Shown piece after piece: positions 1 through 64,000 of a stretch of DNA of 64,000 nucleotides. The notes below the pieces were generated by a model. It did not search any database. It saw only the letters and a list, made by a program, of their open reading frames with translations, and had not been told where the DNA came from. This DNA comes from an uncultured Chloroflexia bacterium (GTDB lineage: Bacteria; Chloroflexota; Limnocylindria; Limnocylindrales; CSP1-4): positions 412,923 to 476,922 of the forward strand of contig CAVSEO010000005.1 of NCBI GenBank assembly GCA_963727005.1, in the 5' to 3' direction. The position numbers were made by a program, and so were the translations under genes. Position 1 is the stretch's first letter. Each line of letters starts with the position of its first letter.

Positions 1-224
1 TCGTGCTCAGCTACCACTCGCTCGAAGACCGCATCGTCAAACGCTTCATCGCCGCCGAACAGCGGGGCTGCATCTGCCCGCCCGAGGTCCCGGTGTGCGT
101 CTGCGGCCACCAGCCGGCCCTTCGATCGCTGGGAAAGTCGCGCACCCCGAGCGCCGAGGAGATCCACGCCAATCCACGTTCGCGGAGCGCCCGTCTTCGG
201 GGCGCCGAGCGCGTAGCCGCCTAG
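1..224 (+). CDS. rsmH: 16S rRNA m4C1402 methyltransferase RsmH/MraW, 3' end (partial)
   Basis: [11 protein letters not shown] and [10 protein letters not shown] motifs; first gene position of a dcw cluster. Confidence 0.93.
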
Positions 225-248
225 ACCTGATCGAGAAAGGAGGAACCG

Positions 249-449
249 ATGAGCAAGCGACACCAGGCCAGCCGTCGCCGGACCTACGGCCGCCGCCAGC
301 ACGAGATGCACGAGCGGCCTGAGCGCCATGCCGGGCTCCTTGGGTGGCTTGATGATCTGGAGATCCCCGGCGTAGGCGATCGCTGGGACGTGAAGCCCTC
401 CGGCAATGTCGCGCCCGGTAATTGGCTGCAGCTCCGGGGCATCCACTGA
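249..449 (+). CDS. Small basic hypothetical protein (66 aa) between rsmH and ftsL
   Basis: Strong SD GAAAGGAGG upstream of ATG 249; stop overlaps next start (TGATG at 447-451). Confidence 0.65.
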   Translation: MSKRHQASRRRTYGRRQHEMHERPERHAGLLGWLDDLEIPGVGDRWDVKPSGNVAPGNWLQLRGIH

Positions 450-847
450 TGGCCGTCTATGAGGGCGCCCGCCCTCGCTCGATGTTCTTCCCGCACCGGC
501 GCCTGGAGGCCCCCCTCCTCCGGCCCCAGGCGCCGGCGTCTTCGCGGCGGCCGTCGCGCGTCTACTTCCGGCGAACGAGGCGGCATCCGCGCGTCTTCGG
601 GATGGCAATCGGTCTGATCGTGATCGCCTTCCTGCTGAGCTTCTTCTCGCTGGTCCAGACCGTTCGCGTCTCCGCGTCCGGATACGACATGGGCCAGTTG
701 AACGCCGATTACCAGGGGCTCCAGGTCCAGCGGCAGCAGGATCTCTCGGACATCGGCCGCCTGAACCGGGAATCGGCAATTCGGCGACAGGCGATCTCCG
801 GCGGTCTCACTCAGCTGCCCGCGCCGATCATCCTGCCTGCTCGCTGA
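449..847 (+). CDS. ftsL: FtsL-like cell division protein
   Basis: Basic cytoplasmic N-terminus, single TM (GMAIGLIVIAFLLSFFSLV), coiled-coil segment; position between rsmH and ftsI. Confidence 0.7.
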   Translation: MAVYEGARPRSMFFPHRRLEAPLLRPQAPASSRRPSRVYFRRTRRHPRVFGMAIGLIVIAFLLSFFSLVQTVRVSASGYDMGQLNADYQGLQVQRQQDLSDIGRLNRESAIRRQAISGGLTQLPAPIILPAR

Positions 848-859
848 GGAGCGGCACCA

Positions 860-2700
860 ATGCTCGGCCGAACGGACTCGCGAGGCCGCCTCCTGCTGCT
901 CTTCATCGTGCTGACCCTGCTGTCCGGTGGCATGGTCGCGCGCCTGGCCTACTGGCAGGTCAACCAGCGCGAGCAGCTGACCGCCATGGCCGGCGGGCCC
1001 TCCGCCGTGAAGCACTTCCTGCCGGCGAAGAGGGGCACCATCTACGACCGGACCGGGACGATCGTTCTGGCGGAGACGATCTACCGCTACCGCCTGATAG
1101 CCGACCTCCACGGCATGGACCCACTCGATCGTCAGCGCGAAACCGCGGCGCTGGTCGACTACCTGGACCTGACCGGGGATCCGGAGACGGCCTTGCGAAA
1201 GGCCATGACGGGCGATGGCTACTACGTCATCGTGGCCAACGAACGTCGACGCGGACGTGGCAAATGAGATCTCCCAGGGCCAGGCGGTCGGGGCGCTGGC
1301 CAGGATCACTCTCGAGCCGACGCCGGTGCGAGTCTATCCCCAGGCCGGAGGAGCCCCTCGCACGTCGCTCGCGGCTCAGGTGCTCGGTTTCGTCAACGCA
1401 TCGGGGGCCGGCCAGTACGGCCTGGAACAGCAGTACGACGCCGTGCTCGCGGGCAGGCCCGAGGTGGTCCAGATCGATCCCAATACGCCGGGGCCGGCCG
1501 GGACCACCGTCCTCGATCCCGGCACGCCCGGGCAGGACATCCGTACGACGATCGACGTCGGCCTCCAACTCCAGGTAGAGCAGGAGCTGTTCGCTACCTG
1601 GATCGCCGACAAGGCCAAGTCGGTGTCGGCGATCGTCATGGAGCCGAAGACCGGGGCGATCCTGGCGGAAGGGACGTACCCCTCATACGACGCGAACCTG
1701 TACGGACAGGTCGCCGCGCAGAACCCGTCGCTCTTCATGGATCCGATCATCAGCGAGGTCTACGAGCCGGGCTCCGTCTTCAAGATGCTGACCGCGTCCG
1801 CGGCCCTGGAGACCAAGACAACGGCTCTGACGACCAAGATCAACGACTCCGGCGTGATGAAGCTGCCGGGCAACCAGGAGGTTGCCGATGCCGACCGCAA
1901 GTCGATGGGTTGGATGACCTTCGCCGACGTAGTCGCCTGGTCCCGCAACGTCGGCGCCTCGCAGGTTGCCTTCCGGCTCGGCAAGACCATCGACTCGGCC
2001 TCGGCGACGCTCTACAAGACCTGGCAGGAGTACGGCATCGGCCAGAAGACGGGCGTGGATCTTGCCGGTGAGGTCGCCGGCATCGTACGAGACCCTGCCG
2101 TCAGCCCATGGAGCCAGATAGACCTCGCCAACGCGTCGTTCGGCCAGGGCGTGGCGGTCACGCCGATGCAGATGATCTGCGCCTACTCCGCGATGGCGAA
2201 CGGCGGCACTTCAGTCAAGCCGCACGTGGCGGAACGGGACGCCGCACAGGCCAGCCGCGTCGCCAAGCGAGGCCCCGCCACCCCGGATCATCAGTCCAAC
2301 TCTCTCGGACTCCCTGACCGGGCTGATGACCCACGTCGTCACCGCGGTGCCGTCCTACGCGCAATCCACCTACATCCCGGGTTACTTCGTAGGCGGCAAG
2401 ACGGGCACGGCTCAGATCTGGGATCCCACCCTCGACAAGGGCAAGGGCGGCTGGCTAAGCGACATCTACAACTACAGCTTCTACGGCTGGGTCGGCCACA
2501 GCTCGCCGGACGTGACCATCGGCCTGGTCATCTACCAGGGCACTCCGACGAAGGTCAGCCAGGGGGTGCTGGCCATGCCGGTGCAGTCCACGGAGCTGTT
2601 CCGGCGGATCGCGACCGACGCTGTGACAACGCTTCAGATCCCGGCCAACAAGAACGGCCCGGCGGCCCCAGGTGGAAAGAAAGCCAAGTCGCTGGGCTGA
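860..2700 (+). CDS. ftsI: Class B penicillin-binding protein FtsI, frameshifted near 1250 and 2230-2320
   Basis: N-terminal TM, RGTIYDR, YEPGSVFK (SxxK), WSRNVG (SxN) and GGKTGTAQ (KTG) motifs spread over three ORF pieces. Confidence 0.9.
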
Positions 2701-2747
2701 TGGCGGAGGCCAGTAACGTGAGCTGCCGGCTGTGCGACACTGGGAGC

Positions 2748-4244
2748 GTGACCGAGACCCGACCCCGCGCGTCGCAGCCCGGCCTGGGATCGCCCGCCCT
2801 GACCGCCGCCGAGATCGCCGCAGCCACCGGCGGAAGACTGGTCCGTTCGTCGGGCAGGTCCGTCCGCGGCGCAGCCGTCGACTCCCGCGCCGTAGCGCCC
2901 GGCAACCTCTTCGTCGCCCTGCCCGGCGAGAAGACCGACGGCCACCGCTTCCTGGGCGAAGCGATGGCGGCGGGTGCGGCCGCTCTACTGGTGCGGGAGG
3001 CCGACTGGTCTGCAGGTTCCGCGGTAGCCCTGGCGGCCGCCGACGCGTCGGACGTGGCGATCGTGGCGGTTGCGGACACCCTCTCCGGACTCCACGCCGT
3101 GGCCCGGGCCTGGCGTGGCCGATTCTCGCCGCTGGTCGTGGGCGTGACCGGCAGCATCGCCAAGACCTCGACGAAGGAGGCGGTAGCCACGGTGCTGGCC
3201 GAGCGGTACGCCACTCTCAAGAGCCAGGGCAACGCCAACAACGAGATCGGATTGCCCCTGACCGTGCTGCGGATGGGCCCCGAGCACGAAGCCGCCGTCC
3301 TCGAGATGGGGATGTACGTGGGCGGAGAGATCGCCCAGCTGGCGGCCATCGCTCGGCCGCGGATCGGGGTTGTGACCGCCGTTCGCGAGGTCCACCTCGC
3401 GCGCATCGGCGGCATCGACGACATCGAGCGGGCCAAGGCGGAGCTCGTCGAGGCACTGCCCGCCGACGGCACGGCGATTCTCAACGCCGACGATCCCCGG
3501 GTGCTGCGGATGCGAGCTCGGACCGCGGCAGCGGTCATGACCTACGGCTTCTCCCCGCAGGCGGATGTGCGGGCAGAGGAAGTGGTTTCGGCCGGCCTGG
3601 ACGGAATGAGCTTCAGGCTCGTCGCACCCGGCGGCACGGTCATGGCATCGACGCCGGCCCTCGGCCGCCACGGCGTACACAACGGGCTGGCGGCGGCGGC
3701 CGTCGGAGTGGCGGCCGGGCTCGACCTGGACCGAATAGCGGCCGGCCTGCGCCGGGGCTGGGAGGCGGAGCATCGAGACCAGATCGTCAGGATCGCCGGC
3801 CTGACGGTGCTTGACGACACGTACAATGCCTCGCCGGCCTCGATGCTCGCGGCGCTGGAGCTGCTCGCTACGCTGCCGGGCCGCCACGTGGCGGTCCTCG
3901 GGGAGATGCTGGAACTCGGCGACTCCCACGAGCGCGGCCACCGAGACGTCGGTGCCGCGGCGGCCGGAGTCGTTGAAGAACTCGTCGTGGTCGGCCCCGG
4001 TGCGGCCGGGATCGCCGCCGGAGCGGCGAGACTCGGGGACGGGGTCGTCCTCGTGCCGGACTGCGAGGCCGCGCTGGCGGTGCTGCGGGAACGGCTCCGC
4101 CCGGGAGACTCGGTGCTGGTCAAGGCCTCGCGGGGCGCCGCGCTGGAACGGCTGGTGGGCTCTCTGGAAGCGAGTTTCGGGGGTTGGACCAGGGACGCGG
4201 GGGCGCTGGGAGGAGCGCACCCGAAGGTCGAGGAGGTCAGGTGA
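2748..4244 (+). CDS. murF: UDP-MurNAc-tripeptide--D-Ala-D-Ala ligase (start GTG 2748, or ATG 2700)
   Basis: VGVTGSIAKTSTKE, NNEIGLPLT, VLEMGM, DDTYNASP, GEMLELG and VKASRG motifs. Confidence 0.93.
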   Translation: MTETRPRASQPGLGSPALTAAEIAAATGGRLVRSSGRSVRGAAVDSRAVAPGNLFVALPGEKTDGHRFLGEAMAAGAAALLVREADWSAGSAVALAAADASDVAIVAVADTLSGLHAVARAWRGRFSPLVVGVTGSIAKTSTKEAVATVLAERYATLKSQGNANNEIGLPLTVLRMGPEHEAAVLEMGMYVGGEIAQLAAIARPRIGVVTAVREVHLARIGGIDDIERAKAELVEALPADGTAILNADDPRVLRMRARTAAAVMTYGFSPQADVRAEEVVSAGLDGMSFRLVAPGGTVMASTPALGRHGVHNGLAAAAVGVAAGLDLDRIAAGLRRGWEAEHRDQIVRIAGLTVLDDTYNASPASMLAALELLATLPGRHVAVLGEMLELGDSHERGHRDVGAAAAGVVEELVVVGPGAAGIAAGAARLGDGVVLVPDCEAALAVLRERLRPGDSVLVKASRGAALERLVGSLEASFGGWTRDAGALGGAHPKVEEVR

Positions 4245-5263
4245 AAGAGCACGGCGTCGAGCTGATCCAGGGGTTGCTTCTGGCTTTCGCCTGCATGGTC
4301 ATCCTGATGCCGCCGTACCTGCGCCTTCTGCGCTGGCTGGGGATGGGCAAGCAGATCCGCGAAGAAGGCCCTGGCAGCCACCTCGTGAAGCAGGGGACGC
4401 CGACGATGGGCGGCGTCCTGATCGTGATCGTCGTCCTGGGCCTGGCCGGGGTCTTCGGCGCCCTCGACGCCTCTACCTACTCGCCCCTCTTCGTGCTTGC
4501 GGTCATCGGGGCGCTCGGTGCCATCGACGACTTCCTGAACGCCCGCACCGGCATCGGGATCCGGGGACGCCACAAGCTGATCTGGCAGCTGGTGGTCGCG
4601 ATCATCGTCGCGGTCTACGTCCAGAACCACTTCGGTTTCAACGGCCTCCGAGTCCCATTCCTCGGCGATCGCGAGTTCACCTCGACGATCCTTCTTCCCC
4701 TGGTCAACAGGGACATCGAGCTGGGCGCGATCATCTTCATCCTCGTGGCCGTGGTCGCCATCGTCGGCGCCAGCAACGGGGTGAACTTGACGGACGGCCT
4801 CGATGGGTTGGCCGGCGGGACCCTCGTCTTCGCCTTCATCAGCTTCCTGATCATCGCCCTGCTCAACGAGCCCTTCCAGGAGAACCTGGCAGTCGTAAAC
4901 GCCATCGTCATCGGCACGATCCTGGGATTCCTGTGGTTCAACGTCCATCCGGCCCAGGTGTTCATGGGCGACTCCGGCGCCCTTTCGCTCGGGGGGATGC
5001 TTGCGGTCGTCGCCCTCATCACCGGCCAGGTCCTGATCCTGCCGCTGATCGGAATCATCTTCGTCCTGGAGGTCGCCTCCGACATCATCCAGGTGGCGAG
5101 CTACAAGCTCCGAGGCAAGCGCGTGTTCCGCATGGCCCCGCTCCATCATCACTTCGAGCTGGGCGGCTGGGACGAAGAGAAGATCACGATGCGCTTCTGG
5201 ATCGTCGGGGCCCTGGCCGGCATGCTCGGGGTGACGCTCTTCGTCGCCTCGATTCCGAAGTAG
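4241..5263 (+). CDS. mraY: Phospho-MurNAc-pentapeptide transferase
   Basis: KQGTPTMGG, SNGVNLTDGLDGL, VFMGDSG and FRMAPLHHHFEL motifs; SD GAGGAGG before GTG 4241. Confidence 0.96.
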   Translation: MKEHGVELIQGLLLAFACMVILMPPYLRLLRWLGMGKQIREEGPGSHLVKQGTPTMGGVLIVIVVLGLAGVFGALDASTYSPLFVLAVIGALGAIDDFLNARTGIGIRGRHKLIWQLVVAIIVAVYVQNHFGFNGLRVPFLGDREFTSTILLPLVNRDIELGAIIFILVAVVAIVGASNGVNLTDGLDGLAGGTLVFAFISFLIIALLNEPFQENLAVVNAIVIGTILGFLWFNVHPAQVFMGDSGALSLGGMLAVVALITGQVLILPLIGIIFVLEVASDIIQVASYKLRGKRVFRMAPLHHHFELGGWDEEKITMRFWIVGALAGMLGVTLFVASIPK

Positions 5264-5270
5264 GCGGACG

Positions 5271-6833
5271 ATGACCGCTTCTGTCGTCGATCTGGACCGG
5301 CTCACCGCGGCCGGCGTCCGCGACGGCTCTCCTGGCCGGCCGGCCGGTGACGGTGCTCGGGCTGGCCCGGAGCGGGATCGCCCTGGCCCGCTTCTTCGCC
5401 GACGCCGGCTGTCGCGTCACGGTCTACGACCGAAGGACGCCCCTGGAGCTGGCTCCCGCGATCGAAGCGCTCGGCGGGCGAGCCGTCGCACTCGCGCTCG
5501 GACCCGACGTCGACCCGGCTGCGACGTGGGCCGGCGCGCACCTGATCGCCACTTCGCCCAGCATCAATCCCGACTTCCCGACCACCGAGCCCGGCCTTCG
5601 CCGTGCACTTCGAGCGGTCGTGGAAGCTCACCGGCTCGACCCCGGCGGCGCCCCTGCCCTGGTCAGCGAGGTGGACCTGGTGCTGCGGATGTGCCCGTGC
5701 CCGACCATCGGGGTGACTGGGACAAAGGGCAAGACCACGACCTCGGCTCTGACCGCGGCGCTGCTGGCCGGAGATCCGGTCCACCCGGCCGTGCTGGGTG
5801 GGAATATCGGCATCCCGCTGGTGGAACGCCTCGCCGAGCTGACGCCCGCGCATCGCGTCGTCATCGAACTCTCCGAGCTGCAGCTGCCGACTCTGTCCAG
5901 GGGCACCACGGTCGCGGTGTACACGAACGTCACGTCCGACCATCTCGATCGCCATGGCTCGCTGGAGGCATACCGAGCGGTCAAGCGGCGCCTGGCCGAG
6001 CTGGTGGATGGGGGCGGCGCGCTGGTCATCAACGCCGACGACCCGGTCGTCGCCGGATACGCCTCTCTCGGAACCGCGACGGTAGTGAGCTACCGCCTCG
6101 ATCGGCCGGCACCTGGCGGAATCGGCGTGGAGGATGGCTGGATCGTGGCCCAGGGAGTGGGGCGCCTGGCCGCCGCGGGTGGAGGAACGGCTGAGGTCGG
6201 GCCTCGCGGTCGGATACTCCCGATCGACGAACTGGCCATCCCCGGCCGGCACAACGTCTCCAATGCGATGGCCGCGGTGGCCGTCGCCTTGCTCTTCGGA
6301 GTGGCCCCGGCCGCCATCCGCAGCGCGGCCGCCGGGTTCACCGGAGTCGAGCATCGCCTTGAAACGGTGGCGACCCTGGACGGCGTCCGGTTCGTCAATG
6401 ATTCCATGGGCACCCAGCCGGATGCCGTGATCGCGGCGCTGCGAGCCTTCCCACGTCCGCTCGTCCTCATCGCGGGAGGCCGGGACAAGGGCGTGGACCT
6501 CGCCGGGCTCGGACCCGTCGCGGCGGCACGCGCCGACGCCGCCGTTCTGATCGGAGAGTCGGGGCCCGTGCTGGCGGAGATGTTCCGGGCAACGGCATGA
6601 CCCGCGTGGAGGTGGCTCCGAGTCTCGAGGACGCGGTCGTCCGCGGAGACGCGATCGCCCGGGGCCTGCTCGACGCTGCCGGCGCCGGTGCGTCCGGACC
6701 GGCAACGGTTCTGCTCAGCCCGGCCGCCGCCAGCTTCGACATGTTCGTGGACTACGCCGCCCGAGGCCAGGCCTTCAAGGCGGCGGTCGCGGAGCTGGTA
6801 GCCAGGCGGCGAGCGGTGGGGACCTCCCGATGA
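5271..6833 (+). CDS. murD: UDP-MurNAc-L-Ala--D-Glu ligase, frameshifted near 5335 and 6597
   Basis: VLGLARSG, GVTGTKGKTTT, GGNIG, ELSELQL, HRLE, VNDS and LLSPAAASFDMF motifs. Confidence 0.92.
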
Positions 6834-8140
6834 ACCGCCGGAACGACCGCTGGAACCTGCCCGATGAGCCGACGCGGCGGGAACGAGTCAAGCGCGACTC
6901 CGGTCCGAGCCCGGTCAGCCACCAGCCCAGCGGCCTGGCCGATCCGGGCGTCCTGAAGCGCGAGGCCCACGAGCCCGACTACATCATCCTGGTCGCGGTC
7001 GTGGCGCTTTCGGCGATCGGAATCCTGATGGTCTATTCGGCCTCCGCGATTCCGTCCTACGCACAGAGCCAGAACACCTTCCAGCTCGTCGCGCCCCAGG
7101 TCGTCGCGGGAGTGCTGGGGCTTGTCGCGATGGTCTTCTTCATGCGCCTCGACTACCGCTACCTCCGAGTGGCGAGCCGGCCGCTGGCGCTCGTCGCCCT
7201 GGTTCTGCTGGCGATCGTGCTTCTGCCCCAGATCGGCATCCTGCACAACGGGTCGCACCGCCGGATCCAGCTGGGGCCGCTGCCGGACCTGCACGTCGCC
7301 GAAGTGGCCAAGCTGGCCCTGGTCGTCTACCTCTCGCACTGGCTGGCGACGCGAGGGTCGCGCATTCGCAGCTTCCTCCTCGGCACCGTGCCGTTCGTGA
7401 TAATCGTCGCCCCGTTCCTGTTCCTCGTGGTTCGCGAACCGGACCTGGGGACGGCCAGCGTGCTGGCGCTGATCGCGTTCTCGCTCTTCTTCGTCGCGGG
7501 CGCGAACCTCTTCCATCTGATCCTGGCAGGAGCCGGCGGCGTCACCGGCGGGTTGTTCCTGATGCTGGCCATCGGCGACTACCCGTTGCAGCGGATCCAG
7601 ACCCTTCTCGATCCGTGGGCGGATCCCCTGGGCGCGGGCCACCAGACCATCAAGGGCCTCGAGGCGATCAGCGCCGGCGGCCTCTTCGGCACGGGCCTGG
7701 GCAACGACCGCATCTTCGTGCCGAACGACGCCAACGACTTCATCTTCTCGGTCATCGCCCAGGAGCTCGGGCTGGTGGGCGGTGCCGTCGTCATCGGTCT
7801 CTTCGTCGTCCTGACGTACGCCGGGATTCGAACGGCCATCCGAGCGCCCGACACGTTCGGCGGCTTGATGGCGGCCGGGATCACCTCCTGGATATGCTTC
7901 CAGGCACTCATCAACATCGGTGTCGTGGTGGCGGTCGTCCCGGTTACCGGCATCACCCTTCCCTTCGTCTCGGCGGGCGGCTCTTCTCTGACCGTGAGCC
8001 TGGCCGCCGTCGGAATCCTCTTGTCGATATCTCGAGAAACGGTGGAACGAGGTTGGATCAGTGCGTCTGCTGATAGTGGGCGGGGGTACGGGGGGACATA
8101 TATACCCGGCTCTCGCCGTCGCACGATCGCTGCAGGCTAG
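6830..8140 (+). CDS. ftsW: SEDS family peptidoglycan polymerase FtsW
   Basis: Multi-TM protein with EPDLGT, NDFIFSVIAQELG and GITLPFVSAGGSS; between murD and murG. Confidence 0.92.
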   Translation: MNRRNDRWNLPDEPTRRERVKRDSGPSPVSHQPSGLADPGVLKREAHEPDYIILVAVVALSAIGILMVYSASAIPSYAQSQNTFQLVAPQVVAGVLGLVAMVFFMRLDYRYLRVASRPLALVALVLLAIVLLPQIGILHNGSHRRIQLGPLPDLHVAEVAKLALVVYLSHWLATRGSRIRSFLLGTVPFVIIVAPFLFLVVREPDLGTASVLALIAFSLFFVAGANLFHLILAGAGGVTGGLFLMLAIGDYPLQRIQTLLDPWADPLGAGHQTIKGLEAISAGGLFGTGLGNDRIFVPNDANDFIFSVIAQELGLVGGAVVIGLFVVLTYAGIRTAIRAPDTFGGLMAAGITSWICFQALINIGVVVAVVPVTGITLPFVSAGGSSLTVSLAAVGILLSISRETVERGWISASADSGRGYGGTYIPGSRRRTIAAG

Positions 8141-9212
8141 GCCGGTCGCGCCCGAGCTGCGCTGGGTCGGAGGCCACCGAGGTCTCGAGGCGCAGGTCGT
8201 CCCGGGGACGGGCATTCCGCTCCGGCGGCTGTTGCTGCGCTCGCTCCGGACTGTCGGGATGGATGGCCACGTCCTCCTCGATCCAGTTCGCCTGTCGTTG
8301 TCGGTCCCCCAGGCCCTGGCGATCCTGATCCGGTTCCGGCCCGACGCGATCTTCACGACAGGCGGATATGTGGCTCTGCCCGTGCTGCTGGCCGCGTCGA
8401 CGCTTCGCATACCCGTGGTCATGTGGGACGGCAACGTAGTCCCGGGTCGAAGCGTTCGCGTCACTGCCAGGCTGGCCGGGTGTCTGGCGGTGTCATTCGA
8501 GGGAACGTGCCGCACTCTCGGCCGGAACCGACCGTGCTTCGTCACGGGGACGCCCATCCGAGAAGCGCTGGGCGTCGATCGGCAAGATGCGAGGGCGGCT
8601 CTCGGGATCCCGGATGCCGACGGGCTGCTTCTGATCTTCGGCGGGTCCCAGGAGGTCCGGCGCTTCAACGAGGCGGTCGCGGAGGCCTTGCCGCGATTGA
8701 TCGAACGAGTCCGGGTCATCCACATCACGGGCGAGGGCGGGTACGAGCAGGCGGCTGCCGGTCGAGACGCCCTGCCGCCCGACTTGCGGGTTCGCTACCG
8801 CCCCGAGAAGTACCTCGATGAAGAGATGACCGTGGTTCTCGGCGCGGCCGACATGGTCGTGGGCCGGGCGGGCTCCTCGACGCTGGCCGAAGTCGCCGCC
8901 TTTGGACTGCCGATGGTGGTCGTGCCATATCCCCATGCCGCCGGTCACCAGCGCCGCAACGCCGAGGAGATGGTCGCTGCCGGTGCGGCCCGCCTGATCG
9001 AGGACGGAGACTTCGACGCCGAGGCTCTGCTTGCGGCCGCAGCCATCCTCGACGATTCCGGCGAGCGGGCCTCGATGGCGGCGGCAGCCAGATCGCTGGC
9101 GAGGCCCGGAGCCGCGGCCGCGGTGGCTGAGCTGGTTCTGGCCGCCGCGGAGAGGCGGGCCCTGCCGGAGGCCGCCCGGATAGAAGCCCTCTCGCGGGGA
9201 GTGGCTGTATGA
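8061..9212 (+). CDS. murG: Lipid II GlcNAc transferase
   Basis: GGGTGGHIYPALA, FGGSQ, GRAGSST and HQRRNA motifs. Confidence 0.95.
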   Translation: MRLLIVGGGTGGHIYPALAVARSLQARPVAPELRWVGGHRGLEAQVVPGTGIPLRRLLLRSLRTVGMDGHVLLDPVRLSLSVPQALAILIRFRPDAIFTTGGYVALPVLLAASTLRIPVVMWDGNVVPGRSVRVTARLAGCLAVSFEGTCRTLGRNRPCFVTGTPIREALGVDRQDARAALGIPDADGLLLIFGGSQEVRRFNEAVAEALPRLIERVRVIHITGEGGYEQAAAGRDALPPDLRVRYRPEKYLDEEMTVVLGAADMVVGRAGSSTLAEVAAFGLPMVVVPYPHAAGHQRRNAEEMVAAGAARLIEDGDFDAEALLAAAAILDDSGERASMAAAARSLARPGAAAAVAELVLAAAERRALPEAARIEALSRGVAV

Positions 9213-10261
9213 GTCGCCCCGGCGGCACGACGGCCGCGTCGCCCTGGGGCGCCCTTGCCGCCGAGATCCGGGGTCTGGCCGGGGTCAGCGCCCGCCCGGA
9301 CGCGCCGATGGCCCCGCACACGACGATGCGCGTCGGCGGTCCGGCGGATCTGCTGGCCGTGGTCAGTGAGCGTGCCTCCCTGGTGGAGCTGGTCCTGCTC
9401 GCCCGTAGCAGGGGGATTCCGCACGTGGTCATCGGCCGTGGCAGCGATCTGCTGGTCAGCGACGCCGGTATTCGAGGGCTGGTCATCCTGTGCCGCACCG
9501 AAGGCTGGCGGTTCGAGGATCGACGCCTCGTCGCGGAAGCGGGCCTGCCCATGGCCAGGGCGGCCACGGTCGCGCAGCAGGCGGGCCTGTCGGGCCTGGA
9601 ATTCGGGCTGGCCATTCCGGGGACGGTCGGCGGGGCCGTCTGGGCCAACGCCGGCGCCCACGGCTCCGACGTGGCGGCGATCCTCGAGTCGGTGGCCGTC
9701 CTGGGGGCGAACGGCGAGGAGATCGTCGAGGCGGCCTCCGCACTTCGGCTGGCATATCGAGACAGCCGGTTCAAACGTCGAGCAGGGGAGGGGAGTGGCG
9801 AGGGTTCCGAGGCGACCTCGGCCGGTTCCACGGCCGGCGCCACGGCCGGCGCCACGGCCGGCGCCACGGCCGGGCAGGAGCTGATCCTCGAAGCGACATT
9901 TGGCCTGAGCCCCGCGGCTCCCGCCGAGATCCGGGCCCGGCTCGATGAGATCCGCCGCTGGCGGCGGGAGCATCAGCCTCTGGACCTGCCAAGCGCCGGC
10001 AGCGTCTTCCGCAATCCCGAGGGGGACTCCGCCGGCCGCCTGATCGACGCCTGCGGCCTCAAGGGGACGCGCCTGGGCGGGGCCGCGATCAGCGAGACTC
10101 ACGCCAACTTCATAGTCAACGCGGGTGGAGCATCCGCATCCGACATCCGCCGCCTGGCGGAGCGAGCGCGGGGCGCCGTCGCGCGGCGTTTCGGCATCGA
10201 TCTCGTGTACGAGGTTCAGTTCATCGGCGATTGGTCAGACTGGCACGCGGAGGTGGCATGA
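9209..10261 (+). CDS. murB: UDP-N-acetylenolpyruvylglucosamine reductase with low-complexity loop insertion
   Basis: TMRVGGPAD, IGRGSDLL, IPGTVGGAVWANAGA, SAGSVFRNP and HANFIVN motifs. Confidence 0.94.
   Translation: MSRPGGTTAASPWGALAAEIRGLAGVSARPDAPMAPHTTMRVGGPADLLAVVSERASLVELVLLARSRGIPHVVIGRGSDLLVSDAGIRGLVILCRTEGWRFEDRRLVAEAGLPMARAATVAQQAGLSGLEFGLAIPGTVGGAVWANAGAHGSDVAAILESVAVLGANGEEIVEAASALRLAYRDSRFKRRAGEGSGEGSEATSAGSTAGATAGATAGATAGQELILEATFGLSPAAPAEIRARLDEIRRWRREHQPLDLPSAGSVFRNPEGDSAGRLIDACGLKGTRLGGAAISETHANFIVNAGGASASDIRRLAERARGAVARRFGIDLVYEVQFIGDWSDWHAEVA
9828..9873 (+). repeat. 12-bp in-frame tandem repeat (CCACGGCCGGCG x ~3.8) inside murB
   Basis: Directly readable; encodes TAGATAGATAGATAG. 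Confidence 0.9.
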
Positions 10262-10281
10262 GGAGCGGTACTGGTTCGGAG

Positions 10282-11409
10282 ATGGCCGGCAACGATCACG
10301 CGAGAGGCGTCGTCGTGCTGCTGGGCGGGCCTTCGGCAGAGCACGACGTCTCCGTCGTCTCGGGCTGGGCCATCGCGGACGCACTGACGGAGGCCGGGCT
10401 GACCGTGGAGCGGATCTACATCGACCTGCTGGACGGCTGGTGGTCCATTCCCGCCGCCGCGTCGGTGGGCCGGCCGCGTCCCGGAGCGTTCGACGATCCG
10501 CGGTCGCTCGGGGCGCAAGGGCCCAGGACCCCGGCCCAGGCCCTCGAGGAGATCGCGCGCCGGAAGACGCCGCCGATCGTCTTCCCGGCTCTGCATGGTC
10601 CGTTCGGCGAGGATGGGACGATCCAGGCCCTGCTCGAGGCGTACGACCTTCCCTACGCCGGCGCCGGTGTCGCGGCCTCGGCGGTAGCGATGGACAAAGC
10701 GCTGTACAAACGGCTCGTCAGAGGCCTCGGCATCAAAGTCGTCGAGTGGGTGGAAGTGACGGCCGGCCGCTGGGCGGCCGACCGGCAGGGTGTCCTGGAC
10801 GAACTCGAGACCTTCTCCGAGCGCTGCGGCGAGCGCCGGCTGATGATGAAGCCCGCGCGAATGGGGTCGTCGGTCGGAATGACGATCGCGCATTCCGCCG
10901 CCGAGCGAGGCCCGGCGCTCGACGAGGCCTTCCGCTTCGATACCCTGGCGATCGTCGAGCGCTACCTGGACCACCCGCGGGAGCTCGAGGTGGCCGTCGT
11001 CGGCAACGACCCGCAGGCCCTCGGAGTATTCGGCCCGGGCGAGGTCTTCCCGGGTCGCGAGTTCTACGACTATGTCGCCAAGTACAGCGACGGCGTGTCC
11101 GAGACGACGACCCATGCCGATATCGACGAGGCCCTGGGCCGGCGAGTTCGCGAGACGGCCCTGGAGGCGTACCGGGCCGTCGGCTGCGAGGGGTTCGCCC
11201 GGGTCGATTTCCTGCTCGCCGGCGACGAGCTGTACCTGAACGAGCTCAATACGATCCCGGGCTTCACGCCCATCAGTCTCTTCCCCCAGGTGGCGGCCGC
11301 CGGGCTCGGCAGCTTCGAGGCGGTGTGCCTCCGCATCGTCGAATTGGCCGAGCAGCGCCATGCCGGGCGCGTCCGGCGACGGTTGACCGCCGCCGACCTT
11401 CCTCGCTGA
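10282..11409 (+). CDS. ddl: D-Ala--D-Ala ligase (start may be 10258)
   Basis: GGPSAEHDVSVVSG, LHGPFGEDG, MDKAL, GSSVG, ARVDFL and NELNTIPGFT motifs. Confidence 0.95.
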   Translation: MAGNDHARGVVVLLGGPSAEHDVSVVSGWAIADALTEAGLTVERIYIDLLDGWWSIPAAASVGRPRPGAFDDPRSLGAQGPRTPAQALEEIARRKTPPIVFPALHGPFGEDGTIQALLEAYDLPYAGAGVAASAVAMDKALYKRLVRGLGIKVVEWVEVTAGRWAADRQGVLDELETFSERCGERRLMMKPARMGSSVGMTIAHSAAERGPALDEAFRFDTLAIVERYLDHPRELEVAVVGNDPQALGVFGPGEVFPGREFYDYVAKYSDGVSETTTHADIDEALGRRVRETALEAYRAVGCEGFARVDFLLAGDELYLNELNTIPGFTPISLFPQVAAAGLGSFEAVCLRIVELAEQRHAGRVRRRLTAADLPR

Positions 11410-11416
11410 GGCCGAG

Positions 11417-12565
11417 ATGAACCGGGTTGTGCCATCTCGCCGCTCCGGATCGCACGTGCGGCGCACGCCGGTGCGGCGAACCGGGCCGCGCCTGCGCTCG
11501 GTTCAGGTGCTCGCCGGTTTGTTCATGGCAGCCTGCGCGGCCGGATTCCTGGGCGTCAGCTCCGCCCCGGCGTTCGATGCCCGAACCCTGGAGATCCACG
11601 GCGCCACGTTCACGAGCGAGACGATCATCCGATCGATCGTAGGTGTGGCCGATTCGCCCAACCTGTTCCGAATCCACACGGATCGAGCGGCCGAGCAGCT
11701 CGTCCGGCTGCCGGCAGTCGAGTCGGCCAGCGTGCACGTCAGGCTGCCGTCCACGATCGTCGTGACGATCGTGGAACGGGAACCGAAGATCATCTGGGCG
11801 ATAGGCGATCGGCGCTACGCGGTGGATCAGGACGGGTTCCTTTTCGGGCTGGTGGACCAGGTCGGGAATCCGATCCCCTCGTCTGCCGGACCGCTGGCAG
11901 AGCCGACCGAGGCGATCGCGACTCCGACGCCTGCCGAGACCGCCTCGGGCGGAGGCTCGCCGGAGATCGAGAGCCCGACCCCCACGGCCAGTCCCTCTCC
12001 CAAACCTACCCCGACGCCCAAGCCCAAGGCCACGCCGACGAAGAACCCCAAGGCCACGCCGACCAAGCCCGGAAAGGCCACGCCGTCGCCTTCGCCGACG
12101 CCGGTTCCGACGCCAACCCCGAACCCGTCGCTCATTCCTTCGCTCGCGCCTGCCCCGAGCGCGGATCCCAACGCCAGCCCCGGGACCGGGGCGCTGGCCC
12201 TGCCCGTTGTCTTCGACCGCCGCTCGGAAGATGCCGGCCTGGACCTCGGCGGCGTCATCGACCCGGTCAACCTCGACGCCGGCTTCCGCATCGCCGGTCT
12301 GAAACCGGTCGACGTCGGCAGCAATGCCACTGCCCTGGCGGTCGTACTCGACGATGACAACGGCTTCACGCTCAGCTCCGTGCCGACGGGCTGGGTGGCG
12401 CAGTTCGGCTTCTACGCCCCGACGGTCCGCCAGGTGACGGTCATACCGACCCAGGTCCGGGACCTGCGATCGGCCCTATACGAATGGGGCGAGGGCAAGG
12501 TTGCCTGGGTCCGATTGGTCTCGGACGTCAGCCAGAATCATGTCGATACGGTCACCCTCCGCTAG
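11417..12565 (+). CDS. ftsQ: FtsQ/DivIB-like protein with ~95-aa Pro/Thr-rich insertion
   Basis: Basic N-terminus, one TM, POTRA-like segment ending LPSTIVVTIVEREP; position between ddl and ftsA. Confidence 0.8.
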   Translation: MNRVVPSRRSGSHVRRTPVRRTGPRLRSVQVLAGLFMAACAAGFLGVSSAPAFDARTLEIHGATFTSETIIRSIVGVADSPNLFRIHTDRAAEQLVRLPAVESASVHVRLPSTIVVTIVEREPKIIWAIGDRRYAVDQDGFLFGLVDQVGNPIPSSAGPLAEPTEAIATPTPAETASGGGSPEIESPTPTASPSPKPTPTPKPKATPTKNPKATPTKPGKATPSPSPTPVPTPTPNPSLIPSLAPAPSADPNASPGTGALALPVVFDRRSEDAGLDLGGVIDPVNLDAGFRIAGLKPVDVGSNATALAVVLDDDNGFTLSSVPTGWVAQFGFYAPTVRQVTVIPTQVRDLRSALYEWGEGKVAWVRLVSDVSQNHVDTVTLR

Positions 12566-12700
12566 GCCGCCTCAGGCGCGCCAAGTGGGCTCTGCACGGC
12601 CGGGTTGCCCGGCCTCCCTCGGGTCGGTTAGCCTTGACCAAGACTCCGGAATCGACAGGTGCCGTCGGCCGGCCCACCGTAGCAACGAGGACGGGAGCGA

Positions 12701-13933
12701 GTGGAACGCGAAGCAGTGCTCGTCGGTATCGATGTCGGCACCAGCAAGGTCTGCGCTCTCATCGGAGAGGTGGCCCGCGACGGCAGCCTGACGATCGTCG
12801 GCAAGGGGGTCGTGCCCGCCATCGGCCTGCGGCGGGGGGTGGTGGTCAACATCGACCAGACCGTCCGGTCCATCGCCGGGGCAGTCGACCACTCGGAGCG
12901 GCTGTCCGGCTACCAGATCGATCGGGCCTTCGTAGGCGTGGGCGGGCAGAACGTCGAGAGCCAGAACTCGCGCGGAGCCGTGGCCGTGAGCGGCCACAGG
13001 CACGAAGTCATGCGCGAGGACGTGAACCGGGCCCTGGAAGTCGCCCGCGCCGTGTCCATCCCCTCGAACCGCGAAGTCCTGCACGTGCTGCCCCGCGGTT
13101 TCATCGTCGACGGCCAGGAGGGCGTCAAGGACCCGCTCGGCATGAGCGCGATCCGCCTCGAGATCGAGACCCACATCGTGACCGCGGCCGCGACCGCGGT
13201 GCGGAACCTGGCCAAGTGCGTCCAGGCCGCGAACGTCAAGATCGACGAGCTTGTCGCGGGCTCGCTCGCTTCGGGGGAGTGCGTCCTCTCCGACACGGAG
13301 CGGGACCTGGGCGTGGCCGTGGCCGACATCGGCGCCGGCACGATAGACCTGGCTCTCTTCCTGGACGGTTCGCCGTTCAAGACCGTCGTCCTGCCGGTCG
13401 GCGGCAACAACGTCACGAACGACCTGGCCATCGGCCTCAAGACCAGCCTGGAGATAGCCGAGGAACTGAAGATCCAGCACGGCAGCTGCGATCTGTCGAC
13501 GGTCGCCAACGACGACCTGATAAGCGTGTCGATGCTCGGCGAGACGGCCGGCCGGACCATCAGCCGCGTCGACGTGTGCCGCATCATCCAGGCTCGGATG
13601 CGCGAGACGTTCGAGATGCTCGCGGCGGAGATCCTGGCCGCGGGCGACGGGATACTTCCTGCCGGCGTCGTGCTTACCGGCGGCGCCTCTCAGCTGGCGG
13701 GCGCGGCGGCCTTCGGTCGAGAGGTGATGAACATGCCGGTCCGGGTGGCCGGCCCGACAGGCGTCGGCGGCTTGACCGACAACATAATGAACCCCGCCTA
13801 CAGCACGGCCATCGGCCTGCTCTACTGGGGCGCGAAGGCACTGGAATCGGGCGAGGCCACGCGCTTCGAGTCGGCCCCCGCTTCCGGTCTGCTCGGGCGC
13901 GTAAAGGACGGTCTGGGCCACTTCCTGCCCTGA
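12701..13933 (+). CDS. ftsA: Cell division protein FtsA
   Basis: GIDVGTSKV, VADIGAGT, GGNNVTNDLA and VLTGGASQL motifs. Confidence 0.96.
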   Translation: MEREAVLVGIDVGTSKVCALIGEVARDGSLTIVGKGVVPAIGLRRGVVVNIDQTVRSIAGAVDHSERLSGYQIDRAFVGVGGQNVESQNSRGAVAVSGHRHEVMREDVNRALEVARAVSIPSNREVLHVLPRGFIVDGQEGVKDPLGMSAIRLEIETHIVTAAATAVRNLAKCVQAANVKIDELVAGSLASGECVLSDTERDLGVAVADIGAGTIDLALFLDGSPFKTVVLPVGGNNVTNDLAIGLKTSLEIAEELKIQHGSCDLSTVANDDLISVSMLGETAGRTISRVDVCRIIQARMRETFEMLAAEILAAGDGILPAGVVLTGGASQLAGAAAFGREVMNMPVRVAGPTGVGGLTDNIMNPAYSTAIGLLYWGAKALESGEATRFESAPASGLLGRVKDGLGHFLP

Positions 13934-13943
13934 CGCCCGGACG

Positions 13944-14348
13944 ATGAAGACCGCCGAGCTGTCGATCCAGACCGGGCGCCGCCGCGGGCTCTACGACCTG
14001 ACGGCCGCCTGCGAGGAGTTCGTGGCCGGCGAGGGCGACGGGCTGCTCGTCGTCTTCGTGCCCCACGCCACCGCCGGGATCGTCGTCGTCGAGCTCGGTG
14101 CAGGCTCCGACGCCGATCTGATGACGGTCCTGGACCGGCTCCTGCCCCGGGACGAACGATGGGTCCATCGCCACGGCGCCCCCGGCCACGGTGCGGATCA
14201 CCTCGTGCCGATGGTGGCCTCGCCCTCGCTCACGGTGCCGGTCCTCTCGGGCCGGCTGACCCTGGGCACCTGGCAGTCGATTGCCCTCCTCGACCCCAAC
14301 TCGGACAACGCCTCCCGAGCCGTCAGACTGACTTTCGTGGCCGGCTGA
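13944..14348 (+). CDS. yjbQ: YjbQ/UPF0047 family protein (secondary thiamine-phosphate synthase family)
   Basis: VPHATAG, HGADH and LGTWQSIALLD motifs. Confidence 0.9.
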   Translation: MKTAELSIQTGRRRGLYDLTAACEEFVAGEGDGLLVVFVPHATAGIVVVELGAGSDADLMTVLDRLLPRDERWVHRHGAPGHGADHLVPMVASPSLTVPVLSGRLTLGTWQSIALLDPNSDNASRAVRLTFVAG

Positions 14349-14412
14349 AAGCAGCCCGCCGGGCGTGCGAATCGGCAAGATTCGCGATTTGGCGCGATTC
14401 CGGCCGTTTTGT

Positions 14413-14426
14413 CGAACGCACGTTCG
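14413..14426. promoter_or_regulatory. LexA-type (Gram-positive/Chloroflexota GAAC-N4-GTTC) operator upstream of ftsZ
   Basis: CGAAC-GCAC-GTTCG, within the longer inverted repeat GTCGAACG-CA-CGTTCGAC (14411-14428). Confidence 0.6.
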
Positions 14427-14490
14427 ACCGTTCTTCATGAAGAACGCGTTTCGGTGTGCGATTTGCGGCCCCAATTCGCCGGTTCCGGCG

Positions 14491-14496
14491 TATACT
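14491..14496 (+). promoter_or_regulatory. Putative sigma70 -10 element of the ftsZ promoter
   Basis: TATACT in a GC-rich intergenic region about 110 nt upstream of the ftsZ ATG. Confidence 0.55.
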
Positions 14497-14603
14497 GTCG
14501 GCATCCGAGCCAGCCCCGTTACGCGCTAGTGCTCTACCTGATCTCGGGGGGGCCGGACCGAACGACAAAACACATCAGCCGGAGAGCCACCGGAGGATCA
14601 GGA

Positions 14604-15854
14604 ATGCCGCTACGGTCCGATTCCGAGAACTTTGCGCTGATCCGTGTGATCGGCGTGGGCGGCGGCGGTAGCAACGCCGTCAATCGCATGATCCAGGCCG
14701 AGATGATGGGGGTGGAGTTCATCGCCTGCAACACGGATGCGCAGGCTCTTCTCCAATCCGACGCCCCTCACAAGATCCGGATCGGCGACAAGATCACGCG
14801 TGGCCTGGGCGCGGGCGGCGACGCCTCGATCGGCCAGCGGGCGGCCGAAGAGGACTCCGAGAAGATCACGGAAGCCCTGGCCGAATCTGACATGGTCTTC
14901 ATCACGGCCGGATTGGGCGGCGGCACTGGCTCTGGCGCTGCCCCGATCGTGGCCGAGATCGCCAAGGACCTCGGCGCCCTGACAATCGGCGTAGTCACCA
15001 AGCCGTTCAGCTTCGAAGGCGCGCGCCGCAAGCTGGTCGCCGAGAGAGCTGCCGACGAGCTCCGGGAGAAGGTCGACACGCTGATCACGATCCCGAACGA
15101 CCGCCTTCGCGACGTCGTCCAGAAGAACACGTCGATCATCGAGGCCTTCCGCTTCGTCGATGACGTGCTGCGCCAGGGCGTCCAGGGGATCAGCGACATC
15201 ATCACCGTCCCGGGCATCATCAACCTCGACTTCGCCGACGTGCGGGCCGTCATGAAGGACGCCGGATCGGCCCTGATGGGGATCGGCCGGGCGAGCGGCG
15301 ACAACCGCGCCCTGGAGGCTGTGCGCCAGGCGATCGCCAGCCCGCTCCTCGAGGTCAACATCAACGGTGCGCAGGGAATCCTCTTCAACATCGCGGGATC
15401 GTCGAACCTCAGCCTCTTCGAGGTGACCGAGGCCGCGGACGAGATCCGCTCGGTTGCGGACCCGGAGGCGAACATCATCTTCGGCACCAGCCTGGATGGG
15501 CATCTGGCGGACGAAGTCATGATCACGGTGATCGCCACGGGCTTCGATCCCAGCCACAAGCGCGAGTCGTCGCGCATCGAGGCCAGTCAGCGGACGCCGG
15601 TCGATGTCCATGCCTCGCCCTATGACGGCGTCGACTTCCTGCACGAGCTTGGGCGCCCGCGGCCGAGTCCCGTTGAGGCGGTCCGCATCCAGAGCTACGG
15701 ACCGGCAGGTCTCCCCGAGCGCCAGCCGGTCCCGGTTCCGGTTGCCCCGACCCATCGGCCCGCGCCGGACCTGTCCTCGCGCCGTGTCTACGACGACAGG
15801 GACCTGGAAATCCCGAGCTTCCTGCGGCGGCCGCCGGCGGAGGATCAGGTCTAG
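14604..15854 (+). CDS. ftsZ: Cell division protein FtsZ
   Basis: [31 protein letters not shown] and C-terminal LEIPSFLRR; SD GGAGG. Confidence 0.98.
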
Positions 15855-15867
15855 GCCTCCGGCATCT

Positions 15868-16611
15868 TGCGCCCCGATCCCGCATCTGGACGCCGTCGCG
15901 GGATTGCGCGCCGCGCGATCCGCGGTTCTCGCCGCCGTTGCGGAAGCATGCGGCCGGGCCGGGCGCGACCCGGCAGATGTCCAGCTGGTCGCGGTCTCCA
16001 AGCTCGTCGCCGTCGACCGCATCAACGCGGCAGTTGCGGCCGGACTGACGGTCCTGGGAGAGAACCGCGTCCAGGAGGCCGAGTCCAAGGCACCCCACGT
16101 GCCGGGGGCGCACTGGCACCTCATCGGCCCCCTTCAATCGAACAAGGCTCGCCGGGCCGTGGAGTTGTTCGAGACGATCGAATCGGTCGACTCGGTCGAA
16201 CTGGCGCGAAAGCTCGATCGTCTGGCGGGCGAGTCACGCTCCTCGGCCCTGGCTGTCTACCTGCAGGTGAACGTCGATCGAGACGCGGCGAAGGCGGGCT
16301 TTCTGCCGGAGGTACTGGAGGCGGAGCTGCCGCGCATCGCCGAGCTGCCGAACCTGTCGTTGCGCGGGCTCATGACGGTCGGACGGCTCACCGGCTCGCC
16401 GGAGGAGGCCCGCCCTACATTCGTCCGTCTTCGCGACCTGTCGGTGCGGCTGCGGGGGGAGACGCCGGCACTGGGAGCCGGGCTTTCGATGGGCATGTCC
16501 GACGACTACACCGTGGCGGTTGAGGAGGGGGCGACCGTCATCCGGGTCGGCCGAGCGCTCTTCGGGCAGCGGCCCGGCCTGCCTGAGGGTCCCGGTGGGC
16601 GGGACCGCTAG
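15868..16611 (+). CDS. yggS: PLP homeostasis protein YggS (start uncertain)
   Basis: LVAVSK, LGENRVQE, WHLIGPLQSNK, GLMT, LSMGMSDDY and EEGATVIRVGRALFG motifs. Confidence 0.92.
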   Translation, partial: CAPIPHLDAVAGLRAARSAVLAAVAEACGRAGRDPADVQLVAVSKLVAVDRINAAVAAGLTVLGENRVQEAESKAPHVPGAHWHLIGPLQSNKARRAVELFETIESVDSVELARKLDRLAGESRSSALAVYLQVNVDRDAAKAGFLPEVLEAELPRIAELPNLSLRGLMTVGRLTGSPEEARPTFVRLRDLSVRLRGETPALGAGLSMGMSDDYTVAVEEGATVIRVGRALFGQRPGLPEGPGGRDR

Positions 16612-16646
16612 GGCGACAGGCAGTGAGCCGGCGCGATAATCGCACG

Positions 16647-16958
16647 ATGCGTCCCGGCTACCGCACACCCGACCGCACGCCCGCCTCGGTGAGATTCGCC
16701 GTCCGCTTGACGCCGCGCGCCGCCGCGGACCGCGTGGACGGCGTCTCCGATGAGGGCGTCCTGCAGGTTCGTGTCACAGCGCCCGCGGTGGAGGGAGCGG
16801 CCAACGCGGCCCTGGTCCGGCTCCTGGCCGACGAGCTGGATGTCTCGCGCAGCTCGATCCAGATGGTCGCCGGCGCGACGGGTCGCCACAAGCTGATCGT
16901 TGTGGACGGAGTCTCGCCCGATGAGGTGGCAGCTCGCTGGCCCGGGCTCAGGGTCTGA
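16647..16958 (+). CDS. yggU: DUF167/YggU family protein
   Basis: VRLTPRA, VRVTAPAVEGAANAALVRLLA and GATGRHK motifs. Confidence 0.88.
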   Translation: MRPGYRTPDRTPASVRFAVRLTPRAAADRVDGVSDEGVLQVRVTAPAVEGAANAALVRLLADELDVSRSSIQMVAGATGRHKLIVVDGVSPDEVAARWPGLRV

Positions 16959-16971
16959 AAGAGCACTGGGT

Positions 16972-17007
16972 GGTCCAGCGAGGCGCCCAGGTCCAGCGAG
17001 GCGCCCA
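16972..17007 (+). repeat. 18-bp tandem duplication GGTCCAGCGAGGCGCCCA x2
   Basis: Directly readable; lies just upstream of the tRNA promoter. Confidence 0.85.
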
Positions 17008-17033
17008 GGTTCCGCCGGGGAGCGGCGGATCGC

Positions 17034-17039
17034 TATAAT
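17034..17039 (+). promoter_or_regulatory. -10 element (TATAAT) for tRNA-Val
   Basis: Perfect consensus hexamer about 30 nt upstream of the tRNA. Confidence 0.65.
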
Positions 17040-17070
17040 CGGCCTCCGGCGCGCAAGGCGCCGCATCGGT

Positions 17071-17147
17071 GGGCGATTAGCTCAGCTGGTTAGAGCGCGC
17101 GGTTCACATCCGCGAGGTCACTGGTTCGAGTCCAGTATCGCCCACCA
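17071..17147 (+). tRNA. trnV: tRNA-Val (anticodon CAC)
   Basis: Acceptor stem GGGCGAT/ATCGCCC, D-arm AGCTCAGCTGGTTAGAGC, anticodon stem CGCGG/CCGCG with loop TTCACAT, GTTCGAG T-loop, encoded CCA. Confidence 0.97.
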
Positions 17148-17197
17148 TTTCCCCCGGTGATGCCGGCACCCGGCGGCAATCGAGGACGGACGCGGCC

Positions 17198-18852
17198 ATG
17201 GATAGACAGCTCCTTTCGGGCGACGAGGCGGTCGCCCTGGCGGCCCTGCATGCCGGGGTCGCGCTCGGGACGGGCTATCCCGGCACCCCCTCGACCGAGA
17301 TCCTCGAAGCCTTCGATGCCCTGGGCGGAAAGGCCCAGTGGGCGCCCAACGAGAAGGTGGCCCTGGAGGTCGGCCTCGGCGCCGCCTTCGGCAACGCCCG
17401 CGTCCTGGTGACGATGAAGCACGTCGGGCTGAACGTGGCCGCGGACCCGCTCTTCACCGCCGCATACACGGGCGTCAGCGGGGCGCTGATCGTGGTCACG
17501 GCCGACGATCCGGGGATGGCCTCCTCGCAGAACGAGCAGGACAACCGCCGCTATGCGATCGCCGCCGGGCTGCCGATGATCGAGCCGTCCGACTCGCAGG
17601 AGGCCTACGACTTCTTCTTCGCCGCCATCGGGATCTCCGAGCGCTGGCACATCCCGGTGCTCTTCCGGATGACGACGCGGGTATGCCACAGCAAGTCCGT
17701 GGTTACGCCGGGCGGCCACGACGCGGTCGCGGCCCCGCCGAAGCCGCATTTCGAGCACGACATCTCCGGCCGGGTCATGATCCCGGCCAATGCGCGGCCG
17801 GCGCACCGCCGGCTCCGGGCCAAGCTGACCGAGATCGCGGCCTGGGGCGAAGGGCCGGACGGCGATGCGCTCAACCGGGTCGAGCCGGGCAATGCCGCAC
17901 TGGGGATCGTCGCCGGCGGGGTCGCCTACCTGCACGCGGCCGAGGCCGCACCCGGGGCGAGCTTCCTCAAGGTCGGCCTTGTCAACCCGCTCCCCGTCGA
18001 GCGGGCGCGGGCCTTCGCCGCCTCCGTCGAGCGCTGCGTCGTGATCGAGGAGGGAGATCCGATTGTCGCCGACTCCCTCCGCGCCGCCGGAATCGACGTC
18101 GAATCGAAAGCCGAGATGTACCGCTTCGGCGAGCTGGACGTGGCGCGGGTCCGGCGCATCCTCGCGGGCGACACGTCTCCCGAACCCGCGCCGGCCCGCG
18201 GCAAGCCACCCGAGCTGTGCCCGGCCTGCCCGTACCACACCGTTTACGGCACGCTCCGGAAGCACGACTGCATCGTGGCCGGCGACATCGGCTGCTACAC
18301 CCTCGGCGTCCTGCCGCCGTACGAGGCCATGGACACGTGTGTGGCGATGGGCGCCTCTATCGGCGTGGGCCTCGGGCTGCGCCAGGTCCTGCCGCCCGAG
18401 GAGGCGCGTCGCGTCGTCTCGGTCATCGGCGACTCCACGTTCGTCCACTCGCGGTATCTCCGGCCTGGTCGAGATGGCCTACAACCCGCCGCCCGGCGGC
18501 CACGTCGTGATCGTCCTGGACAACGGCACGACCGCAATGACCGGCCAGCAGGAACACCCGGCCACGGGCCGCACGCTCGATCACCAGCCGACGGCGAAGC
18601 TCTCCATCGAAGCGGTCGCCTTCCGCCGTCGGCATCGGCAGCGTGACCGTCATCGATCCGTACGCGGACCCCGACGGGTTCGAGCGGTTGCTGGTCGAAC
18701 GCCTGGCTGCGCCCGAGCTTTCAGTCATCGTCGCCCGCCGGCCGTGCATCCTGGCCGCGGCCGACATTCGGAAGTGGGAGCAGCAGGCGGCAGAACTTCG
18801 GGCCAGGGCGCCCGAGCAAGCCGCCGCGGACCTGCCGATGGGGGATCAATGA
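17198..18852 (+). CDS. iorA: Indolepyruvate:ferredoxin oxidoreductase alpha subunit, frameshifted near 18450 and 18630; no C-terminal ferredoxin domain
   Basis: LLSGDEAVA, GYPGTPSTEI, NEKVALE, MKHVGLNVAAD, LCPACPY, GDIGCYTLG, VIGDSTF, LDNGTTAMTGQQ and ARRPC motifs. Confidence 0.9.
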
Positions 18853-19352
18853 GCGTCACCAACGTCGTCGTCGCCGGCCTCGGCGGCCAGGGGGTTATCA
18901 AGGCGTCGGACATCCTGGCCGACGCGGCCCTCCGATCCGGCCTGGACGTCAAGAAGGCCGAGGTCCACGGCATGAGCCAGCGCGGCGGATCGGTCACCTC
19001 GGACGTGCGCTTCGGCGCCACGCCGGCGGACCGCGTTCTGTCGCCCATGGTGCCCCGCGGCGAGGCGGACTTCCTGGTCGTCCTCGCCGAATCGGAGGTG
19101 GAGGTTGCGCGGGCGATGCTGCGGCCGGGCGGCGTCCTCCTTTCGCCGGACCTCATCCCCGATGCGGAGCTGCCCAACAAGCGCAGCCTGAACGTCGCCC
19201 TGCTGGGAGCTCTGAGCCGGTACCTGGACCTGCCGGCCGCGGCAATTCTCGAGGCGATGAGAGCGGCCCTGCCGGACCGACTCCATGCCGTGAACGAGCG
19301 GGCCTTCGAGCTGGGCCGAAACGGGGCCGCCGGGCGAGGCACAATCTCATAG
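18849..19352 (+). CDS. iorB: Indolepyruvate oxidoreductase beta subunit
   Basis: AGLGGQGVI and EVHGMSQRGGSV motifs; coupled to iorA (ATGA overlap). Confidence 0.9.
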   Translation: MSVTNVVVAGLGGQGVIKASDILADAALRSGLDVKKAEVHGMSQRGGSVTSDVRFGATPADRVLSPMVPRGEADFLVVLAESEVEVARAMLRPGGVLLSPDLIPDAELPNKRSLNVALLGALSRYLDLPAAAILEAMRAALPDRLHAVNERAFELGRNGAAGRGTIS

Positions 19353-19418
19353 ACGGGCGCTGGCCGGTTGTCGGTCCGGCCCCGGCCCACGAGGAAGTTC
19401 CATCCAGTCGAGGAGGGC

Positions 19419-20744
19419 GTGGTGAGCACTTGGAACGACCCGCCGGGCGGGTTCCACCCGGTCAGTGCGCCGGACTACCTGCCCCGGCCCCAGCTGGCGG
19501 CGGTGCAGCTCCAGCGACTGCAGTCCGTGGTGACCCGCGCCTACGACCGCGTGGCGCTCTACCGGTCGCGAATGGACGAGCGCGGTCTCAAGCCGGCCGC
19601 CTTCACCTCGCTCTCGGAGATCGCCAGGCTGCCGTTCACCGTCAAGACGGACCTGCGAGACACGTATCCGTTCGGGTTGTTCGCCAGCCCCATGGAGGAA
19701 ATCGTCCGCCTCCACGCCTCGTCCGGCACGACCGGCAAGCCGATCGTGGTGGCCTACACCCAGGCCGACCTGGACGTGTGGAGCGAGGTGATGGTCCGCG
19801 CCTTCGCGGCCTGCGGCGTTCACCGCGGCGACGTGGTCCAGAACGCCTACGGCTACGGCCTCTTCACGGGCGGCCTCGGCGCCCACTACGGGGCCGAGAC
19901 CCTGGGCGCCACCGTCATCCCGATCAGCGGCGGCAACACGGAACGCCAGCTGATGGTCATGCAGGACTTCGGCGTCACCGCGCTGTGCTGCACGCCCAGC
20001 TACTTCCTCCATCTCCTGGAGTCCGCCAAGGAGATGAAGATCGACTTCTCGCGGTTGCGGGTCGGGGTCTTCGGGGCGGAGCCCTGGAGCGACTCGATGC
20101 GCGAGCGAATCGAGCGGGAGAGCGGCATCAAGGCTCACGACATATACGGCCTCTCGGAGATCATCGGCCCCGGCGTGGGCGTCGAGTGCGCCGAGCAGCA
20201 CGGCCTGCACATCTTCGAGGACCACTTCTACCCGGAGATCATCGATCCCGAGAGCGGAGAGGTCCTGCCCGACGGCAGCGAGGGTGAGCTGGTCCTCACG
20301 ACCCTGTCCAAGGAAGCGATGCCGATGATCCGGTATCGCACCCGCGACGTGACGGCGATCATCCCCGAGCCGTGCCCCTGCGGCCGAACCCTGCGCCGGA
20401 TCCGCCGCATCGGCCGCCGGTCCGACGACATGTTCATCATCCGCGGCGTGAACGTCTTCCCGTCCCAGATCGAGACGGCCCTGCTGAGGGTCGAGGGCAC
20501 GCTCCCGCACTACCAGATCGTGCTCACCCGAGAGGTCGGCCTCGACCAGGTGGAGGTCAAGGTCGAGGTAACGCCCGAAGTCTTCTCCGACGAGATCCGC
20601 AAGCTGGAGGCGTTGCAGCACCAGCTCGAAGCCTCGATCGAGAACATCCTCGGCCTGCGCGTGAAGGTGACCCTGGTCGAGCCCAGGACTCTGGCCCGCA
20701 GCGAAGGCAAGGCCCGGCGGGTAACCGATCTCCGCAACGTCTGA
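19419..20744 (+). CDS. paaK: Phenylacetate--CoA ligase family protein (start approximate)
   Basis: [41 protein letters not shown] and [21 protein letters not shown] motifs. Confidence 0.93.
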
Positions 20745-20796
20745 CGAATCCACGGTCGTAGCGGCGAGGGTCCGCCCTCGCCGAGGAGGCCACCGA

Positions 20797-21231
20797 ATGA
20801 AGCTCCAGCAGTTGTCGCTCTTCGTCGAGAACAAACCGGGGTCGCTGCGCGCGCCGTGCGAAGCCCTGGCCGCGGCCGATATCGATCTACTGACGATGTC
20901 GCTCGCGGACACGAGCAGCTTCGGCATCTTGCGGTTCATCGTCCGCGAACCCGAACGCGCCAGGCGAGTGCTCGAAGAGGCGGGCATGGTGGCCCGGGTC
21001 AGCGAAGTCGTGCCGGTCGAAGTCGAGAACAAGCCGGGAGGCCTGGCCGCGGTCCTGGCCGCGATCGAGGCGGCCGGGCTCGCCGTCGAGTACATGTACG
21101 ACTTCGGGGCGGCGTCCCACGGCGGCAACGCGGCGATCATCTTCCGCTTCGAGGATCCCGACGCGGCTCTGGCAGCCCTGCAGGCGGCCGGAGTCCGGGT
21201 GCTCACGAGCGAGGAGGTCCTGGGAGGGTAG
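20797..21231 (+). CDS. Tandem ACT-domain protein
   Basis: QLSLFVENKPG, LADTSSFGILR and second ENKPGGLA...VEYMY repeat, typical of the ACT protein that accompanies paaK. Confidence 0.88.
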   Translation: MKLQQLSLFVENKPGSLRAPCEALAAADIDLLTMSLADTSSFGILRFIVREPERARRVLEEAGMVARVSEVVPVEVENKPGGLAAVLAAIEAAGLAVEYMYDFGAASHGGNAAIIFRFEDPDAALAALQAAGVRVLTSEEVLGG

Positions 21232-21260
21232 CGCCGCCGGGGGCCATCGCCTCGGTGCGG

Positions 21261-21562
21261 CTAGTCCCGGCCCCTCAGCAGCGAAACCTTGAAGCCGCGC
21301 AGCTCGCCCGTCGCATAGCCGCTGGCGATGGCGGGGTCGTCCGCCATGATGCGCCGCGCCGCCGGTCTCGTCCGGCGCTTCGATAACGGCGATGCCCCGT
21401 GTTGACGCGCCCCAGCGTCGGGCCGGCCATGACCAGCGTTCCCTCCGCCAGAAGCCGTTTGAGACGCTCGAAGTGGAGCTGCCAGACGCGTTCCTCGTCG
21501 GGCGTCATGGTCGCCGCGAAGTCCTCGCGCGGCGTGTGAAGGAAGTAGATCCACTCGGCCAT
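21261..21562 (-). CDS. YciI-related protein, frameshifted near 21390
   Basis: MAEWIYFL...HFERLKRLL..G.LVMAGP in one frame joins ...MADDPAIASG...ELRGFKV in another. Confidence 0.7.
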
Positions 21563-21780
21563 TTGGACCCCTTGCTTCTTCACTGATCTTGCGCTCAGTA
21601 TGGGCACTCCGAGGACGGCCCGGTTCGCCGTCGCCGATAACGGCAGACGAGGGCTGCCGCGTGGCCACCCGCCGACGGTCGTCTCGCAACCGCCAAACCC
21701 CGAGCTGCGCCGACGGGTACAATTCATCTCGGACCACTTCGCGGCGCGGTGGACCGCAGTTCTGCAGGAAGGCGGGGACG

Positions 21781-22754
21781 ATGCGGTATCGGACGTTCGG
21801 TCGCACCGGCTGGCGGGTCGGCGAAGTCGGCTACGGAATGTGGGGCATGGGCGGATGGACCGGATCGGACGACGTCCAGTCGCGCGCTTCGCTCGAAGCG
21901 GCCGTCGCACGAGGCGTCAACTTCCTCGACACGGCCCAGGCCTACGGTGACGGTCACAGCGAGCTCCTGCTCGGCCGGCTCATGGCTGCCCTGCCGGACA
22001 AGCGCCTGTACGCCGCGACCAAGGTTCCGCCCAAGAACGGCCAGTGGCCGAGCCGGCGCGGCGTGCCGCTGGCGGAGGTCTTCCCGCGCGACTACCTGCG
22101 GCGCTATGTCGACATCAGCCGCGGGAATCTCGGGATGGAGACGATAAGCCTGCTCCAGCTCCACGTCTGGGAGGACGATTGGCTGGCTGACGGCGACCTG
22201 CAGCGCACGGTGGCCGAGCTCAAGAAGGAAGGCTCGATCCGGGCGTTCGGGCATCAGCCTGAACCGCTGGGAGCCGTGGAACGGCGTCAAGGCCGTGGAG
22301 TCGGGCCTGGTCGATGCCGTCCAGGTCATCTACAACATCTTCGATCAGGCCCCCGAAGACGAGCTGTTCCCGACCTGCCGAGCCAACGGCGTCGGAGTCA
22401 TCGCCCGCGTGCCCTTCGACGAGGGAAGCCTGACCGGGACGTCTCACTCTGGAATCGAAGTGGCCGGCGGAAGACTGGCGCAGCACTTACTTCGTCTCGG
22501 AGAACCTGATCTCGTCGGTTGCCCGCGCCGATGCCCTGAAGCCGCTCGTACCGCCCGGCATGACCATGGCCGAGATGGCCCTGCGGTTCATCCTTTCGAA
22601 CCCGGACGTGGGCACGGTCATTCCCGGTATGCGCAAGACGGAGAACGTGGAGGCGAACACCGCGGTCAGCGACGCCGGTCCGCTACCCCCCGAGCTCCTT
22701 GCCGAGCTGCGCAAGCATCGCTGGGACCGCCGGCCGACGAGCTGGAGCCAGTAG
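21781..22754 (+). CDS. Aldo/keto reductase, frameshifted
   Basis: [44 protein letters not shown] and VIPGMRK motifs. Confidence 0.9.
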
Positions 22755-22799
22755 GCAGCTACGCTGCCAGCCACGCAGGACGCGTCCGGCGTCACCAGG

Positions 22800-25614
<2,815 letters not shown>

Positions 25615-25700
25615 GGTCGCTCCTTCGAACTCTGGCTCGCCGGCCGAAGCCAGGCTCGCCTGACCCTGGCGGGGGTGCGCCTCTGCCGCCAGGGACACGC

Positions 25701-25812
25701 TACACTCGGTCTGGCGGTCGCCGTCGGGCCGCGCCTGAGCGCAACCCCAGTGCGGCCGGCCGCCACGGTGCAGGTTACGGCCGAAGGATACCGCCAGTGC
25801 GGTAAGGGGAGG
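25701..25812 (+). ncRNA. Candidate structured 5' leader (riboswitch-like) upstream of the DUF2520 gene
   Basis: -10 TACACT (25701-06); 8-bp closing helix CTGGCGGT/ACCGCCAG; GC-AA-CC/GG-T-GC internal loop as in SAM-I-clan P3; competing hairpin TACCGC/GCGGTA before the SD. Confidence 0.4.
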
Positions 25813-26857
25813 ATGTCGCGTGAAGCCATGGCGCGACGATGCACGGCGCGGTCCGGGCGGCCTCGATACGCCCGACGGGCCGGAGAGGGCCACGTCCACC
25901 CGGATCGAGCGGATGGGCGTCACCGCCACGGCGACGAGATCCATGCCCACCTGGAGCCGCACCCGCAATCCACGGTGCCGCGGGAGCGCCGAGCGTCGGG
26001 ATCGTCGGCGCCGGCCCCGTCGGCACCGCCCTGGGTGTCGCAATCAGCCGGGCAGGCTGGCCGGTGACGGCCGTCGCGAGCCGGGACGCAGGCAGGCGCG
26101 AGCGATTCCGCGAGCCTCGTGCCGGCGGCCCGGGCCTTCGTCGGAGCCGGCCGCCGTCCTGGACGAGGTCGAGCTCGCGATCCTGGCCGTCCCCGACGAC
26201 GCGATCTCTTCGGTCGATCGAGCCGCTGCGGCTGTACAGCGGCCAGACGCTCGTCCACACCAGCGGCCTGCTCGGGGCCGAAGTGCTGAACCGGCCCGCG
26301 CCGCCGGCAGCCAGATCGGGGCATTCCACCCGCTCGTCTCGTTCACGTCGGACGTGGAGCGATCGGTCGCGGCGATCCAGGGCGCGACTATCGCCCTCGA
26401 AGGCGACGATCGCCTGATGAGCCTGCTGGCGGACCTGGCCGAGGCGATCGGCGGGGTGCCGGTTCGCCTGCCGCGCGGGCTCCAAGGCCGCCTACCACGC
26501 CGCCGCGGTCCTGGCTTCGGGCGGACTGGTCGCCCTGCTGGACGCCATTGCGACTCTCGGCGCAACGGCCGGCCTGGACGAGCCGGGTGCCCTGGCCGTC
26601 TACGGCCGGCTCATCGAGCAGACCCTCGCCAACGCCCGCGGCCATCGGCGTGGCCGCATCGCTGACCGGGCCCGATCACTCGCGGCGACGCCGGCACCCT
26701 CGAGGCCCATCTCGCGACCCTCGCCCGGCTGGCGCCGGACGTGCTGGACCTCTACCTGGCGGCGGCGCGGCGGGAGGTCAGGATCGCCGAAGAGCGTGGC
26801 GCCCTGTCACCGGAGCAACTGGATCGTGTCAGGCGCGCGCTTGCAAAGGTCGGCTGA
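25813..26857 (+). CDS. Rossmann-like + DUF2520 domain oxidoreductase (PanG-like), frameshifted, with His-rich N-terminal extension
   Basis: VGIVGAGPVGTALG, ILAVPDDAI, VHTSG, HPLVSF and YHAAAV(LAS) segments recoverable across frames; start between 25813 and 25828. Confidence 0.85.
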
Positions 26858-26868
26858 CCGGGTACGAT
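26841..26868 (+). promoter_or_regulatory. sigma70 promoter TTGCAA-N16-TACGAT
   Basis: -35 at 26841-46, -10 at 26863-68; predicted +1 falls on or next to ATG 26876. Confidence 0.6.
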
Positions 26869-26875
26869 TGACCGC

Positions 26876-27190
26876 ATGCAGCACAGCATCGCGGCGAGGT
26901 ACGTGGCCTGGCCTGCTGCCCGCTTTGCCGGCACCGGCGGCCGAGAGGGTGAACGGCGGCTCGGGCTTCATTCCAGCCTAACGTTCCAGCGGGCGGCCAC
27001 GAACCGGACGATTCTGCGCCCATATCACCGGGGCTCGCGGGCAACCGGCTGGCGCCCTGCGACCACGACTCCCGGCAGCGTGTCTCGAAGCGGCCTCGTT
27101 CGGGCCGCCGTCACGATCCACTGGACGGGCGTCGGGCGGCCGCAGGCCGACCGGCGGTCGAGCCTGGCGCCGGCCCCGTGGCGAGGCTGA
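26876..27190 (+). CDS. Orphan Arg-rich hypothetical protein (104 aa), probably leaderless
   Basis: Fills the gap between promoter and NUDIX gene; mostly G/C third codon positions; stop overlaps the NUDIX start by 13 nt. Confidence 0.5.
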   Translation: MQHSIAARYVAWPAARFAGTGGREGERRLGLHSSLTFQRAATNRTILRPYHRGSRATGWRPATTTPGSVSRSGLVRAAVTIHWTGVGRPQADRRSSLAPAPWRG

Positions 27191-27618
27191 CCAACGCCAC
27201 CGCGACTTCTGCCGGCGGGATCGTCGTTCGATACCAGGACACGGTCCCGCAGCTCGTTGTCGGCCGCCGGAAGCGGGACAGGGACGGCCAGACGTGGACC
27301 CTGCCGAAGGGCACTCCAATTCCCGGTGAGAGCCTCGAGGAAACCGCCCTGCGGGAGGTCTGCGAGGAGACCGGGCTGACCGTTCGGATCGTGTCGCCCC
27401 TGGACTCCATCAGGTACACGTTCGTCCAGCGAGGCACGCGGATCCACAAGACGGTCCATTACTTCATGATGGAACCAACGGGCGGTGGGCTGGAGAATCA
27501 CGACCACGAGTTCGAGGAAGTCCGCTGGATCGCCTTCGACGAGGCGCCGGGTCTTCTATCCTTCGATACGGAACGATCGCTCGTGGGACTGGCCGCCAGC
27601 CGGCTCCCGGCTACCTGA
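27178..27618 (+). CDS. NUDIX hydrolase (Ap4A hydrolase/MutT-like)
   Basis: SAGGIV, WTLPKG and Nudix box GESLEETALREVCEETG. Confidence 0.92.
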   Translation: MARLTNATATSAGGIVVRYQDTVPQLVVGRRKRDRDGQTWTLPKGTPIPGESLEETALREVCEETGLTVRIVSPLDSIRYTFVQRGTRIHKTVHYFMMEPTGGGLENHDHEFEEVRWIAFDEAPGLLSFDTERSLVGLAASRLPAT

Positions 27619-27693
27619 CCGGCACGTCCCTCCAGACACGCCCGGCCACAACCGTGGCCGGCGCATAACCACCACGACCGGAGGTCCATTCCG

Positions 27694-28806
27694 ATGGCCC
27701 GAACTCAAGAGGCGCCGCTCGCTACGGCGCTGGCCGGCCGACACGAGGCCCTCGGAGCTCGGATCGTGGAGTTCGGCGGCTGGCTCATGCCCCTCCAGTA
27801 CAGCGGCATCCTCGAAGAGCACCGGGCGGTGCGGGCGAGAGCCGGCCTGTTCGACCTCTCGCACATGGGCGAGCTGTTCGTGGAGGGTCCGGAAGCGGCC
27901 GCCTCGCTCGGGTATGCCCTGACGACCGAGCCGGCGAGCCTGAAGGTCGGGCGGGCCCACTACTCGATGATCTGCTTCCCCGAAGGCGGGGTCCTCGATG
28001 ACCTGATCGTCTACCGGCTTGCCGACGAGAGGTTCATGGTCGTGGCCAATGCCTCCAACGCGGGGGCCGTAAGCGATGCCCTGGCCGAGCGGCTGACCGG
28101 CTTCGGCGTGGTGCTGGACGACCGCTCGCTGGCCATGGCGCTCATCGCGGTCCAGGGTCCGCGAGCCGCCGCGATCCTGGCGCCGCTGACCAATGTCGTG
28201 CCCGACAGCCTGCACTACTACGGCATCGCCGAGGGCCAGGTCGCCGGCGTTGCCGCGATGGTGGCCCGGACCGGATACACGGGCGAGGATGGGTTCGAGG
28301 TCTTCGTCGACGTGGCCGGTGCCGGCCGGGTATGGGACGTGCTCATGGAGACGGGCGAGGCCGCCGGGCTCGTGCCGGTCGGGCTCGGAGCCAGGGATAC
28401 CCTGCGTCTGGAAGCCGGGATGCCCCTGTACGGCAACGAGCTTGGGCCGGACATGACCCCCTTCGAAGCCGGCCTTGGACGAGTCGTCCATCTGGAAAAG
28501 GTCGAAGACTTCGTCGGCAAGGAAGCATTGGCGAAGGCCGCCGCGGACGGTCCGAACCAGATGCTCGTCGGGCTGATCGTCAGAGGTCGAGGGATCGCCC
28601 GCCACGGCTACGAGGTCTTCGCCGGCGACCGTCGCGTCGGAGTGGTAACGAGTGGAACCCTCTCGCCCACGCTCGGTGAGCCGATCGCGATGGCCTACGT
28701 CGCGCCCTCCGAGGCCGGGGCCGGTACGATATTGGACGTCGCGATACGCGAGCAGCGAGTTCCGGCCGAAGTCGTGCCACTGCCCTTCTACCGGCGGCCG
28801 GTCTAG
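27694..28806 (+). CDS. gcvT: Glycine cleavage T protein
   Basis: FGGWLMPLQY, GLFDLSHMGE, ARTGYTGEDGFE and GLGARDTLRLEAG motifs. Confidence 0.97.
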   Translation: MARTQEAPLATALAGRHEALGARIVEFGGWLMPLQYSGILEEHRAVRARAGLFDLSHMGELFVEGPEAAASLGYALTTEPASLKVGRAHYSMICFPEGGVLDDLIVYRLADERFMVVANASNAGAVSDALAERLTGFGVVLDDRSLAMALIAVQGPRAAAILAPLTNVVPDSLHYYGIAEGQVAGVAAMVARTGYTGEDGFEVFVDVAGAGRVWDVLMETGEAAGLVPVGLGARDTLRLEAGMPLYGNELGPDMTPFEAGLGRVVHLEKVEDFVGKEALAKAAADGPNQMLVGLIVRGRGIARHGYEVFAGDRRVGVVTSGTLSPTLGEPIAMAYVAPSEAGAGTILDVAIREQRVPAEVVPLPFYRRPV

Positions 28807-28887
28807 GCGATCGTTCAACGCAACTCGACCTGCGGACCCGGGCAGGGACGACTGGGCAGGTGACCGGCGTAGGAGGAGTCATAGGCA

Positions 28888-29268
28888 ATGGTGCCGCAGG
28901 ATCTGCGCTATACGAAAGAGCACGAGTGGATCCGCGTGGAAGGCGACCTGGCAACGGTGGGGATCACCGACTATGCGGCCCATCAGCTTGGGGACATCGT
29001 TTTCGTCGAACTGCCGGAAGTCGGCCGGAAAGTGGACCAGTTCTCGCCCGTCGGCGTGATCGAGTCCGTCAAGGCGGTGAGCGATCTGTTCGCGCCCGTC
29101 GGCGGCGAGGTCGTGGAAACCAACGCCGAGCTGAGCACTCGGCCGGAACTGTTGAACAGTGAGCCCTTCGGGGCCGGCTGGATGGTGCGCATTCACCTCT
29201 CCGACAGCGGCCAGCTCGGCAAACTCCTGAGCCCGGCCGCATACGATGAGCTGACTCAAGAGGCCTGA
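28888..29268 (+). CDS. gcvH: Glycine cleavage H protein
   Basis: GITDYAAHQLGDIVFVELP and lipoyl-Lys motif ESVKAVSD. Confidence 0.97.
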   Translation: MVPQDLRYTKEHEWIRVEGDLATVGITDYAAHQLGDIVFVELPEVGRKVDQFSPVGVIESVKAVSDLFAPVGGEVVETNAELSTRPELLNSEPFGAGWMVRIHLSDSGQLGKLLSPAAYDELTQEA

Positions 29269-29336
29269 CCTTCGTCCCGCGAAGCCTCGTGCCCCGAAGA
29301 CGCCCCAGCTGACGAACCCGGAAGGGAGTCGAGTCG

Positions 29337-30779
29337 ATGGCCTATGGACCGCACACGGACCAGGATCGCGCGACGATGCTCGCCGCGATCGGTGTCGCGT
29401 CCGTAGACGAGCTCTTCTCCGACATCCCGTCTTCTCTTCGGGCCTCGGGCCTGGGCCTGCCGGAACCGGAGTCGGAAGTCGAGCTGTCGGACCGGCTGCG
29501 CGGGCTGGCCGATCGCAACCGGGTCGATCTCGTCAGCTTCCTCGGTGCCGGCGCCTACCGTCACTTCGTTCCCGCGGTCGTGGACCAGTTGCTGCTCCGA
29601 GGCGAGTTCTACACGGCATATACGCCGTACCAGCCCGAGATCAGCCAGGGCACTCTCCAGACGATCTACGAGTACCAATCGCTCATGGCGGAGCTGACCG
29701 GCCTCGACGTCGTTTCCGCATCCCACTACGACGGCGCGACGGCCACGGCCGAAGGCGCCTTGATGGCCTGCCGGGCGACGCATCGCCAGCGGATTCTGAT
29801 CAGTCGCGGGGTGCACCCGCACTATCGCCAGACCCTGTGCACGTACTTCGGAGGAGCATCGCTCGTGGCCGACGAGATTCCTCTCGTCGCCGACGGTCCG
29901 GCCGCGGGCACGACCGATCTCGAGGCCCTCGAGCGGATGCTGGCCGACGCGGAGAACCCGGTCGCGGGAGTGGTCGCCGCGAACCCGAGTTTCCTAGGCC
30001 TGCTGGAGCCGATGGCCGAGATGGCCGGCCTGGCCCATGCCGCGGGCGCGCTCTTCGTATCCGTGGTGGAGCCGGTCTCGCTGGCGGTGATCGCGCCGCC
30101 TGGTGAGTACGGCGCCGATATCGCCGCGGGAGACGGGCAGCCGCTCGGCATTCCACTGGCATTCGGCGGCCCCTATCTGGGTATCCTGGCCTGCCGGGAG
30201 GCTCTGGTCCGCCAGATCCCCGGACGGCTCGTCGGCATGACCTCCGACGTCGACGGCCGGCGCGCCTTCGTGATGACACTCCGCGCTCGTGAGCAGGACA
30301 TCCGCCGCGAGAAGGCGTCGAGCAACATCTGCACCAACCAGGCTCTGTGCGCGCTGGCCGCGGCGATCTACCTGGCGGCGATCGGGCCTCACGGACTGCG
30401 AGACGTGGCCGCGCTTGGGGCCGCCCGCGCCGAGGAGCTGGAACGAGCTCTGGCCGCGGCGGGTGCGCCGCGCATCCATCCCGGGCCGTACCTCAACGAG
30501 TTCGCGGTCAGAGTCCCGAATGCCGCGGAGATCCATCGACGCCTCATGGACCGGGGCGTTCTGGCCGGGCTCGTGCTGGCCGCGATCGAGCCTGCCGACC
30601 CTGCTCTGGTCGACGCCCTTCTGGTTTGCGCCACGGAAGTCACCAAGCCTGCCGAGATCGTCCTCTTCGGCCGGGCGCTGGAGGAGGAGATCTCGCGGGA
30701 ACGCGGGTTGCGCCCGGCGGGCATGGGCGCGCCCGGGCCGGCCGATTCGTCCGGCACGGCCGGGGAGGCCGCCCGATGA
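29337..30779 (+). CDS. gcvPA: Glycine dehydrogenase subunit 1
   Basis: FYTAYTPYQPEISQG, SHYDGATA and REKASSNICTNQAL motifs. Confidence 0.96.
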   Translation: MAYGPHTDQDRATMLAAIGVASVDELFSDIPSSLRASGLGLPEPESEVELSDRLRGLADRNRVDLVSFLGAGAYRHFVPAVVDQLLLRGEFYTAYTPYQPEISQGTLQTIYEYQSLMAELTGLDVVSASHYDGATATAEGALMACRATHRQRILISRGVHPHYRQTLCTYFGGASLVADEIPLVADGPAAGTTDLEALERMLADAENPVAGVVAANPSFLGLLEPMAEMAGLAHAAGALFVSVVEPVSLAVIAPPGEYGADIAAGDGQPLGIPLAFGGPYLGILACREALVRQIPGRLVGMTSDVDGRRAFVMTLRAREQDIRREKASSNICTNQALCALAAAIYLAAIGPHGLRDVAALGAARAEELERALAAAGAPRIHPGPYLNEFAVRVPNAAEIHRRLMDRGVLAGLVLAAIEPADPALVDALLVCATEVTKPAEIVLFGRALEEEISRERGLRPAGMGAPGPADSSGTAGEAAR

Positions 30780-32275
30780 CCGCCGCCGGAGAGCGCCTCG
30801 GACCCACTCTGTTCGAACGATCCCGGCCCGGGCGTGGCGGCGGCAAGATCCCGCACCCGCCGAAGGACGCCCTGGCTCGCATCCCCGCCGGACAGCTGCG
30901 CTCCCAGGGGCCCCGGCTGCCCGAGGTGTCCGAACCGGAGGTCGCTCGGCACTACGTCAACCTCTCCCAGCTCAACTACTCGGTCGACGGCGGCTTCTAC
31001 CCGCTCGGCTCGTGCACGATGAAGTACAACCCCAAGATCGACGAATGGGCGGCCCGTCTCCCCGGCTTCGCGTCGCTGCACCCGCTGGCACCCGACCGTC
31101 TTGCCCAGGGCACGCTGCAGCTGCTCTGGGAGCTGGAGCAGGCTCTGGCGGAGATCGGCGGCATGAAGGCCGTGACGCTCCAGCCGGCCGCGGGAGCCCA
31201 GGGCGAGCTCACCGGCATCCTGATGATCCGGGCTTATCACCGCAGCCGGGGCGACTACGAGCGGGCGGAGGTCCTGGTCCCGGACTCTGCCCACGGCACC
31301 AACCCGGCGACCGCCTCCATGGCCGGCTTCCGCACCGTCACCGTCCCGTCCGCTCCGGACGGCGGCGTCGACATCGCCGCCTTCACGGCGGCGCTCGGGC
31401 CCCGCACGGCCGCGGTCATGATCACCAACCCTTCGACCCTCGGTTTGTTCGAGTCGCGCCTGTGCGAGTTGCTCGACGCCGTTCATGCCGTCGGCGCCCT
31501 GGCCTACATGGACGGCGCGAACCTGAACGCCATCATGGGCCGCTTCAAGCCCGGCGAGGCCGGCTTCGACGTGATGCACATCAACGTCCACAAGACGTTC
31601 GCCACGCCCCACGGCGGAGGCGGGCCCGGGGCGGGGCCGGTCGGAGTAGGGGAGAAGCTGATGCCTTTCCTGCCCTCGCCACGCGTTCTCCGCGAGCCGG
31701 ACGGAAGCTTCCGCCTGGAGAAGCCGGGCGAGCGACCCCTGAGCATCGGGCGTGTGCGGGCCTTTGCCGGCAACACCGGCGTCCTGGTCCGGGCGTACTC
31801 GTACATTCGCGCCCACGGCGCACAAGGGCTTCGCGAGGTCAGCGACGATGCCGTCCTGGCGGCCAACTACCTCAAGACCCGCCTGACCGGGATACTGGAC
31901 GTTCCCTTCGAACGTCACTGCATGCACGAATTCGTGGCCTCGGCCGCGACACTCAAATCGGAGACGGGGATTCGCACGCTGGATGTGGCCAAGCGCCTAA
32001 TCGACTACGGCTTCCATCCGCCGACGATCTACTTCCCGCTGACCGTGGAAGAAGCGCTCCTGATCGAGCCGACCGAGACCGAGGCGCTCGAGACGCTCGA
32101 CCAGTTCGTCGAGGCGCTCCGGCTGATCGTCGGCGAGGCTCACGATGACCCGGAGTTGCTCCATTCGGCTCCCCACCAGTCGCCCGTCCGGCGGCTGGAC
32201 GAGACGACGGCCGCGCGTCAGCCCAATCTGAGATGGCGGACCATGACGGGCAGTCAGACGCCCTGCCCCGACTGA
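30776..32275 (+). CDS. gcvPB: Glycine dehydrogenase subunit 2
   Basis: YPLGSCTMKYNP, QPAAGAQGE, HGTNPATA and PLP-Lys motif NVHKTFATPHGGGGPG. Confidence 0.96.
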   Translation: MTAAGERLGPTLFERSRPGRGGGKIPHPPKDALARIPAGQLRSQGPRLPEVSEPEVARHYVNLSQLNYSVDGGFYPLGSCTMKYNPKIDEWAARLPGFASLHPLAPDRLAQGTLQLLWELEQALAEIGGMKAVTLQPAAGAQGELTGILMIRAYHRSRGDYERAEVLVPDSAHGTNPATASMAGFRTVTVPSAPDGGVDIAAFTAALGPRTAAVMITNPSTLGLFESRLCELLDAVHAVGALAYMDGANLNAIMGRFKPGEAGFDVMHINVHKTFATPHGGGGPGAGPVGVGEKLMPFLPSPRVLREPDGSFRLEKPGERPLSIGRVRAFAGNTGVLVRAYSYIRAHGAQGLREVSDDAVLAANYLKTRLTGILDVPFERHCMHEFVASAATLKSETGIRTLDVAKRLIDYGFHPPTIYFPLTVEEALLIEPTETEALETLDQFVEALRLIVGEAHDDPELLHSAPHQSPVRRLDETTAARQPNLRWRTMTGSQTPCPD

Positions 32276-32331
32276 TAGCCGATGGCTGCCGGCCAGGAAA
32301 CCGGGTTGGGGTCGCGCCCGTGGAGGCACGG

Positions 32332-34129
32332 ATGCGGCGGCGTCTAGGCAGCGTACTCACGATCGCTGTCCTGGTGGCGAGCGCCTGTTCGTCATCGAGA
32401 GGTACGCCTCCGCCCGGGACGGCGGCCTCGGCGACCCAGATCGCGCCGATCGCGGCCCCGACGCCGACGTCGGCGGCCCTCCGTTTGACCGGATCCACTT
32501 ACAAGGCCACGCCCCCGACGGCCAGCGGCGGCAAGATCGTCCTCGCCGAGTGGCAGTATCCGACTACCTTCAATCCGTATTTCGCGCGACTCGCAGCCGA
32601 CTTCGAGGTCACGGACAGCATGTTCGACGGCTTGCTCGAAGTCACGCCCGACCTGCGCTACGCCCCCGACCTGGCCCTGGGCGTGCCGACCATCGACAAC
32701 GGCGGTGTCGTCCTCAAGGGCGGCGGCATGGACGTGACCTTCGATTTGAAGCCCGGCATGCTGTGGTCCGACGGCCAGCCCATCAACTGCGACGACGTAA
32801 AGGCGACGTGGGCCTGGAACATGGATCCGTCCAACTCGAGTCTTGCAGGCGGAACCGCGGGCTGGGAGGACATCACCGGCATCGACGGCGGAACCGGCAC
32901 GAAATGCGTCATCCACTTCTCCAGGGTCTACGAGGGCTACCTCGGCCTCGTTGCGGCGGTCCTTCCCGCCCACTACATCACCACAGTCCCGGTCAAGGAC
33001 GCTCCGGGCAAGCTCTATCCGATCAACAACCCGGGCGCCGGCGTATACAGCGGCCCCTACATCCCGACGGCTACCAAGCCCCGGGCTCAAGTGACTCTGG
33101 TTCCCAACCCGAAGTGGGAGACCATCAGCGGCCACGCGCCCTGGCTGCAATCTGTCACGTGGAAGTACTACCCGGATACGGCCACGATGATCGCCGGATT
33201 CAAGACCGGCCGGTTACGACGTCGGCCAGGGTCTCGGCAACGCCGACATCCCGGCGCTCGCGGGGATCGACCCGAGCCAGACGGTGATCCACGACTCGCC
33301 GGCCTATGAGCTCATGGCCTTCAACAACGCGAGCATCAAGACCAAGTTCGGGACCGACTACCCGATCATCATCCAGGCCATCAGGCTCGCGACCGACCGT
33401 CCGGCCATCGCGAACGGGCCGCTGGCGGGCCACGTCACGGTCAGCAACAACTTCACGTTGCCGCTCACCTGGTACCACAAGGACGTCGGAGGCTCCATCG
33501 CTGCCGATCCGATCTCCGCCTCGACGCTCCTCGCCAACGCCGGGTGGAGCAAGAACGCCGACGGCTATCTGTCCAAGCAGACCAAGCTTCTGGAGTTGTC
33601 CTATTGCAGCGACATGGGGCAGGCCCGAGTGGACACGCTGAAACTGGTGGCCTCCCAGCTGAAGTCGATCGGCATAAAGGTGGACGTGAACACCAAGCCG
33701 TCTGCGGATGTCTTCGGCTCGTGGAACGCCAGCAAACCCGAGACTCAGTGCAACCTCAGCCACGGCAATTTCGACGTGGCCGAATTCTCCTACGAGTGGC
33801 CTCCGATGGATCCACTGCTTCAGTACCGGGCGTACCGATCGGACGAGACCCCGGACAACCCGCCGAACACCGGCCAGAACGTGACCCGCGTCAACAACCC
33901 GGCGCTCGACAAGGCGTACGACACGGTGAGGGGGAGCGTGGACTTCGGCCAGATTCTGGATGCCATGTCCGCGATCCAGGACATCTACGGCTCCGACAAG
34001 AACACGTACGAGCTGCCCCTCTATTTCCGCAAGGATGTCTGGCTCGTCGGCTCCCGGCTCCACAACTTCACGGGTAACCCGTCACCCGCTGGAGGAGAGT
34101 GGAACATCGGTGACTGGTGGGTCGGCTGA
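32332..34129 (+). CDS. oppA: Peptide ABC transporter substrate-binding lipoprotein 1 (family 5), frameshift near 33210
   Basis: Lipobox VASAC, LKPGMLWSDGQP, YSGPY and C-terminal WNIGDWW. Confidence 0.88.
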
Positions 34130-34246
34130 TCGTTTCCGCGCCTGGAGCCCTCTTGCGGCCGGCATCGCGGCCGGGTCGGACCCCGGTGGAAGGCATCCGG
34201 GTTCGCGCGCTGCCGGCCCGGACCCGGTTGACAAAGACAAAGCGTT

Positions 34247-34286
34247 AAACGTGACGTTTGACACCCATGCGGAGCGTGGCCATAGT
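34247..34286 (+). promoter_or_regulatory. sigma70 promoter TTGACA-N17-CATAGT with overlapping palindrome AAACGT-G-ACGTTT
   Basis: -35 at 34258-63, -10 at 34281-86, palindrome at 34247-59; second TTGACA at 34228-33. Confidence 0.65.
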
Positions 34287-34417
34287 ACGGGGCAGTGACA
34301 GCCCAACAACGCCCAACGTGCTCAAGAACGAACGATGTCTGGTCCTGGTTGTTCCCGGAGGGACGGACATCTCGGGCCGCGATGAATGGGCTGCATTCCT
34401 TTTTGGGAGGCGGATAG

Positions 34418-36297
34418 ATGCGGAAACGTCTGGTCAGTGTTCTATCGGTTGCGGTTCTGGTGGCGGCGGCCTGCTCGTCATCCACCACCACGCCATCACC
34501 GGCGGCCACGCCGGCTCCAGCGGCAACACCGGCGGCGGCCACGCCGACTCCGGTGCCGTCTCCAACGCCCCTCAGTGACCTGGACAAGGCCCTGTTCGGC
34601 ACCAACTACAAGCCCGCTGCCGGCAAGCCCGGTGGCACGCTCGTCATGGGCGAGTGGCAGCCGGCATCTCAGCTGAACCCGTTCTACACGACCGCCTTCA
34701 CCGACTTCGAGGCCCTCGGGCCGGTCATGCGCGGCTTCACGACGATCAGCTCCGACGGCAAGTACATCCCTGACCTTGCCACCACGGTTCCCACGCTGAC
34801 CAACGGCGGCGTGACTGTCGACGCCGATGGCAAGGGCATGAGCATCAAGGTCACGCTCAAGCCAAACCTCAAGTGGTCCGATGGCAAGACCCTGGATGGC
34901 AACGACTTCGCGTACACCGTGAAGTGGGCCCAGGATCCAGCCCAGAAGGGCTGCACCTCTTGCGCCGTCGGGTTCACCTATCTGGATGCGAACGGCAAGA
35001 CGCAGCCGCTGATCGACAAGGTCGACGTCTCTGCGGACGGCCTGACCGTGACGATGCACTTCGTGCAGCTGTACTCCAGCTGGCTTAGCTTCCTCGCCGG
35101 CCCGGCGACGATCCTGCCCCAGCACTACATGAGCACCATCCCGATCGCCGATGCCTCGACCAAGTCGATGCCGGTGAGCGCAGCGGCCGCCAACGTTCCG
35201 TGGAGCGGCCCGTTCATGATCACGGCGGCCGGCCCGACCGAGATCGACTACAAGCCGAACCCATATTGGGCCGGTGGCGTCGGCGGAGCGCACGCCCCGT
35301 ACCTGGCTGGGCTCAAGTTCCAGTTCTTCACCGACAAGGCGGGCATGATCGCCGCCTTCAAGAACGGTGAGATCGACCTGGCCCTCGACCTGACCCAGGC
35401 CGACGCTTCGAACGTGAAGAGCACGGATCCGAAGATCGGCAAGGCCGAAGTCACGCCGGCCTGGCAGTACGAGCACTTCGACATGAACCGCCAGCAAGAA
35501 CGCTCCGTTCCTGTCCGACGTGAACGTTCGCAAGGCCATCTACGAGGCCGTCGACAAGCAGTCCATCATCGACGCGGTCTTCCCCGGGTCGGGCGTCACG
35601 CCCGCCTGCTCGAACGTCCCGCCCGGACTGTGGTATCTCACCGATGTGACCTGCCCGACCTACGACGTGGCCGCAGCCAAGTCGCTCCTCGACGCGGCCG
35701 AAGCTGCCCGCCGGGGCGGACGGCAACCGCACATACAACGGCAAGGCGATCGACCTGCTGCTCTGCACGACGGCCGGCAACAGCACCCGCCTGACCGAGC
35801 TCCAGAAGCTCCAGGGCTACCTCAAGGCAGTCGGCATCAAGAGCCACATCGTGACCGCTGATGCCAGCTCCGTGGTCTTCGCAGGCTGGAACGATACCGC
35901 CGCAACCCCGAACAAGGATTGCCAGATGTATCGCGGCAACTACGACATCGTGGACTACGCGTACATCATCGGCGGCAGCCCATACAGCGACAACAATCCC
36001 GTCTATTCCAGCGACCAGTGGCCCGAGAAGGGCGATCACACTGGCGCCAACGACACTCGCTTCAGCAGCCCCGACATGGACGCGGCCCTCGAGATCCTCA
36101 GCTCGGCCGTTGACCCGAAGGACCAGCTGACGGCGATGGTCGACGTGCAAAAGGCTTACATCGCCGGCCTGCCGGAGATCCCGCTCTACTACCGCGCGGA
36201 GACCACCGGAGTCGGTGTCCACGTGGGCAACTGGCCCGGCTACAACCCGAGCTCCATCGGCCCAACGTGGAACGTGGAGGACTGGTTCTTCCAGTAG
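34418..36297 (+). CDS. oppA: Peptide ABC transporter substrate-binding lipoprotein 2, frameshifts near 35490-35850
   Basis: Lipobox VAAAC, LKPNLKWSDG, WSGPF, EHFDMN and WNVEDWF; paralog of the preceding gene. Confidence 0.88.
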
Positions 36298-36335
36298 ATC
36301 GAAGCCGCTAGGCCTTCATCAGTCCGAGCAACCAG

Positions 36336-36366
36336 GGGGCGGGCGATGGTCACCATCGCCCGCCCC
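36336..36366 (+). terminator. 14-bp perfect hairpin after SBP2 (terminator or mRNA stabilizer)
   Basis: GGGGCGGGCGATGG-TCA-CCATCGCCCGCCCC. Confidence 0.7.
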
Positions 36367-36500
36367 GTTGTTGCCGCTCCCACGGCTCATCCCGTCGCCC
36401 CGGCTGCGTTACGATGTGCCGCAACTCGCCGCTCGCCTCAGGTCCTCAACTCCGCCGGCAGGGGCCGTAACGGTCCTCCCGCAAGACGCGTAGGAAAGCG

Positions 36501-37606
36501 ATGACCAAGTACATCATCCGGCGGCTGCTGCAGGCCATCCCAGTCATCTTCCTGATCAGCATCGTCTGCTTCGTTCTGATGCTGATGGCCCCCGGAGGCC
36601 CGCAGGCTCAGTTCAACCAGAACCGGTTCATCAAGCCGGAGCAGGTCGACCAGTGGCTCCAGCACTGGTGCCTGGTTCGCAACCCGGGCCCGCCGGACAT
36701 GATCAAGGAGTATGCCGGCTGGCTGGGGGTCTGGAATTGCAATACGCGAGCTTCCTCAGCGAGAACGGAGGCCTCAACTTCCTGCCGTCCTTCCTCGGCG
36801 GCGGCGTCAACGGGATGCTACACGGCGATTGGGGGATCTCGATCTACCTCAACCAGCCCGTCCTCGACGTGATCCTCGGCCGGCTACCCGTGACTCTGCT
36901 GCTCATGGTCACGGCCTGGATCATCTGGCTCACCCTGGCCCTGATCCTGGTGTCGTGGCCGCGATTCGGCGCTACAGCCTCTTCGATCAAGCGGCGACGC
37001 TGTTCAGCTACACCTTCTACTCGTTACCCACCTTCTGGCTGGGCTTGATGCTGATCGAATCTTCGCCGTGACGCTGCACTGGTTCCCCAGCCAGCTGATC
37101 CAGTCGCCGCAGGATCTCGCCCGGCCCATTTGCGTCGGGAGTCTGGTGGGAGGCCTTCTGGACCAATCCGGGACTCTACGGCTGGGACGTGGCGATGCAT
37201 CTGGTTCTTCCGGTGACGACCCTCGTGGCCGTCAGCGTGGCCGGAGACAGCCAATTCGTGCAGATCGGCCATGCTGGAATCGCTCAACCAGGATTACGTG
37301 AGAACCGCTCGAGCCAAGGGGTTGTCGGAGCGAAGAGTCATCTTCAGGCACGCCTTCCGCAACGCCTTGCTGCCGATCATCACCAACGGCGCCCTGGAGG
37401 TCGCCTTCCTCTTCTCGGGGGCCATCGTCACCGAGACCATCTTCAGCCTGCAGGGGATGGGCTACCTATACATCCAGGGCCTGCAGGCCCATGACTACTT
37501 CCTGCTGATGGGAATCGTGTTCATCGGCGCGATCCTGGTGGTTGTGTTCAACCTGGTTGCGGACGTGCTATACGCAGTCGCCGACCCGCGAATCCGGTAC
37601 GACTGA
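36501..37606 (+). CDS. oppB: Peptide ABC permease B, frameshifted
   Basis: YIIRRLLQAIP, PTFWLGLMLI, QDYVRTARAKGL and FRHAFRNA motifs. Confidence 0.88.
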
Positions 37607-37618
37607 GGCCCGCAGAAG

Positions 37619-38587
37619 ATGTTCAAACCCGAATCCGCGGAGTAGCTTGCCGATCGCCGCAAGCGCGGCCACGCCATCCTTGATAGACGGCCCGGAGCTG
37701 CCCATCGATATCGAGGTCGCCCTCGAGTCGCTCAATCAGTGGCAGCTCGCCGTCAAGCGCTTCATGCGCCACAGGATGGCCCTGATCGGCCTTGGCATGT
37801 TCTCCTTCATCGTCCTGGTGGCGATCATCGGCCCCATCGTGGCTCCATATAACCCGATCGACATCCCGGGCGCCATGCACCAGGGTGGAGATGGCCCATC
37901 GTTCACCCACCCGATGGGAACCGACGATGCCGGGCGAGACGTCTTCACGATGGTGGTCAACGGGGCCCACATCTCCCTGGCGGTCGGCTATTTCGCGACG
38001 CTCATCGCAGGGTTCATCGGAATCATCGTCGGTTCGATCTCCGGAGCAGCCGGGGGAGTCGTCGACAACATACTGATGCGCCTGGTCGATGTCACCTTCG
38101 CCGTCCCGCTGCTCTTTCTCATCCTGGTGGCCGCCGTCTTCTTCGGCCAGGGCAGCATGGTCGCGCTCATCCTGGTCTTCGGGATACTCTGCAATGGGGG
38201 CTCATCGCCCGGCTGGTGAGGGCCCAATTCCTGAGCCTGCGCGAGGCGGACTTCGTCGAGGCGGCTCGGGCGGTCGGCGTCGGCACCTGCGCATCACCTT
38301 CCGCCACATCCTGCCCAACGCCCTTGGCCCGGTCATCGTCGTGATGACCCTGCTGATGGCCTCCAACATCGTGCTCGAGGCATTCGTGAGCTTCCTCGAA
38401 CTTCGGTATCGCCGCCAACGACGCCACCTGGGGCAACGTCTTGACCAACGCGCAGAACGCACATGGTCGACGGCAACTGGTGGTGGGCCTTCTTCCCGGG
38501 CATGGCGATCGCCCTGACGGTGATCTCGCATCAACTTCATGGGTGACGGGCTGCACGACGCACTCGACCCGAGGCAGCCGCGAGTGA
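37619..38587 (+). CDS. oppC: Peptide ABC permease C, frameshifted (ends approximate)
   Basis: [27 protein letters not shown] and [11 protein letters not shown] motifs. Confidence 0.85.
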
Positions 38588-38592
38588 CCGCG

Positions 38593-39706
38593 ATGTCGAT
38601 CTCCGGCGCCGGCCGACGCCGGGGCCGTCGATCGGCGCCGCAGCCGCCGGACGGCGCGCTGCTCGAGGTCCGCGGTCTGAGGACCTACTTCCACGTCATG
38701 GACGGCACCGTTCCCGCCGTGGACGGCGTGGACTTCCAGATCAAGCGCGGCGAGACGCTCGGGCTCGTGGGCGAGTCGGGCTGCGGCAAGAGCGTGACCG
38801 TCACTGACGATCATGCGCCTGATCGACATCCCGCCCGGCGAGATCGCTGCCGGCGAGATCTGGTTCGACGGCCGCGACCTGCTCAAGCTGTCGACGTCGG
38901 AGATGCGCGCAGTCCGCGGCAGCGAGATCGAGCATGATCTTCCAGGAGCCGATGACGCAGCCTCAACCCGGTGTTCACCGATCGGCGACCAGATCTCCGA
39001 GGCGATCAAGCGCACCGGAACGTCGTCGCAAGAAGGAGGCCGAGATCGAGCCATCGAGATGCTCGCGGCCGTCGGGATCCCGTCCCCGGAGCGGCGGGTC
39101 AAGCAGTATCCGCACGAGCTCTCGGGCGGCATGCGCCAGCGCGTCATGATCGCCATGGCCCTGTCTTGCGACCCGAAGCTGATCATCGCCGACGAGCCGA
39201 CAACGGCGCTCGACGTGACGATCCAGGCCCAGATCCTGGAGCTCATCAAGGCACATCCAGGAGCGGACCGGCACGGCACTGCTGCTGATCACGCACGACC
39301 TGGCCGTCGTGGCCGAGACGGTCCAGACGCATCGCGGTGATGTATGCGGGCCAGATCGTCGAGGCCGGGACCGCCGAGGAGGTTCTGCTCGCACCCGCAG
39401 CACCCGTACACCCAGGGCCTGCTGACCTCGATCCCCGGCGTCCGAAGCGCGGCCAGCGCTCTGAACGTGATCAAGGGCGTGGTCCCCAACCCGTTCCGGA
39501 TGCCGCCGGGTGCAAGTTTCGAGCCGCGCTGCCCGCACTGCCTGCGGGGCCGTGCGAGGACTGCGAGCCCGACCTCGTGCCGGCCGGCCCGAACCGGAGT
39601 CGGCCTCGCGCTGGCTTCCTGCATCGCGCCCGAGGGAGCGAGCCGCCGAGAAGCGATCCGAGAAGCGGTGCTGGCGACCGATGGAGAGGGTGGGCGGCTG
39701 ACGTGA
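38593..39706 (+). CDS. oppD: Peptide ABC ATPase D, frameshifted
   Basis: [33 protein letters not shown] and HPYTQGLL motifs. Confidence 0.88.
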
Positions 39707-40884
39707 CCGACAGCCTCCAACCGATTGCCGCCGACGACCTCCCCGGACTCGCGACCGACGACACGGCCGGTGTCTGCTGGGACCGCAGAACCTCATCAAG
39801 TACTTCCCGATCATGGGCGGGCTGCTGCGCCGCCAGATCGGCAGATGTCAACGCCGTCGACGACGTCAGCCTCCGAGATCTACAGAGGCGAGACGTTCGG
39901 CCTCGTCGGCGAGTCGGGCTGCGGCAAGACGACCTTCGGGCGGACGTCTCCGCCTCGAGAAGGCGACCGGTGGGTCCGTCTCGATGGACGGCCAGGACGT
40001 CCTGGCCCTGCACGGCGACGAGCTCTGAAGAAGCATGCGCCGCCGCATGCAGCTCATCTTCCAGGACCCGTACGGCTCGCTGAACCCGCGCATGCCGGTC
40101 AGCGACATCATCGGCGAGGGGCTGCTCGCCCAGGGCGACAAGGCCAACGGCTGGAGGAAGCGATCCATGCGCGACAGCGCGTCGGCGACTACCTCGAGGC
40201 CGTGGGCCTGCGGCGCGACTACTCGCGGCGCTACCCGCACGAGTTCTCGGGCGGCCAGCGACAGCGCATCGGCATCGCCCGCGCCCTGGCCCTCGATCCC
40301 GAGTTCATCGTCTGCGACGAGCCGGTCTCGGCCCTGGACGTCTCGATCCAGTCGCAGATCCTGAACCTGCTGCTCGATCTGCGGCGGGAGTTCAACCTGA
40401 CCTACCTGTTCATCGCCCACAACCTGTCCGTCGTCGAGTACTTCTGCGACCGGATCGGCGTCATGTACCTGGGCAAGATCGTCGAGGTCGCGGCGACGGA
40501 GCGCTCTTCGCGCGATCCGCGCCACCCGTACTCGCGTGGCGCTCCTCTCGGCCATCCCCGATCCCGGACCCGCGGGTTCGCAAGAAGCGCCTGGTCCTGC
40601 AAGGGCGACGTTCCATCGCCCGCGAACCCTCCCTCTGGCTGCCGCTTCCACACGCGCTGCTGGCTGCGGGAACGGCTGGGCAACCGGCCGAAATTGCTCG
40701 ACCATGGACCCACCGCTGCGCGACACTGGGCGGCGGCCAGCTGGCCGCCTGCCACTTCGCCGAGCAGGTGACCGTCCAGGCGGCGCAGGAGGCGGCCGCA
40801 ACGCAGTCGGTCATCGAGACCGCCGTCGACGTCGACGTAGCGGCTCGCGATCGCGTCGGGGCCTGCAACAGTGGCCCGACTTGA
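39703..40884 (+). CDS. oppF: Peptide ABC ATPase F, frameshifted (ends approximate)
   Basis: [44 protein letters not shown] and [11 protein letters not shown] motifs. Confidence 0.88.
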
Positions 40885-40991
40885 TATAGGGTGGCGGGGC
40901 TTGCGAAGTCCATCTCGAGGGGCCCGACTGTCCTGCCCAACGTGACGGTCGTGTGCACCGGGAGAGGGCCAACTGGATGAAGGGAGAAGAA

Positions 40992-42671
40992 ATGAAGCGT
41001 CTGGCCTCGTTGCTTGCCGTTGCCGCCCTCGCGGCCGCGGCGTGCGGGAGCGGCTCCAGCTCGCCGCCTCCGGGGTCAGTTCCCAAGTCCGGTGGCACCC
41101 TGTCGGTCGCGATCGCCGGCGACATGACATATGCGGACCCCGCCCTCGTCAGTGACGAGAGCTCCATGCTCGTCGCCAGCCAGGTGGTCGAAGGCCTGGT
41201 CGGCCTCAAACCGGGCACGATCAGCGAAGTGGTTCCGGTCCTCGCCTCCGAGCTGCCGGCGGTCAGTCCCGACGGTTTGACCTACACCTTCAAGCTTCGG
41301 ACGGGCATCAAGTTCCACGATGGCACCGACTTCAACGCCGCGGCGGTGAAGTCCAACTACGACCGCTGGAAGGCCTTCCCCAAGGGCGACCTGCAGGACC
41401 ACGCCACGTACTACGCGGCCGCATTCGGTGGCTTCGGTGACGCGTCCAATGTGGCGTCCGTAGAGGCGCCCGACGCCACGACGGTCGTCTTGACGCTGCG
41501 CGTCCCGCAGAGCAACTTCCTGCTCAGCCAGACCGGTCCCGCCTTCGGCATCCAGAGCCCCACGGCGATTCAAGCCAACGAAGGCGACAACCCGACTCTG
41601 AGCAACAATCCTTATGCCCTCGGACAGGGCGGACAGGGCAAGGCCATGGTCGGCACGGGGCCGTTCATGTTCGGCGAATGGAAGCCCAACGACCAGATAT
41701 CCGTGGTGAAGAACCCGAGCTACTGGAACCCGAAGGGCCGGCCTTATCTGGACCAGATCGTCTTCAAGCCGTACGCCGACTCGGCCGCGCGAATCGGGGC
41801 CCTCCAGAGCGGCGCCGTGGATCTCATCGGAACCCTCGATCCGGCTGCCGTCGGCACCGTTCGGGCCTCGTCCAACCTCCGTGTCCTGCATTCCGGCTCA
41901 TCGTGCGCGAATGCCCAGATCTACATGAACAACGCGGCCACGATCAACGGCCAGGCCAATCCTCTGGCCAACAAGAACGTCCGCTTCGCGATCGCGTCGT
42001 CCGTGGAGAAGCAGTCCTATATCAACGCCTTCTACGCCGGCGGGGCGACCGTCGCCGACAACTGGATGCCGGCCGGGGCCGAGTACTACAAGCGCGAGTA
42101 CCTGCCGTCGTACGACGTCACCCGGGCCAGGAGCTTCGTGGCCCAATCCGGACTTTCGAGCGCCGCATTGACTCTCGATCTGTGGTATCCGTCCGGAATC
42201 GCGACGTTGTCCCTGCCCGACCCGCAAGGTCTTGCGCAGGCGATTGCCGAGGATCTCGGGACCATAGGGATCACCGTCAACATCAAGACCGAGGCGAACT
42301 CGCCCAACTTCCTGTCGGACCAGGCGAACGGCAAGCTCCAGATGTGGCTCTCGGGGCGGTCGTGCCTCTGGGGCGGGCCGGACGACTTCCTCAGCAGCGG
42401 TCTCTTCCGCTACGTCGGCGGAGTCCCGTCGCCCGAGTTCAGCTACACCAACGATGCCCTCAACGCGGCCATGACGGCGGCGCTCTCGGCGGCGGACCCG
42501 GCAGCCGCCCAGTCCGGCTGGTACAAAGCCCAGGACCTCATAGCCGCGGATATGCCGACGGTCCCACTCCTCGACGCAATGCGGCCCGCGGGCGCGCGGG
42601 ACTACGTCGTCGGCTTCGTCGGGTCCGGCAGCGGCATCGAGAGCCTCAGCTCGGTGTGGCTCAACAAATAG
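40992..42671 (+). CDS. dppA: Dipeptide-type ABC substrate-binding lipoprotein 3 (family 5)
   Basis: Lipobox AAAAC, TYTFKLRTGIKFHDG, VGTGPFMF and NKNVRFAIA motifs. Confidence 0.9.
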   Translation: MKRLASLLAVAALAAAACGSGSSSPPPGSVPKSGGTLSVAIAGDMTYADPALVSDESSMLVASQVVEGLVGLKPGTISEVVPVLASELPAVSPDGLTYTFKLRTGIKFHDGTDFNAAAVKSNYDRWKAFPKGDLQDHATYYAAAFGGFGDASNVASVEAPDATTVVLTLRVPQSNFLLSQTGPAFGIQSPTAIQANEGDNPTLSNNPYALGQGGQGKAMVGTGPFMFGEWKPNDQISVVKNPSYWNPKGRPYLDQIVFKPYADSAARIGALQSGAVDLIGTLDPAAVGTVRASSNLRVLHSGSSCANAQIYMNNAATINGQANPLANKNVRFAIASSVEKQSYINAFYAGGATVADNWMPAGAEYYKREYLPSYDVTRARSFVAQSGLSSAALTLDLWYPSGIATLSLPDPQGLAQAIAEDLGTIGITVNIKTEANSPNFLSDQANGKLQMWLSGRSCLWGGPDDFLSSGLFRYVGGVPSPEFSYTNDALNAAMTAALSAADPAAAQSGWYKAQDLIAADMPTVPLLDAMRPAGARDYVVGFVGSGSGIESLSSVWLNK

Positions 42672-42805
42672 CCGCTGACAAGGTCAGGCATCTGGCATAC
42701 GCTGTGGCAAGTGATTTCATCGCGAAATCGAGGATTTGACCGGGCTGCCCAATCAGGTGCCACGCCTTCCCGGTCAAGGGAGTCGAGTCAGGAAAGGGAG
42801 AGAAC

Positions 42806-44456
42806 ATGAAACGTCTGGCCTCGCTATTGGCCATCGCGGCGCTCGTGGCTACTGCATGCAGCAGCAGCAGTGGCACGCCGGCTCCGGCCGCGGGCGGCAC
42901 GCTCATCGTCGGGCTCAACGGCGACATGGTTTTCGCCGACCCGTCACTCGTCAGCGACGGCAACTCGCTCTATGTCGGAGCCAACGTCGTCCAGGGCCTG
43001 GTCGGGCTGCAGCCCGGCACGATCAGCACGGTAGTCCCCGTCCTCGCCTCCGCTCTGCCGACGGTCAGCGCAGACGGCAAGACCTATACGTTCAAGCTCC
43101 GGACCGGCGTCAAGTTCCATGACGGCAGCGACTTCAACGCGGATGCGGTCAAGTTCAACTACGACCGCTGGAAGGCCTACACGAAGGGCGACCTCCAGGA
43201 CAACGCCTACTACTACGGCGCGGTCTTCGGTGGTTTCGGCGACGCCTCCAACATCTCATCCGTCGATGCCCCCGACGCCACGACGGTCGTCATCAACCTG
43301 AAGGCTCCGCAGTCGAACTTCCTGCTCGCCTCGACGCTCGCGGTCTTTGGGATCCAGAGCCCGACGGCGCTGCAAGAAGGACAACGCGGACACGACCCCG
43401 CTCAAGGACAACAAGTACGCCCAGGGTCAGGGCGAGAGCATGGTCGGCACCGGGCCGTTCATGTTCAAGTCGTGGACGCCGAACGACAGCATCGTGATCG
43501 TCAAGAACCCCAACTACTGGGACAGCGCCAATGCGGCCAAGCTGGACCAGGTCACGTTCAAGCCGTTCGGTGACTCGACGGCCACCCTGCAGGCACTGCA
43601 GTCGGGTGGCATCGACCTCGCCTTCTCGATCTCGCCGCTGGACGTCGCCACGGCAAAGGGCGCCGGGCTGACCATGATCGATCGCGGCGCGTCCTGCAAC
43701 CAGCTCAATCTCGACATGAACCAGAGCGTGGGCGGTACCCCGACCATCTACGCCAACAAGAGCGTCCGCATGGCCGTCGCCGAGGCCGTGAACAAGGACA
43801 GCTACGTCACCGCCTTCTACTCCGGCCTGGGCAAGGCGCCGACCGGCTTCATGCCTGAGGCCACGACCGGCTTCAAGGCCGAGACCCTGCCGGCATACGA
43901 TGCCACCAAGGCCACGGCCGACCTGAAGGCCGCCGGTCTGACCGCCGACCAGCTCAAGGTCGATCTCTACTACCCCTCCAACGTCGTCCGGCCGTACATG
44001 CCGGATCCCAAGGGCATCGCCACGGCGATCGCCAACGACCTCACCAAGGTCGGCTTTACCGTGAACCTCAAGACCGAGGACTGGAAGGGCGGCTACGTCA
44101 GTGACGCCACGGGCGGCAAGTTCCCGCTCTACCTCTTCGGCTGGACCTGCGACTGGGCCGGCGCGGACAACTTCCTCTACACCGCCTGGTTCGGCTATCA
44201 GGACAACAAGCCGAACGCGCAGTTCGGCTGGGCAAACGACCAGGCCAACACGCTGATGCTGAAGGCTCTCGGCGAGCCGACGGTGGACGCGGCCAACGCC
44301 GACTGGGGTCAGGTCCAGGATCTCCTGGCCCAGGACATGCCCATGGTCCCGATCGTCAACTCCCAGCCGCCTGGCGCGATGAGCTCCAAGGTGCACGGCT
44401 TTGTCGGTGCCAGCAACGGAATCGAGTACTTCAACACCGTTACTGTCACCAAGTAG
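42806..44456 (+). CDS. dppA: Dipeptide-type ABC substrate-binding lipoprotein 4, frameshift near 43375
   Basis: Lipobox VATAC; close paralog of SBP3 (shared TYTFKLRTG.KFHDG, KGDLQD and VGTGPFMF). Confidence 0.9.
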
Positions 44457-44552
44457 TCTCGGAGCGGGACGAGCTTCCGGGCGAGTCCCGCTTCGCCAGG
44501 TCTGACGGTCCCACTCGGCCCCCAACGGGGCTGTAAGATCGAGGCAACCAAC

Positions 44553-44580
44553 CCCCCGGGGTCGCAAGGCCCCGGGGGGC
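44553..44580 (+). other. 12-bp GC hairpin with GCAA tetraloop in the dppB leader
   Basis: CCCCCCGGGGTC-GCAA-GGCCCCGGGGGG. Confidence 0.6.
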
Positions 44581-44607
44581 CTGTACCCGCGGAGGAACCC
44601 GTCCCTC

Positions 44608-45612
44608 GTGCTCAGGTTCATCGTCCGGCGAGTGCTCGGGGCCATCCCGGTTCTCTTCGGCCTGTCGGTAATCCTGTTCCTGTTCCTGCGGCTCCTCCCG
44701 GGTGGCGGACCTGCCGTGGCGATCCTCGGGCAGCACGCGACGCCGCAGCTGATCGCCCAGATCAACGAGACACAGGGTTTCGACCACCCCCTGTATGTCC
44801 AGTACCTGGACTACCTCGGCCGGCTCTTCCACGGCGACTTCGGCGCGAGCGTCATCGACGGCCGCACGGTTGCCGAGAGCTTCTCGATCAGGTTTCCGGC
44901 CACGGTCGAACTCACGATCGGGGCCTTGATCTTCGCCGTCGGCCTGGGCATCCCGCTCGGCCGGCTGGCGGCCCGGCACCCCAACGGCTGGATCGATGGA
45001 GTGGTTACCGCGATCTCGCTATTCGGGATCTCGATCCCCGTGTTCGTGCTCGGGTACACCCTCACGTTCTTCTTTGCGGTGCAGCTCCACTGGCTGCCCG
45101 CGTTCGGCCAGATCGATCCCCGCTTGAACGTCCCACCGGTGACCCACTTCGCGATCATCGACGCGCTCCTGGCCGGCAACGGGTATGTCGTCGACGCCGT
45201 CGCCCATCTGATATTGCCTTCGATCGCGCTCGGCTCCATCCCGCTGGCCGTGATCACGAGGATCACCCGCGCCTCGGTCATCGACGTCAGCAACGAGGAC
45301 TACGTCCGAACGGCCAGAGCCAAGGGCCTCACCGATCGACGAGTCAACAGCCGCCACATCATGCGCAACGCCTGGTTGCCGGTCACCACGGTCATCGGGC
45401 TCCAGGTCGGGGCGCTCCTGGCGGGAGCCGTCCTGACCGAGACGGTCTTCACCTGGAACGGAGTCGGCTCCTGGGTCGTCACCTCCATCCAGAACCACGA
45501 CTACATCGTGGTCCAGTCGCTGATCCTGATCTTCGCCACGATCTTCCTGACGGTGAACCTGATCGTGGACGTCGGCTACGCATTCCTCAACCCGCGCATC
45601 AGGTACAGCTGA
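44608..45612 (+). CDS. dppB: Dipeptide ABC permease B
   Basis: FIVRRVLGAIP, RFPATVEL, EDYVRTARAKGL and ETVFTWNGVG motifs. Confidence 0.92.
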   Translation: MLRFIVRRVLGAIPVLFGLSVILFLFLRLLPGGGPAVAILGQHATPQLIAQINETQGFDHPLYVQYLDYLGRLFHGDFGASVIDGRTVAESFSIRFPATVELTIGALIFAVGLGIPLGRLAARHPNGWIDGVVTAISLFGISIPVFVLGYTLTFFFAVQLHWLPAFGQIDPRLNVPPVTHFAIIDALLAGNGYVVDAVAHLILPSIALGSIPLAVITRITRASVIDVSNEDYVRTARAKGLTDRRVNSRHIMRNAWLPVTTVIGLQVGALLAGAVLTETVFTWNGVGSWVVTSIQNHDYIVVQSLILIFATIFLTVNLIVDVGYAFLNPRIRYS

Positions 45613-45613
45613 G

Positions 45614-46508
45614 ATGGCGGCCCTGCCCGGTTCCGTAGCGGTCGTGCCTACGCGGCGGATCAGCCGCGGCCTCTGGCGCGACGCCGCGCGGCGGCTGCTG
45701 CGCAACGGCCCGGCGATCGTCGGCATCGTCTTCATCGCCTTCTTCGTGATCGCCGCCATCCTGGCCCCGATCATCGCGCCGTACAGCCCCACCGCGTGCA
45801 CGCTCTCGGACGGGATACACGGCCCGAGCCCGGCTCACATCATGGGCACGGATCTCCAGGGCTGCGATGAGTACAGCCGCGTCCTGTACGGAGCCCGGAT
45901 CAGCCTGACCGTGGGCATAACGGCCGTCTTCTTCGGCCTGGTCGGAGGGGTCCTGGTCGGCGCCATCGCGGGTGGTGCGGGCGGGATCGTCGACGGCGTC
46001 CTGATGCGCATCATCGACGTCCTTCTGGCCGTCCCCGGGATCTTGCTTGCGATCGGCATCGTGGCCTGGCTGGGGCACGGCGAGATCCAGATCGTGCTGG
46101 CGGTCGGCGTCTCCTACGCGCCGATCTTCGCCCGCCTGCTGCGAGGCAGCCTCCTGGCCCTCCGAGAGTCGGACTATGTCATCGCGGCCAGGTCGATGGG
46201 CGCATCGCCCGTGCGCATCCTGCTGCGACACATGCTCCCCAACGCGCTCACCCCTCTGATCGTCCAGGCCACTCTGGCCGCGGCGACGGCCATCATCGAC
46301 GTCGCCGGGCTTGGCTTCCTGGGCCTCGGCCCGGGCGACCCGCGAGTGGCGGAGTGGGGCGAGATGCTCACCGACTCGGCGCGCTTCCTTCAGAACGCGC
46401 CTTACCTGATCCTCTTCCCCGGGCGCCGCGATCGTGATCAGCGCCATCGGCTTCAACCTCCTGGGCGACGGCCTGCGCGAGGCCCTCGACCCGAGACTGA
46501 AGCGGTAG
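45614..46508 (+). CDS. dppC: Dipeptide ABC permease C, frameshift near 46420
   Basis: [24 protein letters not shown] and LGFLGLG motifs. Confidence 0.9.
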
Positions 46509-46514
46509 CCGGCG

Positions 46515-47593
<1,079 letters not shown>

Positions 47594-47597
<4 letters not shown>

Positions 47598-48814
47598 CCG
47601 GCCCGATGAGCCAGCCGTCTCCCGTGTCGGCGACGACGCGCGCGCCGCTGCTCGAGATCACGGACCTGCAGATGTTCTTCCCGATCACCAGGGGCGTCCT
47701 GATCAGCCGCCACGTCGGCGACGTCCGGGCGGTCGACGGCGTCTCTCTCGCCATCAAGAAGGGCGAAACCGTCGGCCTGGTGGGCGAGTCCGGTTGCGGC
47801 AAGAGCACCGTCGGCCGGACCATCCTGCGCCTGTACCGCCCGACCGGCGGCCGCATCGTCTTCGACGGCCAGGAGATCACCACCGCCGAGGGTTCGACCT
47901 TGCGAGGCGTGCGGCGGCGGATGCAGATGATCTTCCAGGACCCGTACGCCAGTCTGAACCCGCGCATGACGGCGGCCGGGATCGTCTCCGAGCCGCTCGA
48001 GATCCACGGTGTGGGAACCGGCCCGGAGCGCCGCGCAGCGGGTCCGCGAACTGCTGGCGACGGTCGGTCTCGATCCGGACTACGGCGATCGTTATCCCGC
48101 ACGAGTTCAGCGGCGGCCAGCGCCAGCGCATCGGCGTCGCCCGGGCTCTCGCCCTGCATCCGGACCTGATCGTCGCGGACGAGCCGATCAGCGCCCTCGA
48201 CGTCTCGATCCAGGCCCAGATCATCAACCTGCTCGAGCGGTTGCAGGGCGAGTTCGGGCTGACGTATCTGTTCATCGCCCACGACCTCTCCGTGGTCCGC
48301 CACATCAGCGACCGTATCGCGGTGATGTACCTGGGCCGTCTCGTCGAGACCGCGACCTCGCGCGAGCTGTACGAACGGCCGCTCCACCCGTACTCGGTGG
48401 CCCTGCTCTCGGCGGTACCGATCCCGGATCCCGTTATCGAGAGCCGGCGCAGGCGGATCATCCTGACGGGCGACGTCCCCAGCCCTTCGAACCCGCCGGC
48501 CGGGTGCCACTTCCATACGCGCTGCTGGCTTCGGACCCGGCTCGGCAACCCCGAGAGGTGCGTGGCCGAGCAGCCCGTCCTTCGCGAGATGTCGCAGCGG
48601 CCACGCGGTCTCATGCCACTTCGCCGAGGAAGTGGACGGATCGCCGGAGCAGGTCCTCCAGATCACGGGCGACAGCGCGGCCGGGTCCGTGACGACCAGG
48701 ACGGTGACCTCGCCCGCTCCGGCGCCGGGCTCCGTACCGCCGGGCCAGAGCGCGCCGCCGCCCAGCCCAAGCGCGCCCCAGGGGCCGGCTCCGCGACGGC
48801 GGGACCGAAGCTAG
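47594..48814 (+). CDS. dppF: Dipeptide ABC ATPase F, frameshifted, with Pro-rich tail
   Basis: [34 protein letters not shown] and [11 protein letters not shown] motifs. Confidence 0.88.
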
Positions 48815-48823
48815 ACTCAACCC

Positions 48824-49789
48824 GTGCAGCCCCTTCGCATTGCCCTGGCTCAGCTGGCGCCGCGACTCGGCGTCCTCGAGGAGAACCTCGACCGCCACCT
48901 GGCGCTGCTCGCCGAAGCGCGTGAAGCCGGCGCCGGTCTGGTCATCTTCCCCGAGCTGGGCCTTACCGGCTACCAGCTGCAGGACCTGGCGGCCGAAGTG
49001 GCGATCCGCCGGGACGATCCGCGCCTTCTCGGCCTGGCCGCGGAGACGAGGGACTTGTCCGCGGTGGTTTCTTTCGTGGAGGAGGCGGACGACCATCGTC
49101 TCTTCATCGCCGCGGCCCTCCTGGAGGACGGAGAGGTCCGTTTCGTCCACCGCAAGCTCTTCCTGCCCACCTACGGCCTCTTCGACGAGCGCCGGTTCTT
49201 CGCGGCCGGGGATCGTTTGCGGGCGGTGGATTCTCGCCTCGGATTCCGACTCGGAATCGCCATCTGCGAGGACTTCTGGCACATGGCCGTCCCGGAGACG
49301 CTGGCTCTCGACGGCGCCGAGATGCTGATCAACGTTTCGTCGTCGCCGGGCCGCGACCTGGCCGCGATCAATGAGGTCGGGCTGGGCACGGCGGTGTCGT
49401 GGCGGACGCTCATGCGGACCTATGCCCAGCTCACCACGAGCTTCACCGTCTTCTGCAACCGCGTCGGCCTGGACGAGACGATCAGCTTCTGGGGCGGATC
49501 CGAGGTCGTCGCCCCGAGCGGCGAAACGCTCTTCAGCGCGCCTCTCTTCGACGAGGGTCTGTACCTGGTCGACGTCGAGCTGGGGGACGTCCGCCGCGAA
49601 CGGATCGGGCTGCCTCTGCTGCGCGACGAACGCCCCGAACTCCATCTGCGGGAGCTTCGCCGCATCCTGGCCGAACGTACGGAGATGGCGCTCGACCAGG
49701 CCAGCGAGCCGCCGACAGGGAAGCCGCCGAAGACCAAGCCTGGGGGCGCGAAGTCGAAGGCGCAAGGGCGAAAGCCCAGGGCCCGATGA
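48824..49789 (+). CDS. Nitrilase-fold glutaminase subunit of NAD synthetase
   Basis: Catalytic triad motifs [23 protein letters not shown] and ICEDFWH; coupled to nadE. Confidence 0.85.
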
Positions 49790-50715
49790 CTCCCGACGCC
49801 GGCGCCGATCCTCGCCGGTCGGCGCCCATCTCGAAGCAGCTCTTCGAATTGCCGCCGGAGCTGGCCATCGACGCCGACGTCGCCCGCCGGGTCACCGTCG
49901 GCTTCATCCGAAACCAGCTGCGACAGGCCGGCTTCGACAAGGCCCTGCTGGGGCTTTCGGGCGGTATCGACTCGGCCCTGGTGGCCTTCCTCACGGCCGA
50001 GGCGATCGGGCCGGAGCGCCTGCTGTGCGTCCTGATGCCGTTTCGGACCTCCTCGGCGGAGTCCGTCGACGATGCCCGGACGGTCGTCGAGCGACTCGGG
50101 TGTGCCAGCGAGCTGGTCGACATCAGCCCGATGGTCGACGGCTACTTCGGCCGCGAGCCGGAGCCCGGGGCGAGTGGGATCGAAGGCCTTGAGGCCGGGC
50201 AGCTGCGCCGCGGCAACTTCATGGCCCGCCAGCGGATGTGCGTCCTGTACGACCGGTCGGTCACCTGGGGCGGGCTTGTCGTCGGCACCGGCAACAAGAC
50301 CGAAGCCCTGATCGGGTACACCACCCTGTTCGGCGATTCGGCTTGCGCCTTCAACCCGATAGGCGACCTGTACAAGAGCCAGGTCCGCCAGGTCGCGGCA
50401 GCCGTCGGAGTGCCCGAGCAGATCATCCGCAAGGCGCCGTCGGCGGACCTGTGGCCCGGCCAGACCGACGAGGCGGAGGCCGGCTTCACCTACCCGGAGC
50501 TGGACCGGCTGCTGTTCTGGATGATCGACAAGCGGCGCACGGACGAAGAGCTGGCGGCGATGGGCTTTCCGGAGGCCGCCGTGGAGCGGGTGAAGCGCCT
50601 CGTCGCGACTTCCGAATTCAAGCGCCAGGTGCCGCCGGTGGCCAAGCTCGGGCCGCGGACGACGGGCGTGGACTACTTGTACCCGCGGCGGCGGCCCGGC
50701 TCGGCCCGGCGATGA
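49786..50715 (+). CDS. nadE: NAD+ synthetase (synthetase subunit)
   Basis: LGLSGGIDSA, GTGNKTE, GDLYKSQV, KAPSADLWPGQTDE and SEFKR motifs. Confidence 0.95.
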   Translation: MTPDAGADPRRSAPISKQLFELPPELAIDADVARRVTVGFIRNQLRQAGFDKALLGLSGGIDSALVAFLTAEAIGPERLLCVLMPFRTSSAESVDDARTVVERLGCASELVDISPMVDGYFGREPEPGASGIEGLEAGQLRRGNFMARQRMCVLYDRSVTWGGLVVGTGNKTEALIGYTTLFGDSACAFNPIGDLYKSQVRQVAAAVGVPEQIIRKAPSADLWPGQTDEAEAGFTYPELDRLLFWMIDKRRTDEELAAMGFPEAAVERVKRLVATSEFKRQVPPVAKLGPRTTGVDYLYPRRRPGSARR

Positions 50716-51602
50716 GCCGCCCGGCCGCGGACAGGGGAGCGGCCGCGGGCGGGGCCGCGGGCGGACAGCTCTTCGTCGTCGCCACTCCGATCGGGAATCT
50801 GGGCGACGTCACCTACCGCGCCATCGAGGTGCTGCGGGCGGTGCCGCTCGTCGCGGCCGAGGACACGCGCCTGACGCGGCGGCTCTTCGCCCGCTACGAG
50901 ATCGCCACTCGCCTGGTCAGCTACCACGCCCGGAGCGGCCCGGGCCGGGAGGCTGAGCTGCTGGCCCACCTTCGCTCCGGGCTGGACCTGGCGCTCGTCA
51001 CGGACGCGGGCACGCCACTCGTCAGCGACCCCGGCGGCGAGCTGGCCTCGGCCTGGGCGGCGGAGGGCGGCCGGGTCACGCCGATCCCCGGCGCATCGGC
51101 CGTGCTGGCCGCGCTCGTGGCGAGCGGGCTGGCCGCGGCTCGCTGGACGTTCGAGGGGTTCCTGCCGCGGAGCGGCCGCGAGCGGCGGGAGCGGCTGGCC
51201 CGGATCGCCGCCGACGATCGGGCGTGCGTCATCTACGAGGCTCCGTCTCGGGTACCGGCCACTCTCGCGGACCTGGCCGTGGCGGCCGGATCCGAGCGCC
51301 GCGCGGCCGTTTGCCGCGAGCTGACCAAGATCCACGAAGAGATCGTCCGAGGGCCGTTGGGCGACCTGGCGGCGCGCGCCACAGCCGGCGAACTCACGTT
51401 GCGGGGCGAGTTCGCGATCGTCGTGGAGGCGGTCACGGCCGCCGAATCGGCCTCCCGCGCGGCCGCGGCCGCGCCGACCATGGAGGAGGGGGGGCCGCAG
51501 GTCGACCGTCTCGTGGCCTCCGGGACCAAGCGTTCCGAAGCCGTCCGTCGAGTAGCGACCGCCACCGGCCTGGATCGACGCGAGCTGTATCGGCCGGAAT
51601 AG
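50712..51602 (+). CDS. rsmI: 16S rRNA C1402 2'-O-methyltransferase
   Basis: VVATPIGNLGD, AEDTR, DAGTPLVSDPG, IPGASA, FEGFLP and CRELTKIHEE motifs. Confidence 0.95.
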   Translation: MSRPAADRGAAAGGAAGGQLFVVATPIGNLGDVTYRAIEVLRAVPLVAAEDTRLTRRLFARYEIATRLVSYHARSGPGREAELLAHLRSGLDLALVTDAGTPLVSDPGGELASAWAAEGGRVTPIPGASAVLAALVASGLAAARWTFEGFLPRSGRERRERLARIAADDRACVIYEAPSRVPATLADLAVAAGSERRAAVCRELTKIHEEIVRGPLGDLAARATAGELTLRGEFAIVVEAVTAAESASRAAAAAPTMEEGGPQVDRLVASGTKRSEAVRRVATATGLDRRELYRPE

Positions 51603-51692
51603 CGGACGGCCGTCGCAGCGCCGCATATACAATCTGCATAAGGAGGTTCGCTCCAGGAACCTCGGGAGTTGTCACGGCAGGGAGAAGTGTCA

Positions 51693-52803
51693 ATGACTGG
51701 TAGGCTCCGCCACGGGTTTGCGCTGCTGGCAGCGGCTGCTCTCGTAGTCTCCGCGTGCTCGAGCTCCGAGCAGCTCGCCCACCCCGGCACCATTGAAGAT
51801 CGGGGTCGTCACCGACGTCGGCACCATCACCGACAAGAACTTCAACCAGTACTCGTACGAAGGGGCCAAGAACGCCGCCACGACCCTCGGCACCACCGCC
51901 GAGTACGTCGTGCCGAAGGACGCCTCGGACTACACGGCCGACATCCAGGGCTTCGTCGACAAGAAGCTACAACGTCATCGTCACCGTCGGCTTCAACCTC
52001 GGCGACGCCACGATCAAGGCCGCCAAGGCAAATCCGAACATCTGGTTCATCGCGGTCGACGTGGCTCCTTGCGTCGACGCCACCGGCGCTCCCGACAGCA
52101 CCTTCAAGTGCGCAGGCGATGCGTCTACGCTGCTGCCCAAGCTGATCGGCGTCACAGTTCGAGGAAGACCAGGCCGGCTACCTCGCGGGCATCGTCGCCG
52201 CCTCCGTCAGCAAGACCGGCAAGATCGGCCAGCTCGGCGGCATCAACAACAACCCGGCGGTCGTCCGCTACCTGCAGGGCTTCCAGCTGGGCGCGCTGTC
52301 CTACAACCCGAAGCATCAACGTCCAGACCGCCTTCTTCTCCACCGGCGACCTGGGCAAGGCCTACGGCGACCCGGTCTACGGCAAGACCTTCAGCACCCA
52401 GTTCATCCAGCAGCAGGGCGTTGACGTGGTCTTCCAGGTGGCCGGCGGCACCGGCAACGGCGCCCTCGACGCGGCCTGCGCCGCCAACATCATCGGCATC
52501 GGCGTGGACGTGGACGAGTACCTGTCCTACCCGAGCGCCGACAAGTGCATCGTGACCTCGGCCGAGAAGCATCTTTCCAGCGCGGTCAACCAGACGATCA
52601 CCGCCATCTCCAAGGGCACCGCCAAGGGCGGCGTCTCCAAGTTCAACGCCGCGAACGACGGCATCGGCTACTCGCCGTTCCACAACACCTCCATCACCCT
52701 CCCGGCCGACGTCCAGGGCAAGCTGGACACGGCGCTCGCCGCGATGAAGGCAGGAACCCTCAAGACCTGCACGGACCAGTGCGGAACCTGGACGGGCCAG
52801 TAA
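51693..52803 (+). CDS. BMP family nucleoside-binding lipoprotein, frameshifted
   Basis: Lipobox VVSAC, DKNFNQYSY, AGYLAG, VVFQVAGGTG and IGVDVDE motifs. Confidence 0.88.
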
Positions 52804-52822
52804 CCGCCAGCTTGTAGTCTCT

Positions 52823-52855
52823 CGAGCGGGCCGTGCCTTCGGGCCGGCCCGCTCG
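52823..52855 (+). terminator. Strong hairpin with C(UUCG)G loop after the BMP gene
   Basis: CGAGCGGGCCG-T-GCC-TTCG-GGC-CGGCCCGCTCG. Confidence 0.65.
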
Positions 52856-52886
52856 TCGCATCGGTCACCGGGCCAGCGAGGCCGTC

Positions 52887-54451
52887 ATGACAGGAGAAGC
52901 GGCTGCAACGTCCGTCCCCGCGCTCGAGATGCGGGGCATCACCAAGCGCTATCCCGGGGTCGTCGCCAACGACCACATCGACCTGGACGTGCGCCGCGGC
53001 GAGATCCACGCCTTGCTGGGCGAGAACGGCGCCGGCAAGACGACCCTCATGAACGTCCTCTACGGTCTGGCGCGCCCGAACGAGGGGCAGATCCTGCTCG
53101 ACGGCAAGCCGGTCGACGATAGCCGGCCCGTCCGACGCGATCGACCGCGGGATCAGCATGGTCCACCAGCACTTCATGCTGGTGCCGGTCCTGTCCGTGG
53201 CCGAGAACGTGGTTCTGGGCGCCGAGACGATGGCGAACCGCCTCTTCCTGGACCGCGGAGAGGCGAACAAGCGCATCGCGGCACTGGCGAATCGCTTCGG
53301 GTTCGCCCTCGATCCGGAGGCGAAGGTCGGGTCGCTGTCGGTGGGACAGCAGCAGCGCGTGGAGATCCTGAAGGCGCTCTACCGCGACGCGCAGATACTC
53401 GTTCTGGACGAGCCGACGGCGGTGCTCACGCCCCAGGAAACCGATGAGATCTTCGCCCTGCTGCGCCAGCTGGCCGGCGGACGGGCGCTCGATCGTCTTC
53501 ATCAGCCACAAGCTCTACGAGGTTCTGGCCGTCGCCGACCGGATCACGGTCATCCGGCGCGGCCGCGTCATCGGCGAGCGAAAGCCGAGCGAGACGACCG
53601 AGGCCGAACTGGCCGAGCTCATGGTCGGGCGCGAGGTGGAGCTGACCGTCGATCGGGGCGTGTCGCATGCCGGCGCTCCCATGCTCCAGGTCGAGGGTCT
53701 GCGCGTTGCCGACGACCGGCGCCAGGAAGTCGTCCCCGAGGCGACGCTCCAGATCCGGGCCGGCGAGATCCTCGGCATCGCCGGAGTGGCCGGCAACGGC
53801 CAGGACGAGCTGGTCGAGGCTCTGATCGGGCTCCGCCGCCCCAGTGCCGGAAAAGTCACTCTCGACGGTCGCGACGTCACGGGATTCTCTCCGCGGGCCA
53901 TGAACGAGGCGGGAGTCGGCTACGTCCCGGGCGACCGGCAGCGGTTCGGATTGATCCTCGCCTTTCCGCTGTACGACAACCTGGTTCTGACGAGCTACTA
54001 CCGGCCGCCGTTCGCGCATGGTTTCCTCCGCGAGGACGCCGCCGTACTGGAGTCGGCCGACGAGCAGGTAGAGCGATTCGACATCCGCGTGCCGTCGTCC
54101 ACCGTGGCGACCGCCACGCTATCGGGCGGCAACCAGCAGAAGGTCGTAGTGGCTCGTGAGTTCGACCGGCCGCTGAAGCTGCTCGTCCTGGATCAGCCGA
54201 CGCGCGGCCTGGACGTGGGCAGCATCGAATTCATCCACCGCCAGATCATCGCCAAGCGTGACGCCGGCACGGCCGTCCTCCTCGTCTCCGCGGAGCTGGA
54301 CGAGGTCATGGAGATCTCCGACAGGATCGCGGTCATGTTTCGCGGCCGGATCGTGGCGGAGCTGGACGGGCGCACGGCCGACAAGAGCCAGGTGGGATTG
54401 CTGATGGCGACGGGCGGAGACAAGGCCACGGCGGAAGAGGCGACGGCATGA
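52887..54451 (+). CDS. nupA: Nucleoside/sugar ABC ATPase (two NBDs), frameshifted
   Basis: [41 protein letters not shown] and LSGGNQQK motifs. Confidence 0.9.
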
Positions 54452-55626
54452 GCGCGACCGCACCGACGGCCAGATCGCGGCGCTCGGCTCCGGCCTGGTT
54501 GAGAAGTCTGTGGTTGCTGCTTGCCGAGTCGGTGGTCGCGATTCTGCTGGCCCTCGTCGTCGGCGGCATCGGCATCGCGGCGTTCAGTGGGCTTCTCCCC
54601 AACCACAGCTCATTCGATCTGGGGCTGCCTATCGCCGCTTACGGAGCGCTCTGGTCCGGGGCCGTCGGGTCCACGAACGGCATCACGTCGACGCTCGTCT
54701 ACTCGACCCCTCTGATCCTGGCCGGGCTCGGCGTCGGCCTCGGATTCAAGGCCGGGCTCTTCAACATCGGCGGTCGGGGCCAGTTCCTCATGGGTACGGT
54801 CGGGGCCATGAGCGTGGTGACCCTCATCGGCTCCAGCACGCCCGGGTACATCACCATTCCTCTGGCCCTGATAGTCGGCGCCGCGCTCGGCGGGTTCGCG
54901 GGCTTCATCCCGGGAGCCCTCAAGGCGACCTCGGGAGCCCATGAAGTCGTGACCACGATCATGCTCAACTACATCCTGGTCTTCACGACCTACTGGGCGA
55001 TCAGCGGTCCGCTGCGTCTGCCCAACTCGCCTCAGCCGATCACGGTAGACGTGACCACGCGGAATGGCGCCCTGCCGATCGTCCTCGGACGCGACGGCCA
55101 TATCGGCATCCTCTTCGCGCTGCTGGCCGTTCCTCTGGTCTGGTTCCTCCTGTATCGAACCACCCTGGGCTTCGAGCTGAGGACCGCCGGTGCCAACTCC
55201 GACGCGGCTCGCTACGCCGGCATGAAGACGCGGCAGTTGATCGTCCTGGCGATGACCCTGAGCGGGGCGCTGTGCGGTCTCGCCGGCGCGACCACGCTTC
55301 TCGGCGTGGTTCACCAGATAGCCCCGGGCTATGACACCACCATCGGCTTCGATGCCATCACGGTGGCTCTGCTAGGTCGATCGAACCCCGTGGGCATCAT
55401 GCTGTCCGGGCTTCTCCTGGGCGGGATGCGGGCCGGGGCGCAGTCGATGCAGATATCGCCCGGCGTCCCGGCGGAGCTGGTCGACGCCCTGCAGGCGATC
55501 ATCCTGCTGTTCCTGCTCGTCAATGTTCTCCGCCGCTGGCGGGCGCGCCGGGCTCCGGGAGGATCGGCGTCGGCATCCGCCGGCTCGAGCGATATTGCCC
55601 CGGCATTTGGGATGGTGGCCAAATGA
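54448..55626 (+). CDS. nupB: Nucleoside ABC permease
   Basis: GLFNIGGRGQ, HEVVTTIMLNY, RTTLGFELR and GFDAITVALLG motifs. Confidence 0.9.
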   Translation: MSATAPTARSRRSAPAWLRSLWLLLAESVVAILLALVVGGIGIAAFSGLLPNHSSFDLGLPIAAYGALWSGAVGSTNGITSTLVYSTPLILAGLGVGLGFKAGLFNIGGRGQFLMGTVGAMSVVTLIGSSTPGYITIPLALIVGAALGGFAGFIPGALKATSGAHEVVTTIMLNYILVFTTYWAISGPLRLPNSPQPITVDVTTRNGALPIVLGRDGHIGILFALLAVPLVWFLLYRTTLGFELRTAGANSDAARYAGMKTRQLIVLAMTLSGALCGLAGATTLLGVVHQIAPGYDTTIGFDAITVALLGRSNPVGIMLSGLLLGGMRAGAQSMQISPGVPAELVDALQAIILLFLLVNVLRRWRARRAPGGSASASAGSSDIAPAFGMVAK

Positions 55627-56703
55627 GCGGGATTCCGGGAACCCTCGACTCCATCCCGATCCTGGGGATCCTTTTCCAGTTCCTCGGCTACGCCCTGGCG
55701 AACCTGGAGTTCATCTCCAACACGACCGTTGCCGTCGCCGTCCCGATCACGCTGGCCGCCCTGTGCGGGGTTCTGTGTGAGCGGTCCGGCGTGGTCAACA
55801 TCGGGATCGAGGGAATCATGCTCACGGCCGCCTTCGTGGGCTGGTTCATCGCCGCTCTCGCGGCAAACGCGCTCGGCACAGGAACTCCCACGCCGTATTT
55901 CGGCGTCACCCTGCCCCTCGTCATCGGGCTGGCCGCGGCGATCGCGGCGGGAATGCTCGTCGCCCTCCTGCACGCCTGGCTGGCCGTTACGCTCCGGATA
56001 GACCAGATCATCAGCGGCACGATCATCAACATCGGCGCGGCCGGTTTCACGGGGTACATGTACAGCTTGATCGCGTCGCAGTCCCTGGTGGGCGCCGGCA
56101 GCTTCAGCAAACTCGTGGTCCCCGCATGAGGTCGAGGGCGTGCCGATCGTCGGCTGGCTGCTGAACGCGGTGATCGGCCAGGGTCCCATCGGGATCACCA
56201 CGCTCGTGATCGTCGTGATGCTCCAGATCATGCTCTTCCGGTCGCGCTGGGGACTTCGAACGCGGGCCTCCGGCGAGCACCCTCGTGCGGCGGAGACGGT
56301 CGGGATCGACGTCGTCTGGCTGCGCTACCGCAACGTCGTGGCGTCCGGCGCCCTGGCCGCGCTCGGCGGAGCCTGGCTGAGCATGGAGCAGACCGGCGGA
56401 TTCAACGCCGGCATGACCCAGGGCCGAGGTTTCATCGGCCTGGCCGCAATGATCGTCGGGCGGTGGACGCCGGTCGGGGCATTCGGGGCGGCCCTTCTCT
56501 TCGCCTCGGTCACCGGCCTCAGCCAGTCCATAACGATCTCCCGCCCAACCGGGGACCTCGGCAACTTGATGAACCCGGTACCGGGCGAATTCTGGGAGGC
56601 GCTGCCCTACATCATCACGATCGTAGTGCTGGCCGGGCTGATCGGTCGCAGCATCGCCCCGGCCGCCGACGGCCAGCCGTACGAGCGGGAGTCTGCCAGC
56701 TAG
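55623..56703 (+). CDS. nupC: Nucleoside ABC permease, frameshift near 56125
   Basis: ERSGVVNIGIEG, DQIISGT, GEHPRAAETVGI and GRGFIGLAAMIVG motifs. Confidence 0.9.
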
Positions 56704-56721
56704 AGGCGACGAGACCGGGGC

Positions 56722-57593
56722 TCAACGATCGGCGACGAGGGATGGGTAGAAGTTGGCCTTGCCGGCCGCTTCCTTGCGGCGGCGCCATTCGTCGAGGATG
56801 ACCACCGCCTCGTTGGCGGCGCTATGGCCCGCTCCTCCGCGCCGTTGTCGCCGAAGGCGTTCGTGACCCGGTTCGCGACCGCTCCCAGGATGGCGCCGCT
56901 GCGCATGCCGAACAGGCGAGCCAGGACGAAGAGGGCAGAGCACTCCATCTCCAGGCAGACGACCCCGGCCTTGCCCAGGTCGTCGATCAGGCCATCGGCC
57001 GATGACTGCCAGAAACCTCCGGTGACGGGCCTTTCCTGACCGACGTAGAAGGAGCCGACGCTGCAGACGATGCCGGTGTGGTAGCGGTAGCCGAGCCTCT
57101 CGCAGGCCTCCACCAGGGCCATGTAGACCTCAGGATCGGCGAACGCGGGATGCTCGAGCGGGAGGTAACGATCGGCCGTGCCGTCGCGCCGGACCGCGGC
57201 CACCGGCACTATCAGATCGCCCGGCGCTATCTCCTCGCGCAGTGCCCCGCAGGTCCCCACGCGGATGATCGTCCGGCCGCCGATCGTGGCGAACTCGTGG
57301 GTCGCGATCTCCAGGCTGGGCGCGCCGACGCCGCTCGAGATCGCGCCGATGGGCACGCCCTTGAAGGTGCCGGCGGCGGAACGGTACTCCCGGTGATAGG
57401 CGAGCTCGCGGGCGTCCTCCCAGGTCGCGGCCATCCGGAGAACGCGGTCGGGGTCGCCCGGCATCAGGATCGTCGCGGGTATCTGTCCGGAGCTGAGGTG
57501 CAGGTGGTACTGTGCTCCCGCCTCGTTCGTGGGAGCATCGGCACGACGCGTGGCAGGACCGCCCGGAGATGGTTTCCGTCCGGTAGTCGCCAT
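56722..57593 (-). CDS. udp: Uridine phosphorylase-like nucleoside phosphorylase, frameshift near 56830
   Basis: QYHLHL, MPGDPDRV, HREY, SSGVGAPS, RVGTCGA and LEMECSAL motifs. Confidence 0.88.
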
Positions 57594-57685
57594 CGGTGGT
57601 CTCCCTCCTGCGTCGTTTCTGGAACCGTTCACGCAGACGCTATCACTACTGCCGGACGGGCTTCGCAATCCATGGAGGAAGCGCC

Positions 57686-58145
57686 GTGACTGGCGAGATC
57701 GAGCGGCTCGACAGGACCGCGGCGGCCTCTCGTCTGGCCGAGTTTCCGGCCTTGATCGATGTGGCTCTCCGGGTCCAACGCAACGCCCGGGCGCCGTACT
57801 CGCATTTTGCCGTGGGTGCGGCCGTCCTGGCCGGCAGCGGCGCCATCTTCGCAGGCTGCAACGTGGAGTCGGCCTCGTACGGGGCCACGATCTGCGCCGA
57901 GAGAAGCGCGCTGGTGGCGGCCGTGGCCGCCGGCGAGACTTCGGTGTCGGGCCGTCGTCGTGGTGACTCCGACCCCGGAGCCGTCGACTCCGTGCGGGAT
58001 CTGCCGCCAGCTGATGGCGGAATTCGGCCCCGACGTCATCGTCCTGGCTGCCTCGAGCGTCTCGGACGTGGTCCTTGTGGCGACTCTGGGCGCCCTGCTT
58101 CCTCATTCGTTCGGCGCCTCCAACCTGGACGAAGCGGCCCGATGA
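57686..58145 (+). CDS. cdd: Cytidine deaminase (tetrameric type), frameshift near 57950
   Basis: APYSHFAVGAA, GCNVESASYGATICAE and PCGICRQ motifs. Confidence 0.9.
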
Positions 58146-59023
58146 GCGAAGCGAAAGAGGCCGAGTCGTTCGTCCTCGGTCGCGAGATTCCCCCGGCCGA
58201 ACAGCCCGATCGCCTGGCGGCCCTCGAGAACGCGATACGACTCCGGACGGGCCTTCGGCCAAGGGTGGGGCTGGTGCTGGGATCCGGGCTGGGAGGCCTG
58301 GCAGACGCCGTCGAGGTGGAGTCCGCCTTCTCCTTCTCGGAGCTGCCGGGCTGGCCGCCGGCCACGGCGCCCGGACACGCAGGCCGCCTGATCCTGGGCC
58401 ACCTGGCCGGCGTACCGGTGGTCGTTCAGCAGGGGCGCTTCCATCTGTACGAGGGCCACTCCCCGGGTTTCGTGGTCCAGCCAGTTCTGCTGATGCGCCG
58501 CCTGGGAGCGGACACCCTGGTGCTGACCAACGCCGCGGGTGGCGTCAACCCGGCCTTCGGCGCCGGGACGCTCATGATCATCGCCGATCACCTCAACCTG
58601 ACCGGCCGCCACCCGCTCACCGGGCCGAACGCCGATTCGCTCGGCACGCGGTTCCCGGACATGACCGGCGTCTGGGATTCCGATCTCCGCGCCCGCCTGC
58701 GCAGGGCAGGGGAGGCCCAGGATGTGGCCCTCGCCGAGGGCGTGTACGCCTGCCTGAGCGGCCCCAGCTACGAGACTCCCGCCGAGGTGCGCATGCTCCG
58801 GGGTCTCGGGGCGGACGCGGTGGGGATGTCCACGGCTCTCGAGGCGGTCGCGGCGCGGTGGGCCGGGCTTCGAGTCTGCGGCGTCTCCCTGGTGACCAAT
58901 CCCGGGGCAGGGTTGACAGCGTCGGAACTCAGCCACGCCGAGGTCATCGCCGCGGCCGCGACGGCGGGTCCGCGATTGTCGCGCGTGATCGCCCGCTTCG
59001 TCGAGGATCTGGGCACGGCCTGA
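58142..59023 (+). CDS. punA: Purine nucleoside phosphorylase (trimeric type)
   Basis: LVLGSGLG, GHAGRL, GRFHLYEG, LTNAAGG, GPSYET.AE and VGMST motifs. Confidence 0.94.
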   Translation: MSEAKEAESFVLGREIPPAEQPDRLAALENAIRLRTGLRPRVGLVLGSGLGGLADAVEVESAFSFSELPGWPPATAPGHAGRLILGHLAGVPVVVQQGRFHLYEGHSPGFVVQPVLLMRRLGADTLVLTNAAGGVNPAFGAGTLMIIADHLNLTGRHPLTGPNADSLGTRFPDMTGVWDSDLRARLRRAGEAQDVALAEGVYACLSGPSYETPAEVRMLRGLGADAVGMSTALEAVAARWAGLRVCGVSLVTNPGAGLTASELSHAEVIAAAATAGPRLSRVIARFVEDLGTA

Positions 59024-59075
59024 GGCAGTATCGGCAGTCCGGGACGGCACGCGGCCGGCTGCCGTTGAGATCTGG

Positions 59076-59115
59076 CGGGGCGCCGGACCCTTGGGGGGCA
59101 AGGAACGGCGCCCCG
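59076..59115. terminator. Inverted repeat between convergent punA and ssb
   Basis: CGGGGCGCCG ... CGGCGCCCCG 10-bp arms. Confidence 0.5.
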
Positions 59116-59122
59116 AGGGAAG

Positions 59123-59602
59123 CTACGCCAGAACGAGGGCCTGCTCGTCCTCGCCCGAGGCATCGGCTCCGGTCTCTTCGGGGGAGTTGTCCGCCGATTC
59201 GTCCGTGTCGGTGACGTTGCCGTCCGCCGGACCGGCTTCGCCGGAGGCCTCGGCCTGGCTATTGAGCGACTCCGCCTCGTAGTCCCGCTTGCGGCGGCCC
59301 GAGAGCATCTCGACAGAGGTGGCCACCACCTCCGTCTTCCAGTGGCGCGCTCCGCGGTCGTCGTCCCACTGGCGGGTCTGCAGCCGGCCCTCGACGGCGA
59401 CCTGCTGGCCCTTGCCGAGGTACTGGCCACAGACCTGGGCAAGGCGGTCCCAGACCACGACGTTGTGGTACTCGGCGTGCTCCTTGCCGTTGCCCCGGAA
59501 CTCGTTGGTCGCCACCGCGAAGGTGGCCACGGATGAACCGCTGGCCAGCGATCGCAGCTCCGGATCGCGGGTCAATCGGCCGGTAAGAAGGACCTTGTTC
59601 AC
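59123..59602 (-). CDS. ssb: Single-stranded DNA-binding protein lacking the canonical C-terminal acidic/PF tip
   Basis: NKVLLTGRLTRDPELR and GQQVAVEGRLQTRQW; protein ends EQALVLA. Confidence 0.92.
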   Translation of the reverse strand: MNKVLLTGRLTRDPELRSLASGSSVATFAVATNEFRGNGKEHAEYHNVVVWDRLAQVCGQYLGKGQQVAVEGRLQTRQWDDDRGARHWKTEVVATSVEMLSGRRKRDYEAESLNSQAEASGEAGPADGNVTDTDESADNSPEETGADASGEDEQALVLA

Positions 59603-59797
59603 GGTCCCAACTCCTCTTCATGCGCCGCTCGATGACGGCGTTTCTCTGTGACGGCGGGTGACCGAACCCTACTCACACCCGATCAACCGCGGCTCATCCA
59701 AGGCTTATGCGGCAGCGCATACTCAGTGTTAGCCGACCGGGCTCGAAGACCGAGAGACACTCGCGCGCGGCCGGATGCACTGGAGGAGGGGTCGATC

Positions 59798-60458
59798 ATG
59801 GAGAGCGAAGCGGGCGACAGCCCGAACGCAGGCCCGACGGTCGATCCGAGGGACCGAAGCCTCCTCGCGCTCCTGGAGATCGGGGCCGCGGCAGTTCTCA
59901 TCGGTTCGTTCTTCGTGCCGTGGCTGGCGCCTTCAGAACCCAGATCCTGGACGGGGATCTCGTGGGGCGGCTCGGCCGGCGCGCTGACAACGCCGGACCT
60001 TCTGATTCCCTTCGCGACGCTGCTGGCGATCGTGGTCACCTCGCCGGCCTGGCGTTTCCGGCGCGTGGGGCAAAGATCGCGATCCTGGTCGCGTTCGCGG
60101 CGGCGTCCTACGGAGCGATCCTGCAATTCCAGGACGTTCTATCCGGTGAGCTACTACAACTACCTCGTGCCGCCGACCGCAGGGGTCGGACTCTGGCTCT
60201 TCACCGGGACCGCCGCTGCGGGTGTCGTGCTGGCCGTGGTGGATCTCGTGCGGGGCGGCAATTCGACGCTTCGTGTGGCGCGCCATCAGAAGACCGTCCG
60301 TGAAGCGATACGGCCCCATGGTGGCCTACGTCGTGATGCTGCTGATCACCTTGCCGGTGGCCCTATTCCCGATGGACCCGTCGTGGTGGATCTACGTCTG
60401 GTTGGCTGCGCTGCTGATGCTGCCGCTGTGGGTGGTTCGAGCCAGAAGGGCAACGTGA
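59798..60458 (+). CDS. Orphan multi-pass membrane protein, frameshifted
   Basis: SD GGAGGAGG; about 6 hydrophobic segments recoverable across frames; no family recognised. Confidence 0.6.
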
Positions 60459-60620
60459 CCTGGTCCGAAATCCGAGACGGTAGCAGCGCTGGCCGCTAGA
60501 CCCGTTTGCGGCCGAGCGGTGCCCGGGTCGGCAGCGAGGGCGTGCCTTCGGCGACGCTCCGCGGGGTCCGCGCTATGCTGGCCCGGGCCGGGTCACGATC
60601 GTGACGGCCGCGTCTCGGAG

Positions 60621-61673
60621 GTGGTCGAAGTAGCTGCACGGCGGGAAGTCACGACCTGGATCGGCCGCGCGATAGCGTTGGGCGCAGTGCTGGCGCTGGG
60701 CGCGGCTTGCTCCTCGGGCGCCGCCACACCGACGCCGGCGAGCCTCGGCGGAAGCAGCCCGGTCGCATCGGTAGCCGCGCCGGCGACGGCAATGCCGGCC
60801 GGATCATGCGCTTGCTCGACGCCGGCTTCGTCCGGGACGGTCGTGGCCTGGGGCGACGACAGCTCCGGCCAGGCGACCGTGCCGGCCGGCCTCACCGGGG
60901 TCGTGGCCGTTGCGGCGGGAGACGAGTTCAGCCTGGCATTGAAGTCCGATGGGACGGTTGTCGGCTGGGGAGCGAACGACGTCGGCGAGACCAGCATCCC
61001 GGCCGCCGCCACGGCCATCAAGGAGATCTCGGCCGGCAGCGCCTTCTCGCTTGCCCTGAAGCAAGACGGAACGGTGGTCGGTTGGGGCGACAACACGGAC
61101 GGCCAGGCGACCGTCCCCGCCGGCCTCAACGGCGTCGTCCAGATTTCGGCCCGCGGCAGCCACGCCCTGGCGCTCAAATCGGACGGAACGGTCGTGGCCT
61201 GGGGCTCGGACGCGAACGGCGAGATCGACGTCCCGGCCGGCCTCAAGAGCGTGATCCAGGTCTCGGCCGGGTACGACTACAGCCTGGCGCTGAAATCGGA
61301 TGGAACGGTCGTGGCCTGGGGCGACAAGACCGTGACCGACCAGCCGAGCGGCGTGACCAAGGTTCCCGCCGGTCTGGCCGGCGTCGCGAAGATCTCGGCG
61401 GGCTACTACCACAACCTCGCCCTCGAGCTGGGTGGCACGGTCGTCGCCTGGGGTACCAACGACTCGGGCCAGACCGCGGTCCCATCCGGTCTTTCCGGGG
61501 TCATGGCCGTGGCTTCCGGTGGCAACTTCAGCGTCGCCCTCAAGTCCGACGGGACGGTGGTCGCGTGGGGCGGAAACGAGTCAGGTCAGACGACCGTGCC
61601 GTCCGGTCTGTCGAACGTGAAAGCCATCGATGCCGGCGGCAGCCATGCTCTGGCGGTAGTCGGCCAACCCTGA
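60621..61673 (+). CDS. Lipoprotein with seven ~40-aa RCC1/BLIP-II repeats (start approximate)
   Basis: Lipobox LGAAC, Ser/Pro/Ala linker, then 7 repeats of the type TVVAWGxNxxGQxxVPxGLxxVxxIxAGxxHSLALKSDG. Confidence 0.88.
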   Translation: MVEVAARREVTTWIGRAIALGAVLALGAACSSGAATPTPASLGGSSPVASVAAPATAMPAGSCACSTPASSGTVVAWGDDSSGQATVPAGLTGVVAVAAGDEFSLALKSDGTVVGWGANDVGETSIPAAATAIKEISAGSAFSLALKQDGTVVGWGDNTDGQATVPAGLNGVVQISARGSHALALKSDGTVVAWGSDANGEIDVPAGLKSVIQVSAGYDYSLALKSDGTVVAWGDKTVTDQPSGVTKVPAGLAGVAKISAGYYHNLALELGGTVVAWGTNDSGQTAVPSGLSGVMAVASGGNFSVALKSDGTVVAWGGNESGQTTVPSGLSNVKAIDAGGSHALAVVGQP

Positions 61674-61704
61674 GCGCTGTAGCAACGAGTCTGACGGAGG
61701 ACCA

Positions 61705-62504
61705 ATGACTGACATCCGAGCCCGACTGGCCAATCGTGCGCCGCTGGATATGGCCGAGCCTGGACGAGCGGGCGCTCATGGGCTGCATCGACCATTCGAT
61801 TCTCCGCCCGGAACTGACCAGGGCCGAAGTCGAGGCGGCGATCGATGTCGCCATCGAATGGCAGACGGCGACTATCTGCTGCCGTCCCGCCGATCTCGAG
61901 CTTGTCGTGAAGAGACTGCGCGGCACCGCCGTCGGTCCGACGACCGTCATCGGGTTTCCGCACGGTGCCCACACTTCTCAGATCAAGGAGAAGGAAGCAC
62001 TCCTGGCCGTCGATCAGGGTGCGGTCGAACTGGATGTCGTGGTCAACATCGGGGCCCTCCGGGCCGGCGATCTCAGGATTCGTCCGCGACGAATTGGCGG
62101 GCATCTGCTATGCCGTTGCCCCGACTCCGGTCAAGGTGATCCTGGAGACGGCTTACCTGACTCCCGAACAGGTCGAGGCGGGTTGCAGGACCGTGGTCGA
62201 GGCCCGAGGCTCGTTCGTGAAGAACGGCACGGGCTACTCACCTCGCGGCGCCGAGCCGAACGAGATCGCTCTCATGCGCCGGGTCGTGGGCGATCGAATC
62301 GGCGTCAAGGCCGCCGGAGGCGTTCGAACACTCGACGCGATGCTGGGAATGCTGGCCGCGGGAGCCTGCCGCGTAGGCGCGACCGCTACGCCCGCGATCG
62401 GTGCCGAGTGGCGCGCTCGCGGTCCCGAGGCCCTCGCCGCGGCCATCGTCGCGCGACCGGCCGGGGCCCCCACTGCCGGGCCCGCGGCGAGCGAGGACGA
62501 GTAG
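61705..62504 (+). CDS. deoC: Deoxyribose-phosphate aldolase, frameshifted
   Basis: VIGFPHG, ELDVVVNIG, VKVILET, FVKNGTG and GVKAAGGVRT motifs. Confidence 0.88.
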
Positions 62505-62557
62505 GGCGGAGCCGGGCGGGCGCCTGGCGGGTCGGTCCTGGTTCGGGCTCTGCCGCC

Positions 62558-62760
62558 TGCTATACTGCCGTGGTCCCGGGGTCGGAGGACCCCCGGGTCC
62601 CGCCCCAGATATCGCCAAGGAGTGCACGTTGCCCCAGGAAGGCGTGCAGTTCGCCCCGTGAGACGAACCACCACCTTCGCTCCCCCCGGAGCCGCCGCAG
62701 CTCCAACGGAGGGGCAGTCTACCCAGGTCCCCGGCCGGCCGGCCGAGGGCTTTTTAGTTT
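62558..62760 (+). promoter_or_regulatory. purA promoter (extended -10 TGC-TATACT) and attenuator-like leader with intrinsic terminator
   Basis: TATACT at 62561-66; terminator stem 62727-62750 followed by TTTTTAGTTT, about 55 nt before the purA start. Confidence 0.6.
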
Positions 62761-62812
62761 CCCGGAGGTCCATGCGCCGGTTCGGCCTGGCATACGAGCG
62801 AGGGGAAGTACG

Positions 62813-64000
62813 TTGACCGCGACCGTGATCGTCGGCCTGCAGTGGGGCGACGAAGGCAAGGGCAAGACCACCGACTTCCTGGCCGAGGACGTCTCCGCCG
62901 TCGTTCGGTACCAGGGCGGCGACAACGCCGGCCACACGATCATGCTGGGCCAGGAGGTCTTCAAGCTCCACCTCGTCCCATCGGGCGTGCTCTACCCGCA
63001 CATCACCCCGATCATCGGCAACGGCGTCGTCGTCAATCCGGCCACCCTGATCGCCGAGCTGGAGATGCTGGCTTCGCGCGGCATCGAGGTGGACCGCGTT
63101 CGCGTGAGCAAGCACGCTCACGTGATCATGCCCTACCACATCGCCCTGGACGGGGCCATGGAGGCCCGCCTGGCCAACGCCGCCGTGGGGACGACGAGAC
63201 GAGGAATCGGCCCGGCCTACGCCGACCGCGCCTGGCGAATCGGAATCCGGATGGAGGATCTTCTGGATGGGCCGGCGCTGCGTGGCAAGCTCGCGCGGAT
63301 CCTGCCCGAGAAGAACGCCACGCTCCAGCGCCAGCATCGCGTCGACGGCTTCGACCTCGACGAGCTGGTCGCCCAGGCGGTCGAATGGGGCCGCCGGCTG
63401 GCACCCCATCTGGCCGACACGACCCAGCTCGTGCAGGAACGCCTCGCCCGCGGCGATCATCTGCTGTTCGAAGGCGCGCAGGGCGCGCTGCTCGATCTCG
63501 ACCACGGCAGCTATCCCTTCGTGACCTCCTCGAACCCGATCGCGGGCGGAGCATGCACGGGCGGAGGGCTCGGGCCGCTCCAGGTCGACGAGGTCATCGG
63601 GGTCATGAAGGCCTACGCCACGCGCGTGGGGGCGGGGCCGTTCCCGACCGAGCTGACGGACGCGATCGGCGAGGGGATCACCGATCGGGGTCGCGAGTTC
63701 GGCACTACCACGGGCCGCCGCCGCCGGGTCGGCTGGTTCGACGCCGTGCCGCTCCGCTATGCGGTGGCCGTGAACAGCGTCAGCTCGATCATGCTCAACA
63801 AGATCGACATTCTGTCCGGGCTGGACGAGGTCCTCATCTGCATGGCCTACGAAGTCGACGGCAAGCGGGTCGAGTGGTGGCCTTCGGACGCCGACATCCT
63901 TGCCCGGGCGACTCCGATATACGAGCGTTTCCCCGGCTGGACCGAACCGTTGCACGACTGCCGGTCGATGAGCGACCTGCCGGAGAACGCCCGGCGCTAC
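62813..64000 (+). CDS. purA: Adenylosuccinate synthetase (partial, runs off the window)
   Basis: TTG start; GLQWGDEGKGK, RYQGGDNAGHT, LHLVPSG, GIGPAY, FEGAQG, TRVGAGPFPTE and GTTTGRRRRVGWFD motifs. Confidence 0.97.
   Translation, partial: MTATVIVGLQWGDEGKGKTTDFLAEDVSAVVRYQGGDNAGHTIMLGQEVFKLHLVPSGVLYPHITPIIGNGVVVNPATLIAELEMLASRGIEVDRVRVSKHAHVIMPYHIALDGAMEARLANAAVGTTRRGIGPAYADRAWRIGIRMEDLLDGPALRGKLARILPEKNATLQRQHRVDGFDLDELVAQAVEWGRRLAPHLADTTQLVQERLARGDHLLFEGAQGALLDLDHGSYPFVTSSNPIAGGACTGGGLGPLQVDEVIGVMKAYATRVGAGPFPTELTDAIGEGITDRGREFGTTTGRRRRVGWFDAVPLRYAVAVNSVSSIMLNKIDILSGLDEVLICMAYEVDGKRVEWWPSDADILARATPIYERFPGWTEPLHDCRSMSDLPENARRY

Follow-up and report, generated by a model that had tools for sequence, protein, structure and literature searches.

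Purine operons are known to be controlled either by repressors, such as PurR, or by riboswitches that respond to purines, ZTP or PRPP; the latter, found in other phyla, place a structured 5' leader with a terminator before purine-biosynthesis genes. Attenuators of the trp, his and leu type rely on a leader peptide, an upstream hairpin that includes leader codons, and a terminator before the first structural gene; the choice is made by a 2:3 antiterminator, and the leader frame stops before the terminator. Translational coupling by overlapping stop and start codons, e.g., UGAUG at the trpE-trpD junction, is a separate and familiar device. In E. coli pyrBI, the terminator is located inside a 135-bp leader-peptide gene, and tightly coupled translation suppresses it (PMC4824070, PMC5021804, PMC3641672). 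The leader ORF mgtM of the Salmonella mgtCBR operon responds to ATP and contains an adenine tract, and polymerase pausing together with ribosome coupling has been proposed for it (PMC3641672).

The leader described here precedes purA in the window, i.e., the whole stretch of 64,000 nucleotides that was analysed, which comes from a high-G+C contig of an uncultured Chloroflexota MAG. The spacer between deoC and purA is 308 nt long and holds all strings named in an initial annotation made from the sequence alone, each at the position given there. The landmarks of its 5' part and its borders are as follows.

Ends at 62504: deoC, the gene 5' of the leader in the window.
62558..62566, forward strand: extended -10 box, TG-C-TATACT, 252 nt before the purA TTG (62813).
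62572..62600, forward strand: 5'-proximal hairpin with arms GGUCCCGGGGUC and GACCCCCGGGUCC.
62813..64000, forward strand: purA (adenylosuccinate synthase), TTG start, first gene of the operon, running off the end of the window.

NCBIfam matches in the next 16 kb of the contig give the gene order purA-purD-purB-purC-purS-purQ-purL-purF-purM-purN-purH, all on one strand. The initial annotation had suggested a new cis-regulator of AMP synthesis. A new, conserved cis-regulatory leader it does appear to be, but the predicted target is the complete 11-gene purine operon, which covers the AMP branch as well as de novo purine synthesis. Frameshift-like breaks occur in the assembly, in deoC and in several pur genes; caution is in order with regard to single-base details of the window, though its leader agrees with those of the relatives.

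All 36 genomes searched in the same genus have the leader DNA, at 78-93% identity and always before purA, and 24 sister-family genomes (1-Mb genomes) lack it. Within the genus, a near-invariant block extends from CAAGGAG (62616) to the U-tract (62755), and the surroundings are variable. A covariance model, R1, built from the 36 species, gave full-length matches in about 90 other genomes of the Limnocylindria family to which these species belong, spread over more than 30 genera. After inspection, all true matches are single-copy and directly precede purA, and the weak matches in other families turn out to be ordinary terminators that follow unrelated genes, with the exception of L136, one real member in a neighbouring family. 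R1 missed the true members G068 and G095, and the prevalence given here is a minimum; no such leader occurs in the sister families or in one genus of the family itself (G081). The relatives come from peat, fen and soil.

We compared the leader with Rfam 15 using cmscan, and found no match within 62505-62812 when the region 60000-64000 was searched at E <= 10; in 20 diverse family members searched at E <= 1 the leader was likewise without a match, and SAM riboswitches located nearby were detected. The Rfam families covered by these searches include purine (RF00167), ZTP, PRPP/ykkC, ppGpp, T-box, c-di-NMP and 6C, so that the earlier failure to fit the leader to purine, ZTP/pfl, PRPP/ppGpp (ykkC), T-box or c-di-nucleotide elements is borne out. 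Alignment of the purA upstream regions of relatives and analysis of their covariation, which had been suggested as a check, revealed a structure conserved across the family, and non-conservation is thus ruled out. The sequence comparison supports the view that the leader is a conserved, previously unrecognised cis-acting RNA outside the Rfam families, with its own predicted promoter and terminator.

The promoter is of the extended -10 type. The motif TGnTATACT is nearly invariant, at a fixed distance, in about 120 family leaders with variable flanks, which upholds the initial assignment of this box some 250 nt before purA; small variants (TATGCT, TATCAT) occur among the relatives, and within the genus the box CCTGCTATACT is nearly invariant. 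A two-hexamer promoter scan of the leader gave no match, because the promoter has no -35 element. Counting from the -10 box, the transcript would start about 6-8 nt downstream of it (~62572-74). The 5'-proximal hairpin, placed by the initial annotation at 62575-97, is present at 62572-62600; nearly all leaders of the same genus fold one there, with differing sequences, and in other genera a GCGGG...CCCGC hairpin occupies the 5'-proximal site. A helix between the 5' end of the transcript (GUCCUCGA) and CUCGAGGA before P1 is possible in many genera, and in g5 the CUCGAGGA partner is gone while the 5' end GUCCUCGA is kept; we do not claim this helix.

Downstream of the ribosome-binding site (see below), the following RNA elements are predicted.

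62638..62678, forward strand: hairpin P1, arms 62638-53 and 62664-78, GAAGG-C-GUG-CA-GUUCG pairing with CGAAC-CAC-CA-CCUUC.
62688..62704, forward strand: hairpin P2, GGAGC (62688-92) pairing with GCUCC (62700-04), variable loop.
62707..62724, forward strand: junction and helix P3, GGG (62711-13) pairing with CCC (62722-24), loop GCAGUCUA.
62725..62755, forward strand: intrinsic terminator, stem 62725-62752, AGGUCC-C-CGGC pairing with GCCG-A-GGGCUU, U5 at 62751-55.

P1 is supported by RNAalifold and by covariation, e.g., GGGCGCAUCGGCC/GGUCGAGCGACC in g5; its apical loop of 10 nt, CCCCGUGAGA, contains an overlapping stop and start, GUGA (62658-61). In P2, one finds G-U, compensatory and double changes and a loop of variable length, and in other genera P2 is a long CCGCCGG/CCGGCGG hairpin; in the window it may be extended by pairing of CC (62682-83) with GG (62708-09). 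The initial annotation had allowed GGAGC (62688-92) to pair with either of two GCTCC copies. Pairing with the downstream copy (62700-04) is P2, with its covariation, but the upstream copy (62679-83) becomes ACGCC in relatives with GGAGC unchanged and no compensation, and this alternative finds no support. A further hairpin proposed there, TGCAC/GTGCA (62623-48), exists in the window but is not conserved: 18 of 36 species cannot form its pair 15-38, and the helix scores no higher than shuffled controls.

The junction, with the nearly invariant family consensus CGGGAGAYGUCUAYCC, contains a purine-rich G-run 7-10 nt after P2. One compensatory A-U and two G-U changes at pair 107-116 lend weak support to the 3-bp helix P3. 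The conservation of the junction does not track third codon positions, and its invariant bases (..U A.C C) are at non-synonymous sites; therefore, the constraint is on the RNA.

The terminator was seen correctly from the start (stem at 62727-50 plus T5). It is a G+C-rich hairpin directly followed by a U-run, as is typical of intrinsic terminators; a terminator scan found one where 0.1 would be expected, making it the only feature caught by simple scans, and its stem covaries from G-C to G-U to A-U. It is not merely the terminator of deoC: the gene 5' of the leader differs among genomes (deoC in the window, a SAM riboswitch on the opposite strand at three loci), and in many relatives the terminator is only about 12-25 nt from the purA start, leaving no room for a separate purA promoter.

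Within the genus, 99.2% of the cells in the structure alignment are paired, with four compensatory pairs, a result reached by 0 of 500 shuffles. For 55 distant members, 88.8% of cells are paired versus 74.5% in shuffles, a fraction inflated by the fitting of the alignment to the structure model; double changes occur in 30 of 33 pairs (0 of 500 shuffles), and in controls with slid positions at most 54% of cells are paired. These results come from alignments based on covariance models; a plain MAFFT alignment of the complete leaders puts the variable hairpins out of register, so that column-wise scans of it did not recover even P1. In minimum free energy the complete leader does not beat its shuffles (z = -0.5), nor does its opposite strand, so the structural evidence consists of conservation and covariation, not stability.

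Several unpaired nucleotides are near-invariant across genera, namely a YCC bulge in P1, GGGAGA, and UAYCC, and the leader thus has what is expected of a riboswitch: a multi-helix core with invariant unpaired nucleotides. In the corresponding reading, P1-P3 would be an aptamer for a ligand from the purine pathway (guanine, hypoxanthine, adenine, a nucleotide, PRPP or ZTP), the terminator would be the expression platform, and the reading frames discussed below would either only deliver ribosomes to purA, or be closed to translation when the ligand binds. Purine operons are often under riboswitch control. This precedent, the covariation behind the multi-helix architecture, the persistence of the YCC bulge, the GNRA-like P1 loop, CGGGAGA and UAYCC across many genera, and the indifference of the junction to codon positions all speak for a riboswitch; the lack of any Rfam match, in the window even at E <= 10, speaks against it. 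GUCUACC in the leader resembles J2/3 of purine riboswitches, as the initial annotation had noted, but the layout of helices differs from those of the purine, ZTP and PRPP classes. A pseudoknot between CCC of the P1 bulge and GGG of the junction was considered, with both sides almost invariant; the bulge variants UCG, UUC and CUC are uncompensated at the junction GGG, and genus g25 has no bulge, and we do not claim this pairing.

Using RNAduplex against the 5' arm of the terminator in about 85 leaders, we found no consistent partner; only 4-5 bp of GGG(A)/UCCC are possible. That no conserved competition between terminator and antiterminator came to light in these leaders is a further point against a riboswitch. 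The antiterminator initially suggested, CGGAGGGGC (62707-15), could form at most 4 bp (GGGG/CCCC) and has no comparative support. The same finding would suit attenuation by a protein, in which an RNA-binding regulator or a pur enzyme binds the junction or the P1 loop, in the manner of PyrR or TRAP, and controls either termination or translation of the leader; such a scheme would also account for strongly conserved single-stranded motifs beside the terminator. Some genera have conserved direct repeats (GGTGGTACC twice) upstream of the promoter, which hint at additional control by a protein. There is, however, no candidate regulator gene in or beside the operon, nor are there conserved repeated binding triplets or a PyrR-type loop, and we consider a protein-mediated attenuator very improbable.

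Unlike the purine, ZTP and PRPP riboswitches, this leader appears to be translated throughout. The elements of the predicted relay are listed below.

62617..62622, forward strand: Shine-Dalgarno sequence (SD) AAGGAG, with AGG invariant and the flanks nearly so in 36 species.
62629..62661, forward strand: uORF-A, UUG CCC CAG GAA GGC GUG CAG UUC GCC CCG UGA, encoding MPQEGVQFAP*.
62658..62816, forward strand: ORF-B, 52 codons, whose stop TGA (62814-16) overlaps the purA TTG as TTGA.

GGAG or GGAGG is found 4-10 nt before a start codon in 116 of 116 leaders; in the window, the UUG of uORF-A (62629) is six nt after AAGGAG. UUG is replaced by GUG in L068 and L157 and by AUG in L037 and L165, and codon 2 varies at its third base only. 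Most of the 80 leaders with a canonical start have a uORF-A of 10 codons (range 8-13), and the 3' two-thirds of the frame form the 5' arm of P1. In the apical loop of P1, its stop UGA (62659-61) shares two bases with a GUG (62658-60), giving GUGA, and from this GUG, ORF-B, which is the 3' part of an open reading frame at 62622..62816, crosses the 3' arm of P1, P2, P3, the terminator hairpin and the U-tract.

At 70% G+C, open frames are common, and the case for translation therefore rests on frame-specific statistics. In 104 of 105 leaders, frame B stays open up to positions -10 to +13 of the purA start, even though the distance from GUG to purA varies between 110 and 452 nt. Of the 105 leaders, 30 have an early stop in the third frame, which served as a control and is open in about 70%; in just 7 does this frame end at the purA start. 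The first stop in frame B, relative to the purA start, is distributed as follows.

At -2: 43 leaders, UGAUG or UAAUG.
At -3: 32 leaders, UAGAUG.
At +1: 5 leaders, an overlap as in the window.
At -4 to -10: 9 leaders.
At +13: 15 leaders, TGA inside purA codons 4-5.
At +50: 1 leader (L018), in which the loop was mis-assigned by the search pattern.

Most indels within the genus are multiples of three (-36, +21, +30 and +45/48 nt, and indels of 3 or 6 nt in the P2 loop), and three leaders have a 1-nt offset. We simulated the path of a ribosome that binds at the SD, starts 4-10 nt on, stops, and restarts at an overlapping start codon, and found that it reaches purA in 116 of 116 family leaders: 80 have a canonical start and a two-step relay, 26 have AUC in frame B and a single long frame (g5, g7, g25, g27 and part of g4), six have AUC and a relay, and four were scored via an alternative in-frame GUG. 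AUC is a rare start codon in bacteria. The 26 leaders that require it count against reading the leader as a translated attenuator.

The P1 loop behaves as a junction between frames. Loops without UGA/GUG, i.e., GAGA (L108, L153, L160) and GGGA (L180), occur only in leaders with AUC in frame B; AUGA replaces GUGA in L127, L137 and L166; and in L140, where GUGA is lost, the uORF is three codons longer and ends 9 nt downstream at GAUGA, with the AUG in frame B. In L037 and L124, frame B must begin at the GUG of the loop, since it has a stop upstream. GUGA could be taken for a GNRA tetraloop, but this is weakened by AUGA and the shifted GAUGA, which keep the overlap of stop and start and are not GNRA. 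The loop thus obeys start/stop logic and not that of a fixed tertiary motif, and the whole putative aptamer lies within a translated frame that is open in all members, which would be unusual for an aptamer; both points count against a metabolite riboswitch, which, for all its conserved core, we rate as unlikely.

The peptides encoded by ORF-B are rich in Arg, Gly and Pro and are conserved only where the RNA is, so that ORF-B as a conserved small protein was rejected. Judging from these alignments, what is under selection is the fact of being translated, together with a motif at the RNA level, and not a protein product. The frame statistics indicate translation of the entire leader, in small overlapping frames that hand ribosomes to purA. 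This aspect was missed when the leader was initially described as attenuator- or riboswitch-like, and a ribosome-dependent attenuator is a better fit than a plain riboswitch.

The closest parallel is with pyrBI (pyrL) and the rph-pyrE attenuator, with their UTP-sensitive coupling. There, as here, a short leader frame with its own ribosome-binding site (AAGGAG, six nt, and UUG in the window) contains an intrinsic terminator (62725-62755 within ORF-B, 62658-62816), and the operon controlled is one for nucleotide biosynthesis. The terminator of the known systems is about 120-135 nt from the start of the frame, and the purA leader has ~122 nt between UUG and the U-tract. In pyrBI and rph-pyrE, a ribosome that keeps pace with the polymerase prevents formation of the hairpin and no dedicated antiterminator helix is needed, and we propose the same for the purA leader. 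The differences are also clear. The pyrBI operon serves pyrimidines and the purA operon purines; the U-rich pause tract of pyrBI is missing from the purA leader, where the candidate sensor is a G/A-rich tract after P2; and, unlike pyrBI, the purA leader has two overlapping frames joined by GUGA in a hairpin loop, or an AUC start, a frame that ends exactly on the start codon of the structural gene, and an RNA core far more conserved than the peptide, all in an unrelated lineage, the Chloroflexota.

The resemblance to other translated leaders is more partial. Like the purA leader, mgtM is a short ORF within a long structured leader, with an unconserved peptide and conserved helices and particular purine nucleotides; unlike it, mgtM depends on alternative stem-loops and probably on Rho, its ORF crosses no intrinsic terminator, mgtC is switched on at high ATP, and there is no relay to the start codon of the structural gene. 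With the trp, his and leu attenuators the purA leader shares the order of leader peptide, upstream hairpin with leader codons, and terminator, and this hairpin may serve as a pause hairpin that the ribosome releases. The purA leaders contain neither a run of regulatory codons nor a conserved peptide, as the peptides differ between genera and between start types; no 2:3 antiterminator was found in the ~85 leaders, and, in contrast to the trp type, the frame runs through the terminator. Couplings of the trpE-trpD type are matched by GUGA or AUGA between uORF-A and ORF-B, and by UGAUG, UAGAUG or TTGA between ORF-B and purA, but here the partners are non-conserved leader frames instead of enzymes, and the first junction is in a conserved hairpin loop.

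On balance, we regard it as probable, with moderate confidence, that the leader is a ribosome-dependent transcription attenuator combined with a translational relay for the purine-biosynthesis operon. Its predicted parts, i.e., the promoter box, P1, P2, the terminator, the two frames with their junctions, and the operon, can be pointed to directly in the compared sequences. Transcription would start ~7 nt after the conserved extended -10 box, and, ~55 nt into the RNA, the strong SD and weak UUG would load ribosomes on the 10-codon uORF. A ribosome would stop at UGA in the P1 loop, restart at the overlapping GUG, and, in ORF-B, read the 3' arm of P1, P2, the junction and P3, both arms of the terminator and the U-tract. 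At the end of ORF-B, on the purA start (TTGA in the window, UGAUG or UAGAUG in relatives), it would be passed to purA. When the ribosome is close behind the polymerase, it would cover the 5' arm of the terminator, the hairpin would not form, and read-through into purA...purH would follow, with purA translated by coupling; when translation of the leader lags or fails, the terminator would form and the operon would be off. Suppression of termination by translation would fit the lack of a conserved antiterminator among the ~85 leaders searched, as the ribosome itself would block the hairpin.

As for the signal, our leading guess is a polymerase pause, sensitive to purine NTPs, in the conserved G/A-rich tract. 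This tract, GGAGGGGCAG in the window and CGGGAGA in other genera, would be at the active-site position of a hairpin-stabilised pause, 7-10 nt after P2; low GTP or ATP would hold the polymerase there, the ribosome would catch up, and the operon would be on. UTP at pyrBI and the adenine tract of mgtM (PMC3641672) would be the counterparts of such sensing. Conservation of the YCC bulge, GGGAGA and UAYCC exceeds the needs of a pausing device and points to a bound ligand or protein, so a metabolite or protein bound to the conserved RNA core has to be taken as a serious alternative for the signal. A bolder and tentative idea, to which we give limited credence, is that the conserved core, made up of P3, the bulge and loop of P1, and the junction GGGAGA...UAYCC, is a new sensor within a translated frame, either a pause module that senses GTP or ATP, or an aptamer that acts on the ribosome terminating and reinitiating at GUGA, so that one signal sets both read-through and translation of purA. 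If true, this would be the first purine counterpart of NTP sensing of the pyrBI type, or a riboswitch that acts on an elongating or restarting ribosome.

In the literature, we found no description of this leader or of a leader-ORF attenuator for purine operons, and to our knowledge a ribosome-coupled attenuator of the pyrBI type has not previously been described for purine synthesis. The device is compact: a strong SD precedes a weak start (UUG or AUC), stop and start codons meet in a loop, a terminator lies in frame, and ribosomes would be handed over to the gene of the first enzyme. We know of almost no regulatory genetics in Chloroflexota, and the leader offers a natural system for the study of termination-reinitiation, non-AUG (AUC) initiation, and transcription-translation coupling in this phylum. 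It is also a caution for the discovery of RNA motifs in high-G+C genomes, where an apparent orphan riboswitch can be a fully translated leader.

The two parts of the device are separable. In two genera, g17 and g18 (L198, L199), the relay is kept and the junction motif and the terminator are lost, which indicates that the relay has value of its own; since these genera do without the terminator, the primary role of the relay may be translational. One could go further and view the leader as unregulated, the relay serving to couple purA translation to the upstream SD and to melt structure, and the hairpin with its U-tract acting as a leaky insulator, or marking where a small leader transcript ends, without any part in sensing. 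Besides g17 and g18, the presence of an SD (GAGGGG) belonging to purA itself in the window favours this view. Yet most genera retain the terminator, with compensatory changes, and do so within an obligatorily open frame, which would be costly for a functionless element, and both the location before an 11-gene biosynthetic operon and the pairing of a strong SD with weak starts (UUG, AUC), seen in nearly all members, suggest a tuned device; we therefore hold an unregulated leader to be a distant prospect, and retain the ribosome-dependent attenuator. About half of the distant leaders, e.g., L147, L106 and L112, have no recognisable SD before purA, and in those leaders, for that reason, translation of purA must depend on the relay.

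The translated part of the purA leader, a relay in which the stop of a Shine-Dalgarno-led uORF overlaps the loop GUG of the conserved hairpin P1 (GUGA) and a long frame then runs to the purA start, is found with and without the terminator. Leaders L198 (genome G221, genus g18) and L199 (G209, g17) keep the promoter box and every step of the relay (Shine-Dalgarno sequence, UUG, uORF, GUGA, long frame and UGAUG); neither contains a hairpin-plus-U-tract terminator, and L198 also lacks the GUCUAYCC junction, the conserved segment between P2 and the terminator. In a sister family with 1-Mb genomes (L194, L196, L197), the region upstream of purA is short and contains no structured or translated leader; its TACGAT box lies about 55 nt 5' of the ATG.

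The start of the leader frame also varies. No AUG, GUG or UUG start is present in this frame in genera g5, g7, g25 and g27 (L145-L177) and in part of g4 (L161, L174, L180), and the same leaders have a conserved AUC 6-8 nt past GGAGG, which together suggest, at the sequence level, that AUC is routinely used as a start codon in these groups. In g5 and g7 the AUC is in frame with the loop GUG and stands exactly 30 nt 5' of it.

In genera other than that of the window, the predicted transcripts begin with a conserved GUCCUCGA (5' ends of L100-L177, e.g., L113, L106 and L147). Two partners are conceivable for this segment, CUCGAGGA on the 5' side of P1 and the Shine-Dalgarno GGAGG; neither pairing was confirmed.

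Upstream of the promoter, genus g5 has two copies of a direct repeat, GGTGGTACC, about 24 nt apart, with variants GGAGGTACC and GGTCGTACC; it is a possible operator or activator site, and the window lacks it. The SAM-I riboswitches (67-71 bits across the three loci), in three other genera, lie closely 5' of the purA leader and on the strand opposite to it, so that the upstream neighbour of the leader varies among genomes.

Features upstream of the purA leader in related genomes
L156, L158, L159, L162, L169, L170 and L177, some 50-110 nt 5' of the -10 box: g5 direct repeat
L100 1876-1988, plus strand: SAM-I riboswitch
L103 912-1027, minus strand: SAM-I riboswitch
L124 170-285, minus strand: SAM-I riboswitch

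In the window, an ssb-like single-stranded DNA-binding protein gene (59123-59602, minus strand; assigned by eye from its translation) has no relation to the purA leader. Directly upstream of deoC (61705-62504) lies a gene (60519-61673, plus strand) for an RCC1-repeat protein whose N-terminus is signal- or lipoprotein-like. deoC itself is split into two overlapping frames, one from 61736 and the other at 61965-62504. Further downstream on the same contig (L155, G000:C5:475700-492000), the NCBIfam matches of purB, purQ, purF, purM and purH are no more than partial and lie within longer mixed frames. The split deoC and the partial pur matches look less like true pseudogenes than like assembly errors, namely indels in a long-read MAG.
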